Source: Escherichia coli (GTDB lineage Bacteria; Pseudomonadota; Gammaproteobacteria; Enterobacterales; Enterobacteriaceae). From it: a stretch of 64,000 nt of DNA. Numbering within the stretch: position 1 is the stretch's first letter; each line of letters starts with the position of its first letter. A program made the position numbers and the translations under genes. The DNA is taken from the NCBI RefSeq assembly GCF_041886205.1, contig NZ_CP169029.1, one strand, 5' to 3'. Under the pieces are notes generated by a model that saw only the letters and a list, made by a program, of their open reading frames with translations, made no database searches and had not been told where the DNA came from. Shown one piece after another: positions 1 to 64,000 of this stretch.

Positions 1-670
1 ACTCGCCAAGGATTTCTACGTTTAATCCCTGGGAGTTAAACCAGTTAAGCAATTTGCGCCCTAACATTGAACGTCGCCCAGGAATCAAAAGCCGCCGTTC
101 TTCCAGACAAGCCGGGAACGGTTTTTCCGGTGGTGGATTTGTACACCAGAAACTCACGCCACATTCGCCAATTCTCACGGAGAACAGGCCTTCCTGCTGC
201 GTAGAATCTATCGGACAGTCGGAAATGATCATATCCAGTTTATGCTGGCTTAATTGCTCCAGCAGCATTTCGTGGGTGGATTCGAAGCAGCGAAGATGAA
301 TCGGCTCGCCTTCTACTACTGCAGCATTCAGCACGCTACTGACCAGACGTTTGGAAAGTGCATCAGCCACGCCAACGTCAAACAATAAATTGGATTCTTT
401 GCGATAGTTCACGATATCCAGCATTTCCTGGCTTAAGGTGAACATTTTATCGGCATAGCGATAGACCAGCTCTCCCAGCTCGCTGGGTTCGAGACCACGT
501 CCCTTGCGCTTAAATAATTTGCCTTGCAGGCGCTCTTCCAGAGCCCGGATCTGTCCGGTAATGGTTTGTGGTGTCAAATAAAGCGCCTCCGCTGCGCCAA
601 CCACGGAACCTTCTTTATAAACATGCCAGAAGTAATACAAGTGGTTGTAATTGATATGAGACATGCTCAT
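1..670 (-). CDS. nhaR: NhaR, LysR-family activator of nhaA (3' end cut by window edge)
   Basis: Minus-strand ATG at 670 reads [49 protein letters not shown]... and runs off the window start; lies 59 bp downstream of nhaA. Confidence 0.9.
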
Positions 671-729
671 TTCTCTCCCTGATAACAATGAAAAGGGAGC
701 CGTTTATGGCTCCCCGGTAAACCGTCCTG

Positions 730-1896
730 TCACACTGATGGACGCAAACGAACGCGTAACCAGCTGTATCCAATTACCGCCGAAGAGATAGAACCGACCA
801 GGATACCGAGTTTCGCCCAGTTAATCAGTTCTGGATCTACGCTACCAAAGGCCAGGCTGGCAATAAAGATAGACATAGTAAAACCGATACCGCACAGGAT
901 CCCCACCGCCATAATTTGCTGATAAGTCGTTCCCTCAGGCAGATGCGCCAGTTTCAAACGCAGCGCCAACCAGCAGAACAGACTAATCCCCAGCGGTTTG
1001 CCAATCAGCAAACCAGCGATGATCCCCAATGGCAGAATGGAGGTCAAGCCATCCAGCGTGACACCTTGCAGTGAAACGCCAGCATTAGCAAATGCAAACA
1101 GTGGCAAAATCAAATATGCCACCCACGGGTGCAACACATGCTCCAGTCGCTTCGCTGGAGAACGCCCATGCTTCTCTTTCAAAGGAATAAAGAAGCCGAC
1201 AATTACCCCAGCCAGGGTTGCGTGAACCCCCGATTTCAACACTGCAGTCCACAACACCACGCCAACCAGAATATAGACGCCCGTGCGGCGTACACCACAC
1301 AGATTCAATACCGCGAGTACCGCAATTGCTACAGCCGCGACGCCAAGAGAGGCCATCGATAAGTCATTAGTGTAGAACAATGCGATGATAATGATGGCCC
1401 CAAGATCGTCGATAATAGCCAGAGCCATCAAAAAGATCTTCAGCGCTAACGGAACACGACTTCCCAATAGCGCCAGCACACCAAGTGCAAAAGCAATGTC
1501 AGTCGCCGCCGGGATCGCCCACCCTTCGCGGGTAATCGGATCGGCATAGTTAAAAGCCAGATAGAGTAATGCCGGCACAATCATCCCACCAATAGCGGCG
1601 ATAACTGGAAATGCGGCCTGGCGTAAGCTGGCTAGCGATCCTTGCATCAGTTCACGTTTAACTTCCAGACCGACTAACAGGAAAAATACCGCCATCAGCG
1701 CGTCATTTATCCATAACAGCATGTTTTTGTTGATTTCGAGTGAACCAACCCGGAGCTGAACCGGCGTCTCCAGAAAGTCGTGATACCATCCACTGGTTGC
1801 GCCGCTGTTGGCCATCATCATCGCCAGGATAGCGGCAATGATAAGAATAATGCCTCCCGAGGCATCACTGCTAAAGAATCGATGCAGATGTTTCAC
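730..1896 (-). CDS. nhaA: Na+/H+ antiporter NhaA
   Basis: 388-aa [44 protein letters not shown]...; initiator at 1896 is GTG on the minus strand; polytopic membrane protein. Confidence 0.96.
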
Positions 1897-2147
1897 TTTT
1901 TATTTCTCTTTCAGGTGAATAGATCGTTTTTACTATTTTACCCCGCACGAATCATCGTTAAAATCAGATTATAGTGTAGGAATAATTCGTTTTTTACGAA
2001 CCAATGAAGGATTTGTGCCATCAGCGATGAGATGAGTTTTTGACGGCTGTAAGCGCTAACGGGTGACCCTAAGCCCTGATAATCATAGCTTAAGGTCAGG
2101 ATTTCTGAGGGATTAATTAGGAAAAGTAATAATAAAATCGCACTATG

Positions 2148-3392
2148 CTATAGCTGTTTATTCCAGAGATGCTTGAAAATATCTAATGTTGAGACAACAT
2201 TGGCAGGCGACATTCGGTTTAATGAGGGTAGAAAGGGATGAGCCTCCAGGAAGTTGATAAAACGAGTCGCGCTTGCCAACGTCGAATTCCGCATTTCATT
2301 TGCTTTCTTGTTTCCTGTAAGGTTACAAACAGCCATTGAATAATCACGGGCGGAAAATGCACGCCAGACATTATTTCTCACGCCACCACTCAAAAATAAC
2401 CGCGGCGGCGTATCATAATGAGTCGTTTTCTCGCCGCGCTCTTTCACAAAGGAAATATGGCACCGGCCTTGATGAATATGCTGCAAATTAGCCATCAGAC
2501 AACCGCCTAATATAAAGCACTCGTTATCAAGGTAGTGTTGAATATTTATAGAATATCCTTCAGTCAGTACTCTAACCAGTTCAAAATGGCGATACGCCGG
2601 AAGAACCGGTTTCACCAGCATCCCCGGATCGTTTTGATGTAATATCGCCCGACCATAATCAATATCAAATAAGGTATCACGCCGCATAGTAAGTAACTCC
2701 TTGCGTTGTACGTGATGCGCCAGTGTACCTGGAGACAAACGCTCTTCATAACTTGATGCATACTGATAATGCGACTCTACCGCTGATGGAGAATAATTTG
2801 TTGAAATAGCGACAACTCTACCGCTTTGTTCTTCTGTGGTAACAAGACTATAAAGATAGTTATTACTACCGTTAAACTTTACGCGAAAAGCACGGGTAGC
2901 TAGAGAAATATCAGAAGCAGAAGAGTACTGGCGACTTTCTTTATAGTTTACTTCCCGGGCTAGTTTTATCAATTCACGGTTAAGCCCTGTGCTATTAAGA
3001 AGTAATAATTTACGGATATCAGCAAGTGAAGCACCTTGCTCAATCATCAATGCTAACTGTGTTCTTCGCGGCGTTGTATTTACATGATCCAGAGTGATAA
3101 ATGTTCTGGAACAATGATGACAATACATTCTCCTCTGCCCTTGAGCTGAATAACCATACTTTTTCAGAGATGTGCTTCCGCAAGCTGAACATTGTGGAAC
3201 CAACCCTCGCCATGAATGATTAACACGATTACGATAAATATTAAGAGATCGTTCAGATATCACAGGAAAAAAGTAACCGCATTCCCGACATAAAATATTT
3301 TTGCCTTGTGCAATATAATCCTGGCTATTCAACAATCCCAAGTTTTTGCATCCTGGTGTTTTGCAACAATCAACATTTACGTTGGTAAACAT
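2148..3392 (-). CDS. Cys-rich hypothetical protein with N-terminal zinc-ribbon motifs (C-x2-C...C-x2-C, InsA/IS1595-like) and a possible HTH; function unknown
   Basis: ORF track 2148..3428 (426 aa); internal ATG at 3392 (MFTNVNVDCCKTPGC...) has a GGGAG Shine-Dalgarno 5 nt upstream so is the preferred start; motifs CRECG and CSACG-x20-CHHCSRTF; AT-rich codon usage. Confidence 0.6.
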   Translation of the reverse strand: MFTNVNVDCCKTPGCKNLGLLNSQDYIAQGKNILCRECGYFFPVISERSLNIYRNRVNHSWRGLVPQCSACGSTSLKKYGYSAQGQRRMYCHHCSRTFITLDHVNTTPRRTQLALMIEQGASLADIRKLLLLNSTGLNRELIKLAREVNYKESRQYSSASDISLATRAFRVKFNGSNNYLYSLVTTEEQSGRVVAISTNYSPSAVESHYQYASSYEERLSPGTLAHHVQRKELLTMRRDTLFDIDYGRAILHQNDPGMLVKPVLPAYRHFELVRVLTEGYSINIQHYLDNECFILGGCLMANLQHIHQGRCHISFVKERGEKTTHYDTPPRLFLSGGVRNNVWRAFSARDYSMAVCNLTGNKKANEMRNSTLASATRFINFLEAHPFLPSLNRMSPANVVSTLDIFKHLWNKQL

Positions 3393-3429
3393 ATTCACTC
3401 CCTGCGAATATCCGGATATTATCGTCATA

Positions 3430-3473
3430 CGTCAAAGAAAAGAACCTGATTCAATGTGTAACATTGAATCAGG
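3430..3473 (-). terminator. Probable intrinsic terminator downstream of the sulfatase gene
   Basis: Perfect 12-bp inverted repeat cctgattcaatg/cattgaatcagg (3445-3473) with 5-nt loop, followed on the minus strand by TTCTTTTCTTT. Confidence 0.5.
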
Positions 3474-3521
3474 CGGGCATAGCCCTGAAAGGCATACATT
3501 ACATTTATTATGGTTATCAGA

Positions 3522-5015
3522 TTAGCCCCAGGTTACCGCTTCCGGTTTATCACCTCTGGCTTTCATTAATGAATCATTATCAATATCGGCTTTATATTTT
3601 AAGAACTTACCATACATTTGTTTTTCAATGTCTGGATTTTTACCTATCTGATTAATAGTCTCAAAACGATCGGTTTTGAGGTTATATAGGTACTTTGGCT
3701 TATTGTTACGATCGATGATCATTTTCCAGTCACCATCACGTATCGCCCATTCGTCGGTTGGATCATCCTGGAATGGCATGTCAATTCCGAAGATTAATGG
3801 CTTTTCACGTTTTAGCGCTTTGTTCTCAAGGACAGGAACCAACGATTCGCCATCAAAAGTGCGGTCCGTCGGTAATTTGAAGTTCATCATTTTCGCCAGC
3901 GTAGGCATCCAGTCCAGACCATAAACTGGCGTATCTGAAACCATTCCCTTTGGAAGATGTTTACCGTATTTAATAATTGCCGGAACACGGATGCCGCCTT
4001 CCCAAAGATTATCCTTGCGACCACGTAATCCATCAGTTTCACCTGCCAAATTCAGTTCATAAACTTTGCGTGCTTCACGCGTTACTGGGCCGTTGTCACT
4101 GGTAAAAATTATGATGGTGTTATCTTCTTCACCCATCGCTTTAATTTTATCCAGCACTTTTCCAACCTGAGCATCCAGATAACTGATGTTGGCATAATAT
4201 TCTCCTGTACCACGCCAGGGTTTATCCGCCCAGTCGCCATAAAATAAATCAGGATGCTGCTTCTGATATTCGCTCATATATTGTGAGTACATGTCGAGGT
4301 ATTTTTTGGGCGAAGCCAGGGGACTATGTACTTCGGTAAAAGCGACATAAAGGAAGAAAGGCTTACTGTCCTTTTTGTTATCCAACCAGTTAACAACTTC
4401 CGAACTGACATACTCACCACTCATTTTATCGGAACGTGGCGTTGGTTGCCCGTTACGCAACCAACCCGTTGGATAGACCATGCCAAAACGGGGACGCTCC
4501 TTCGCATTATCCAGAGTAGCGTCGGTAACAAAACCCGCCGTATTAACCAGTGAGTAATCAAAGCCCATATCTTTTGCCTGCGGCTGATCGGTGCGATCGC
4601 CGCCTGCATTCAGATGCAGCTTACCCATCATGGCCGTGTCGTACCCTTGCGCTTTGAGTAGATTAGCAATCGTGAGTTCATTACGCCCTAATGCCACATC
4701 TTTTCCCGTTGGGATCCATGAGCGTATGCCAGTACGAAATGGCATCCGCCCTGTTAATAGTCCCGCCCGTGAAGGAGAACTTAAGGGGGCAGGTGCATAG
4801 TAGTCGGTAAATTTGACGCCTTCCCGGGCAAGCCTGTCTATATTGGGCGTTTTAACGATCTGATGTCCATATGTTGCCAAATCACCATACCCTAAATCAT
4901 CCGCCATAATGATGACTAAATTGGGTTGTTTAGTCTCGGCGGCTACGGCTGGATTAAAAGCATTCCCTGTGCAAACTGCAAGGCCGATCAAACTGGCCAT
5001 TAATGTTTTCTGCAT
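3522..5015 (-). CDS. Secreted sulfatase (arylsulfatase family), Ser-type active-site motif
   Basis: ORF track 3522..5051; ATG at 5015 with AGGA 6 nt upstream gives MQKTLMASLIGLAVCTGNAFNPAVAAE signal peptide; N-terminal DDLGYGD metal-binding motif and SSPSRAGLLTGR formylglycine signature with Ser in the modified position. Confidence 0.85.
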   Translation of the reverse strand: MQKTLMASLIGLAVCTGNAFNPAVAAETKQPNLVIIMADDLGYGDLATYGHQIVKTPNIDRLAREGVKFTDYYAPAPLSSPSRAGLLTGRMPFRTGIRSWIPTGKDVALGRNELTIANLLKAQGYDTAMMGKLHLNAGGDRTDQPQAKDMGFDYSLVNTAGFVTDATLDNAKERPRFGMVYPTGWLRNGQPTPRSDKMSGEYVSSEVVNWLDNKKDSKPFFLYVAFTEVHSPLASPKKYLDMYSQYMSEYQKQHPDLFYGDWADKPWRGTGEYYANISYLDAQVGKVLDKIKAMGEEDNTIIIFTSDNGPVTREARKVYELNLAGETDGLRGRKDNLWEGGIRVPAIIKYGKHLPKGMVSDTPVYGLDWMPTLAKMMNFKLPTDRTFDGESLVPVLENKALKREKPLIFGIDMPFQDDPTDEWAIRDGDWKMIIDRNNKPKYLYNLKTDRFETINQIGKNPDIEKQMYGKFLKYKADIDNDSLMKARGDKPEAVTWG

Positions 5016-5034
5016 AATTATTCCTTTATGAAAA

Positions 5035-5796
5035 TTAGAAATCATAACCAAGCATATAAATCATTTGATCGCCAAAACCATCGTAGCCTAACTTATTATC
5101 GAAATAACGCCACGTCACACTGGCTTTCCAGCGAGGACAGAACTTCCAGGCAACTGTTAAACCGCCATTTAGCCCATTCCGACCAAATTGTTGTTCCGCA
5201 TAGGCATCATTTCTGTCCAGTTCTATTTCATTCCAGTTAGATAAAACAAATTTTTCGTCAAATAACGTAAAAGGTAATACTGCTGTCCAACCAACAACAT
5301 AACCATTCCAGCCATTTGTTTGACCATATTTGGCTGAGACATAGTCTCCAGATTGATTATGTAATCCTATATACGGTTTAAAAAATCCCCACGAACCATT
5401 CCAGCCGAGGTAGCCCAAGCCATAAAACATATCAAGATCGTCACCCCATGAGTTATCCCATTGACCATAGATCTTGCCAAAGAAAGTCATATCGGAGTCA
5501 AAAAGTCTGACATGTGTCATAGCAGAAACGGTATGATTACGCCCCGCTACGGCATGGTTAAGCACATTGCTTTCATAAAATGAGTAAAACTCGGCTTCTT
5601 TAAAATTCACACCAAAGTCCGCAGTCACTTTCCATACTTCACCACGGTGAGTGTTAACGAAGCCACTATTCCAGTCAGCATAACCTGCATTTATTGAGCC
5701 AAAGGAACCTTTATATTCTAATGAAGAATATGCAGGAAGATGATAGATAATCGTTGTCAGGGCACACGCAATAAGAAGCCGTCTTTTGGCAGACAT
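5035..5796 (-). CDS. Tsx/OmpK-family outer-membrane channel (nucleoside-channel-like beta-barrel)
   Basis: 253-aa ORF with signal peptide MSAKRRLLIACALTTIIYHLPAYS, aromatic-rich alternating beta-strand pattern, C-terminal ...MLGYDF resembling the Tsx C-terminus; GGAGA RBS upstream of ATG at 5796. Confidence 0.75.
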   Translation of the reverse strand: MSAKRRLLIACALTTIIYHLPAYSSLEYKGSFGSINAGYADWNSGFVNTHRGEVWKVTADFGVNFKEAEFYSFYESNVLNHAVAGRNHTVSAMTHVRLFDSDMTFFGKIYGQWDNSWGDDLDMFYGLGYLGWNGSWGFFKPYIGLHNQSGDYVSAKYGQTNGWNGYVVGWTAVLPFTLFDEKFVLSNWNEIELDRNDAYAEQQFGRNGLNGGLTVAWKFCPRWKASVTWRYFDNKLGYDGFGDQMIYMLGYDF

Positions 5797-6304
5797 ATAA
5801 TATGCTCTCCATTCATTGTTTTTATGTTTCCATAGTATTCAATACATCAGATAATTCATTTTGATTAAGAACGACCCAGAAAGTATATTTAAAGGTGAAT
5901 AGCAAAGCGTGATGAAGATCGCATATTACTTTTACACCAGGGTGTGGAGGTATCGTGTTTCAAAAAGTGTGTCTATTTTAAATATCACTCATTGATTTAT
6001 AGACATTTTTTCCTTATAAAAAACACTAAATTCTGTACAAGAATATTTTGTATCTTCTATTACTTTCTCCAGTAATAACTCACCATCCAGTCATAACTTA
6101 AATCTGCTTGTTCATAATCTTAATTTTTGTAAATGAAAAGGCACATAAGAGTTAAAATAAACAATGAACTAAAGATTAATTATGCAAAAATGCGAGGCGT
6201 CTTCAGGATTAGAATCGATAAAACAGAATGGGTTAAAAAGAGCGATATAATAGCGGCGGGTGCTTGAGGCTATCTGTCTCAGGCATTAGCTGAACGGCAG
6301 ATAG

Positions 6305-6359
6305 AGAAAAGCCCCGAGTGATATTTTACTATCAACCCGAGGCCCCCTATATGCTGAAC
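6305..6359 (-). ncRNA. sokC: sokC antisense RNA of the hokC/mokC type I toxin-antitoxin locus (approximate)
   Basis: Placed by position: antisense to the mokC translation-initiation region as in hok/sok loci; not independently delimited from sequence. Confidence 0.4.
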
Positions 6360-6560
6360 ACATGTAGAGTGCCTCTTACTGACCGTAAGGTCAAGGAGAA
6401 GAGAGCAATGAAGCAGCATAAGGCGATGATTGTCGCCCTGATCGTCATCTGTATCACCGCCGTAGTGGCGGCGCTGGTAACGAGAAAAGACCTCTGTGAG
6501 GTTCACATCCGAACTGGCCAGACGGAGGTTGCTGTTTTCACGGCTTACGAATCCGAGTAA
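6351..6560 (+). CDS. mokC: MokC, overlapping regulatory reading frame of hokC
   Basis: MLNTCRVPLTDRKVKEKRAMKQHKAM... within ORF 6318..6560; shares its stop with hokC. Confidence 0.85.
   Translation: MLNTCRVPLTDRKVKEKRAMKQHKAMIVALIVICITAVVAALVTRKDLCEVHIRTGQTEVAVFTAYESE
6408..6560 (+). CDS. hokC: HokC (Gef) small membrane toxin, type I TA
   Basis: 50-aa MKQHKAMIVALIVICITAVVAALVTRKDLCEVHIRTGQTEVAVFTAYESE. Confidence 0.92.
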   Translation: MKQHKAMIVALIVICITAVVAALVTRKDLCEVHIRTGQTEVAVFTAYESE

Positions 6561-6571
6561 GAGCAACGGCG

Positions 6572-6583
6572 GGGAGTGATCCC
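6572..6583. repeat. Target-site duplication flanking IS186 (left copy)
   Basis: gggagtgatccc immediately outside the left IS end; identical 12-mer at 7921..7932; joined flanks give GGGG-N6-CCCC. Confidence 0.75.
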
Positions 6584-7920
6584 ATAAGCGCTAACTTAAG
6601 GGTTGTGGTATTACGCCTGATATGATTTAACGTGCCGATGAATTACTCTCACGATAACTGGTCAGCAATTCTGGCCCATATTGGTAAGCCCGAAGAACTG
6701 GATACTTCGGCACGTAATGCCGGGGCTCTAACCCGCCGCCGCGAAATTCGTGATGCTGCAACTCTGCTACGTCTGGGGCTGGCTTACGGCCCCGGGGGGA
6801 TGTCATTACGTGAAGTCACTGCATGGGCTCAGCTCCATGACGTTGCAACATTATCTGACGTGGCTCTCCTGAAGCGGCTGCGGAATGCCGCCGACTGGTT
6901 TGGCATACTTGCCGCACAAACACTTGCTGTACGCGCCGCAGTTACGGGTTGTACAAGCGGAAAGAGATTGCGTCTTGTCGATGGAACAGCAATCAGTGCG
7001 CCCGGGGGCGGCAGCGCTGAATGGCGACTACATATGGGATATGATCCTCATACCTGTCAGTTCACTGATTTTGAGCTAACCGACAGCAGAGACGCTGAAC
7101 GGCTGGACCGATTTGCGCAAACGGCAGACGAGATACGCATTGCTGACCGGGGATTCGGTTCGCGTCCCGAATGTATCCGCTCACTTGCTTTTGGAGAAGC
7201 TGATTATATCGTCCGGGTTCACTGGCGAGGATTGCGCTGGTTAACTGCAGAAGGAATGCGCTTTGACATGATGGGTTTTCTGCGCGGGCTGGATTGCGGT
7301 AAGAACGGTGAAACCACTGTAATGATAGGCAATTCAGGTAATAAAAAAGCCGGAGCTCCCTTTCCGGCACGTCTCATTGCCGTATCACTTCCTCCCGAAA
7401 AAGCATTAATCAGTAAAACCCGACTGCTCAGCGAGAATCGTCGAAAAGGACGAGTAGTTCAGGCGGAAACGCTGGAAGCAGCGGGCCATGTGCTATTGCT
7501 AACATCATTACCGGAAGATGAATATTCAGCAGAGCAAGTGGCTGATTGTTACCGTCTGCGATGGCAAATTGAACTGGCTTTTAAGCGGCTCAAAAGTTTG
7601 CTGCACCTGGATGCTTTGCGTGCAAAGGAACCTGAACTCGCGAAAGCGTGGATATTTGCTAATCTACTCGCCGCATTTTTAATTGACGACATAATCCAGC
7701 CATCGCTGGATTTCCCCCCCAGAAGTGCCGGATCCGAAAAGAAGAACTAACTCGTTGTGGAGAATAACAAAAATGGTCATCTGGAGCTTACAGGTGGCCA
7801 TTCGTGGGACAGTATCCCTGACAGCCTACAAAACGCAATTGAAGAACGCGAGGCATCGTCTTAACGAGGCACCGAGGCGTCGCATTCTTCAGATGGTTCA
7901 ACCCTTAAGTTAGCGCTTAT
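6584..7920 (+). mobile_element. IS186 insertion sequence (IS4 family)
   Basis: Terminal inverted repeats ataagcgctaacttaagggttg (left) / caacccttaagttagcgcttat (right); about 1337 bp; encodes InsL; ends uncertain by 1-2 bp. Confidence 0.9.
6638..7750 (+). CDS. insL: IS186 transposase InsL
   Basis: ORF 6632..7750; MNYSHDNWSAILAHIGKPEELDTSARNAGALTRRREIRDAATLLRLG... about 370 aa. Confidence 0.93.
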   Translation: MNYSHDNWSAILAHIGKPEELDTSARNAGALTRRREIRDAATLLRLGLAYGPGGMSLREVTAWAQLHDVATLSDVALLKRLRNAADWFGILAAQTLAVRAAVTGCTSGKRLRLVDGTAISAPGGGSAEWRLHMGYDPHTCQFTDFELTDSRDAERLDRFAQTADEIRIADRGFGSRPECIRSLAFGEADYIVRVHWRGLRWLTAEGMRFDMMGFLRGLDCGKNGETTVMIGNSGNKKAGAPFPARLIAVSLPPEKALISKTRLLSENRRKGRVVQAETLEAAGHVLLLTSLPEDEYSAEQVADCYRLRWQIELAFKRLKSLLHLDALRAKEPELAKAWIFANLLAAFLIDDIIQPSLDFPPRSAGSEKKN

Positions 7921-7932
7921 GGGAGTGATCCC
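7921..7932. repeat. Target-site duplication flanking IS186 (right copy)
   Basis: gggagtgatccc identical to 6572..6583. Confidence 0.75.
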
Positions 7933-7983
7933 CGCCACTTTTCAGGTGCTCGCATATCTTCAACGCACCCTAATTTTACCCAA

Positions 7984-8009
7984 GCCTGCCCACGGGCAGG
8001 CTTTTGGGG
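7984..8009. terminator. GC-rich hairpin between IS186 and dnaJ, probable terminator
   Basis: gcctgcc-cac-gggcaggc stem-loop followed by TTTT on the plus strand; just downstream of the dnaJ stop on the minus strand. Confidence 0.4.
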
Positions 8010-8012
8010 AGG

Positions 8013-9143
8013 TTAGCGGGTCAGGTCGTCAAAAAACTTCTTCACACCATCAAAGAAGCTCTTTGAGCGCGGGCTGTTGTGCTCACCGGTTGGGCCACCG
8101 AAGCTTTCTTGCAGCTCTTGCAGCAACTGTTTCTGCTTCTCGTTCAGGCCTACCGGTGTTTCGACGACAACGCGGCACAGCAAATCACCCTGTGCGCCAC
8201 CGCGGACAGACTTGACGCCTTTACCGCGCATACGGAAAAGCTTACCGGTCTGGGTTTCGCCAGGCACTTTCAGTTTGACGCGACCATCAAGGGTCGGTAC
8301 TTCGATTTCGCCACCCAGCGCCGCCATAGCGAAGTTGATCGGGACTTCGCAATAGAGGTTGTTGCCTTCACGCTCGAAAATCGGGTGCTGTTTAACCTGA
8401 ACCTGAACGTACAGATCGCCTGCCGGTGCGCCATGCTCGCCCGCTTCACCTTCGCCCGCAAGACGGATGCGGTCTCCAGTGTCCACCCCTGCCGGGATTT
8501 TAACGGACAGCGTTTTGCTGCGCTCAACACGACCATGACCATGACATTTGTTGCACGGATCTTTGATCAGCGTACCGCGGCCCTGACAGTGTGGACAGGT
8601 CTGCTGTACAGCGAAGAATCCCTGGCGCATCTGCACCTGACCAGAACCATGACAGGTCGGACAGGTCTGCGGCTGTGTACCTGGTTTTGCACCGCTACCG
8701 TGGCAAACGTCACACTCTTCCAGAGTCGGAATGCGGATCTCTTTGGTCACGCCACGTACAGCTTCTTCGAGGGTGAGCTCCATGTTATAGCGTAAATCAG
8801 CACCGCGCGCCGCACGTTGACGACCACGTCCGCCGCCAAAAATATCGCCGAAAACGTCACCAAAAATATCGCTGAAGTCTGCGCCGCCGCCAAAACCGCC
8901 GCCGCCCATGCCACCTTGCTCAAACGCAGCATGACCATACTGATCGTATGCCGCACGTTTTTGCGAGTCGGTCAGAACTTCATAAGCTTCCTTGATCTCT
9001 TTAAATTTCGCCTCGGCCTCTTTGTCACCCTGGTTACGGTCCGGGTGGTATTTCATGGCCAGGCGTTTGTAGGCCTTTTTGATTTCACGCTCTTCCGCTG
9101 TTTTGGAAACGCCTAAAATCTCGTAATAATCTTGCTTAGCCAT
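8013..9143 (-). CDS. dnaJ: Chaperone DnaJ (Hsp40)
   Basis: [40 protein letters not shown]..., J domain, G/F region, four CxxCxGxG zinc repeats; track ORF extended upstream to 9173. Confidence 0.97.
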
Positions 9144-9231
9144 CTTTTTTAAATTGCCCCTAGATGAATGCACGGGCGGAGAGGAAATTCCCCTTCGCCC
9201 GTGTCAGTATAATTACCCGTTTATAGGGCGA

Positions 9232-11148
9232 TTATTTTTTGTCTTTGACTTCTTCAAATTCAGCGTCGACAACATCGTCATCTTTCGCGTTGTTTGCAGA
9301 AGCATCAGCACCGGCAGTCTGCTGCTGGGCATGTTGCTGCTGGGCGATTTCCATCAGTTTCTGGGAAACCTGTGCCAGTTCCTGCATTTTCGCTTCGATA
9401 GCGGCTTTGTCTTCACCTTTCAGAGCAGTTTCCAGTGCAGTCAGCGCAGACTCGATAGCAGTTTTGTCGTCAGCCGGCAGTTTGTCGCCTGCTTCTTCAA
9501 CCTGCTTACGGGTGCTGTGCAGCAGATGGTCGCCCTGGTTGCGAGTCTGTACCAGCTCTTCAAACTTACGGTCAGCTTCGGCGTTAGCTTCTGCGTCGCG
9601 TACCATTTTCTGGATTTCATCTTCGTTCAGACCAGAAGACGCCTTGATGGTGATCTTCTGCTCTTTACCGCTGTTTTTATCTTTCGCGGAAACGTGCAGG
9701 ATACCGTCAGCATCGATATCGAAGGTAACTTCGATCTGCGGCATGCCGCGCGGTGCCGGGTTGATACCATCCAGGTTGAACTGACCCAGAGATTTGTTAT
9801 CAGCCGCACGTTTACGTTCACCCTGCAGCACATGGATGGTTACCGCAGACTGGTTGTCTTCAGCGGTAGAGAACACCTGGCTGTGCTTGGTCGGGATAGT
9901 GGTGTTTTTCGCGATCAGCGTCGTCATCACACCGCCCATGGTTTCGATACCCAGAGACAGAGGGGTAACGTCCAGCAGCAGTACGTCTTTTACGTCACCA
10001 GTCAGAACACCACCCTGAACAGCAGCACCGATTGCTACAGCTTCGTCCGGGTTAACGTCTTTACGCGGCTCTTTACCAAAGAACTCAGCAACTTTCTTCT
10101 GAACCATTGGCATACGAGTCTGACCACCCACGAGGATAACGTCGTCGATATCAGATACGGACAGGCCAGCGTCCTGCAGTGCAACTTTCAGCGGCTCAAT
10201 GGAACGGTTTACCAGATCTTCAACCAGGCTTTCCAGTTTCGCACGAGTCACTTTGATGTTCATGTGTTTCGGACCGGTCGCGTCTGCAGTGATGTACGGC
10301 AGGTTAACGTCGGTCTGCTGAGCGGAAGACAGCTCGATTTTCGCTTTTTCTGCCGCTTCTTTCAGGCGCTGCATTGCCAGCGGATCGTTGCGCAGGTCAA
10401 TGCCCTGATCTTTCTTGAATTCTTCAACCAGGTAGTTGATCAGACGGCTGTCGAAGTCTTCACCACCCAGGTGGGTATCACCGTTGGTTGCCAGAACTTC
10501 GAAGGTTTTTTCGCCGTCAACTTCGTCGATTTCGATAATAGAAATATCGAAAGTACCACCACCCAGGTCATAAACCGCGATAGTACGGTTGCCAGTACCT
10601 TTGTCCAGACCGTAAGCCAGCGCAGCTGCGGTTGGTTCGTTAATGATACGTTTTACTTCCAGACCAGCGATACGGCCTGCGTCTTTCGTTGCCTGACGCT
10701 GAGCATCGTTAAAGTATGCCGGTACGGTGATAACAGCTTCAGTTACCGGTTCACCCAGGTAATCTTCAGCGGTTTTCTTCATTTTTTTCAGCACTTCAGC
10801 AGAGATCTGCGGCGGTGCCATTTTCTGGCCTTTAACTTCGACCCAAGCGTCGCCGTTATCAGCAGCAATAATTTTGAACGGCATGATGGAAACATCACGC
10901 TGTACTTCTTCGTCCTGGAAGCGGCGGCCAATCAGGCGTTTAATCGCAAACAGGGTGTTTTGCGGGTTCGTCACTGCCTGACGTTTAGCCGGCTGACCAA
11001 CCAGAGTTTCACCATCCTGGGTATAGGCAATGATAGAAGGCGTGGTGCGATCGCCTTCGGCGTTCTCCAGCACGCGAGGAGTGGTGCCATCCATAATCGC
11101 TACACAAGAGTTGGTAGTACCCAGGTCGATACCAATTATTTTACCCAT
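9232..11148 (-). CDS. dnaK: Chaperone DnaK (Hsp70)
   Basis: 638-aa [43 protein letters not shown]... Confidence 0.98.
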
Positions 11149-11267
11149 CTAAACGTCTCCACTATATATTCGGTCATCATGTGGTTGTGAGTCTGTAATA
11201 GGGGCGAAACGTCTGGTTTCAACTGCCCAATTTCATTTTTTTGCAGACTCACTCACTGCGGTTGACT

Positions 11268-11300
11268 ACTAAATGGGGTCGTAACCCACGTCATCAAGGG
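11268..11300 (-). promoter_or_regulatory. Sigma-32 heat-shock promoter of dnaK (P1-like)
   Basis: Minus strand reads CTTGATG-N13-CCCCATTTA about 120-150 nt upstream of the dnaK ATG, matching the sigma-32 -35/-10 consensus. Confidence 0.55.
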
Positions 11301-11524
11301 GGAGATGCAAAAATTTTTTGTGCTTTTGCGCAGAAATTTCGCGATATAGCAGGACAAGACGTGAAACTGACAGCAATTTTATTCATATAAAGAATGAATC
11401 GCAGCCAAGGCATTCATCAAAAAATTGTAATAAAAAGAAATCATTACGCACCTGAATCTTCTCTTTATCAGCAGTAAACTAGTGGGTATCCATCCCCCTA
11501 CCTCTCCCCACTAAGAGAAGCCTT

Positions 11525-11929
11525 ATGAAATCCGTTTTTACGATTTCCGCCAGCCTGGCGATTAGTCTGATGCTGTGCTGCACGGCGCAGGCAAACGACC
11601 ATAAAATCCTCGGCGTCATTGCAATGCCACGTAACGAAACCAACGATCTGGCGCTGAAACTTCCTGTTTGCCGAATTGTTAAACGCATACAACTCTCAGC
11701 CGACCATGGCGATTTGCAGTTAAGCGGTGCATCGGTTTATTTCAAAGCCGCCCGTAGCGCCAGTCAGAGCCTGAATATTCCTTCAGAAATAAAAGAAGGG
11801 CAAACCACTGACTGGATCAACATTAACAGCGATAACGACAATAAACGCTGCGTCTCAAAAATCACCTTTTCCGGTCATACGGTGAACTCATCGGATATGG
11901 CCACGCTGAAAATTATCGGCGACGACTAA
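11525..11929 (+). CDS. yaaI: YaaI, DUF2541 periplasmic protein
   Basis: 134-aa [42 protein letters not shown]... Confidence 0.9.
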
Positions 11930-11954
11930 CGCCAGAATATAGAAGCCACAAAAA

Positions 11955-12668
11955 ATGAATGTTAATTACCTGAATGATTCAGATCTGGATTTTCTCCAGC
12001 ATTGCAGTGAGGAACAGTTGGCAAATTTCGCCCGGCTGCTCACCCATAATGAAAAAGGCAAAACTCGCCTCTCCAGCGTACTGATGCGCAACGAACTGTT
12101 TAAATCGATGGAAGGACATCCCGAGCAACATCGCCGCAATTGGCAGCTGATTGCCGGAGAATTACAACATTTTGGTGGCGATAGTATCGCCAACAAACTG
12201 CGCGGACACGGTAAATTGTATCGGGCCATTTTGCTCGATGTTTCAAAAAGATTAAAGCTGAAAGCCGACAAAGAGATGTCTACGTTTGAAATTGAGCAAC
12301 AGTTACTGGAGCAATTTCTGCGTAATACCTGGAAGAAAATGGACGAGGAACATAAGCAGGAGTTTCTGCACGCGGTCGATGCCAGGGTGAATGAGCTGGA
12401 AGAGCTGCTGCCGCTGCTGATGAAAGACAAATTATTGGCAAAAGGCGTGTCGCATTTGCTTTCCAGCCAACTGACCCGCATTTTACGCACCCACGCAGCA
12501 ATGAGCGTACTTGGGCATGGTTTGCTGCGCGGCGCGGGGCTGGGAGGCCCTGTAGGTGCGGCACTAAATGGGGTTAAAGCGGTCAGCGGCAGCGCCTATC
12601 GCGTGACGATTCCAGCCGTACTGCAAATCGCCTGCCTGCGTCGGATGGTTAGCGCCACTCAGGTCTGA
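11955..12668 (+). CDS. yaaW: YaaW, DUF3944 protein
   Basis: 237-aa MNVNYLNDSDLDFLQHCSEEQLANFARLLTHNEKGKTRLSSVLMRNELF... Confidence 0.9.
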   Translation: MNVNYLNDSDLDFLQHCSEEQLANFARLLTHNEKGKTRLSSVLMRNELFKSMEGHPEQHRRNWQLIAGELQHFGGDSIANKLRGHGKLYRAILLDVSKRLKLKADKEMSTFEIEQQLLEQFLRNTWKKMDEEHKQEFLHAVDARVNELEELLPLLMKDKLLAKGVSHLLSSQLTRILRTHAAMSVLGHGLLRGAGLGGPVGAALNGVKAVSGSAYRVTIPAVLQIACLRRMVSATQV

Positions 12669-12816
12669 TACCGGAAACCGGGGAAAATTTTCATTTTCCC
12701 CTCAAAAGATCGTAGACACTGCCCCACTGGCTGATTATTATGCCGCGCCCTGAAAACACTACAGTTATTCAGGGAAATTATTTCACCATTCATTCGATGA
12801 TGATTTTTGAGGAATT

Positions 12817-13383
12817 ATGGGCAACACTAAGTTGGCTAATCCGGCACCGCTGGGCCTGATGGGCTTCGGCATGACCACCATTCTGCTTAACCTGCACAAC
12901 GTGGGTTATTTCGCTCTGGACGGTATTATTCTTGCCATGGGCATTTTCTACGGCGGCATCGCGCAAATTTTTGCTGGTCTGCTGGAGTACAAAAAAGGCA
13001 ACACTTTCGGTTTAACCGCATTCACCTCTTACGGTTCTTTCTGGCTGACGCTGGTTGCGATTCTGCTGATGCCGAAACTGGGTCTGACCGATGCGCCAAA
13101 TGCACAGTTCCTTGGTGTCTACCTGGGTCTGTGGGGCGTATTTACGCTGTTTATGTTCTTCGGCACGCTGAAAGGCGCACGCGTTCTGCAATTCGTTTTC
13201 TTTAGCCTGACCGTGCTGTTTGCCCTGCTGGCGATCGGTAACATTGCCGGTAACGCCGCAATCATCCACTTTGCCGGCTGGATTGGTCTGATCTGCGGTG
13301 CCAGCGCAATCTATCTGGCGATGGGTGAAGTTCTGAACGAGCAGTTTGGTCGCACCGTTCTGCCGATTGGTGAATCCCACTAA
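12817..13383 (+). CDS. satP: Succinate-acetate/proton symporter SatP (YaaH)
   Basis: 188-aa MGNTKLANPAPLGLMGFGMTTILLNLHNVGYFALDGIILAMGIFYGG... Confidence 0.95.
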   Translation: MGNTKLANPAPLGLMGFGMTTILLNLHNVGYFALDGIILAMGIFYGGIAQIFAGLLEYKKGNTFGLTAFTSYGSFWLTLVAILLMPKLGLTDAPNAQFLGVYLGLWGVFTLFMFFGTLKGARVLQFVFFSLTVLFALLAIGNIAGNAAIIHFAGWIGLICGASAIYLAMGEVLNEQFGRTVLPIGESH

Positions 13384-13393
13384 TTGTTTTGAG

Positions 13394-13420
13394 ATCCCCC
13401 CGCTCGGGGGGATTTTTTTA
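13394..13420 (+). terminator. Intrinsic terminator after satP
   Basis: cccccc-gctc-gggggg hairpin followed by attttttta; overlaps the mog stop codon on the opposite strand. Confidence 0.7.
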
Positions 13421-14005
13421 TTCGCTAACGTCGCGTCTTGCACTCTTTGGTCTGAATGCAGCAACCACTTCTGGTGCCGTTTCAACGTATGGCCCTTCCA
13501 GCAACTGAATGCAGTACGGTACGCTGGCAAAAATACCGTGTACCACAACGTTACCCTCAGCGTCCTTCACACCTTCCAGCGTCTCTTTAATAGACTTCGG
13601 CTGACCGGGTAAGTTAAGGATCAGCGCCTGTTTGCGAATCACGCCCACCTGACGCGAAAGGATCGCAGTTGGTACAAAATGCAGGCTGATCTGGCGCATC
13701 TGTTCACCAAAGCCAGGCATCTCGCGGTCCGCTACTGCCAGCGTAGCATCGGGCGTTACGTCACGACGCGCCGGGCCAGTTCCGCCCGTGGTGAGCACCA
13801 GATGGCAACTCATTTCATCCACCAGCTCACACAACGTTTGCTCGATGATCGCCTGCTCATCGGGGATTAAGCGGGTTTCCAGTTCAAACGGCGTGGTTAG
13901 CGCCGATGTCAGCCATTCTTCCAGTGCAGGGATACCTTTATCCTGATAAACGCCGCTGGATGCGCGATCAGAGATGGAAACTAAGCCAATACGTAAAGTA
14001 TTCAT
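13418..14005 (-). CDS. mog: Molybdopterin adenylyltransferase Mog
   Basis: MNTLRIGLVSISDRASSGVYQDKGIPALEEWLTSALTTPFELETRLIPDEQ...; start at second Met of track ORF. Confidence 0.95.
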   Translation of the reverse strand: MNTLRIGLVSISDRASSGVYQDKGIPALEEWLTSALTTPFELETRLIPDEQAIIEQTLCELVDEMSCHLVLTTGGTGPARRDVTPDATLAVADREMPGFGEQMRQISLHFVPTAILSRQVGVIRKQALILNLPGQPKSIKETLEGVKDAEGNVVVHGIFASVPYCIQLLEGPYVETAPEVVAAFRPKSARRDVSE

Positions 14006-14119
14006 CAAGATTTTTCCGTTTAAACAGTCTCGTTAAACAGAATGATACACTGCGAAGGGAGTGACAGACAGGCTTCAGAAGAGGTAGCGTGACCGACTTC
14101 CCGGTCACGCTAAGAATGA

Positions 14120-15073
14120 TTACAGCAGATCGCCGATCATTTTTTCCAGTTTTTCCTGGTCAATAGCAAACTTACGGATACCTTCCGCCAGTTTATCTAC
14201 TGCCATTGGATCCTGGTTGTGCTGCCACAGGAACTCGGACTCAGTGATACGCGCCGGACGCGCTTTCACTTCGCCGGTGTAAGACAGTTTACGTTCGATA
14301 GCCCCTTCGCTCTCCGCCAGCTCTTTCAGCAGTGCCGGTGCGATGGTCAGACGGTCGCAGCCTGCCAGTTCCAGAATTTCGCCGATGTTACGGAAGCTTG
14401 CGCCCATAACCACGGTTTCATAACCGTGCTCTTTGTAGTACTGGTAGATTTCAGATACAGAAACCACGCCCGGATCTTCTGCCGGCGCGTACTCTTTCTT
14501 ATCGGTATTCGCTTTATACCAGTCAAGAATACGGCCAACAAACGGCGAGATCAGGAACACGCCCGCTTCCGCACAAGCACGAGCCTGAGCGAAGGAGAAC
14601 AGCAGGGTCAGGTTACAGTTGATGCCTTCTTTTTCCAGCTGTTCTGCAGCACGGATACCCTGCCAGGTAGAAGCCAGTTTGATCAGAATACGATCGTTGC
14701 TAATACCAGCATCGTTGTAGAGTTTGATCAGGCGTTTTGCTTTCGCAATTGACGCTTCGGTGTCATAGGAAAGACGCGCATCAACTTCAGTTGAGATACG
14801 GCCCGGAACCAGTTTCAGGATTTCCAGACCAATATTTACTGCCAGTTTGTCGGTCGCGTCCACGATCTGCTGCGCGCGATCGTTGCTCTGCTGTTTCGCC
14901 CAGGCGACAGCATCATCAATCAACTTACGGTATTCCGGAATCTGCGCTGCGTTAAGAATGAGAGAAGGGTTGGTTGTGGCATCCTGCGGTTGATACAGCT
15001 TCATTGCCGCGATGTCCCCAGTGTCGGCCACTACGGTGGTGTACTGACGAAGGGAGGTCAATTTGTCCGTCAT
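14120..15073 (-). CDS. talB: Transaldolase B
   Basis: [51 protein letters not shown]...; track ORF 14120..15136 has a 21-codon upstream extension. Confidence 0.96.
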
Positions 15074-15351
15074 GATAGTATTTCTCTTTAAACAGCTTGT
15101 TAGGGGGATGTAACCGGTCTGCCCTGATGATATCACGACGCAACGTCAGCGCAACCGCCGACAAGACGGTTATCGCCAGGCGAGACTGTTTCGGATTTCT
15201 GACACTGCGTTGATATCGCCCGCCATTTTTATACAAAACCTCATGTATGCTACGCAGAAGTTATCAAGTACCTCGTAGCGTATATACTTCTTAAACAATT
15301 GGTAACGTTTACACAGGAAAGTCATCGCGACCGGCAATAAGAGGGATATGC

Positions 15352-16782
15352 ATGCCAGATTTTTTCTCCTTTATTAACAGCGTCCTTTGGGGATCGGTAA
15401 TGATTTACCTGCTCTTCGGCGCAGGTTGTTGGTTCACTTTTCGCACCGGATTTGTGCAGTTTCGCTACATCCGCCAGTTTGGCAAAAGTCTTAAAAATAG
15501 CATTCATCCACAGCCAGGCGGTTTAACCTCATTTCAGTCATTGTGTACCAGTCTTGCGGCGCGCGTGGGTAGCGGCAACCTGGCCGGCGTTGCGCTGGCA
15601 ATTACCGCCGGTGGACCTGGAGCCGTCTTCTGGATGTGGGTTGCCGCGTTTATCGGCATGGCGACCTCGTTTGCCGAATGTTCCCTCGCACAGCTTTATA
15701 AAGAACGTGATGCCAATGGGCAGTTTCGTGGCGGACCGGCATGGTATATGGCGCGCGGGCTGGGGATGCGCTGGATGGGCGTTCTGTTCGCCGTCTTTTT
15801 GCTCATCGCCTACGGCATAATTTTCAGCGGAATTCAGGCGAACGCCGTTGCGCGAGCCCTGAGTTTTTCTTTTGATTTTCCCCCGCTGGTGACAGGTATT
15901 ATTCTCGCTGTCTTTGCTCTGCTGGCGATCACTCGCGGTCTTCATGGCGTCGCCCGGCTCATGCAGGGGTTTGTCCCGTTGATGGCGATAATCTGGGTAC
16001 TGACCAGCCTGGTGATTTGCGTAATGAATATCGGGCAACTTCCCCACGTCATTTGGTCTATTTTTGAGAGTGCTTTTGGCTGGCAGGAAGCGGCAGGCGG
16101 CGCGGCGGGATATACCTTAAGCCAGGCGATTACTAACGGTTTTCAGCGCAGTATGTTTTCCAATGAGGCGGGAATGGGGTCGACGCCAAACGCGGCAGCG
16201 GCAGCGGCGTCCTGGCCTCCGCATCCGGCAGCGCAAGGGATTGTCCAGATGATTGGCATTTTTATCGACACCCTGGTCATCTGTACGGCAAGCGCCATGC
16301 TGATATTACTGGCGGGTAACGGCACAACCTACATGCCGCTGGAAGGTATTCAGCTTATCCAGAAGGCGATGCGGGTGCTAATGGGTTCCTGGGGTGCTGA
16401 GTTTGTTACCCTCGTGGTTATTCTGTTTGCCTTCAGCTCCATCGTTGCCAACTACATTTACGCCGAAAACAATCTCTTCTTTTTACGCCTGAACAACCCT
16501 AAAGCGATCTGGTGTTTGCGGATCTGCACCTTCGCAACGGTCATCGGCGGCACCTTGCTAAGTCTTCCGCTGATGTGGCAACTGGCAGATATCATAATGG
16601 CCTGCATGGCTATTACCAATTTGACCGCCATTTTACTGCTCTCGCCTGTGGTTCATACCATTGCCAGTGATTATCTACGCCAGCGTAAACTCGGCGTGCG
16701 CCCGGTGTTTGATCCGTTGCGTTATCCGGATATCGGCCGCCAGCTTTCTCCGGACGCGTGGGATGATGTTTCGCAGGAGTAA
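15352..16782 (+). CDS. yaaJ: Alanine/sodium symporter family transporter YaaJ
   Basis: 476-aa polytopic membrane protein MPDFFSFINSVLWGSVMIYLLFGAGCWFTFRTGFVQFRYIRQFGKSL... Confidence 0.93.
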   Translation: MPDFFSFINSVLWGSVMIYLLFGAGCWFTFRTGFVQFRYIRQFGKSLKNSIHPQPGGLTSFQSLCTSLAARVGSGNLAGVALAITAGGPGAVFWMWVAAFIGMATSFAECSLAQLYKERDANGQFRGGPAWYMARGLGMRWMGVLFAVFLLIAYGIIFSGIQANAVARALSFSFDFPPLVTGIILAVFALLAITRGLHGVARLMQGFVPLMAIIWVLTSLVICVMNIGQLPHVIWSIFESAFGWQEAAGGAAGYTLSQAITNGFQRSMFSNEAGMGSTPNAAAAAASWPPHPAAQGIVQMIGIFIDTLVICTASAMLILLAGNGTTYMPLEGIQLIQKAMRVLMGSWGAEFVTLVVILFAFSSIVANYIYAENNLFFLRLNNPKAIWCLRICTFATVIGGTLLSLPLMWQLADIIMACMAITNLTAILLLSPVVHTIASDYLRQRKLGVRPVFDPLRYPDIGRQLSPDAWDDVSQE

Positions 16783-16851
16783 TCACAACTATCGATCAAC
16801 TCATTCTCTTTTTTTGCTAAAGTCGGCATAAATTTCCTGCAAGGACTGGAT

Positions 16852-17628
16852 ATGCTGATTCTTATTTCACCTGCGAAAACGCTTGATTACCAAAGCCTGT
16901 TGACCACCACGCGCTATACGCTGCCGGAGCTGTTAGACAATTCCCAGCAGTTGATCCATGAAGCGCGGAAACTGACGCCTCCGCAGATTAGCACGCTGAT
17001 GCGCATCAGCGACAAACTGGCGGGTATCAACGCCGCTCGCTTTCATGACTGGCAGCCAGATTTCACGCCGGAGAATGCTCGCCAGGCGATTCTGGCGTTT
17101 AAAGGTGATGTCTACACCGGCTTGCAGGCCGAAACCTTCAGCGAAGACGATTTCGATTTTGCCCAACAGCATTTGCGAATGCTTTCCGGCTTGTATGGCG
17201 TACTGCGCCCGCTCGATTTAATGCAGCCTTATCGTCTGGAAATGGGGATCCGTCTTGAGAATGCCCGAGGGAAAGATCTGTATCAATTCTGGGGAGATAT
17301 CATCACCAACAAGCTGAACGAGGCGCTCGCAGCACAAGGCGATAATGTGGTGATTAATCTGGCGTCAGATGAGTATTTTAAATCGGTGAAGCCGAAGAAA
17401 TTGAATGCCGAGATTATCAAGCCGGTGTTCCTCGATGAGAAGAACGGCAAATTTAAGATAATCAGCTTCTACGCTAAGAAAGCACGCGGTCTGATGAGTC
17501 GTTTTATTATTGAAAATCGGCTGACCAAACCAGAGCAACTGACTGGTTTTAATAGCGAAGGTTACTTCTTTGATGAAGCTTCCTCCAGCAATGGCGAACT
17601 GGTGTTTAAACGCTACGAGCAGCGTTAA
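16852..17628 (+). CDS. yaaA: Peroxide stress protein YaaA (DUF328)
   Basis: 258-aa [45 protein letters not shown]... Confidence 0.94.
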
Positions 17629-17640
17629 GTTTGCAGTCAA

Positions 17641-17765
17641 TGCCGGATGCGGCGTGAACGCCTTATCCGGCCTACAAAAGCATGCAGATTCAATATATTG
17701 CAGAATTCACGTAGGCCTGATAAGACGCGCCAGCGTCGCATCAGGCGCTGAATGCCGGATTGTTA
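17641..17765. repeat. REP (repetitive extragenic palindromic) cluster
   Basis: gccggatgcggcgtgaacgccttatccggcctac ... gtaggcctgataagacgcgccagcgtcgcatcaggcg in inverted arrangement. Confidence 0.8.
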
Positions 17766-17780
17766 CCCGGCATTTGTCAT

Positions 17781-18077
17781 TTAGCGGTGATGTTTGCCTG
17801 GACCATGACCGCCGTGATGATCATGATGAGCTTTCTTATGGTGACGCGGCGGTGGCGGCGGTCCGTGTGGGTGCCAGCGATTGCCTCGCCATTCATAATG
17901 TTGTTTCCACCAGCCGTGGTCGCGCCAGTGACCGCCATCCCAGTAATAACCGCGATTATCACGATCGCCTATCTGTAATTTTACTGACGGGACTAACGTA
18001 ATTTCCGCAGCCTGCGCTGCCATGGGAGCGACCAGAACCAGGGAAAGTGCGAGTACGATAGATTGCATCTTTTTCAC
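17781..18077 (-). CDS. yaaX: YaaX (DUF2502), secreted His/Pro-rich small protein
   Basis: 98-aa [57 protein letters not shown]...[28 protein letters not shown]. Confidence 0.88.
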
Positions 18078-18232
18078 AGGTTACTCCTTTTATCATTGCC
18101 CGTTATGGGTCGATATCCGGAGATTACGCGATGAGAACGGCGGTTGTTATTCTCCGCAATCCTAATCTCTAACTTACCGCATTTATTGAGAATTTCTCCT
18201 TTTTCCCTGTCGTTTCTCTCCATATTTTCTTC

Positions 18233-18268
18233 ACAAAAAAGCCGGGCTGCATAAAAGCAAACCCGGCC
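18233..18268 (-). terminator. thr operon intrinsic terminator after thrC
   Basis: Minus strand GCCGGGTTTGCTTTTATGCAGCCCGGC hairpin followed by TTTTTTGTG, 23 nt past the thrC stop. Confidence 0.75.
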
Positions 18269-18290
18269 TGATTGAGATAATGAATAGATG

Positions 18291-19577
18291 TTACTGATGA
18301 TTCATCATCAATTTACGCAACGCAGCAAAATCGGCGGGCAGATTATGTGAAAGCAAGGGTAAATCAGCACGTTCTGCCAGCTCTTTTGGCAGATCCAACG
18401 TTTCACCGAGAATCGCTTCCACGCTCTCTTTAAATTTCGCCGGATGCGCGGTGCCGAGGAACAAGCCATATTCGCCTGGATTCAACTGGTCACGCAGCGC
18501 ACGATACGCTACGGCAGCGTGCGGCTCCGAGGTGTAGCCCAGTTCTTTTAACTCACGCATTGTCTGTTGCGTGGTTTCATCATCCACGGCTGCATAACCC
18601 AGCTCTTTCAGTTGCCAGATTTTGCGGCGGAACAACTCTTCCACACGCGGCCAGTTGTTCGGCTGACTCACGTCCATCGCGTTGGATAACGTCGCCTGAG
18701 TCGCTTTGGGGGACCACTGACCGTCGTGCAGGAAACGTGGCACGGTATCGTTCACGTTGGTCGCAGCAATAAAACGTTTCACCGGCAGACCGAGTGACTT
18801 CGCCAGCAGACCCGCCGTCAAATCGCCGAAGTTTCCGCTTGGTACCGAAACAACCAGCTGGTTGCGCGCCTCCTGCGGCAGCTGCGCAACAGCTTCAAAG
18901 TAGTAGCAAATCTGCGCCAGCAAACGGCTGATGTTAATCGAGTTAGCTGAGTTTAACCCCAGCGCCACTTTCAGTTCTTCATCATCAAACGCCTGCTTCA
19001 CCAGCGCCTGACAGGCATCGAAATCGCCGTCGATGGCAACAGTTTCGATATTGCCGCCCAATGTACAGAACAGTTTTTCTTGCAGTGGACTGATTTTGCC
19101 TCGTGGATAGAGGATAACCACTTTCACATTCGGCAAACCGTAGAAAGCATGAGCCACTGCCGCTCCGGTATCACCGGAGGTCGCGGTCAGAATGGTCACT
19201 GGCTTATCACCCGCAATATGGGTCAGCATTTGTGCCATAAAGCGACCGCCGAAATCTTTAAATGCCAGCGTTGGCCCGTGGAACAATTCCAGACAACCGA
19301 CATCGCTTTCAACATTGGCGACCGGAGCCGGGAAGGCAAACGCCGCGCGCACGCGCTCTTCCAGGATTTCCTGCGGGATTTCATCACCAATAAACGCCGA
19401 GAGGATCTTCGCACTGCGGGTGACAAAATCCAGCTTCAGCATCTCATCAATTTCAGTCAGGCTGAATTCCGGCAGGTCATGCGGAAAAAACAGCCCCTGA
19501 TTTTTGCCCAACCCCTGGGTTACGGCTTGCGCAAAGCTGACCTGCTCGTTGTGATCTTTCAGATTGTAGAGTTTCAT
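18291..19577 (-). CDS. thrC: Threonine synthase
   Basis: 428-aa MKLYNLKDHNEQVSFAQAVTQGLGKNQGLFFPHDLPEFSLTEIDEML... Confidence 0.98.
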   Translation of the reverse strand: MKLYNLKDHNEQVSFAQAVTQGLGKNQGLFFPHDLPEFSLTEIDEMLKLDFVTRSAKILSAFIGDEIPQEILEERVRAAFAFPAPVANVESDVGCLELFHGPTLAFKDFGGRFMAQMLTHIAGDKPVTILTATSGDTGAAVAHAFYGLPNVKVVILYPRGKISPLQEKLFCTLGGNIETVAIDGDFDACQALVKQAFDDEELKVALGLNSANSINISRLLAQICYYFEAVAQLPQEARNQLVVSVPSGNFGDLTAGLLAKSLGLPVKRFIAATNVNDTVPRFLHDGQWSPKATQATLSNAMDVSQPNNWPRVEELFRRKIWQLKELGYAAVDDETTQQTMRELKELGYTSEPHAAVAYRALRDQLNPGEYGLFLGTAHPAKFKESVEAILGETLDLPKELAERADLPLLSHNLPADFAALRKLMMNHQ

Positions 19578-20510
19578 TTAGTTTTCCAGTACTCGTGCGC
19601 CCGCCGTATCCAGCCGGCAAATATGAACAAAACCTTCCTGATTTTGCAGGTAGTTCTTACCCAACCAGTCGGCAACGCGCTGGGCGGTATCCGGCTTGTC
19701 ACACAGAGCGAACAAGGTCGGGCCGGAGCCGGAGATACCGCTCGCTACCGCGCCGATTTCCGCGACCGCCTGCCGCGCCTGCCGGAAGCCTGGCAGTAAT
19801 CGTTCACGGTAGGGTTCAGCGATAACATCTTTCATCAGCTTCGCGGCAAGCTCAGGCTGACGGGAATAGCAGGCGTGAATGAAGCCTGCCAGATGTCGCC
19901 CGTGCGCAATGCAATCCTGGCGGCGATACTGCGCCGGTAAAATAGCCCGGGCTTCTGCCGTCGAGACTTTAATCCCCGGATACGCCAGCACCCACAGCCA
20001 CTCATCAAACCCAGGCACTTGCTGGCTGATGATGTCGTTTTCTTCGATCATCAACTGCATACCACCTAGAAAACACGGTGCCACGTTGTCGTAATGAATG
20101 CTGCCGGAGATACGTCCTTCCAGCTCGCCCATCAAAGCCAGCAAACGAGTGTCATTAAGCGGCTTGCCGCAGTGTTCATTCATCGCCATCAGCGCCGCGA
20201 CCACCGAACAGGCGCTGGAGCCTAAGCCCGAACCGATCGGCATATTCTTTTCCAGAGTCATCGCCACTGGAATTTGCTTGCCAAGCTCCTGGCAAAAACG
20301 CTCCCAGCACTGATAAACGATATTTTCCCGTGGTTCTGACGGCAGCTTATCGGCAAAGCGCCCGAGGTTGTTGAGACTGAATATCTCTGCCGCCTCAACC
20401 GTAACTACATCTCCGAGCAATGCACCATCAACGGGTGTCACCGCCGCCCCGAGCACATCAAACCCGACGCTCATATTGGCACTGGAAGCCGGAGCATAAA
20501 CTTTAACCAT
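19578..20510 (-). CDS. thrB: Homoserine kinase
   Basis: 310-aa [42 protein letters not shown]...; abuts thrC. Confidence 0.98.
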
Positions 20511-20511
20511 G

Positions 20512-22974
20512 TCAGACTCCTAACTTCCATGAGAGGGTACGTAGCAGATCGGCAAAGACACCGGCAGCGGTAACGTCATTGCCCGCACCATATCCGCGCA
20601 GCACCAACGGCAGCGGCTGATAATAGTGGCTATAGAAGGCCAGGGCGTTTTCGCCATTTTTCACTTTGAACAGCGGATCATTACCATCCACTTCGGCAAT
20701 CTTCACGCGGCAGACGCCATCTTCATCAATATTGCCAACATAGCGCAAAACTTTTCCTTCATCACGGGCCTTCGCCACGCGCGCGGCAAAGAGATCGTCG
20801 AGCTGTGACAGATTCGCCATAAAAGCGGCAACATCACCCTCGGCGTTAAACTCTGCGGGCAGCACTGGTTCAATTTCAATATCCGCCAACTCCAGTTCAC
20901 GTCCCGTTTCACGAGCGAGAATCAATAGCTTACGCGCCACATCCATACCAGAAAGATCATCTCGCGGATCCGGTTCGGTATAACCCATTTCCCGCGCCAG
21001 CGTAGTCGCCTCGGAGAAACTCATGCCTTCGTCTAACTTGCCGAAGATATAAGAAAGCGAACCTGAAAGAATGCCGGAGAACTTCATCAATTCATCACCA
21101 GCATTGAGCAGATTTTGCAGGTTCTCAATAACCGGTAATCCAGCCCCAACGTTAGTGTCATAGAGGAATTTACGCCGCGATTTTTCCGCCGCATGACGCA
21201 ACAGATGGTAGTAATCCATCGACGAGGTGTTGGCCTTTTTGTTCGGCGTGACAACGTGGAAACCTTCGCGCAGGAAGTCGGCATATTGATCCGCCACTGC
21301 CTGGCTGGAGGTGCAGTCAACAATGACCGGGTTCAGCAGATGATATTCTTTCACGAGGCGAATTAAGCGCCCGAGATTAAACGGCTCTTTGGCTTGCGCC
21401 AGTTCTTCCTGCCAGTTTTCCAGATTTAGGCCATGCACATTGGTGAGCAGTGCCTTCGAGTTGGCAACACCGCAGACACGTAAGTCGATATGTTTATTCT
21501 TCAGCCAGCTTTGTTGACGCTTCAGTTGCTCCAGCAGCGCACCGCCAACGCCACCGACGCCAATCACAAATACTTCGATAACCTGATCGGTATTGAACAG
21601 CATCTGATGAGTAACGCGCACGCCAGTGGTCGCATCATCGTTATTTACCACGACAGAGATTGAGCGTTCAGAAGATCCCTGAGCAATGGCGACAATGTTG
21701 ATATTGGCGCGGGCCAGCGCGGCAAAGAATTTCGCCGAGATCCCACGCAAGGTGCGCATACCATCACCTACCACCGAGATAATGGCCAGCCGTTCCGTCA
21801 CCGCCAGCGGCTCCAGTAAGCCTTCTTTCAGTTCCAGGTAGAACTCTTCCTGCATTGCCCGTTCAGCTCGCACACAGTCGCTTTGTGGAACGCAGAAACT
21901 GATACTGTATTCGGAAGATGATTGCGTGATCAGCACCACAGAAATACGGGCGCGTGACATCGCTGCAAAGACGCGCGCCGCCATGCCGACCATTCCTTTC
22001 ATCCCCGGGCCGGAAACGCTGAACATTGCCATGTTATTCAGATTGGAAATGCCCTTGACCGGTAATTCGTCTTCATCACGGCTGGCACCAATGAGCGTAC
22101 CTGGTGCTTGAGGATTTCCGGTATTTTTAATCAGGCAAGGGATCTGGAACTGGGCGATGGGGGTAATTGTGCGGGGGTGAAGAACTTTAGCGCCGAAGTA
22201 GGAAAGCTCCATCGCTTCCTGGTAGGACATCGACTTCAACAACCTCGCATCGGGCACCTGACGCGGGTCGCAGGTATAGACCCCGTCAACGTCCGTCCAA
22301 ATCTCGCAACAATCGGCGCGTAAACAGGCAGCCAGCACCGCCGCGGAGTAGTCGGAACCGTTACGTCCAAGCACCACCAGTTCGCCTTTTTCATTACCGG
22401 CGGTGAAACCTGCCATCAACACCATGTGATCAGCCGGAATGCGGCTTGCCGCAATACGGCGGGTGGACTCAGCAATATCGACGGTAGATTCGAGGTAATG
22501 CCCCACTGCCAGCAGTTTTTCGACCGGATCGATAACGGTAACGTTGTGACCGCGCGCTTCTAATACGCCGGCCATAATGGCGATCGACATTTTCTCGCCA
22601 CGGCAAATCAGCGCAGCGTTGATGCTATCCGGGCACTGCCCCAACAAACTAATGCCATGCAGGACATGTTTTATTTGGGCAAATTCCTGATCGACGAAAG
22701 TTTTCAATTGCGCCAGCGGGAACCCCGGCTGGGCGGCGGCGAGTCCCGTCAAAAGTTCGGCAAAAATACGTTCGGCATCGCTGATATTGGGTAAAGCATC
22801 CTGGCCGCTAATGGTTTTTTCAATCATCGCCACCAGGTGGTTGGTGATTTTGGCGGGGGCAGAGAGGACGGTGGCCACCTGCCCCTGCCTGGCATTGCTT
22901 TCCAGAATATCGGCAACACGCAGAAAACGTTCTGCATTTGCCACTGATGTACCGCCGAACTTCAACACTCGCAT
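20512..22974 (-). CDS. thrA: Bifunctional aspartokinase I / homoserine dehydrogenase I
   Basis: [47 protein letters not shown]...; track ORF 20512..23016 extends through the attenuator, true start at 22974. Confidence 0.98.
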
Positions 22975-23000
22975 GGTTGTTACCTCGTTACCTTTGGTCG

Positions 23001-23036
23001 AAAAAAAAGCCCGCACTGTCAGGTGCGGGCTTTTTT
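23001..23036 (-). terminator. thr attenuator
   Basis: Minus strand GCCCGCACCTGACAGTGCGGGC hairpin followed by a run of 8 T, between thrL and thrA. Confidence 0.9.
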
Positions 23037-23054
23037 CTGTGTTTCCTGTACGCG

Positions 23055-23123
<69 letters not shown>

Positions 23124-23333
23124 TGTTGTGTACTCTGTAATTTTTATCTGTCTGTGCGCTATGCCTATATTGGTTAAAGTATTTAGTGACCTAAGTCAAT
23201 AAAATTTTAATTTACTCACGGCAGGTAACCAGTTCAGAAGCTGCTATCAGACACTCTTTTTTTAATCCACACAGAGACATATTGCCCGTTGCAGTCAGAA
23301 TGAAAAGCTGAAAAATACTTACTAAGGCGTTTT

Positions 23334-24020
23334 TTATTTGGTGATATTTTTTTCAATATCATGCAGCAAACGGTGCAACATTGCCGTGTCTCGTTGCTCT
23401 AAAAGCCCCAGGCGTTGTTGTAACCAGTCGACCAGTTTTATGTCATCTGCCACTGCCAGAGTCGTCAGCAATGCCATGACTCGTTCGCGTAAAGCTTGCA
23501 GTTGATGTTGGTCTGCCGTTGTGTCACTTTTCGTCGGTTGTTGTATTAATGTTGCTAATTGATAGCAATAGACCATCACTGCCTGCCCCAGATTGAGCGA
23601 AGGATAATCCGCCACCATCGGCACACCAGTAAGAACGTCAGCCAACGCTAACTCTTCGTTAGTCAACCCGGAATCTTCGCGACCAAACACCAGCGCGGCA
23701 TGGCTCATCCATGAAGATTTTTCCTCTAACAGCGGCACCAGTTCAACTGGCGTGGCGTAGTAATGATATTTCGCCCGACTGCGCGCAGTGGTGGCGACAG
23801 TGAAATCGACATCGTGTAACGATTCAACCAGTGTCGGGAAAACTTTAATATTATCAATAATATCACCAGATCCATGTGCGACCCAGCGAGTGGCTGGCTC
23901 CAGATGTGCCTGACTATCGACAATCCGCAGTTCGCTAAACCCCATCGTTTTCATTGCCCGCGCCGCTGCCCCAATATTTTCTGCTCTGGCGGGTGCGACC
24001 AGAATAATCGTTATACGCAT
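23334..24020 (-). CDS. lasT: SpoU-family tRNA/rRNA 2'-O-methyltransferase LasT (YjtD)
   Basis: MRITIILVAPARAENIGAAARAMKTMGFSELRIVDSQAHLEPATRWVAHGSGD...; track ORF 23334..24041 has a 7-codon extension. Confidence 0.9.
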   Translation of the reverse strand: MRITIILVAPARAENIGAAARAMKTMGFSELRIVDSQAHLEPATRWVAHGSGDIIDNIKVFPTLVESLHDVDFTVATTARSRAKYHYYATPVELVPLLEEKSSWMSHAALVFGREDSGLTNEELALADVLTGVPMVADYPSLNLGQAVMVYCYQLATLIQQPTKSDTTADQHQLQALRERVMALLTTLAVADDIKLVDWLQQRLGLLEQRDTAMLHRLLHDIEKNITK

Positions 24021-24419
24021 ATTGCCACTCTTCTTGACCAAATGACCGCGAACAGGGTGATCACTGTCAACTTATTACGCGGTGCGAATTTACAAATCCT
24101 TAACGCAAGTCGCAGAAAAAGCCCTTTACTTAGCTTAAAAAAGGCTAAACTATTTCCTGACTGTACTAACGGTTGAATTGTTAAAAAATGCTACATATCC
24201 TTCTGTTTACTTAGGATAATTTTATAAAAAATAAATCTCGACAATTGGATTCACCACGTTTATTAGTTGTATGATGCAACTAGTTGGATTATTAAAATAA
24301 TGTGACGAAAGCTAGCATTTAGATACGATGATTTCATCAAACTGTTAACGTGCTACAATTGAACTTGATATATGTCAACGAAGCGTAGTTTTATTGGGTG
24401 TCCGGCCCCTCTTAGCCTG

Positions 24420-24560
24420 TTATGTTGCTGTTAAAATGGTTAGGATGACAGCCGTTTTTGACACTGTCGGGTCCTGAGGGAAAGTACCCACGACCAAGCT
24501 AATGATGTTGTTGACGTTGATGGAAAGTGCATCAAGAACGCAATTACGTACTTTAGTCAT
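24420..24560 (-). CDS. yjjY: Small protein YjjY
   Basis: 46-aa minus-strand ORF MTKVRNCVLDALSINVNNIISLVVGTFPQDPTVSKTAVILTILTAT translated by hand; below the track's length cutoff. Confidence 0.7.
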   Translation of the reverse strand: MTKVRNCVLDALSINVNNIISLVVGTFPQDPTVSKTAVILTILTAT

Positions 24561-24655
24561 GTTACGCCGATCATGTTAATTTGCAGCATGCATCAGGCAG
24601 GTCAGGGACTTTTGTACTTCCTGTTTCGATTTAGTTGGCAATTTAGGTAGCAAAC

Positions 24656-25372
24656 ATGCAGACCCCGCACATTCTTATCGTTGAAGACGAGTTGGTAACA
24701 CGCAACACGTTGAAAAGTATTTTCGAAGCGGAAGGCTATGATGTTTTCGAAGCGACAGATGGCGCGGAAATGCATCAGATCCTCTCTGAATATGACATCA
24801 ACCTGGTGATCATGGATATCAATCTGCCGGGTAAGAACGGTCTTCTGTTAGCGCGTGAACTGCGCGAGCAGGCGAATGTTGCGTTGATGTTCCTGACTGG
24901 CCGTGACAACGAAGTCGATAAAATTCTCGGCCTCGAAATCGGTGCAGATGACTACATCACCAAACCGTTCAACCCGCGTGAACTGACGATTCGTGCACGC
25001 AACCTGCTGTCCCGTACCATGAATCTGGGTACTGTCAGCGAAGAACGTCGTAGCGTTGAAAGCTACAAGTTCAATGGTTGGGAACTGGACATCAACAGCC
25101 GTTCGTTGATCGGCCCTGATGGCGAGCAGTACAAGCTGCCGCGCAGCGAGTTCCGCGCCATGCTTCACTTCTGTGAAAACCCAGGCAAAATTCAGTCCCG
25201 TGCTGAACTGCTGAAGAAAATGACCGGCCGTGAGCTGAAACCACACGACCGTACTGTAGACGTGACGATCCGCCGTATTCGTAAACATTTCGAATCTACG
25301 CCGGATACGCCGGAAATCATCGCCACCATCCACGGTGAAGGTTATCGCTTCTGCGGTGATCTGGAAGATTAA
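24656..25372 (+). CDS. arcA: Aerobic respiration control response regulator ArcA
   Basis: 238-aa [69 protein letters not shown]... Confidence 0.98.
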
Positions 25373-25390
25373 TCGGCGTTACCACCGTCA

Positions 25391-25426
25391 AAAAAAATGG
25401 CGCTTTTTAGCGCCGTTTTTATTTTT
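25391..25426. terminator. Bidirectional intrinsic terminator between convergent arcA and creD
   Basis: aaaaaaaat-GGCGC-ttttta-GCGCC-gtttttatttttc: hairpin flanked by an A-run and a T-run. Confidence 0.7.
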
Positions 25427-25431
25427 CAACC

Positions 25432-26784
25432 TTATTTCCAGATACGTAATTGATCGTCCATTGTAACTTCTTTACTGGCTTTCATTTTCGGCAGTGAAAA
25501 CGCATACCAGTCGATATTACGAGTCACAAACATCATGCCGGCCAGCGCCACCACCAGCACACTGGTTCCCAACAACAGCGCGCTATCGGCAGAGTTGAGC
25601 AGTCCCCACATCACACCATCCAGCAACAACAGCGCGAGGGTAAACAACATGCTGTTGCGCCAGCCTTTCAATACCGCCTGCAAATAAATACCGTTCATTA
25701 ACGCCCCAATCAGACTGGCGATTATCCATGCCACGGTAAAACCGATATGTTCAGAAAGCGCCAGCAAGAGCAAATAAAACATCACCAATGAAAGCCCCAC
25801 CAGCAAATATTGCATTGGGTGTAAACGTTGCGCGGTGAGCGTTTCAAAAACAAAGAACGCCATAAAAGTCAGTGCAATCAGCAGAATGGCGTACTTAGTC
25901 GCCCGGTCCGTTAATTGGTATTGATCGGCTGGCGTCGTCACTGCGACGCTAAACGCGGGGAAGTTTTCCCAGCCGGTATCATTGCCTGAAGCAAAACGCT
26001 CACCGAGATTATTAGCAAACCAGCTGCTTTGCCATTGCGCCTGAAAACCTGACTCGCTAACTTCCCGTTTGGCTGGCAAAAAATCACCTAAAAAACTGGG
26101 ATGCGGCCAGTTGCTGGTTAAGGTCATTTCGCTATTACGCCCGGCAGGCACCACAGAAAGATCGCCGGTACCGCTTAAATTCAGGGCCATATTCAGCTTC
26201 AGGTTCTGCTTCCGCCAGTCCCCTTCGGGTAAAGGGATATGCACGCCCTGCCCGCCTTGCTCTAACCCGGTGCCGGGTTCAATGGTCAGCGCCGTTCCGT
26301 TAACTTCAGGCGCTTTCACCACACCAATACCACGCGCATCCCCGACGCTAATCACAATAAAGGGCTTGCCTAAGATGATATTTGGCGCGTTGAGCTCGCT
26401 AAGACGCGAAACATCGAAATCGGCTTTTAGCGTTAAATCACTGTGCCAGACCTGACCGGTATAAATCCCTATCTTGCGTTCTTCCACGTTCTGATTGCCA
26501 TCAACCATCAATGACTCAGGTAACCAAAAATGGATAAAACTTCGTTTCCGCTCCACGGTTTTATCCTCTTCCTGCACCGTATAAAGCTCGGTCACAGGAA
26601 TAGCGATAAGCGGCCCAACGAGTTTTTGCGGCCCGCTGGTACTTTGGCGAATCGCATCTTCCACATCGCTACGGTAATCGGCACGTTCGACAATCACTTG
26701 CCGAATCAGCATTATCGGAATCAACAACAGCAATACTGCACCAAACAAGGTGGTCATTTTCCAGAACAGGGGGGATTTCAACAT
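25432..26784 (-). CDS. creD: Inner membrane protein CreD
   Basis: 450-aa MLKSPLFWKMTTLFGAVLLLLIPIMLIRQVIVERADYRSDVEDAIRQS... Confidence 0.95.
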   Translation of the reverse strand: MLKSPLFWKMTTLFGAVLLLLIPIMLIRQVIVERADYRSDVEDAIRQSTSGPQKLVGPLIAIPVTELYTVQEEDKTVERKRSFIHFWLPESLMVDGNQNVEERKIGIYTGQVWHSDLTLKADFDVSRLSELNAPNIILGKPFIVISVGDARGIGVVKAPEVNGTALTIEPGTGLEQGGQGVHIPLPEGDWRKQNLKLNMALNLSGTGDLSVVPAGRNSEMTLTSNWPHPSFLGDFLPAKREVSESGFQAQWQSSWFANNLGERFASGNDTGWENFPAFSVAVTTPADQYQLTDRATKYAILLIALTFMAFFVFETLTAQRLHPMQYLLVGLSLVMFYLLLLALSEHIGFTVAWIIASLIGALMNGIYLQAVLKGWRNSMLFTLALLLLDGVMWGLLNSADSALLLGTSVLVVALAGMMFVTRNIDWYAFSLPKMKASKEVTMDDQLRIWK

Positions 26785-26841
26785 AGTCTTCTCCTTTGCA
26801 ATGGCAGCAGGATACGAAGGCTATGTGGGAAGAATTTGAAG

Positions 26842-28266
26842 CTATGTGAAGTGACGGTGAAGTCGAAGCGAGGCCAGCACGCCACCTTCCTGCACGTTGC
26901 GCAGCGTGACTTCGCCGTTAAACAAACGGGCAACCTCACTGACGAACGCCAACCCCAGACCGCTGCTTTTTTGCCCATTTGCACGCGGCAAAGAGTAAAA
27001 GCGTTCAAAAATACGTGACAGCGCGTAGTCAGGAATACCACTACCGGTATCCAGCACCTTAAGGGCGACGTGTTCCTGATCCACTTCGGCGCTTAGCGTT
27101 ATGCGACCGCTCTCGGGGGTAAAATCGATGGCGTTATCCAGTAAATTCCCCAGCGCCTGCTCCAGTAACGCCGGTTCAGCAGCAACATTAACCTCAGTGG
27201 GCATAACATGTAGAGTGATGTTTTTTTCTGCCAACTGCACGGTGCGCGCTTCGCTGACGCGGCGAAATAATGCCGCCACATCAACAACAGTCAGAACGAC
27301 TTCCTGACGATTCTCCAGTCTTGCCTGGCGTAGTAACGTTTCTACCAATGCCTGCATACGCGCATTTTGCGTCAGAATGTTGTCGGTAAAACGAGCCACC
27401 ACTTCCGGTGGCGGACCTTCGCGTAAAATTTCCGCCGCGCCACGAATCGCCGCCAGTGGGCTTTTTAGCTCATGGGTTAACGCATAAACATACTGCTCAA
27501 TATAGTTTTTCCCTTCCAGCTTCACGCGCATACTTTCCAGCGCCTGCGCAAGCTTACGCAACTCGCTACTGCCGAGTTCAGGAAGAGGAACGGGCTTATT
27601 GTCAGTGACGGAATCGGCATAGCGAGTGAGCCGGGCAATGGAGCGGTTGATCCACCAAACCATGCCTGCGCCAATCACCAGTGCAATCCCCAGCAAAATG
27701 GCGCTGGCCCATAAAATTCGCCGCTCGCTACGCTTAATGACCGGAGCCATCGCCGCGTTCGGTTTGCCTACGCTCAAAACGCCAATAAGCCGCGAGCCGT
27801 CCATAATCGGCGCGGCAACATACATCACCGAACTTTCGGGATCGGCAGGATTTTGCAACGTGCTGCGCGCACCATACTGACCACGCAACGTTAGCCAGAC
27901 GTCATTCCAGCGCGAATAATCCTGCCCAACGGCTTTATTTGCCGAATCGAACAATACTTTACCCTGCGAATCGGTCATATAGACATGATATTCATTGCGC
28001 ACTTTGTTAATGCCACCGATATTGGCGCGAAACGGGCGATGTTGTAGCTGATTAAACGCCTGCGCCAGTTGCCCATGCGTTGGGTCCCCAGAGAGCAAAT
28101 CGGGACGCGCCAGCTCCGCCAGCAACGTTGCGGTATCGATTAACGTCCCCTCCGTTGCTCTTCGCACGCCCGGTTTAACTTCTTTGACAAAAATAGCCAG
28201 TACGAACCAGGCCGCCACCGCCACCAGTAAAAAATAGCCCAGCAGCAACCGCATGCCGATACGCAT
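26842..28266 (-). CDS. creC: Sensor histidine kinase CreC
   Basis: 474-aa MRIGMRLLLGYFLLVAVAAWFVLAIFVKEVKPGVRRATEG...; HisKA/HATPase motifs. Confidence 0.96.
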   Translation of the reverse strand: MRIGMRLLLGYFLLVAVAAWFVLAIFVKEVKPGVRRATEGTLIDTATLLAELARPDLLSGDPTHGQLAQAFNQLQHRPFRANIGGINKVRNEYHVYMTDSQGKVLFDSANKAVGQDYSRWNDVWLTLRGQYGARSTLQNPADPESSVMYVAAPIMDGSRLIGVLSVGKPNAAMAPVIKRSERRILWASAILLGIALVIGAGMVWWINRSIARLTRYADSVTDNKPVPLPELGSSELRKLAQALESMRVKLEGKNYIEQYVYALTHELKSPLAAIRGAAEILREGPPPEVVARFTDNILTQNARMQALVETLLRQARLENRQEVVLTVVDVAALFRRVSEARTVQLAEKNITLHVMPTEVNVAAEPALLEQALGNLLDNAIDFTPESGRITLSAEVDQEHVALKVLDTGSGIPDYALSRIFERFYSLPRANGQKSSGLGLAFVSEVARLFNGEVTLRNVQEGGVLASLRLHRHFT

Positions 28267-28955
28267 TACAGGCCCCTCAGGCTATATCCCATGCCGCGAT
28301 GAGTATTAATCGGTGAAAGATCGGGGTTGATGGCGCGCAGCTTGGCACGCAACGTTTTAATGTGGGTATCAATGGTGCGATCGTAGGTGTCCTGCGCATC
28401 TTCCCACACGCTATCCATTAGTTGCTGGCGGGACCAGACGCGGCCTGGCGACTTGAGTAACGTCTTCAGCAATAAAAACTCATACCGCGTCAGCGTTAAT
28501 GGCGTGTCAAACCAGCTGATCTGCGCCGCGGGTTCATTCAATTCAAAATGACCAATACGGATGACGGGAGACGGCGACGAGAACTTCTTCACCCGACGCA
28601 GTAAGGTGCGCACCCTGGCGCACACTTCGCGGGGTGAAAACGGTTTAGCCACATAGTCGTCAGCGCCAATTTCCAGCCCAAGCAGGCGATCGACCTCTTC
28701 ACTTCGGGCCGTCAGGAACAGTACAGGTAACGCCGGATGGAGCGCCAGTAACTGGCGGCATAATTCAAAGCCGCTGATATCAGGCAAACCAACATCGAGA
28801 ATCATGACGTCGGGAGCCTGCTGGCGAGCTTTATCCAGCACCGGCAAGCCTCGCTCAAAGACCTCGACGGCAAAACCTTCCTGCTGCAACATGTAGACCA
28901 GCGTGTCGGCTATCCCTTGCTCATCTTCCACTAACCAGACCGTTTCCCGTTGCAT
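28266..28955 (-). CDS. creB: Response regulator CreB
   Basis: 229-aa MQRETVWLVEDEQGIADTLVYMLQQEGFAVEVFERGLPVLDKARQQAPDVMILDVGLPD...; stop overlaps creC start by 1 nt. Confidence 0.96.
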   Translation of the reverse strand: MQRETVWLVEDEQGIADTLVYMLQQEGFAVEVFERGLPVLDKARQQAPDVMILDVGLPDISGFELCRQLLALHPALPVLFLTARSEEVDRLLGLEIGADDYVAKPFSPREVCARVRTLLRRVKKFSSPSPVIRIGHFELNEPAAQISWFDTPLTLTRYEFLLLKTLLKSPGRVWSRQQLMDSVWEDAQDTYDRTIDTHIKTLRAKLRAINPDLSPINTHRGMGYSLRGL

Positions 28956-28967
28956 AAATCGCCTCTG

Positions 28968-29441
28968 TTATTGCCGCCACGGCATGACAGGAACCGCGCT
29001 AATCGCGTTTTTCGGCGAACCTTCTACAACTTTGTCGGAGTAAGCCAGATAAGCGAGCGCGTTGCGTTTGGCGTCATAAAAGCGCACGACCTGTAACGAC
29101 TTAAAGACCAGGGACGTGCGTTTTTTGAATACTACCTCGCCCTGAGCTTTGCCGTTTTTAATACGATCCGACAGTTCAATCGGCCCGACTTGCTGACAAG
29201 AAATAGCCGCATCGGAGGTATCTTCCGCCAGACCCAATCCCCCTTTAATACCCCCGGTTTTCGCCCGGCTCACATAACAGGTGACATTTTTCACATCGGG
29301 ATCGTCAAAGGCTTCCACAACAATTTTGTGATCCGGGCCGATCATTTTAAATACGGTGTCGACCGAACCAATCTCTTCTGCATGAGCCAATGGCCCCAGC
29401 ATTATCAGGCTTAAAGACAGGATCAAATGCTTGTATTTCAT
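28968..29441 (-). CDS. creA: CreA periplasmic protein
   Basis: 157-aa [57 protein letters not shown]... Confidence 0.93.
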
Positions 29442-29651
29442 ATTGTTACCATTTTTATCTATTACACGAGCAATTAGTTCGTCACGGTAAATAACATATT
29501 GATTAAGAACAAAATCTCAATACTTTTATTTCCGTCAAGACCTAAAACATACTCTACTAAGAAAAAAACACTGAATGCTAAAACAGCAAAAAATGCTATT
29601 ATCCAATTACCTGATGTCAGGTGCTCGTTGTTGAAAGGATGAGGATATTTT

Positions 29652-30521
29652 ATGGATCAGGCCGGCATTATTCGCGACCTTTTAATCTGGCTGGAAGGTC
29701 ATCTGGATCAGCCCCTGTCGCTCGACAATGTAGCGGCGAAAGCAGGTTATTCCAAGTGGCACTTACAGAGAATGTTTAAAGATGTCACTGGCCATGCTAT
29801 TGGCGCGTATATTCGTGCTCGTCGTTTGTCGAAATCGGCGGTCGCACTACGCCTGACTGCGCGTCCGATTCTGGACATCGCGCTGCAATACCGCTTCGAC
29901 TCTCAACAGACATTTACCCGCGCATTCAAGAAGCAGTTTGCCCAGACTCCTGCACTTTACCGCCGTTCTCCTGAATGGAGCGCCTTTGGTATTCGCCCGC
30001 CGCTGCGTCTGGGTGAATTCACTATGCCAGAGCATAAATTTGTCACCCTGGAAGATACGCCGCTGATTGGTGTTACCCAGAGCTACTCCTGTTCGCTGGA
30101 GCAAATCTCTGATTTCCGCCATGAAATGCGTTATCAGTTCTGGCACGATTTTCTCGGCAACGCGCCGACCATTCCGCCGGTGCTCTACGGCCTGAATGAA
30201 ACGCGTCCGAGTCAGGATAAAGACGACGAACAAGAAGTATTCTATACCACCGCGTTAGCCCAGGATCAGGCAGATGGCTATGTACTGACGGGGCATCCGG
30301 TGATGCTGCAGGGCGGCGAATATGTGATGTTTACCTATGAAGGTCTGGGAACCGGCGTGCAGGAGTTTATCCTGACGGTATATGGAACATGCATGCCAAT
30401 GCTTAACCTGACGCGCCGTAAAGGTCAGGATATTGAGCGATACTACCCGGCAGAAGATGCCAAAGCAGGAGATCGCCCAATTAATCTGCGCTGTGAACTG
30501 CTGATTCCGATCCGTCGTTAA
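29652..30521 (+). CDS. rob: Right-origin-binding protein Rob (AraC/XylS family)
   Basis: 289-aa MDQAGIIRDLLIWLEGHLDQPLSLDNVAAKAGYSKWHLQRMFKDVTGHAIGAYIRARRL... Confidence 0.97.
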   Translation: MDQAGIIRDLLIWLEGHLDQPLSLDNVAAKAGYSKWHLQRMFKDVTGHAIGAYIRARRLSKSAVALRLTARPILDIALQYRFDSQQTFTRAFKKQFAQTPALYRRSPEWSAFGIRPPLRLGEFTMPEHKFVTLEDTPLIGVTQSYSCSLEQISDFRHEMRYQFWHDFLGNAPTIPPVLYGLNETRPSQDKDDEQEVFYTTALAQDQADGYVLTGHPVMLQGGEYVMFTYEGLGTGVQEFILTVYGTCMPMLNLTRRKGQDIERYYPAEDAKAGDRPINLRCELLIPIRR

Positions 30522-31165
30522 CGCTGCAACTCATCTAATGCAGGGGCGTCCAGATGCGAGATGTCCCCTGCGGTTTCAACAACCCAGCCAGACGCCAGCC
30601 ACAGGCTTTCCTGATAATCCACGCGCGAAATAGAACAGTTACGCAGACGTAAGCGGCGCTCTGCCCATGCTGGTAATCCGAGAATCGTACTCACCAGGCA
30701 TCCCAGTGCAATACCATGACTCACCAGCAGCGGTCGGCTTCCCTGCGGTAAGTCCCGGCAAGATTCCAGTGCCGCATTGACGCGATCGCTGAGCTCCTGC
30801 ATTGACTCGCCTTCAGGAATACGCCCGTCAACGGTGCCATTGACCAGCTGCCGACGCCAGTTCTCTTCTTCTTCGGTCAGAGAATCGATATGTCTTTTTT
30901 CCAGCACACCCATGTTTAATTCACGCAGGCGAGAATCAAAGATGATGTCACAGCCGCAGGCCTGGGCGATGATTTCCGCCGTACGCCGGGTGCGTCCTAA
31001 ATCGCTACTGATGATATGCGTAATGCCAAGCTCTTTGGCACGGGTTGCCACCTGCATCGCCTGTTGCTCACCTTTGGCGGTCAGCGGGCTGTCAGACTGG
31101 CCCTGAATACGTCGCTCGGCGTTCCACTGCGTTTCACCGTGGCGGACTAGGTATACCTGTAACAT
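30518..31165 (-). CDS. gpmB: Phosphoglycerate mutase family protein GpmB (YtjC)
   Basis: 215-aa MLQVYLVRHGETQWNAERRIQGQSDSPLTAKGEQQAMQVATRAKELGITHIISSDLGRTRRTAEII...; convergent 4-nt overlap with rob. Confidence 0.96.
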   Translation of the reverse strand: MLQVYLVRHGETQWNAERRIQGQSDSPLTAKGEQQAMQVATRAKELGITHIISSDLGRTRRTAEIIAQACGCDIIFDSRLRELNMGVLEKRHIDSLTEEEENWRRQLVNGTVDGRIPEGESMQELSDRVNAALESCRDLPQGSRPLLVSHGIALGCLVSTILGLPAWAERRLRLRNCSISRVDYQESLWLASGWVVETAGDISHLDAPALDELQR

Positions 31166-31204
31166 GCTTTTTTTCCGTATACTGCTGTAACGTTAATTTT
31201 CTGA

Positions 31205-31738
<534 letters not shown>

Positions 31739-31740
31739 GA

Positions 31741-31818
31741 CGGATAAGGCGTTCACGCCGCATCCGGCATTCGGTGCACGATGCCTGATGCGACGCTGCC
31801 GCGTCTTATCAGGCCTAC
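31741..31818. repeat. REP element pair
   Basis: ggcgttcacgccgcatccggca ... gcctgatgcgacgctgccgcgtcttatcaggcctac. Confidence 0.8.
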
Positions 31819-31822
31819 AAAA

Positions 31823-32164
<342 letters not shown>

Positions 32165-32238
32165 TTAGCGGGGGAAGCAAAATGCCTCCCCCGGTTGTAC
32201 TCGCTAAAGAGTACGATAGCATATCATAAACGTGCGGA

Positions 32239-34176
32239 TCAGTAACGACGTCCCCATTCCGTGGCGCTCATCAACGTCGGTTTATCCCCCATGAAATAGC
32301 GGTAGTAAGCGTCATAAGCCAGCACGTTCTTCACATAACCGCGCGTCTCGGAGAACGGAATACTCTCGACAAATGCCACAGCGTCGATACGCCCGGCGCT
32401 GTTGCCAAGCCAGGTTCGCACCCGTCCAGGTCCGGCGTTATAAGCTGCTGAGGAGAAAATACGGTTATTGCCAAACTGCTGATAAACATATTGCAGGTAA
32501 CTGGTGCCAATGTTGATATTCGTTTCCGGATCCAGCAATTGCCCAGGGCTGCTATAACCAGGAATAGAGAACATCTTCACCGTATGGGTCGCTGTACCAG
32601 GCATAATCTGCATCAGGCCGCTGGCCCCTACCGGTGATTTCACTTTCGGATTCCAGGCGCTCTCCTGACGGGCAATCGCCATCACATAGCTTTGCGGGAT
32701 CTCTTTCCCACTGGTGTAACGTTTGAAAAGATCGTTGTAAGCCAGCGGGAATCGCTCTTCCAGATGATCCCAAAGCTTCCCGGCGATCGTTGCCTGAACG
32801 CTAAGATCCCACCATTGGTTATTGAAAGCATACCGAGCCAGTTGAGCCTGCTCTGTTTTTGACTTGCTCTTCACCAGATTGGCCCACTCGCTACGCGCGG
32901 TGTTATCAAGATTCCAGTACATCAACTCGCGCACGCGCGCCATCTCCGGCCCCTGAGTCAGGGCGCTGTCAACATTCTGCGGCGCTTTATCAATCTTCAG
33001 CTCATACTCTTCTCCGATGCGTTGTGCTGCAACCATCGGGTAGAAACCACGCTGTTGCATGAGTTGATGCAAAATCTCTTTCGCTTCAGCTTCACGTCCG
33101 CGTTCCAGCAATAAATCCGCCTGCCAGTAACGCCATTCATCTTTCTCTTTTGCTTCCATCGGCAGACGCGCCAGCCAGGTATTCAGGCCGCGACGATCGC
33201 CGGTGCCAAGTGCCATTCGCACACGGCGTTCAATCAACGACGTGGATTGCGAGCGCATAATGGCGTCATCGCGCCATTTCGCCTGCTCGTCGGTGACATC
33301 GTTGCCCATCAAACGCCAGGCGACGATATCGCGCAGCTCCTGAATATGATCTTCATTAAGCTGCTGCGCCTGGGCAAGCGACGGGATCATCAGCCGTGCA
33401 TTTTCAGCATCCTGCCGCGCCACACTGGCAAACGCCACCGCCGCCATTTGACGGGTAAAATCGGTCGCTCCGGTTGTACGCGCGAAGGTCAGTACCGTAT
33501 TAGGGTTGTTCGCCAGTGAAATGATTGCCGAGGCGATAGTCTGGTAATCGGCAGGCATCTGCCCTGCCAGCACTGTTACCAGGCCAGTGTTACCCGCTTT
33601 CATCGCCAGACGGATACGCTCTAAATAAGCCAGCGGATCTTGTTTACCTGACGCACGCCAGACGCTAAATAACTTGTCACAGGCGTTAGGCTGGCTCTTG
33701 CCGGTTAGCCACAGCTCTTTCGCCCCTTGCCAGGCTTCTTCACTCTGCCCGGTGTTCCATTTCGCATAGTAGTAATTACATTGCGCTTCGGTAGTTCCGG
33801 GCTTTTCCGGGCTAAAGGCTAACAAGCCACGCCAGTCTTCACGCCGCGCCAGTTCATTGACGAAACGAGATTGCAGCGTGCGAGCGGGAGGAAGCGTGGG
33901 GTTAGCGCGAACAAAGTTAGTGACCGTCACCGCCGGTTGATTCATCAGATCATCGGTGATCTGGCGGTATTCCAGGTAGGGATAAAGCGGATAATCCTTC
34001 AGTCCAGGCATCATTTGTTCGACCACATCCATTTGTCGATTATCCCAGGCCTGCTTGATTTGCGCGTAACGGCTACGCTGCTCATCCAGTGAGTCGGCTC
34101 GCGCCACGCTGCTGACCGTCAGCAGACAGACACCGGCAGCCAACAGCCGCCAGGTAACTTGTTTGGCTTTTTCCAC
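32239..34176 (-). CDS. slt: Soluble lytic murein transglycosylase Slt70
   Basis: ...EKAKQVTWRLLAAGVCLLTVSSVARADSLDEQRSRYAQIKQAWDNRQ...; start set at GTG 34176 by comparison with the known N-terminus (track ORF begins 34206). Confidence 0.93.
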   Translation of the reverse strand: MEKAKQVTWRLLAAGVCLLTVSSVARADSLDEQRSRYAQIKQAWDNRQMDVVEQMMPGLKDYPLYPYLEYRQITDDLMNQPAVTVTNFVRANPTLPPARTLQSRFVNELARREDWRGLLAFSPEKPGTTEAQCNYYYAKWNTGQSEEAWQGAKELWLTGKSQPNACDKLFSVWRASGKQDPLAYLERIRLAMKAGNTGLVTVLAGQMPADYQTIASAIISLANNPNTVLTFARTTGATDFTRQMAAVAFASVARQDAENARLMIPSLAQAQQLNEDHIQELRDIVAWRLMGNDVTDEQAKWRDDAIMRSQSTSLIERRVRMALGTGDRRGLNTWLARLPMEAKEKDEWRYWQADLLLERGREAEAKEILHQLMQQRGFYPMVAAQRIGEEYELKIDKAPQNVDSALTQGPEMARVRELMYWNLDNTARSEWANLVKSKSKTEQAQLARYAFNNQWWDLSVQATIAGKLWDHLEERFPLAYNDLFKRYTSGKEIPQSYVMAIARQESAWNPKVKSPVGASGLMQIMPGTATHTVKMFSIPGYSSPGQLLDPETNINIGTSYLQYVYQQFGNNRIFSSAAYNAGPGRVRTWLGNSAGRIDAVAFVESIPFSETRGYVKNVLAYDAYYRYFMGDKPTLMSATEWGRRY

Positions 34177-34511
34177 AAGCGCATCCTCTAAGTGTAAATA
34201 CATCAATGCAGCGTCATGCCGCGTAATAGATTTATGCTAACCAGTCATTGCCGTTTACGCCACGTTACGGACACTTTTTTACTTTTATACTCTAAATAAT
34301 TCGAGTTGCAGGAAGGCGATAAGTGAGTGAGTCCCCAGGAGCTTACAGAAGTAAGTGACTGGGGTGAGCGAGCGTAAGCGCAGCACATGCAACTTGAAGT
34401 ATGACGAGTATACTGCGAGGGTGATCGACCGGCTGGGATTAGATAAGGAAACAGGCTACACTTCGCCTTTGAAAACTCATCATCACGATAAACATAGAGG
34501 CGAAGTCCAAC

Positions 34512-36179
34512 GTGGCTCAATTCGTTTATACCATGCATCGTGTCGGCAAAGTTGTTCCGCCGAAACGTCATATTTTGAAAAACATCTCTCTGAGTTTCTT
34601 CCCTGGGGCAAAAATTGGTGTCCTGGGTCTGAACGGCGCGGGTAAGTCTACCCTGCTGCGCATTATGGCGGGCATTGATAAAGACATCGAAGGTGAAGCA
34701 CGTCCGCAGCCAGACATCAAGATTGGTTATCTGCCGCAGGAACCGCAGCTGAACCCGGAACACACCGTGCGTGAGTCCATTGAAGAAGCGGTTTCTGAAG
34801 TGGTTAACGCCCTGAAACGCCTGGATGAAGTGTATGCGCTGTACGCCGATCCGGATGCCGATTTTGACAAGCTGGCCGCTGAACAAGGCCGTCTGGAAGA
34901 GATCATTCAGGCTCACGACGGTCATAACCTGAACGTACAGCTGGAGCGTGCGGCGGATGCGCTGCGTCTGCCAGATTGGGACGCGAAAATCGCTAACCTC
35001 TCCGGTGGTGAGCGTCGTCGCGTGGCGTTGTGCCGCCTGCTGCTGGAAAAACCAGACATGCTGCTGCTCGACGAACCGACCAACCACCTGGATGCCGAAT
35101 CCGTGGCGTGGCTGGAACGCTTCCTGCACGACTTCGAAGGCACCGTGGTGGCGATTACTCACGACCGTTACTTCCTCGATAACGTTGCAGGCTGGATCCT
35201 CGAACTGGACCGCGGTGAAGGTATTCCGTGGGAAGGTAACTACTCCTCCTGGCTGGAGCAGAAAGATCAGCGTCTGGCGCAGGAAGCTTCACAAGAAGCG
35301 GCGCGTCGTAAGTCGATCGAGAAAGAGCTGGAGTGGGTACGTCAGGGAACTAAAGGCCGCCAGTCGAAAGGTAAAGCACGTCTGGCACGCTTTGAAGAGC
35401 TGAACAGCACCGAATATCAGAAACGTAACGAAACCAACGAACTGTTTATTCCACCTGGACCGCGTCTGGGCGATAAAGTGCTGGAAGTCAGCAACCTGCG
35501 TAAATCCTACGGTGATCGCCTGCTGATTGATGACCTGAGCTTCTCGATCCCGAAAGGGGCAATCGTCGGGATCATCGGTCCGAACGGCGCGGGTAAATCG
35601 ACCCTGTTCCGTATGATCTCTGGTCAGGAACAGCCGGACAGCGGCACCATCACTTTAGGTGAAACGGTGAAACTGGCATCGGTTGATCAGTTCCGTGACT
35701 CAATGGATAACAGCAAAACCGTTTGGGAAGAAGTTTCCGGCGGGCTGGATATTATGAAGATCGGCAACACCGAGATGCCAAGCCGCGCCTACGTTGGCCG
35801 CTTTAACTTTAAAGGGGTTGATCAGGGTAAACGCGTTGGTGAACTTTCCGGTGGTGAGCGCGGTCGTCTGCATCTGGCGAAGCTGCTGCAGGTTGGCGGC
35901 AACATGCTGCTGCTCGACGAACCAACCAACGACCTGGATATCGAAACCCTGCGCGCGCTGGAAAACGCCCTGCTGGAGTTCCCGGGCTGCGCGATGGTTA
36001 TCTCGCACGACCGTTGGTTCCTCGACCGTATCGCCACGCACATTCTGGACTACCAGGATGAAGGTAAAGTTGAGTTCTTCGAAGGTAACTTTACCGAGTA
36101 CGAAGAGTACAAAAAACGCACGCTGGGCGCAGACGCGCTGGAGCCGAAGCGTATCAAGTACAAGCGTATTGCGAAGTAA
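34512..36179 (+). CDS. ettA: Energy-dependent translational throttle EttA (YjjK), ABC-F ATPase
   Basis: 555-aa MAQFVYTMHRVGKVVPPKRHILKNISLSFFPGAKIGVLGLNGAGKSTLLRIMAG..., two Walker A/ABC signature sets. Confidence 0.98.
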   Translation: MAQFVYTMHRVGKVVPPKRHILKNISLSFFPGAKIGVLGLNGAGKSTLLRIMAGIDKDIEGEARPQPDIKIGYLPQEPQLNPEHTVRESIEEAVSEVVNALKRLDEVYALYADPDADFDKLAAEQGRLEEIIQAHDGHNLNVQLERAADALRLPDWDAKIANLSGGERRRVALCRLLLEKPDMLLLDEPTNHLDAESVAWLERFLHDFEGTVVAITHDRYFLDNVAGWILELDRGEGIPWEGNYSSWLEQKDQRLAQEASQEAARRKSIEKELEWVRQGTKGRQSKGKARLARFEELNSTEYQKRNETNELFIPPGPRLGDKVLEVSNLRKSYGDRLLIDDLSFSIPKGAIVGIIGPNGAGKSTLFRMISGQEQPDSGTITLGETVKLASVDQFRDSMDNSKTVWEEVSGGLDIMKIGNTEMPSRAYVGRFNFKGVDQGKRVGELSGGERGRLHLAKLLQVGGNMLLLDEPTNDLDIETLRALENALLEFPGCAMVISHDRWFLDRIATHILDYQDEGKVEFFEGNFTEYEEYKKRTLGADALEPKRIKYKRIAK

Positions 36180-36186
36180 TGCGTAA

Positions 36187-36350
36187 AATGCCGGATGCGG
36201 CGCGAACGCCTTATCCGGCCTACAAAACCAGCAATTTCAATACGTTGTAAAACTGTAGGCCTGATAAGACGCGGTAAGCGTCGCATCAGGCATTGAGCAC
36301 CGAATGCCGGATACGGCGTGAACGCCTTTTCCGGCCTACAACAGCCTTAG
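36187..36350. repeat. REP cluster (BIME-like) downstream of ettA
   Basis: Three REP units: gccggatgcggcgcgaacgccttatccggcctac, gtaggcctgataagacgcggtaagcgtcgcatcaggc, gccggatacggcgtgaacgccttttccggcctac. Confidence 0.85.
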
Positions 36351-36486
36351 TATCCGCAATTTCGTAGCGGGTCACCCGTGCTGATTCTTTTAAACCTTGT
36401 TTAATCTCGACAGCCTCTTCCAGAGAGGTTTTCAACTCATCAAAAAAACTCATTTTATACCTCGCCTTTGAGCAGTTTCGTCACGG

Positions 36487-37719
36487 TTACCTCTGCTCCC
36501 CCATCATCTCCCGCACCAGCTCCACGCAGCGCAGGAAACGGCTGTCATAATCGTCCTCTTCAACCCGCACGAATTCGATATTGTTCTCTTCCAGCATCTC
36601 CACCAGCAAGTTCTGGAACTCTTTGCGATCCACCGAACTGCCGAGACTGCGTAAACCATCCGCCACCCACGGCGTGTTGTTCTCCAGCAGGATCACCAGA
36701 TCGAAACGGTATTCATCAATCAGCGCCTGCACGAACGGATGCTCACGCCCTTCGTACTTTTTGCAGAACGCCTGGGTAGTGACAAAATCAGTGTCAATAA
36801 ACGCCACTTTATTGGCGTATTTCACTGCAAAATCAATGTATTGTGCGTGGCCCAGCGCGATTTTATCGTAATCGGAATACTGCAATGCGATCTCATCACC
36901 GCCGAGGTGTGAAAAGACATAATCGCGACCATATTCCCACGCACTGGTGGTATTGAAGATATTGGCAAGTTTGTTTACCAGGGTGGATTTACCGCTCGAC
37001 TCGCCGCCAAGGATCGCCACGGTACGCACAAAGAAAGGCTTCACTTCCGTAGGAATATATTCCCAGTAGCGGAACGGGTTTTCGCGGATCTGCGCACCGC
37101 TGATACTCATAAAGGTACGCTTCGGATCGACCAGCACCGTCTCGATCCCCAGATGTTCCATATACTGTGACGCATCGGCTTCTTCCGAGGTGTAGATCAG
37201 ATCCGGCAGGATCCCCTTTTCAGCCATAAACTTTTTGATGCCGTTGCTCCACACATCCCAGCCGTGTGGATACGGCTCCATGCCCTCTTCGTTGAAGGCA
37301 TGAATGCGAATATTTTTCTGATATTTAAAGGTTTGTAATAACCAGCGCAAACGATCCGGCACCGTGGGCTGCTGCGACATGGCACTGTCTTCGAACAACG
37401 CGCGGTCACGGGTATCGTCAAAACCCATAATGATATGCAGCTCGTCAACCTGACTACAGGCGCGCTGGATAAGGTAGATATGTCCGGTATGCAGCGGGTA
37501 AAACTTACCGAATACGATGCCGATCGTTTTCTTCTGCCGGGGAAATTCAAGCCCCAAAAAACGGTGCAATGCCTCCAGCTTTTGTGCGCTGGGGCTTTTA
37601 ATTTTGGCGTTCAGTAACTGGCTTAAATACCCTTTGGTCATACCGCTGGCATCAGCTACCTGCTGTAGCGTGCAGCCCTGTTGCTTGATGGCAGTTTTCA
37701 GGTAATCAAATGACGACAT
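36487..37719 (-). CDS. nadR: NadR: NMN adenylyltransferase / ribosylnicotinamide kinase / transcriptional regulator
   Basis: MSSFDYLKTAIKQQGCTLQQVADASGMTKGYLSQLLNAKIKSPSAQKLEALHRFLGLEFPRQKKTIGIVFGKFYPLHTGH...; track ORF 36487..37740 has a 7-codon extension. Confidence 0.95.
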   Translation of the reverse strand: MSSFDYLKTAIKQQGCTLQQVADASGMTKGYLSQLLNAKIKSPSAQKLEALHRFLGLEFPRQKKTIGIVFGKFYPLHTGHIYLIQRACSQVDELHIIMGFDDTRDRALFEDSAMSQQPTVPDRLRWLLQTFKYQKNIRIHAFNEEGMEPYPHGWDVWSNGIKKFMAEKGILPDLIYTSEEADASQYMEHLGIETVLVDPKRTFMSISGAQIRENPFRYWEYIPTEVKPFFVRTVAILGGESSGKSTLVNKLANIFNTTSAWEYGRDYVFSHLGGDEIALQYSDYDKIALGHAQYIDFAVKYANKVAFIDTDFVTTQAFCKKYEGREHPFVQALIDEYRFDLVILLENNTPWVADGLRSLGSSVDRKEFQNLLVEMLEENNIEFVRVEEDDYDSRFLRCVELVREMMGEQR

Positions 37720-37739
37720 ATCTCCCTCCGTATCTCTCA

Positions 37740-39122
37740 TTATAAGTCGTCGAACACGCTAAGCGCGTCGGAGAGTTTTTTAACGCCAAAAATCTGCATC
37801 CCTTCCGGCGCTTTTTTCGGCACATTAGCCGCCGGAACAATCGCCCGGCGAAAACCGTGTTTCGCCGCTTCAGAGATTCGTTCCTGACCGCTGGGCACCG
37901 GGCGGATCTCCCCTGCCAGCCCGACTTCACCAAACACCACCAGATCCTGCGGCAGCGGTCTGTCGCGCAGGCTGGAAACCATCGCCAGCAGTAACGCTAA
38001 GTCGGCACTGGTTTCGGTTACCTTCACGCCGCCGACCACGTTCACAAACACATCCTGATCGGCCATTTGCAGACCACCGTGACGGTGCAACACAGCCAGC
38101 AGGATTGCCAGACGGTTTTGTTCCAGCCCCACTGCCACGCGGCGTGGGTTCGCCATCATCGAGTGATCGACCAGCGCCTGAATCTCCACCAGCAGTGGAC
38201 GCGTTCCTTCCCATACCACCATCACTGAGCTACCGGAGGTCACTTCATCGCCGCGACTTAAGAAAATTGCCGAAGGGTTGCTGACTTCACGCAGCCCCTG
38301 TTCGGTCATCGCGAATACGCCCAGCTCATTCACCGCGCCGAAGCGGTTTTTATGGCTGCGTAAAGTGCGAAAACGGGAGTCGGCATCACCATCCAAAAGC
38401 ACCGAACAGTCGATACAGTGTTCCAGCACTTTAGGGCCAGCCAGTGAGCCATCTTTGGTTACGTGCCCAACCATGACAATCGCCACACCGCGCGTTTTGG
38501 CGAAGCGCGTCAGATAAGCCGCTGTTTCACGCACCTGCGCCACGCTGCCTGGCGATGATTGTACATCCGCCATATGCATCACCTGGATCGAGTCAATTAC
38601 CATCAGCTTCGGTTGCTCTTCTTCGGCAATCAGGCAGATCTGTTCGATGCTGGTTTCCGACAACATATTGAGATTGTCAGTCGGCAGGCCAAGGCGATGA
38701 GCGCGCATTGCCACCTGTTGCAGCGACTCTTCGCCAGTGACATACAGCGTTTTCATCTGCTGGGCCAGTTTGCACAGCGTTTGCAGCAACAGCGTGGATT
38801 TCCCGGCACCTGGGTTACCGCCAATCAGAATGGCGCTTCCCGGCACCACACCGCCGCCTAGTACGCGGTCGAACTCTTTAAATCCGGTGGAAAAACGCGG
38901 CAGCTCTTCAAGGCTGATATCGGAAAGTTTCTGGACTTTTGCCACCCCTGCGCTACCGGCATAGCCACTGAGACGCTCGTTACGCGCCACCGTTGGCGAC
39001 GCTGCAAGACGCACCTCGGTGATGGTGTTCCAGGCATGACAGGCGCTGCACTGCCCCTGCCAGCGCGGATAATCGGCCCCGCATTCATTACAAACAAAGG
39101 CGCGTTTTGGAGCTTTTGCCAC
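37740..39122 (-). CDS. radA: DNA repair protein RadA (Sms)
   Basis: ...AKAPKRAFVCNECGADYPRWQGQCSACHAWNTITEVRL..., Walker A GNPGAGKST; start placed at GTG 39122 by comparison with the known N-terminus (track ORF begins 39170). Confidence 0.93.
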   Translation of the reverse strand: MAKAPKRAFVCNECGADYPRWQGQCSACHAWNTITEVRLAASPTVARNERLSGYAGSAGVAKVQKLSDISLEELPRFSTGFKEFDRVLGGGVVPGSAILIGGNPGAGKSTLLLQTLCKLAQQMKTLYVTGEESLQQVAMRAHRLGLPTDNLNMLSETSIEQICLIAEEEQPKLMVIDSIQVMHMADVQSSPGSVAQVRETAAYLTRFAKTRGVAIVMVGHVTKDGSLAGPKVLEHCIDCSVLLDGDADSRFRTLRSHKNRFGAVNELGVFAMTEQGLREVSNPSAIFLSRGDEVTSGSSVMVVWEGTRPLLVEIQALVDHSMMANPRRVAVGLEQNRLAILLAVLHRHGGLQMADQDVFVNVVGGVKVTETSADLALLLAMVSSLRDRPLPQDLVVFGEVGLAGEIRPVPSGQERISEAAKHGFRRAIVPAANVPKKAPEGMQIFGVKKLSDALSVFDDL

Positions 39123-39170
39123 GGTGTACCTCGTTAATGCTATGCCGCCCGCAGGATGACGGGCGAGCAA

Positions 39171-40139
39171 TTACTTCTGATTCAGGCTGCCAGAGAGGAT
39201 GCAGAATACCCCCATCAGGTCAGCGTGACGGATGGTGACTTCCGTCTTTTCATTCACTTTTGGCTTGGCATGGTAGGCAATCCCCAGCCCTGCCGCTTTG
39301 ATCATCGGCAGGTCATTGGCTCCATCGCCAATCGCCACGGTCTGCGCCAGCGGGATTTCATACTCCTGCGCGAGGCGCGTCAGGGTTTTCGCTTTATATT
39401 GCGCGTCTACGATGTCGCCGATCACATTGCCGGTAAATTTACCGTCCATGATCTCCAGTTCATTGGCTACCACGGCGGTCAGGCGCAGCTTGTCGCGCAG
39501 GTATTCAGCAAAGAAAGTAAAGCCGCCGGAGGCAATCGCCACTTTCCAGCCCAGCGTTTCCAGCTTGAGCACCAGTTGCGTTAAGCCTGGCATCAGCGGC
39601 AGATTTTCACGCACCTGTTGCAGAATATTGGCGTCAGCGCCTTTCAGCGTCGCCACGCGGCTGCGCAGGCTGGCGGTAAAATCGAGTTCGCCGCGCATCG
39701 CCCGTTCGGTTACTTCCGCCACCATCTCGCCCGTTCCGGCCAGTTTGGCAATTTCATCAATACATTCAATCTGGATGGCGGTGGAGTCCATATCCATCAC
39801 CAGCAAACCCGGCGTGCGCAGATGCGGGATTTTCCCCAGCGGCGCGACATCCAGTTGCGCTTCATGGGCCAGGCGCGTAGCCCGCGCGGTGAGTGAACCT
39901 GCCAGACGAATCACCTGATAATCTTCCACGCACCAGGCGGCAACAATCACCATCGCCGCGCCCAGTTTGCTCTGGTATTGGGTCAGACGTTGTTTATCCA
40001 GCCCACGACCATACAGCAGCCAGCCGCTACGACCTGCGTGGTAATCCAGTGGCATCACTTCATCACCACTTAATGAAAGAGGCAGACCCGGCCATAAAGA
40101 GACATCTTCAGGCAGGTCGCACCAGGTAATGTTAGGCAT
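39171..40139 (-). CDS. serB: Phosphoserine phosphatase SerB
   Basis: MPNITWCDLPEDVSLWPGLPLSLSGDEVMPLDYHAGRSGWLLYGRGLDKQ..., DMDST HAD motif; track ORF 39171..40277 has a 46-codon extension. Confidence 0.95.
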   Translation of the reverse strand: MPNITWCDLPEDVSLWPGLPLSLSGDEVMPLDYHAGRSGWLLYGRGLDKQRLTQYQSKLGAAMVIVAAWCVEDYQVIRLAGSLTARATRLAHEAQLDVAPLGKIPHLRTPGLLVMDMDSTAIQIECIDEIAKLAGTGEMVAEVTERAMRGELDFTASLRSRVATLKGADANILQQVRENLPLMPGLTQLVLKLETLGWKVAIASGGFTFFAEYLRDKLRLTAVVANELEIMDGKFTGNVIGDIVDAQYKAKTLTRLAQEYEIPLAQTVAIGDGANDLPMIKAAGLGIAYHAKPKVNEKTEVTIRHADLMGVFCILSGSLNQK

Positions 40140-40244
40140 TAAGGCTCCTGTAAAATCGTTCGAAGCAGGGAAAATAACGCATGAGGCTACCTTGTATCCA
40201 TTGCTTCTGGCAACATTAAGTCTCAAATTTTCAAAGGGTGGAAG

Positions 40245-40889
40245 ATGGCTCGCACAAAACTGAAATTCCGGCTGCATCGGGCAGTGATTGTCCTGTTCTG
40301 TCTTGCCTTGTTAGTGGCGCTGATGCAGGGGGCGTCATGGTTTAGTCAAAACCACCAGCGACAGCGTAATCCACAGCTGGAAGAACTGGCCCGCACCCTG
40401 GCGCGTCAGGTGACGCTGAACGTTGCACCGCTGATGCGTACCGACTCACCGGATGAAAAACGCATTCAGGCGATCCTCGATCAGTTAACGGATGAAAGCC
40501 GTATCCTCGACGCGGGCGTGTATGACGAACAAGGCGATCTTATCGCCCGTTCTGGCGAAAGCGTCGAAGTGCGCGACCGGCTGGCGCTCGACGGTAAAAA
40601 AGCGGGCGGTTATTTTAACCAGCAGATTGTCGAGCCAATTGCGGGGAAAAACGGACCGCTCGGCTATCTACGCCTGACGCTCGACACTCACACGCTCGCC
40701 ACCGAAGCCCAACAGGTGGATAACACCACTAACATTTTACGCCTGATGTTGCTGCTCTCGCTTGCAATCGGCGTAGTGCTGACCCGCACGCTGCTACAGG
40801 GTAAACGTACCCGCTGGCAGCAATCGCCCTTCCTGTTAACCGCCAGCAAACCGGTGCCGGAAGAGGAAGAAAGCGAGAAAAAAGAGTGA
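40245..40889 (+). CDS. ytjB: Smp (YtjB) membrane protein
   Basis: 214-aa MARTKLKFRLHRAVIVLFCLALLVALMQGASWFSQNHQRQRNPQLEELARTLARQVTLNV... Confidence 0.9.
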   Translation: MARTKLKFRLHRAVIVLFCLALLVALMQGASWFSQNHQRQRNPQLEELARTLARQVTLNVAPLMRTDSPDEKRIQAILDQLTDESRILDAGVYDEQGDLIARSGESVEVRDRLALDGKKAGGYFNQQIVEPIAGKNGPLGYLRLTLDTHTLATEAQQVDNTTNILRLMLLLSLAIGVVLTRTLLQGKRTRWQQSPFLLTASKPVPEEEESEKKE

Positions 40890-40916
40890 CCCATTACTAC
40901 AAGAAAGGAAATCGTT

Positions 40917-41933
40917 ATGTCCACATTACGCCTGCTCATCTCTGACTCTTACGACCCGTGGTTTAACCTGGCGGTGGAGGAGTGTATTTTTCGCCAGATG
41001 CCCGCCACGCAGCGCGTTCTGTTTCTCTGGCGCAATGCCGACACGGTAGTGATTGGTCGCGCGCAGAACCCGTGGAAAGAGTGTAATACCCGGCGGATGG
41101 AAGAAGATAACGTCCGCATGGCGCGGCGCAGTAGCGGTGGCGGCGCGGTGTTCCACGATCTCGGCAATACCTGCTTTACCTTTATGGCTGGCAAGCCGGA
41201 GTACGATAAAACCATCTCCACGTCGATTGTGCTCAATGCGCTGAACGCGCTTGGCGTCAGCGCCGAAGCGTCCGGACGTAACGATCTGGTGGTGAAAACC
41301 GTCGAAGGCGACCGCAAAGTCTCAGGCTCGGCCTATCGCGAAACCAAAGATCGTGGCTTCCACCACGGCACTTTGCTGCTCAATGCCGACCTTAGCCGCC
41401 TGGCAAACTATCTCAATCCGGATAAAAAGAAACTGGCGGCGAAAGGCATTACGTCGGTACGTTCCCGCGTGACCAACCTCACCGAGCTGTTGCCGGGGAT
41501 CACCCATGAGCAGGTTTGCGAGGCCATAACCGAGGCCTTTTTCGCTCATTATGGCGAGCGTGTAGAAGCGGAAATCATCTCCCCGGACAAAACGCCAGAC
41601 TTGCCGAACTTCGCCGAAACCTTTGCCCGCCAGAGTAGCTGGGAATGGAACTTCGGTCAGGCTCCGGCATTCTCGCATCTGCTGGATGAACGCTTTACCT
41701 GGGGCGGCGTGGAACTGCATTTCGACGTTGAAAAAGGCCATATCACCCGCGCCCAGGTGTTTACCGATAGCCTCAACCCCGCGCCGCTGGAAGCCCTCGC
41801 CGGACGACTGCAAGGCTGCCTGTACCGCGCAGATATGCTGCAACAAGAGTGCGAAGCGCTGTTGGTTGACTTCCCGGAACAGGAAAAAGAGCTACGGGAG
41901 TTGTCGACGTGGATAGCGGGGGCGGTGCGGTAA
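40917..41933 (+). CDS. lplA: Lipoate-protein ligase A
   Basis: 338-aa [64 protein letters not shown]... Confidence 0.97.
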
Positions 41934-41964
41934 CTCGCTGATTAAAATATCCAAGGAAGGAAAT

Positions 41965-42228
41965 ATGATCGATCTGGAGAACCAGGAACGGGAGATTATC
42001 AATTTAATGTTCAGCCAGGGTATATCCTGGCTAGCCGCCGTGCGTATCAGGCATAAATTATCGCTTGCTGAAGTAAGTAAAATGTTAGGTATCTCGATTA
42101 ATTCTCTAAAACAGATCGAAAAGACGGAACGGCTTAGCTCAAACATCAAAAGCAAAATGGCAGAAATTTATGGTTGTCCATCAGAGTTGCTGATATGCCC
42201 TTCCTGGATGACGGCTGAACATAAATGA
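41965..42228 (+). CDS. Small XRE-like helix-turn-helix protein occupying the position of yjjJ (possibly a remnant or replacement gene)
   Basis: 87-aa MIDLENQEREIINLMFSQGISWLAAVRIRHKLSLAEVSKMLGISINSLKQIEKTERL...; AGGAAGG RBS upstream; HTH-like LSLAEVSKMLGISINSLKQIE. Confidence 0.5.
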   Translation: MIDLENQEREIINLMFSQGISWLAAVRIRHKLSLAEVSKMLGISINSLKQIEKTERLSSNIKSKMAEIYGCPSELLICPSWMTAEHK

Positions 42229-42326
42229 ATAGATTCGTGAATAGATACTTGAATGGATTTTATTTTCTATCCATATGAAAAATAATAGTAAATCTATAAA
42301 TCAGTTGCTATTGATGAATAGATACT
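42226..42326. repeat. Three direct copies of TGAATAGAT(ACT) in the AT-rich spacer before deoD
   Basis: tgaatagat at 42226-42234, tgaatagatact at 42238-42249 and 42315-42326. Confidence 0.6.
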
Positions 42327-42356
42327 AAAAAGCCGGAGCAGTCTCCCACTCCGGCT
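42322..42356 (-). terminator. Intrinsic terminator after deoD
   Basis: gccggag-cagtctcccact-ctccggc hairpin followed by TTTTT on the minus strand, about 30 nt past the deoD stop. Confidence 0.8.
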
Positions 42357-42388
42357 TCACACGACAATCGCCTTTCAGCGAAACACAA

Positions 42389-43108
42389 TTACTCTTTATC
42401 GCCCAGCAGAACGGATTCCAGTGCGATTTTGATCATGTCGTTGAAGGTGGTCTGACGCTCAGCGGCAGTGGTCTGCTCGTGAGTGCGGATGTGGTCAGAC
42501 ACGGTACAGATGGTCAGGGCTTTCGCGCCAAATTCTGCAGCGACGCCGTAGATACCAGCCGCTTCCATTTCCACGCCGAGGATGCCGTATTTTTCCATCA
42601 CGTCGAACATTTCGCCGTCCGGAGAGTAGAACAGGTCAGCGGAGAACAGGTTACCCACGCGAGCATCAACGCCCAGTGCTTTAGCCGCGTCTACCGCGTT
42701 ACGCACCATGTCAAAGTCAGCGATAGCGGCAAAGTCATGGTCTTTAAAACGGATGCGGTTAACTTTGGAATCGGTGCAGGCACCCATACCGATAACGACG
42801 TCGCGTAGTTTTACGTGCGGCAGAACTGCGCCACAGGAACCCACGCGGATAATTTTCTTCACGCCGAAATCGGTGATCAGTTCTTTGGTGTAGATGGAGC
42901 AGGACGGGATACCCATACCGTGACCCATTACGGAAATTTTGCGGCCTTTGTAAGTACCGGTGAAGCCCAGCATACCGCGAACGTTGTTCACTTCACGGGC
43001 ATCTTCAAGGAAAGTTTCAGCAATATACTTCGCACGCAGCGGGTCGCCTGGCATCAAAACTACGTCAGCGAAATCGCCCATTTCTGCATTAATGTGTGGG
43101 GTAGCCAT
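42389..43108 (-). CDS. deoD: Purine nucleoside phosphorylase DeoD
   Basis: [57 protein letters not shown]...; track ORF 42389..43165 has a 19-codon extension. Confidence 0.97.
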
Positions 43109-43164
43109 TGTTTTATCCTTTTTGTGACATAACAAAGGCGGAGTCAACGCTCCGCCCAAATCCA

Positions 43165-44409
<1,245 letters not shown>

Positions 44410-44439
44410 TCAAATTTAAATGATCAGATCAGTATACCG

Positions 44440-45762
44440 TTATTCGCTGATACGGCGATAGACAGTTGGTGTGCTTTCCGGTGCTTTATCGGCAAGTTTA
44501 ATTGCCGCTTTCACCGCTTTCGCCGCTTCCTGCCAGCTGTTTTCGTCTTTCGCGTGGATAACCGCCAGCGGACGCTGACCGTCTACCTGGTCGCCCAAAC
44601 GCGCCATATCAGTAAAGCCGACGCTGTAATCGATGGTGTCAGATGCCTGACGACGACCGCCGCCCATTGCAACCACTGCCATCCCCAGCGCGCGGGTATC
44701 CATTTCACTGACAAAACCTTCGGTATCAGCATAGACTGCTTTCGTCAGCATCGCTGTCGGCAGATACTTCGCGTAGTTCTCAACGAAGTCGGTCGGGCCT
44801 TTTTGTGCCGCTACCATACGACCAAAGACTTCTGCCGCTTTACCGTTGTCCAGCACCGCCTGCAATTTCGCGCGCGCTTCGGCGTCATCTTTCGCCAGTT
44901 TGCCGGAGATCAGCATCTCCACACACAGCGCCATTGTGACATCAAACAGACGCGGGTTACGATATTCACCCGTCAGGAACTGCACCGCTTCACGAACTTC
45001 AACCGCGTTACCGGCACTGGAGGCCAGCACCTGATTCATATCGGTGAGCAGCGCGGTGGTGCGCACGCCAGCGCCGTTAGCCACGCCAACAATCGCTTCA
45101 GCAAGGGCTTCAGAGAGTTCGTAGGTCGGCATAAATGCACCGCTACCCACTTTCACGTCCATCACCAGCGCATCCAGACCTTCCGCCAGTTTCTTCGCCA
45201 GGATCGAGGCAGTGATCAGCGGGATGGAGTCCACGGTTGCGGTAATATCACGGGTCGCGTAGAAACGTTTATCCGCCGGAGCCAGTGAGCTGGTCTGACC
45301 GATAATCGCCACGCCGACGTCTTTAATAATTTCGCGGAAACGGTTGTCATCCGGGAAAATGTCGAAGCCAGGGATGGATTCCAGTTTGTCGAGCGTACCG
45401 CCAGTATGACCGAGGCCGCGACCGGAGATCATCGGAATATAGCCGCCGCAGGCAGCGACCATCGGCCCCAACATCAGCGAAGTGACGTCGCCGACGCCAC
45501 CAGTGGAATGTTTATCAACAATCGGGCCATTCAGATGCAGGCTTTTCCAGTCGAGAACGGTTCCTGAATCTCGCATCGCCATGGTCAGCGAGACACGCTC
45601 AGGCATTGTCATATCGTGGAAGAAAATGGTCATCGCGAGGGCGGCAATCTGCCCTTCGGAGATAGTGTTGTCGCGAATACCGTTGATAAAGAAACGAATT
45701 TCTTCATCGCTCAGCGCATGACCATCACGTTTTTTACGAATAATTTCTTGTGCGAGAAACAA
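44440..45762 (-). CDS. deoA: Thymidine phosphorylase DeoA
   Basis: 440-aa [57 protein letters not shown]... Confidence 0.98.
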
Positions 45763-45796
45763 GGTAACCTCCCGTGGAAAAGAGTATGAGGCGGCT

Positions 45797-45876
45797 TTTG
45801 CCGGATGCGTCTACGCCTTATCCGGCCTACGGGTAGATACGTCTCGTAGGCCTGATAAGCGCAGCGCATCAGGCGT
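45797..45876. repeat. REP element pair between deoC and deoA
   Basis: gccggatgcgtctacgccttatccggcctac ... gtaggcctgataagcgcagcgcatcaggcg. Confidence 0.8.
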
Positions 45877-45888
45877 AAAGCATCTTAC

Positions 45889-46668
45889 TTAGTAGCTGCT
45901 GGCGCTCTTACCGTCGCCGTGGCCCAGCGCTTTCAACAGGCTTGCCAGCAGGCTGGAAGCGCCAAAGCGGTAGTGACGCGCATCTGCCCAGTCAGCACCG
46001 AACAGTTCATCTGCAATCGCGAGATATTTCTGCGCATCTTCCGCAGTACGCACGCCGCCCGCTGGTTTGAAACCAACGGTTTTTTCTACGCCCATATCAC
46101 GGATCACTTCCATCATGATGCGCGCGCTTTCCGGCGTCGCGTTCACAGCCACTTTACCGGTAGAGGTTTTGATGAAGTCCGCACCCGCTTTGATGGAGAT
46201 TTCAGACGCTTTACGGATCAGCGCTTCGTCTTTTAGTTCGCCGGTTTCGATGATCACTTTCAGCAGTACATTCGCTGCCGCGCAAGCCTCTTTACAGGCT
46301 TTCACCAGGTCAAAACCAACCTGCTCGTTACCCGCCATCAGCGCGCGGTACGGGAACACCACGTCAACTTCATCGGCACCGTAGGCGATTGCCGCACGGG
46401 TTTCTGCCAGCGCGATTTCGATGTCGTCGTTACCGTGTGGGAAGTTGGTTACCGTAGCAATACGGATTTCCGGGGTGCCCTGCTCTTTCAGTGTTTTGCG
46501 AGCAATCGGGATAAAGCGAGGATAGATACAGATAGCGGCGGTATTGCCGACCGGAGTTTTGGCCTGATGACACAGAGCAATTACTTTCTCGTCGGTGTCG
46601 TCGTCATTCAGGGTGGTCAGGTCCATCAATTTCAGTGCACGCAGGCTGCTTGCTTTCAGATCAGTCAT
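45889..46668 (-). CDS. deoC: Deoxyribose-phosphate aldolase DeoC
   Basis: [58 protein letters not shown]...; track ORF 45889..46692 has an 8-codon extension. Confidence 0.97.
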
Positions 46669-46925
46669 TTCATTCTCCTGGCTTGTCGCCAATAAAATTC
46701 ACCTTGCGAGTTTGTTAGTATTCTAACATCTACTCCGCAACACACTTCGATATACATCACAATTAAGGAAATCTACTTACAAGTTTGCATCACTGTAATG
46801 CGATCTGGTTCAAATAATTCACTTTCAAATGAATGCGTCAGTGGTGGCAAACGCATCAGGATCAAAGTGAACATCACGAAACTTCTTACAATGGCGCATC
46901 ACCTTCGGCATAAAAGGAAAAGAAG

Positions 46926-48476
46926 ATGCCCACTTCTCATGAAAATGCACTGCAACAACGTTGCCAGCAAATTGTCACCAGCCCAGTGCTTAGCCCGGAG
47001 CAGAAGCGCCATTTTCTGGCTCTGGAAGCAGAAAACAATCTGCCTTATCCGCAGCTTCCTGCCGAAGCCCGCCGCGCGCTGGATGAGGGTGTAATCTGCG
47101 ATATGTTTGAAGGTCATGCGCCGTACAAACCGCGCTATGTCTTACCCGATTACGCCCGTTTTCTGGCGAACGGTTCCGAATGGCTGGAGCTGGAAGGCGC
47201 GAAAGATCTTGATGACGCACTCTCTCTGCTGACCATTCTTTACCACCACGTACCGTCGGTCACATCGATGCCGGTCTACCTGGGGCAACTGGATGCGTTG
47301 TTGCAACCGTATGTTAGAATTATAACACAAGACGAGATCGATGTTCGAATAAAACGTTTCTGGCGTTACCTCGACAGAACCCTGCCAGACGCCTTTATGC
47401 ACGCCAATATCGGCCCGTCTGATTCGCCCATTACCCGCGCGATCTTACGTGCAGACGCAGAGTTGAAGCAGGTTTCACCGAACCTGACCTTTATCTACGA
47501 TCCTGAAATCACCCCTGATGACCTGCTGCTGGAAGTGGCGAAGAACATCTGTGAATGTAGCAAACCGCACATCGCCAACGGTCCGGTGCATGATAAAATT
47601 TTCACAAAAGGGGGCTACGGGATTGTGAGCTGTTACAACTCACTGCCGCTGGCGGGTGGTGGCAGCACGCTGGTACGCCTTAACCTGAAAGCCATTGCCG
47701 AGCGCAGCGAATCGCTGGATGACTTCTTTACGCGCACTCTACCGCACTACTGCCAGCAGCAGATCGCCATCATCGATGCGCGGTGTGAATTCCTCTATCA
47801 ACAATCACACTTCTTTGAGAATAGCTTCCTGGTGAAAGAAGGGCTGATTAACCCTGAACGTTTTGTGCCAATGTTTGGCATGTATGGGCTGGCGGAAGCG
47901 GTTAACTTGCTGTGTAAGAAAGAAGGGATTGCCGCGCGCTACGGTAAAGAAGCCGCCGCAAATGAAGTGGGTTATCGCATCAGCGCGCAACTGGCGGAGT
48001 TTGTCGCCAATACCCCCGTGAAATATGGCTGGCAAAAACGCGCCATGTTACACGCACAGTCGGGGATCAGTTCCGATATCGGCACCACGCCGGGCGCGCG
48101 TTTACCCTATGGCGATGAGCCAGATCCGATCACCCATCTGCAAACTGTCGCCCCGCATCATGCTTATTATTATTCCGGCATCAGCGACATTCTGACGCTC
48201 GACGAAACCATCAAACGTAACCCGCAGGCGCTGGTACAGCTTTGCCTCGGTGCCTTTAAAGCCGGAATGCGTGAATTTACTGCCAATGTCAGCGGTAACG
48301 ATCTGGTTCGCGTTACCGGTTATATGGTGCGTTTGTCGGATTTAGAAAAATATCGCGCCGAAGGTTCACGCACCAACACCACCTGGCTGGGCGAAGAAGC
48401 CGCACGCAACACTCGTATTCTGGAACGCCAGCCGCGCGTGATAAGCCATGAACAGCAGATGCGCTTTAGTCAGTAA
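46926..48476 (+). CDS. yjjI: YjjI, putative glycyl-radical enzyme (DUF3029), function unknown
   Basis: 516-aa [79 protein letters not shown]... Confidence 0.92.
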
Positions 48477-49311
48477 GATTATCCCCTTCTCCTGCGTTGA
48501 CGGGCCAGGCAGTCGTCTGGCTCTGTTTTTGCAGGGCTGCAATCTGCGCTGCAAAAACTGTCACAATCCGTGGACGATGGGACGTTGCAATGACTGTGGG
48601 GAGTGCGTGCCACAGTGTCCGCATCAGGCATTGCAGATTGTTGACGGCAAAGTGGTGTGGAACGCTGTGGTTTGCGAGCAGTGTGATACCTGCCTGAAGA
48701 GGTGTCCGCAACATGCCACGCCAATGGCGCAATCCATGAGCGTGGACGAAGTGCTTAGCCATGTCCGCAAAGCGGTGCTGTTTATTGAAGGGATAACGGT
48801 AAGCGGCGGCGAAGCCACGACCCAACTGCCGTTTGTAGTGGCGCTGTTTACTGCTATCAAAAACGATCCGCAACTGCGCCACCTCACCTGCCTGGTGGAT
48901 AGTAACGGCATGTTGAGCGAAACCGGCTGGGAAAAATTACTCCCGGTGTGTGACGGCGCAATGCTCGATCTCAAAGCGTGGGGGAGCGAATGTCATCAGC
49001 AATTAACCGGACGCGATAATCAGCAGATTAAGCGCAGCATCTGTTTGCTGGCAGAGCGCGGTAAGCTGGCGGAACTGCGTTTGCTGGTGATCCCTGGCCA
49101 GGTGGATTATTTGCAACACATCGAAGAACTGGCGGCGTTTATCAAGGGACTCGGCGATGTTCCGGCACGCCTGAACGCGTTTCATGCCCACGGCGTGTAT
49201 GGCGAGGCGCAAAGCTGGGCGAGCGCCACGCCGGAAGACGTTGAGCCGTTGGCTGATGCGTTAAAGGTGCGCGGGGTGAGCCGGTTGATATTTCCGGCGC
49301 TCTATTTGTGA
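48448..49311 (+). CDS. yjjW: YjjW, radical-SAM glycyl-radical-enzyme activase
   Basis: 287-aa [42 protein letters not shown]... (CxxxCxxC) plus ferredoxin-like Cys clusters; overlaps yjjI by 29 nt. Confidence 0.92.
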
Positions 49312-49312
49312 C

Positions 49313-49528
49313 ATGCCGGATACGGCCTACGGTTCGGCACAGACTTGTAGGCATGATAAGACGCGACAAGCGTCGCATCAGGCATTGTGCGCCAACTGCC
49401 GGATGCGGCGTGAACGCCTTATCCGGCCTACGGTTCGGCACAAACCTGTAGGCATGATAAGACGCGACAAGCGTCGCATCAGGCATTATGCGCCGACTGC
49501 CGGATGCTGCCTACGAAGGGTAAACTAC
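49313..49528. repeat. Tandemly duplicated REP/BIME unit (about 101-bp period, 2 copies)
   Basis: ctacggttcggcac...gtaggcatgataagacgcgacaagcgtcgcatcaggcatt...gccggatgc at 49327 repeats at 49428 with a few substitutions; fills the spacer between convergent yjjW and yjjV. Confidence 0.85.
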
Positions 49529-50307
49529 CCACTAACGCTAAACACCGCATACGTATTATTAAGCAACACTTCGGCAATCTCATCTTCTGGTTCCGGGCGC
49601 AACTCGCAAAGCACGTCAAACACCCGCGCAGCCTGTTCCGGGCGGTTAGGCTGCCCCTGAAAGCCGTTGAGCGGCATATCCGGCGCGTCGGTTTCCAGCA
49701 ACAACGATGCCAGCGGTAATTTTGCGATGACATCGCGGGTTTTACTGGCGCGTGGATAGGTGATAGTACCGCCTACGCCGATTTTGTAGCCCAGCTGTAA
49801 AAACCGCTCGGCCTGTTGCAGGCTGCCGGAAAAACCGTGAACCACGCCAGTGCGCGATAAATCGTGGCGTTTAAGATGCATCGCCAGTTTGTCGTGTGTG
49901 CGCCGTGAATGCAGGATCACCGGCAGATCGTAGCGTTTCGCCAGTTTCAGTTGTTCGTCGAGTAACCACTGCTGCCTCTCAAATTGCGGATCGTCGCCGA
50001 AGAGATCCAGACCGATCTCCCCCACCGCCACCACCTTCGCCGGACGCCTTTCCAGCGCCTGCTGTAGCTGATCAAGAGACACATCGCTATGTTTTTCCAA
50101 CATACCAGGATGCAAGCCCAATGCGGCATACAGCGGTTGATATTTTTCCGCTAACGCCTGCACGCGGGCAAAATTTTCCGCCTCGGTTGCCGGAACAATG
50201 ATCTTGCCTACGCCCGCTTGTGCCGCGCGTTGCAGGCTGGCCTCTTCATCGCCACTAAACGGCGGAAAATCAAAATGGCAGTGGGTGTCGATAAAACGGC
50301 AAATCAA
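49525..50307 (-). CDS. yjjV: TatD-family metal-dependent hydrolase YjjV
   Basis: 260-aa MICRFIDTHCHFDFPPFSGDEEASLQRAAQAGVGKIIVPATEAENFARVQALAEKYQPLYAALGLHP... Confidence 0.93.
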   Translation of the reverse strand: MICRFIDTHCHFDFPPFSGDEEASLQRAAQAGVGKIIVPATEAENFARVQALAEKYQPLYAALGLHPGMLEKHSDVSLDQLQQALERRPAKVVAVGEIGLDLFGDDPQFERQQWLLDEQLKLAKRYDLPVILHSRRTHDKLAMHLKRHDLSRTGVVHGFSGSLQQAERFLQLGYKIGVGGTITYPRASKTRDVIAKLPLASLLLETDAPDMPLNGFQGQPNRPEQAARVFDVLCELRPEPEDEIAEVLLNNTYAVFSVSG

Positions 50308-51413
50308 GCCAGATCCTCATTGTTAAATGTCGGGTCGTTCGCCTGCGGAGCATCGCTCACTTCGGCAACCAGCGTATCGTTGGCGACTGGCGCAGGCGGA
50401 ATAACGATCGATTCCGGCGTCACCACTGGCACCAGATGGCGGGTAAGCGGCGCTTTTTCAGTTAATAGCTTGCCAACCGTGGCGAGGAAATATCGCCCGC
50501 ATAAACGCCCAAGTTTATAGTCTTCACGCAGCGCCGGAATCCGACTGCCAAGCGCGATACTATGTAATGGCTTCGGTGGATAAATTTCGAATATCCGCAG
50601 CTTGCCCGGTGGTTTCTCAATAAATTGCTGGATGTCACGATAGCTGGTTTCATGATGCTGCACCAGATTGACCAGCGGCTGCAGGCTACTGTCACCCAGC
50701 CAGCGTTCCATGCGTTTGAACCACTGCGGCGTGTAGTACATTTGTGACGGCACAGTGCGAATGACGACCAACGTTTTAGCGCCCTGCCTTGCCGCCTCTT
50801 TAACCGGAATCGCATCACTGATCCCGCCATCCAGGTAGTTAATGCCTTCCAGCGACACTCCGCTACGATAAAAGCCAGGTATCGCACTGGAGGCGCGAAT
50901 CACATCCAGCCAGTTTTGTTTGGTTGGTAAAAAGTAATTCGGCGCATAGTCATCCTGACGACAGGCGCACATATAAAACGATTTGCCGCTGTCAAACAAC
51001 CGCGCGGCGGTATCCATTTGCAACGGCATCTGACTTGCGGTGGCCTCCACCAGCCAGTCGAGATCGATAAGATTTCCTCCACGCACAAAGCGCAATGGAT
51101 CGAAAAATTCGCGTTTTGTGGTATAGCGCATGATGACTTTGCGCGCGTAACCGGGCTGATTGCAGATATACGCCGAGAGGTTCTGCGCCCCGGCAGATGT
51201 GCCGAGATAAAGATCGAAAGGATTAAACTGCGCGCGCATAAACTCATCCAGCACGCCAGCCGTGAAAATTCCACGCTGTCCGCCGCCTTCGCACACCAGA
51301 GCTATTCGTCCAGGCTGGAACGGCCTTAGCGACAACGGCGCAATATTACCAAGCGTTACAGGTATTCGCTGCCCCACCTCTGCCTTCCTGTTTTTGTTGT
51401 GAAAGAATGACAA
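50304..51413 (-). CDS. yjjU: Patatin-like phospholipase YjjU
   Basis: ORF with CEGGGQRGIFTAG oxyanion motif and GTSAGA (GxSxG) nucleophile motif; start codon uncertain (track start 51413); stop overlaps yjjV start by 4 nt. Confidence 0.85.
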   Translation of the reverse strand: MSFFHNKNRKAEVGQRIPVTLGNIAPLSLRPFQPGRIALVCEGGGQRGIFTAGVLDEFMRAQFNPFDLYLGTSAGAQNLSAYICNQPGYARKVIMRYTTKREFFDPLRFVRGGNLIDLDWLVEATASQMPLQMDTAARLFDSGKSFYMCACRQDDYAPNYFLPTKQNWLDVIRASSAIPGFYRSGVSLEGINYLDGGISDAIPVKEAARQGAKTLVVIRTVPSQMYYTPQWFKRMERWLGDSSLQPLVNLVQHHETSYRDIQQFIEKPPGKLRIFEIYPPKPLHSIALGSRIPALREDYKLGRLCGRYFLATVGKLLTEKAPLTRHLVPVVTPESIVIPPAPVANDTLVAEVSDAPQANDPTFNNEDLA

Positions 51414-51498
51414 AGTAACGCAATTTATTATTCGCTAAAACCGCAAAAGCCAGTCCGCTGGACTGGCTTTGGATAAAATTTTCTTAATGGTCTGAAAT

Positions 51499-51660
51499 CT
51501 AGGGTCGTTTTCGGCCCATGAACAAACTCACCAGGAACAGAATAATCCCGACGACAAAGACAATTTTAGCTGCGCCTGCAGCGGTACCGGCCAGACCACC
51601 AAACCCAAGTGCGGCGGCGATTAACGCGATAACCAGAAATATGATGCCCCAACGAAACAT
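51499..51660 (-). CDS. ytjA: Small membrane protein YtjA (DUF1328)
   Basis: [53 protein letters not shown]; track ORF 51499..51690 has a 10-codon extension. Confidence 0.85.
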
Positions 51661-51786
51661 AAGCGTCTCCTTTACCATAGTTAATGTCACCGCTTGATAT
51701 GAGCGTGAAAATCACTCAATGCGATATTTTTAGTGTGGTGCACATCGCGCCTCCCGACAAAGTTCGGGAGGACGAATTACGACGAA

Positions 51787-52392
51787 TTACTTAGTTTTCA
51801 GATCATTTTTAACGCTTTTCACACCATCTACCGCTTTGGCGATACTTTCAGCACGGTCGCTCTGTGCCTGGGAATCGACGGTACCGGAGAGCTGAACCAC
51901 GCCGTCGGTGGTTTCAACTTTCACATGACGGGAAGGGACGATATCGTCCGCCAGCAGTTTGGCTTTGATTTCACTGGTGGTGGCGGTGTCACCCGCGTAG
52001 CCCTTCACCGAGCCTTCTTTAGCGTCGCGAACGTGCAGTTTGTCGCTGACAGAGGTCACCCCTTCAACGCCTTTCGCCACTTTCACTGCCTCTTCGGCCT
52101 GGGCCTGGCTTTCAACGAAACCGCTCAGGGTCACGACTTTTTGATCGGTTTTTACAGAGATATCGGTGCTCTTGATGTTGTCATGATCCACCAGGGCCGC
52201 CTTCACTTTCGCGGTGATGGCGCTGTCATCCATGAAATTACCGACTTTATTCATAGAGCTATCGACTTTTTGCCCTGCGCTTTCATTGGTAGTCTGTGCG
52301 TTGTTTTCCGCGTAGGCAGAGCCGGTCGCGACGGCAGAGGTCAACATTACAGCCAGCAGAGTTTTCGAAATCTTCAGTCTTGTCATAGTCAT
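51787..52392 (-). CDS. osmY: Osmotically inducible periplasmic protein OsmY (two BON domains)
   Basis: [98 protein letters not shown]...; track ORF 51787..52470 has a 26-codon extension. Confidence 0.95.
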
Positions 52393-52784
52393 CGATTTAT
52401 TCCTGTATGTTTGCTCGTAATTTGAGCCTGGCAACACGAGGTTGCATTGCTGAATAGGGAGAGACTTCACCCTCTACAGAAGTCAATGGTCGCCATCACA
52501 AAAGCGATGGGTGATGAATAACGACCATTACAGCCTCTGAATCAGTTATTAATATCGGTAGAATGACAATCGACGGCTTTAGATACTGATATCTACGCAT
52601 TGAACGGTATTTAACGCCGTCAGAAATGTCATTACTTTGTTAAATATAGATCACAATTTTGAAACCGCTCGGGATATCAGCGAAAACATAAGCAAAAGTG
52701 AATGTTTTAAGAACATTCCGTAAGCGGCTAATAAGGAAGGGAAATTGACAGGGCGCAGCGGCTACCGCGCCCTGGAGGCAAGAA

Positions 52785-54374
52785 TTAATGCTCGCGGGTC
52801 TGGTGGAACTGAACGTCCGGATAACGTTCCTGCGCCAGGCGCAGGTTGACCATGCTGGTAGCGATGTAAGCGAGGTTATCGCCGCCATCAAGCGCCAGTT
52901 GGCTTTCGTTCTTACGCTTGAACTCTTCGAATTTCTTCGCGTCCGCACATTCTACCCAGCGGGCAGTGGCAACGTTGACTGATTCATATACTGCTTCAAC
53001 GTTGTATTCGCTCTTCAGGCGCGATACCACCACATCAAACTGCAGCACACCAACAGCACCAACGATCAAATCGTTGTTGGAGATCGGACGGAACACCTGC
53101 ACCGCGCCCTCTTCGGAAAGCTGTACCAGCCCTTTGAGCAGCTGTTTTTGCTTCAGCGGATCTTTCAGGCGGATACGACGGAACAGTTCTGGTGCGAAGT
53201 TCGGAATACCGGTGAACTTCATCATCTCACCCTGGGTAAAGGTGTCGCCGATCTGAATAGTGCCGTGGTTGTGCAGGCCGAGGATATCGCCCGGATACGC
53301 TTCTTCAACGTGCGAACGGTCGCCCGCCATAAAGGTCAGCGCGTCGGAGATAACCACATCTTTCGCAGTACGCACCTGGCGCAGCTTCATGCCTTTTTCA
53401 TATTTACCGGATACTACGCGCATAAACGCCACGCGGTCGCGGTGTTTCGGGTCCATGTTGGCCTGAATTTTAAATACGAAGCCGGTAAATTTGTCTTCGC
53501 TCGCCTCTACGGTACGGGTATCAGTCTGACGCGGCATCGGCGCAGGGGCCCACTCCACCAGGCCATCCAGCATATGATCAACGCCGAAGTTACCCAGCGC
53601 AGTACCGAAGAATACCGGAGTGATTTCGCCCGCAAGGAACAATTCTTTGTCGAACTCGTTAGACGCGCCTTTCACCAGTTCCAGTTCGTCACGTAGCTGC
53701 TGTGCCAGATCTTCACCAACCGCAGCGTCGAGATCCGGGTTATTCAGCCCTTTAACAATACGGACTTCCTGAATCGTGTGGCCTTTACCGCTCTGATAGA
53801 GATAGGTTTCGTCTTTATAAAGGTGGTAAACGCCTTTAAACAGCTTGCCGCAGCCAATCGGCCAGGTGATCGGTGCGCAGCCGATTTTCAGCTCGTTCTC
53901 AACTTCATCGAGCAGTTCCATCGGGTCGCGGATATCACGGTCAAGTTTGTTCATAAAGGTGAGGATCGGCGTGTCGCGCAGACGGGTAACTTCCATCAGC
54001 TTACGGGTACGATCTTCAACACCTTTTGCGGCGTCGATAACCATCAGGCAGCAGTCCACCGCCGTCAGGGTACGATAGGTATCTTCCGAGAAGTCTTCGT
54101 GCCCCGGGGTGTCTAGCAGGTTAACCAGGCAATCGTGATACGGAAACTGCATCACAGACGTAGTAATGGAGATCCCACGCTGCTTTTCCATCTCCATCCA
54201 GTCCGACTTAGCGTGCTGGTTGGAACCACGGCCTTTTACTGTACCGGCGGTCTGAATGGCCTGTCCGAACAGCAGCACCTTCTCGGTGATGGTAGTCTTA
54301 CCGGCGTCCGGGTGAGAAATAATGGCAAAAGTGCGGCGCTTCGCCACCTCTTGCAAATAAGGAGACAACGTCAT
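52785..54374 (-). CDS. prfC: Peptide chain release factor 3 (RF3)
   Basis: [72 protein letters not shown]...; GTPase motifs; track ORF 52785..54401 has a 9-codon extension. Confidence 0.97.
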
Positions 54375-54464
54375 AATTCTTTCTTCTTGAGTAAGCGGCA
54401 TCGCGCCGCGCTTGTTGAAAACGAAAAATTGCGGCTATTTTACCCATCAACGGGGGGGAGGCAA

Positions 54465-55142
54465 TCAGTGTTTACACAGGAGCTGCTCCAGTTCGTGCAA
54501 CGAAGAAACGGTCCAGGTGGGCGCGATGCCTTCTGGTTGCTCGCGATGGTGCGCATTCAGCCAGCAGGTCGCAAGCCCGGCGTTGATGCCACCGAGAATA
54601 TCGGACTCGGCAGTGTCGCCAACCATCAGCACGCGTGAACGGTCAGGATTGCCCGCCTGTTCCAGCGCATAATCGAAAATTTTCTTATTCGGTTTGGCAA
54701 CGCCAACTTCTTCGGAAATCACCAGCAAATCGAAGTAATCACGCAGGCCCGTGCGTTCCAGACGCACTTGCTGCAAGGCGCTAAAGCCGTTGGTGATGAT
54801 GCCGATTTTAGCGTTGCCACGAATGGCGTTAAGCAGGGAAACCGCCCCCGGAAGCGGCGTGCAGATTTCCGCCATCGCATTAATAAAGGCATCGTTAAGC
54901 AAGCCTGCTTCAACTTTCAGCCGTTCGGCCCAGCTCTCAAAACGCCCGTGCTGAAGCTGTAATGAAGTGATCGCGCCGTTTTGATAATCCACCCACAGTG
55001 GCTTGTTAACGGCCTGATAGTCCTGAAAATCTTCAGCGGTAAAGGTGACGCTGTAATCAAGAAACATCCGCTGCAGGCCGGTGAATGAGTCAAATGTAAA
55101 CAGCGTTTCATCGGCATCAAAGAAAATCCAGTCCCACTTCAT
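54465..55142 (-). CDS. yjjG: HAD-family pyrimidine 5'-nucleotidase YjjG
   Basis: 225-aa [68 protein letters not shown]... Confidence 0.95.
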
Positions 55143-55156
55143 TATTCCACCTTGTC

Positions 55157-55603
55157 TTACATACTGATTGGCAACGCCATGATGATGGCGTCTTCGCGAC
55201 CGTCCGTGGTGGGGTAGTAATTGCGGCGAATCGTCGCCTCGTTAAAGCCTAAACTTTCGTACAGGGCAATGGCGGCAGCGTTTGAAGCACGGACTTCCAG
55301 CCATAGTGTCGCCACGCCGCGTTTTTCCAGTTCGTCGATCAGATGTTCCAGCAGCGCCCTTCCCAATCCCTGACGCTGATAGTCAGGATCGACCGCAATA
55401 TTGAACAATGTAGCTTCATCCAGCACCACTTGCGTAATCGCAAACGCCGCCATTTTGCCGTTTTGCGTTAACTGAAAGTTGAGATAACGCTCGCCCTGGT
55501 TGCTGGCAAAGGTTTTTTCACTCCACGGAAAGGCGTGGGCGCGTTGTTCAATGTGGTAAGCCGCTGGTAAATCAGTCGTTTCGAGGGAAGAAATCGTGTT
55601 CAT
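55157..55603 (-). CDS. rimI: Ribosomal protein S18 alanine N-acetyltransferase RimI
   Basis: 148-aa [96 protein letters not shown]... Confidence 0.96.
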
Positions 55604-55985
55604 ATGTGCAAATTTGTTGCCATAACGCGGCGCGTGCCGTTGGGTTTGCCCGTAATTCGGTGAGCGCCGGTGATGCCACCTGAGCGCCTTCCAGTGATAG
55701 CGGTTCGTCAGTACCCAACCGCCAGCTGTTGCAGCGACTGCCTTGCGGCAGCATCGCGATTTTTTCTGGCGTCAGTTGCAGCACTTGATCGGGGCTGACG
55801 GTTAATGCGCGCAGAACATCGCTCACTAAAGGATCAGTCAGGGCGGGAAGATCGTTTGCCACCATCACCAGACGGACGTGTGCCGGGATCGCAATGGCAA
55901 TCTCCCCCTGCAACGCGCCAGGGCGACGCAGCGACCACTGGGTAATGCCCAGTTGCTGTAACTGCCAGTCTCGTCGGGATGTCAT
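55572..55985 (-). CDS. holD: DNA polymerase III psi subunit HolD
   Basis: 137-aa MTSRRDWQLQQLGITQWSLRRPGALQGEIAIAIPAHVRLVMVANDLPALTDPLVSDVLRALTVSPDQVLQLTPEK...; 32-nt overlap with rimI. Confidence 0.95.
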   Translation of the reverse strand: MTSRRDWQLQQLGITQWSLRRPGALQGEIAIAIPAHVRLVMVANDLPALTDPLVSDVLRALTVSPDQVLQLTPEKIAMLPQGSRCNSWRLGTDEPLSLEGAQVASPALTELRANPTARAALWQQICTYEHDFFPRND

Positions 55986-56087
55986 AGCGAATCGCTCCTG
56001 TTGTCAGGGGCGCAAATATAGCAAATTCGTCGATACCGCGCCAACATATGGCTATAATCGCCGCCAGTATCAATTGAGGAGCATTCC

Positions 56088-57119
56088 ATGTCTGCATTTA
56101 CCCCGGCAAGTGAAGTCTTGCTGCGTCACAGTGATGATTTCGAACAAAGCCGTATTCTGTTTGCCGGAGACTTACAGGATGACCTGCCCGCGCGTTTAGA
56201 TACCGCGGCCAGCCGTGCTCATACCCAGCAATTCCACCACTGGCAGGTATTAAGCCGCCAGATGGGGGATAACGCCCGTTTCAGTCTGGTCGCCACGGCG
56301 GATGACGTCGCAGATTGCGATACGCTGATTTACTACTGGCCGAAGAACAAACCGGAAGCCCAGTTCCAGTTGATGAATTTACTTTCTCTGCTGCCGGTGG
56401 GGACGGATATTTTTGTCGTTGGCGAGAACCGCAGCGGCGTGCGCAGCGCCGAGCAGATGCTGGCAGATTATGCGCCGTTGAATAAAGTCGACAGCGCTCG
56501 TCGCTGTGGCCTCTATTTTGGTCGTCTGGAAAAACAGCCGGTATTTGATGCCGATAAATTCTGGGGCGAATACAGCGTCGATGGCCTGACAGTCAAAACG
56601 CTGCCTGGCGTGTTTAGCCGCGACGGTCTGGATGTCGGTAGCCAGTTGCTACTCTCGACGTTAACCCCGCACACGAAAGGTAAAGTGCTGGATGTCGGCT
56701 GTGGCGCGGGTGTGCTTTCAGTTGCCTTTGCGCGCCATTCACCGAAAATTCATCTCACCTTGTGCGATGTCTCTGCCCCGGCGGTAGAAGCCAGCCGTGC
56801 GACGCTTGCGGCCAACGGTGTTGAAGGTGAAGTCTTTGCCAGCAACGTCTTTTCCGAGGTGAAAGGTCGTTTTGATATGATCATCTCCAACCCGCCGTTC
56901 CACGATGGGATGCAAACCAGCCTGGATGCGGCGCAAACGCTGATTCGCGGCGCGGTGCGTCATCTTAATAGCGGCGGCGAGCTGCGAATTGTAGCGAACG
57001 CCTTCCTGCCTTATCCGGACGTGCTGGATGAGACATTTGGCTTCCACGAAGTGATCGCGCAAACAGGGCGCTTCAAGGTGTATCGCGCCATTATGACCCG
57101 CCAGGCGAAGAAAGGTTAA
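56088..57119 (+). CDS. rsmC: 16S rRNA (guanine1207-N2)-methyltransferase RsmC
   Basis: 343-aa [62 protein letters not shown]...; [15 protein letters not shown] motif. Confidence 0.96.
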
Positions 57120-57137
57120 TTATCTCGCCGAATACCG

Positions 57138-57172
<35 letters not shown>

Positions 57173-57308
57173 AAAACCTGCACGTTAGTTTCCTGATGGA
57201 CATTTTTCCAGCAATTACACCTCCGGCGATAATTAACTATTGACGAAAAGCTGAAAACCACTAGAATGCGCCTCCGTGGTAGCAATTCTTTTTAAGAATT
57301 GATGGTAT

Positions 57309-57395
57309 GCGAAGGTGGCGGAATTGGTAGACGCGCTAGCTTCAGGTGTTAGTGTCCTTACGGACGTGGGGGTTCAAGTCCCCCCCCTCGCACCA
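57309..57395 (+). tRNA. leuQ: tRNA-Leu (anticodon CAG), copy 1
   Basis: GCGAAGGTGGCGGAATTGGTAGACGCGCTAGCTTCAGGTGTTAGTGTCCTTACGGACGTGGGGGTTCAAGTCCCCCCCCTCGCACCA, 87 nt, long variable arm, encoded CCA. Confidence 0.95.
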
Positions 57396-57423
57396 AAAAC
57401 CACGTTGATATTGCTCGCACTGG

Positions 57424-57510
57424 GCGAAGGTGGCGGAATTGGTAGACGCGCTAGCTTCAGGTGTTAGTGTTCTTACGGACGTGGGGGTTCAAGTCCCCCC
57501 CCTCGCACCA
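57424..57510 (+). tRNA. leuP: tRNA-Leu (anticodon CAG), copy 2; one substitution (C to T) in the variable arm versus copies 1 and 3
   Basis: Same 87-nt sequence except GTTAGTGTTCTTACGGAC in place of GTTAGTGTCCTTACGGAC. Confidence 0.95.
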
Positions 57511-57544
57511 AACGAGGCGATATCAAAAAAAGTAAGATGACTGT

Positions 57545-57631
57545 GCGAAGGTGGCGGAATTGGTAGACGCGCTAGCTTCAGGTGTTAGTGTCCTTACGGA
57601 CGTGGGGGTTCAAGTCCCCCCCCTCGCACCA
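57545..57631 (+). tRNA. leuV: tRNA-Leu (anticodon CAG), copy 3
   Basis: Identical to copy 1; ends ...CCCCCCCCTCGCACCA. Confidence 0.95.
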
Positions 57632-57669
57632 ATTATCTTTACTTCCTTTCTTGTTTCTTCCTTGATTTT

Positions 57670-57906
57670 TCATCCCTGATTCAAATTCATTATCATCAGC
57701 ATGATGCCAGCAATAAGCGCCAGGCACGATGGTAGCAAAACGTAATGCCGTAACTGTTTGTGATACAGCATCACCGGCGTCAATACTAATCCCATCAGAA
57801 TGACAATCCGCCATTGATCAGGCGATAAATCCGCATACATCAGCCCTGCAATCAGCAATCCTGGCAGCAACACTCCCCAGCCACTGCCCAGCGTACGTTG
57901 CAACAT
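57670..57906 (-). CDS. yjjZ: Small inner-membrane protein YjjZ (DUF1435)
   Basis: MLQRTLGSGWGVLLPGLLIAGLMYADLSPDQWRIVILMGLVLTPVMLYHKQLRHYVLLPSCLALIAGIMLMIMNLNQG; track ORF 57670..58017 has a 37-codon extension. Confidence 0.8.
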   Translation of the reverse strand: MLQRTLGSGWGVLLPGLLIAGLMYADLSPDQWRIVILMGLVLTPVMLYHKQLRHYVLLPSCLALIAGIMLMIMNLNQG

Positions 57907-58046
57907 GGTTTCATCTCTTTCATTGATAATGATAACCAATATCATATGATAATTTTTATCATTTGCAAGCCAGAGAAATCCCTTGCTATCGGATAAACCT
58001 ATCGCTAGGATTAGCAATCATTATCATTTAGATTACTATCCCGATT

Positions 58047-58835
58047 ATGGCCTATCGTTCCGCACCGCTCTATGAAGATGTTATCTGGCGAACGCATCTC
58101 CAGCCACAGGATGCTGGGCTTGCACAAGCCGTACGTGCGACGATCGCCAAACATCGTGAACATTTGCTCGAGTTTATCCGCCTGGATGAACCCGCTCCGC
58201 TTAACGCCATGACGCTGGCGCAATGGTCATCACCGAATGCGCTAAGTTCTCTACTCGCGGTCTATTCCGATCATATCTATCGCAACCAACCAACGATGAT
58301 CCGCGAGAACAAACCGCTGATCTCACTATGGGCACAATGGTATATCGGCCTGATGGTGCCACCATTAATGCTGGCGCTACTGACGCAGGAAAAGGCATTA
58401 GATGTGTCGCCGGAACATTTCCACGTTGAGTTTCACGAAACCGGCCGTGCCGCCTGTTTCTGGGTCGATGTGTGTGAAGATAAAAACGCAACACCACATT
58501 CGCCGCAGCAGCGAATGGAAACGTTAATCAGCCAGGCGCTGGTTCCGGTTGTGCAGGCACTAGAAGCGACCGGAGAGATCAACGGCAAACTTATCTGGAG
58601 TAATACCGGTTATTTGATCAACTGGTATCTCACTGAGATGAAGCAACTGCTCGGCGAGGCGACGGTTGAATCGCTGCGCCATGCCCTCTTTTTTGAGAAA
58701 ACGCTCACGAACGGTGAAGATAATCCACTCTGGCGTACCGTGGTACTGCGCGACGGCCTGCTGGTGCGCCGCACTTGCTGCCAGCGTTATCGCTTACCGG
58801 ATGTGCAGCAATGTGGCGATTGTACGCTGAAATGA
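58047..58835 (+). CDS. fhuF: Ferric-siderophore reductase FhuF (2Fe-2S)
   Basis: 262-aa MAYRSAPLYEDVIWRTHLQPQDAGLAQAVRATIAKHREHLLEFIRLDEPAPLN...; C-terminal CCQRYRLPDVQQCGDC cluster motif. Confidence 0.96.
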   Translation: MAYRSAPLYEDVIWRTHLQPQDAGLAQAVRATIAKHREHLLEFIRLDEPAPLNAMTLAQWSSPNALSSLLAVYSDHIYRNQPTMIRENKPLISLWAQWYIGLMVPPLMLALLTQEKALDVSPEHFHVEFHETGRAACFWVDVCEDKNATPHSPQQRMETLISQALVPVVQALEATGEINGKLIWSNTGYLINWYLTEMKQLLGEATVESLRHALFFEKTLTNGEDNPLWRTVVLRDGLLVRRTCCQRYRLPDVQQCGDCTLK

Positions 58836-58842
58836 AAGCACT

Positions 58843-58862
58843 GCCGGGGAAGTAAACCCGGC
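58843..58862. terminator. Hairpin between convergent fhuF and bglJ
   Basis: gccgggg-aagtaaa-cccggc stem-loop; no strong T-run, so terminator assignment is tentative. Confidence 0.35.
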
Positions 58863-58872
58863 ATAATGCGGA

Positions 58873-59550
58873 TTAATAGGGATGCAACACATTACTTGCT
58901 TCGCAATGCCGCATACATAACAGAATATCTGCGGCCTCCAACAACCCTGCATCAGAACTGACGCCCAGTTTCGACATCACATTAAATTTATGTGCACGGA
59001 TCGTTTTGATATTGCGTTTAAGCTGCTCGGCAATTTGTGTCATTGAGTAGCCACGCGACATAAAGCGCAATATTTCTCTCTCCGTCGGGCTTAACGTCCG
59101 GCTTTGGTTAATGTACCACTGATTGTTCAGTCGGTCGGTCGCCTGACGTACACCATTTAATGACAAAAAGAGTTCCTGATGAAAAATCTCCAGCGTTGAC
59201 GCTTTACTTAATACACCGTCCAGCGGTGATGGCGACAATGAACCAATCAGCCGAGCTTCAATATCATCATCCGCAATAACTAAACGCCGGGTACGCGGAA
59301 ACTTAATCGCCAGTTCAGTCAGGCAAGATAATCCCTCTCTGCGCTCACTTCTCATGGCAGAAAAAGAAAAAATGACCGCCGCAAATGAGATCCGCGACAT
59401 GGCATCCTGAAATGACTCCTGACTGGTATAGGTATGGAGCTTATAAGGGTTACCCGCAAACTTTCTGAATAAACTCTCAATACCGATACTGCTCATGACG
59501 CATTTTTCTATGAGTGCGACATTTCTCTTCTTAATTCGGCTGTGTTCCAT
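58873..59550 (-). CDS. bglJ: LuxR-family transcriptional activator BglJ
   Basis: 225-aa [63 protein letters not shown]...; C-terminal LuxR HTH. Confidence 0.93.
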
Positions 59551-60233
59551 TCTGCGGCATCTCCATAAACAGAAGGCAAGTTAAGTTCTCTTGCACCCTG
59601 CGCGCTATTTATCCATGCATACATTTCAGCGTTGCTGTGAATTGCCAGTCGACGCATCGCACTGTTTTTTTGGGCGCTGATAGTTTTATTACTTTTCTTA
59701 AGCAACGAAGCTATCTGGTTGATGCCCCATCCTTTACCTAATAGCCGCAGTACCTTGCGCTCTGAAAGAGTGAGAATGACGGAGCGATAGCTAAAATCAT
59801 GAGTTTCAGTCATTGCCGGAGAGGTCAGCATGGCGCTGATACGCTCTGCGTGCGTATTGCCGGAACGTACGGTCTTGACCAGATTCTCAATGGGTTCAAC
59901 ATCAGACAATAACGTCGCCGTAGGGCACATGAGCAATTCTACTGCCTGGGAATACCAGGAGCGTGACACCATGAAAACCCAGTGAATTTCCCGATATTGT
60001 GAAATTAAAGAATAATAATGCTCACAAACAGAACGTGGATCTTCACTTTCACCGGCTAAATCAGCAATGACTAATCCGGAACGACGTAATTGTAATAAGG
60101 TAAGGTCCTCCGCAGAGGCGCTGGATATTATTTCATATTCAGGGAAGTGAGTCCTCATGACCTCTTTTAACCCTGCTTGCATAACAGGTATTTTACTGAT
60201 AACAATTCCATTTTTGCAGCATCCTGGCAACAT
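59508..60233 (-). CDS. yjjQ: LuxR-family transcriptional regulator YjjQ
   Basis: 241-aa [69 protein letters not shown]...; overlaps bglJ start. Confidence 0.93.
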
Positions 60234-60851
60234 ATTTCCTCCACATCCACTGTCTAAAAATCATGATGGTTTATTCAGGATATTCATTCCTTAAATGTTT
60301 CCAGCAAATTAATAGATTAAGCGAATAAATTATCCTTAGCATTCACTTTCATATCAGCATACTCCTGCTGCACAACAACTCCACTGCATGTGTCAGAAGG
60401 TTAGCATCAAATGATAACCTGGTGAAATAGCCTGGAGACATTTAAAATATCTACATTAAGTTGTTAGGAATACTTAATGAAAAACAGAAATCACATTCAT
60501 TTAATTTATAATTAAATGATATCCCTTCCCGCAGAATGAAAAATCACACAACCAATATTTATTCAATGAAATCTGATGGTTTTAACTTGTTAACATTAAA
60601 AAACGTGCCCGGTTATCTATAATCCTGATTCGTAAAGGCCAAACAATAAATTCATTATAGTGATAATATTCATGTGATAGTTTGTTTGCGGCGAGAGATA
60701 ATTCGCTTTTTATCACCGAGCTTGTCCCGATAACCAGGATTAATCAGCGCAATTTTGATCTTAACCTACCGCAAAACAACCGTGCTTCATGATACAAATG
60801 GATTCTCATTATCTGAACAATACGCAGCACGTCTATGACAAAGGGCGAGTT
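60234..60851. promoter_or_regulatory. About 600-bp AT-rich divergent control region between yjjQ-bglJ and yjjP
   Basis: Markedly AT-rich, non-coding in all frames, with curved-DNA-like A/T tracts; typical of nucleoid-protein-silenced promoter regions. Confidence 0.5.
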
Positions 60852-62086
<1,235 letters not shown>

Positions 62087-62192
62087 AATTGCCTCGCTTA
62101 AGCACACGGATGAGAGACAGCCTCCTCTCCTCCGTGTGTTACTATAAAAGTTATCTCCCTTCTCGTTCATCGTTCCATATTTGAGAAACAGT

Positions 62193-62732
62193 ATGTCTTC
62201 CAGAGTTTTGACCCCGGACGTCGTTGGTATTGACGCCCTGGTACACGATCACCAAACCGTTCTGGCAAAAGCTGAAGGCGGTGTGGTTGCCGTATTTGCT
62301 AACAATGCCCCGGCGTTTTATGCCGTCACGCCTGCACGCCTGGCTGAACTGCTGGCGCTGGAAGAAAAGCTGGCGCGTCCGGGAAGCGATGTCGCTCTGG
62401 ACGATCAACTCTATCAGGAACCGCAAGCCGCTCCCGTTGCTGTACCCATGGGGAAATTCGCCATGTATCCGGACTGGCAACCCGATGCCGACTTTATCCG
62501 CCTGGCGGCGCTATGGGGCGTGGCACTAAGAGAGCCGGTGACCACCGAAGAACTGGCCTCATTCATTGCCTACTGGCAGGCGGAAGGTAAAGTCTTTCAC
62601 CATGTACAGTGGCAACAAAAACTGGCGCGCAGCCTGCAAATCGGTCGTGCCAGCAACGGCGGACTGCCGAAACGAGATGTGAATACGGTCAGCGAACCTG
62701 ACAGCCAAATTCCACCAGGATTCAGAGGGTAA
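62193..62732 (+). CDS. dnaT: Primosomal protein DnaT
   Basis: [81 protein letters not shown]...; track ORF begins 62181. Confidence 0.95.
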
Positions 62733-62734
62733 CG

Positions 62735-63472
62735 ATGAAAAACGTTGGCGACCTGATGCAACGCCTGCAAAAAATGATGCCTGCCCATATCAAACCTGCT
62801 TTCAAAACGGGTGAAGAACTACTGGCCTGGCAGAAAGAACAAGGGGCGATCCGCTCCGCCGCTCTCGAACGTGAAAATCGGGCGATGAAAATGCAGCGCA
62901 CCTTTAACCGCTCCGGTATTCGTCCACTGCATCAGAACTGCTCCTTTGAGAACTATCGCGTTGAGTGTGAAGGGCAAATGAATGCGTTAAGCAAAGCGCG
63001 CCAGTATGTCGAAGAGTTTGACGGCAACATCGCCAGCTTCATCTTTTCTGGTAAGCCAGGAACCGGCAAAAACCATCTGGCGGCAGCAATCTGCAACGAG
63101 CTGCTGCTACGCGGTAAATCCGTATTGATCATCACCGTGGCCGATATTATGTCGGCGATGAAAGATACCTTCAGGAATAGCGGTACCAGCGAAGAACAAC
63201 TGCTTAACGATCTGAGCAACGTTGATCTGCTGGTGATCGATGAGATCGGCGTGCAGACCGAATCGAAATACGAAAAAGTGATCATCAACCAGATCGTCGA
63301 TCGCCGCTCTTCTTCCAAACGCCCAACCGGGATGCTGACCAACAGTAATATGGAAGAGATGACCAAGTTGCTGGGCGAACGCGTGATGGACCGTATGCGC
63401 CTGGGTAACAGTTTGTGGGTGATCTTCAACTGGGATAGCTACCGTAGCCGGGTAACGGGTAAAGAGTATTAA
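62735..63472 (+). CDS. dnaC: Helicase loader DnaC
   Basis: 245-aa MKNVGDLMQRLQKMMPAHIKPAFKTGEELLAWQKEQGAIRSAALERENRAMKMQRTFNRSG...; Walker A GKPGTGKNHLAAA; 2-nt spacer after dnaT. Confidence 0.97.
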   Translation: MKNVGDLMQRLQKMMPAHIKPAFKTGEELLAWQKEQGAIRSAALERENRAMKMQRTFNRSGIRPLHQNCSFENYRVECEGQMNALSKARQYVEEFDGNIASFIFSGKPGTGKNHLAAAICNELLLRGKSVLIITVADIMSAMKDTFRNSGTSEEQLLNDLSNVDLLVIDEIGVQTESKYEKVIINQIVDRRSSSKRPTGMLTNSNMEEMTKLLGERVMDRMRLGNSLWVIFNWDSYRSRVTGKEY

Positions 63473-63520
63473 TCCCCGTTTCTGGCGGTATACTGCGACA
63501 CAATTCCACCTTGAGTAATG

Positions 63521-64000
63521 ATGATGAAAACTGTTAAACATCTTCTGTGCTGTGCCATTGCCGCCAGCGCATTAATTTCCACCGGGGTGCATGCTGCGTC
63601 CCGGAAAGATGCGCTCTCCAGCGCCGCCAGCGAACTTGGCAACCAAAACAGCACGACACAGGAAGGCGGTTGGTCGCTCGCGTCATTAACTAACTTGCTT
63701 AGCAGCGGGAACCAGGCCTTAAGCGCAGATAACATGAACAACGCCGCAGGCATTCTGCAATACTGCGCGAAGCAAAAGCTGGCTTCGGTAACCGATGCCG
63801 AAAACATCAAGAATCAGGTACTGGAAAAACTGGGCCTGAACAGTGAAGAGCAAAAAGAAGACACCAACTATCTGGATGGCATTCAGGGTTTGCTGAAAAC
63901 TAAAGATGGTCAGCAACTCAATCTGGATAATATCGGAACGACTCCGCTGGCAGAAAAGGTGAAAACCAAAGCCTGCGATCTGGTGTTAAAGCAGGGGCTG
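63521..64000 (+). CDS. yjjA: YjjA (DUF2501) secreted protein, 3' end cut by window edge
   Basis: Hand translation MMKTVKHLLCCAIAASALISTGVHAASRKDALSSAASELGNQNSTTQEGGWSLASLTNLLSSGNQALSADNMNNAAGILQYCAKQKLASV... runs to window end; start may be one codon earlier (63518). Confidence 0.8.
   Translation, partial: MMKTVKHLLCCAIAASALISTGVHAASRKDALSSAASELGNQNSTTQEGGWSLASLTNLLSSGNQALSADNMNNAAGILQYCAKQKLASVTDAENIKNQVLEKLGLNSEEQKEDTNYLDGIQGLLKTKDGQQLNLDNIGTTPLAEKVKTKACDLVLKQGL

Follow-up and report, generated by a model that had tools for sequence, protein, structure and literature searches.

Organisation of the AT-rich control region shared by yjjQ-bglJ and yjjP-yjjB in Escherichia coli: a composition-based spacer with a probable conserved promoter module on its yjjP side

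Two regulator genes and a pair of membrane protein genes are read divergently from one long, AT-rich, non-coding region of the Escherichia coli chromosome, which raises the question of which parts of that region serve which side and how both can be kept silent. We analysed the region within a window of 64 kb, the whole stretch of DNA under study. A first-pass annotation had described two overlapping minus-strand genes of the LuxR family, bglJ and yjjQ, and a non-coding region of about 600 bp shared with the divergent yjjP. Coordinates and strand of both genes were right and both encode a PF00196 domain; the non-coding region measures 618 bp, with 34.3% GC compared with 51.2% for the window. 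The layout is as follows.

58873-59550, minus strand: bglJ (open reading frame, PF00196, NCBIfam BglJ equivalog, RefSeq annotation)
59508-60233, minus strand: yjjQ, first gene of the operon (open reading frame, PF00196, RefSeq annotation)
60234-60851, no strand: divergent control region of 618 bp, defined by composition and free of annotated features
60852-61622, plus strand: yjjP, a ThrE-family membrane protein (PF06738, E 4e-69; annotation)
61613-62086, plus strand: yjjB, the ThrE_2 partner of yjjP (PF12821, E 6e-33; NCBIfam NF007391, 325 bits)

The 3' end of yjjQ lies on the start of bglJ, with an overlap of 43 bp, and the start of yjjB overlaps the stop of yjjP by 10 bp. The gene order is fhuF(+)-bglJ-yjjQ<>yjjP-yjjB-dnaT, and the interval 58047-62086 spans fhuF to yjjB. 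A 2.1-kb interval was 100% identical to the chromosome of E. coli strain 537-20 (NZ_CP091534.1), and of 5426 complete E. coli genomes 5424 contained a match to the locus with identical gene names; the layout recurs in K-12 MG1655 at 4602088-4604837. Pfam placed a GerE/LuxR helix-turn-helix (PF00196) in BglJ (E 1.3e-12) and in YjjQ (E 6.6e-8), and BglJ scored 383 bits against the NCBIfam equivalog cutoff of 176. YjjQ is annotated in K-12 as 'DNA-binding transcriptional repressor YjjQ', and YjjP and YjjB, a ThrE/ThrE_2 pair encoded by adjacent genes, as a putative succinate exporter. The chromosome match, the genome counts, the K-12 annotation and the protein families agree on the identity of the locus. 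We are highly confident that this interval is the E. coli yjjQ-bglJ operon together with the divergent control region that it shares with yjjP-yjjB, silenced by H-NS and activated by LeuO. Compared with the K-12 region, the locus, genes and order are the same, the spacer is 98.9% identical (to K-12-lineage genomes, e.g. AML003_ev02), and the differences are at strain level only; through one SNP, 60618-60623 reads as a perfect TATAAT here and as TATTAT in K-12.

Neither YjjQ nor BglJ gave a Pfam Response_reg match at E ≤ 0.001, and models of the NarL/FimZ type produced only sub-threshold full-length alignments. The absence of a canonical receiver domain is consistent with the published phosphorylation-independent activity of BglJ-RcsB (PMC5025477), the heterodimer in which BglJ acts as an activator (PMC3950696). 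The GC content of yjjQ and bglJ is 45%, compared with 51-53% in neighbouring genes. The locus matters beyond its own borders, with BglJ-RcsB and YjjQ controlling bgl, leuO, flagella and capsule genes.

Control of yjjQ-bglJ by H-NS and LeuO is already known and has been on record since 2008 (Stratmann, Madhusudan and Schnetz, J Bacteriol 190:926). According to three later papers (PMC5025477, PMC3950696, PMC6698644) that cite this study, H-NS represses both yjjQ-bglJ and the divergent yjjP, and LeuO activates yjjQ-bglJ. The suggestion, made from the letters of the DNA, that the region is silenced by nucleoid proteins and activated only under special conditions thus matches published experiments. 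Strong constitutive transcription, which would be at odds with that suggestion, is answered in the negative: two of these papers (PMC5025477, PMC3950696) describe the operon as off under standard laboratory conditions. In the laboratory, even activation of the native operon by LeuO left BglJ too scarce for its targets to be switched on (PMC5025477), and genomic SELEX marked the spacer as an H-NS target (PMC3946193). The experiments of others show repression by H-NS, activation by LeuO, and binding of MarA, FNR, CsiR and sigma-70. As a case of antagonism between H-NS and LeuO, the spacer is a clear one.

What in the sequence could carry this silencing? The spacer is the second most AT-rich stretch of 618 bp in the 64 kb, and 0.6% of all windows of that length are as AT-rich. 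Its lowest 200-bp GC content, 27%, was found at 60401-60600, and TpA steps occur at a frequency of 0.084 compared with 0.045 in the window, which is about a twofold difference. Matches to the high-affinity H-NS motif (TCGATAAATT-like) numbered 2 at up to two mismatches in the spacer, compared with 1.9 in shuffled sequences. A check of AT content and curvature had been proposed beforehand; the AT-richness held and the curvature did not, A-tract phasing measured as AA/TT periodicity in the spacer being no higher than in shuffles (P 0.23). It is through AT and TpA content only that the sequence supports silencing. A reading of the region as a riboswitch or small RNA was dropped after an Rfam scan of 58000-62500 gave no match at E ≤ 1.

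Conservation of the spacer was followed in other genomes. A genome scan with YjjQ yielded 80 loci across Enterobacteriaceae, of which 53, with yjjP and yjjQ adjacent, were usable; about 25 other loci carry 1.8-2.6 kb of additional DNA between the two genes. Cross-genus sharing of k-mers was too noisy in AT-rich DNA and anchored alignments were used instead. The arrangement yjjB-yjjP<>yjjQ-bglJ is kept across Enterobacteriaceae, and the 53 orthologous spacers are 387-709 bp long with a GC content of 32-44%, compared with 50-61% for yjjP. Proteins on the two sides differ in cross-genus identity, which is 82-91% for YjjP, about 80-90% for YjjB, 55-74% for YjjQ and 39-69% for BglJ. Within Escherichia, the 250 bp next to yjjQ and the 115 bp next to yjjP are conserved and the centre between them is hypervariable; 24 of the 38 variable columns among six E. 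coli strains fall within 60534-60683.

60484-60733, no strand: hypervariable, AT-rich centre of the spacer (alignments, composition)

Turnover of sequence with a kept composition agrees with an indirect read-out by H-NS. We presume that the centre is the zone in which H-NS nucleates, and the abstract by Stratmann and colleagues is said to place H-NS binding at the centre of the yjjQ-yjjP spacer.

On the yjjQ side we located a ribosome binding site and a predicted promoter, and across the spacer several sites resembling the LeuO core.

60238-60242, minus strand: ribosome binding site of yjjQ, GGAGG (sequence; conserved across genera in the alignment)
60329-60357, minus strand: predicted sigma-70 promoter of yjjQ, CTGATA-17-GATAAT (promoter scan)
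60280-60298, no strand: best LeuO-core-like site, ATATTCA-N5-TAAATGT, 12/14 (reconstructed motif)
60243, 60493, 60540, 60555 and 60802: further LeuO-core-like sites, each at least 10/14 (reconstructed motif)

The predicted yjjQ promoter is invariant in six E. coli strains, its -10 block AAGGATAAn is kept in Escherichia, Salmonella and Citrobacter in the alignment, and RpoD SELEX gave the same hexamers, CTGATA-17-GATAAT, for yjjQ-bglJ (PMC3946193). The LeuO site has been described as a 19-bp palindrome (7+5+7) that is nearly identical at cas and leuO (PMC6698644). Our search motif, ATATTCA-N5-TGAATAT, was reconstructed from two sites in the K-12 cas and leuO regions and differs in origin from the published matrix. 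With this reconstructed motif the spacer contains six sites of at least 10/14 compared with 1.36 expected, and 0 of 1000 shuffles reached six. These six make up 16% of all such matches in the window and are spread over both flanks and the centre, with one beside the putative yjjP core promoter. The spread agrees with what the abstract of the 2008 study reportedly describes. At the level of sequence, these matches support the presence of several candidate LeuO sites in the spacer.

Other regulators have been mapped to the same spacer. In ETEC H10407, MarA ChIP-seq gave a peak at yjjP<>yjjQ, rated +++, with the MEME-predicted site gcatcaaatgataac, and a fragment carrying the site was bound by purified MarA (PMC5684230).

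60404-60418, plus strand: MarA site GCATCAAATGATAAC, an exact match to the MEME-predicted ETEC site (PMC5684230)

The MarA site is invariant among six E. coli strains. For CsiR, a ChIP-seq peak at 4601377 in older K-12 coordinates corresponds to about 60356 in the window, and induction of CsiR raised yjjP expression 23-fold (PMC5217608).

A deeply conserved part of the spacer emerged from the anchored alignments on the yjjP side, where two elements stand at a nearly fixed distance.

60755-60761, plus strand: TTGATCT box, the start of an FNR-like TTGAT-N4-ACCTA at 60755-60768 (alignments)
60790-60798, plus strand: extended -10-like element TGATACAAA, consensus TGnTAAAA (anchored alignments)

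TTGATCT is invariant in all 54 spacers aligned in this way. The distance from the first T of TTGATC to TGnTAAAA is 38 nt in 46 spacers and 37 nt in seven, so that 53 of 54 have one of these two spacings. From this pattern we presume that TGATACAAA is the core promoter of yjjP. Compared with TTGAT-N4-ATCAA, the FNR-like site matches at 8 of 10 positions in the window and at 6-9 of 10 in the orthologues; its left half is invariant and its right half is weak, reading nCCAG in most genera. If yjjP transcription starts at about 60805, the centre of the site would be at about -43.5, compared with the canonical -41.5. The assignment of particular bases to the yjjP and yjjQ promoters is an inference, as is the reading of the TTGATCT box as the FNR site. 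Two other readings of the same letters were rejected: TTGATC as the -35 element of yjjP, since 32 bp separate it from the -10-like element and this is too far, and TTGCAC-N5-TTGATC as a sigma-54 promoter, which lacks the GG and GC dinucleotides.

The position of the module bears on the start of yjjP. An older start, ATG 60789, which would shorten the spacer to 555 bp, overlaps the extended -10-like element. ATG 60852 is the point from which other genera show homology to yjjP, and in one Escherichia species (L003) a frameshifting indel lies between the two ATG codons; both observations support the shorter yjjP of the current annotation, which starts at 60852.

Published data place FNR and sigma-70 at the same spot (PMC3688515 supplements). 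FNR ChIP-seq peaks at 4600895 and 4600950 correspond to about 60838 and 60783 in the window, and the sigma-70 ChIP-seq peak at 4600950 (about 60783) rose from 163 in aerobic to 907 in anaerobic cells. Mutation of hns and stpA raised the FNR ChIP-chip signal from 0.32 to 0.66, and expression of yjjP and yjjB was about twofold higher without oxygen; an fnr-dependent change of yjjP expression was not seen in the wild type (Myers et al.; PMC3688515 supplements). The module of TTGATCT and -10-like element falls where that study has its FNR and anaerobic sigma-70 peaks (PMC3688515), and this conserved module probably underlies both signals. In the mouse gut, IS insertions in the spacer are recurrent adaptive mutations that raise yjjP expression about twofold (PMC5094792). 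One may tentatively go further and regard the module as an ancient, FNR-type anaerobic switch for the YjjPB succinate exporter that is largely masked by a fast-evolving, AT-rich H-NS silencer selected for its composition and not its sequence, and that is unmasked by IS insertions adaptive in the gut and by natural IS1 replacements; we consider this a serious possibility that falls somewhat short of being probable. The module could help to explain why IS insertions in the spacer are selected in the gut. Individually, the ChIP results come from published work; we have seen no earlier description of the exact site, of how deeply it is conserved or of the masking logic.

We propose the following sequence of events. 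H-NS would polymerise along the AT-rich spacer, nucleating in its centre, and the resulting complex would keep the minus-strand yjjQ promoter or promoters and the plus-strand yjjP promoter nearly off in ordinary growth. LeuO, an H-NS antagonist of the LysR type that is itself silenced by H-NS, would occupy several sites in the spacer and restructure the H-NS complex, switching on yjjQ-bglJ. Among the loci that BglJ, paired with RcsB, would then activate are bgl and leuO; YjjQ would repress flhDC and others. On the opposite side, yjjP would have its own conserved module, which FNR and sigma-70 would occupy preferentially without oxygen, with an output limited by H-NS. IS insertions or deletions that disrupt the spacer would relieve silencing.

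Alternatively, the spacer might contain a dedicated pair of operators. The first-pass annotation had pointed to partial inverted motifs in the spacer as possible regulator sites, and the strings are indeed where it put them, with GGTTATC starting at 60611, TAATCCTGATT at 60620, GATAACC at 60729 and AGGATTAATCAG at 60736; what did not hold up is their reading as regulator sites.

60611-60630, no strand: motif 1, GGTTATC-TA-TAATCCTGATT, variable between strains and judged to be chance
60729-60747, no strand: motif 2, GATAACC-AGGATTAATCAG, conserved within E. coli

As paired operators of one dedicated regulator, motifs 1 and 2 would loop the intervening 100 bp and control yjjP or yjjQ. Their arms of 10-11 nt are 90-91% complementary (I10, I17), a third copy of GATAACC, which the earlier list did not contain, lies inside the real MarA site at 60404-60418, and motif 2 is invariant in six E. 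coli strains. However, each half-element is inverted and their order is not mirrored; the motifs form no true inverted repeat and no dimeric protein would meet the same surface at both. Neither the number of 7-mers that recur in the spacer nor the length of its longest inverted repeat exceeds what dinucleotide shuffles give (P 0.07-0.33), which is the level of chance for this composition. The GGTTATC of motif 1 reads AGCTATC in four of six E. coli strains, its TAATCCT arm is present in this strain only, where it arises from the same SNP that creates the perfect TATAAT, and motif 1 is unrecognisable in alignments with other Escherichia species. There, motif 2 has lost its GATAACC, and among the 53 usable orthologous spacers a single one (L002) has a copy of GATAACC/GGTTATC. 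Of motif 2, only AGGATTAATCAG on the right falls within a conserved block, for which the deeply conserved yjjP promoter module next to it is the better explanation. The two motifs are also poor matches, by eye, to the listed MarA sites (PMC5684230), and a reading of them as marboxes was rejected. We treat the motif pair as chance and consider its role as operators exceedingly improbable, close to refuted.

The spacer could also be an unconstrained leftover from the horizontal acquisition of yjjQ-bglJ, with silencing as a passive by-product and no evolved architecture. The low GC content and faster divergence of yjjQ and bglJ compared with yjjP and yjjB would fit such a history, as would a fast-evolving centre that holds most of the polymorphism and levels of the H-NS motif and of curvature no higher than composition predicts. 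Yet, although its sequence turns over, the spacer has kept its length and low GC content in many genera, promoter and regulator elements in the flanks are conserved and hold a fixed spacing, LeuO-like sites outnumber those in shuffled sequences, and several regulators have been located here by ChIP. We regard a purely passive spacer as very unlikely, and we favour the H-NS-silenced, LeuO-activated control region described above.

Several known systems resemble this region. The bgl operon, which is activated by BglJ from this locus, is likewise cryptic in the laboratory, is an AT-rich target of H-NS, and is relieved by LeuO and by IS insertions. At bgl, according to PMC9678765, H-NS elements upstream and downstream loop around one promoter, whereas the yjjQ-yjjP spacer, considered alone, has one central AT-rich block between two divergent promoters. 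With leuO and cas (CRISPR-Cascade) the spacer shares silencing by H-NS, antagonism by LeuO and the LeuO core type ATATTCA-N5-TGAATAT; the sites at cas and leuO are near-perfect (14/14 and 13/14), whereas the best in the spacer reaches 12/14 and is accompanied by several weaker ones. The FNR sites masked by nucleoid-associated proteins that were described by Myers et al. (2013, PMC3688515) offer a further parallel, in that the FNR peak in the spacer about doubles in the hns stpA mutant and occupancy by sigma-70 is higher without oxygen. They differ from the spacer in that the candidate site here has a single perfect half-site and yjjP expression has no fnr-dependent change in the wild type.

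The spacer is almost always intact in E. coli, being covered to at least 80% in 5410 of 5426 genomes. In strain 203740, an IS1 element abuts yjjP, having taken the place of the 5' part of yjjQ and of the whole spacer except 45 bp.

The AT-rich spacer between yjjQ-bglJ and the divergent yjjP is altered in one natural isolate. In E. coli 203740 (NZ_CP025913.1; locus L085), an IS1 element stands in place of the 5′ part of yjjQ and of the spacer except for 45 bp:

Locus positions 3030-4045 (window equivalent about 60030-60806): IS1 replacement in L085

As nearly the whole spacer is replaced, IS1 lies directly upstream of yjjP in this strain. The replacement is a natural counterpart of the published IS insertions selected in this spacer in the mouse gut.

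On its plus strand, the window strain itself has an exact TATAAT (60618-60623), 16 bp downstream of TTAAAA, and this TTAAAA-16-TATAAT arrangement was the top hit of the promoter scan (10/12). In the other E. coli strains sampled, namely K-12 and four more, the equivalent hexamer is TATTAT. TATAAT arises from a strain-specific SNP, which could create an extra promoter toward yjjP. The start codon of yjjP also bears on the extent of the spacer. With the older start, ATG 60789 (start region 60789-60854 in the window), the protein has 277 aa and the spacer 555 bp. This ATG falls within the conserved −10-like element, and in Escherichia sp. E1V33 it does not share the yjjP reading frame. Homology of yjjP begins at ATG 60852 in all genera.

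Upstream of yjjQ, we observed a palindrome-like box, TTAG-N5-CTAA, of the T-N11-A shape (60462-60478), which is kept in Escherichia, Salmonella, Citrobacter, Enterobacter, and Leclercia. Comparison of this box with the LeuO core reconstructed from the K-12 cas and leuO regions gave no match. By coordinate conversion, a published CsiR ChIP-seq peak is placed at about 60356 in the window, and overproduction of CsiR induced yjjP 23-fold (PMC5217608).

The gap between yjjP and yjjQ is enlarged by 1.8-2.6 kb of DNA with ordinary GC content in about 25 species, belonging to Klebsiella, Kluyvera, Raoultella, the Citrobacter amalonaticus group, and Pseudocitrobacter.

Scanned loci with extra yjjP-yjjQ DNA
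L007-L010, L024, L025, L028-L031, L033, L039, and others

About 2.2 kb is also present between bglJ and fhuF in most genera other than Escherichia. In the window, bglJ and the Fur-regulated fhuF are convergent with a stop-to-stop gap of only 37 bp (58836-58872). A short GC hairpin, GCCGGG...CCCGGC, is present between the two stops (58843-58862), for which the terminator scan made no call. In ExPEC exposed to serum, bglJ alone was reported to be upregulated (PMC4145685), a rise that read-through out of induced fhuF might explain.

Within the window, the spacer is exceeded in AT-richness by a single stretch, at about 5300-6500 (32% GC). This stretch corresponds to an accessory gene adjoining mokC that encodes an ompK-like outer-membrane protein; of 5426 E. 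coli genomes, 1269 carry the gene at full length.
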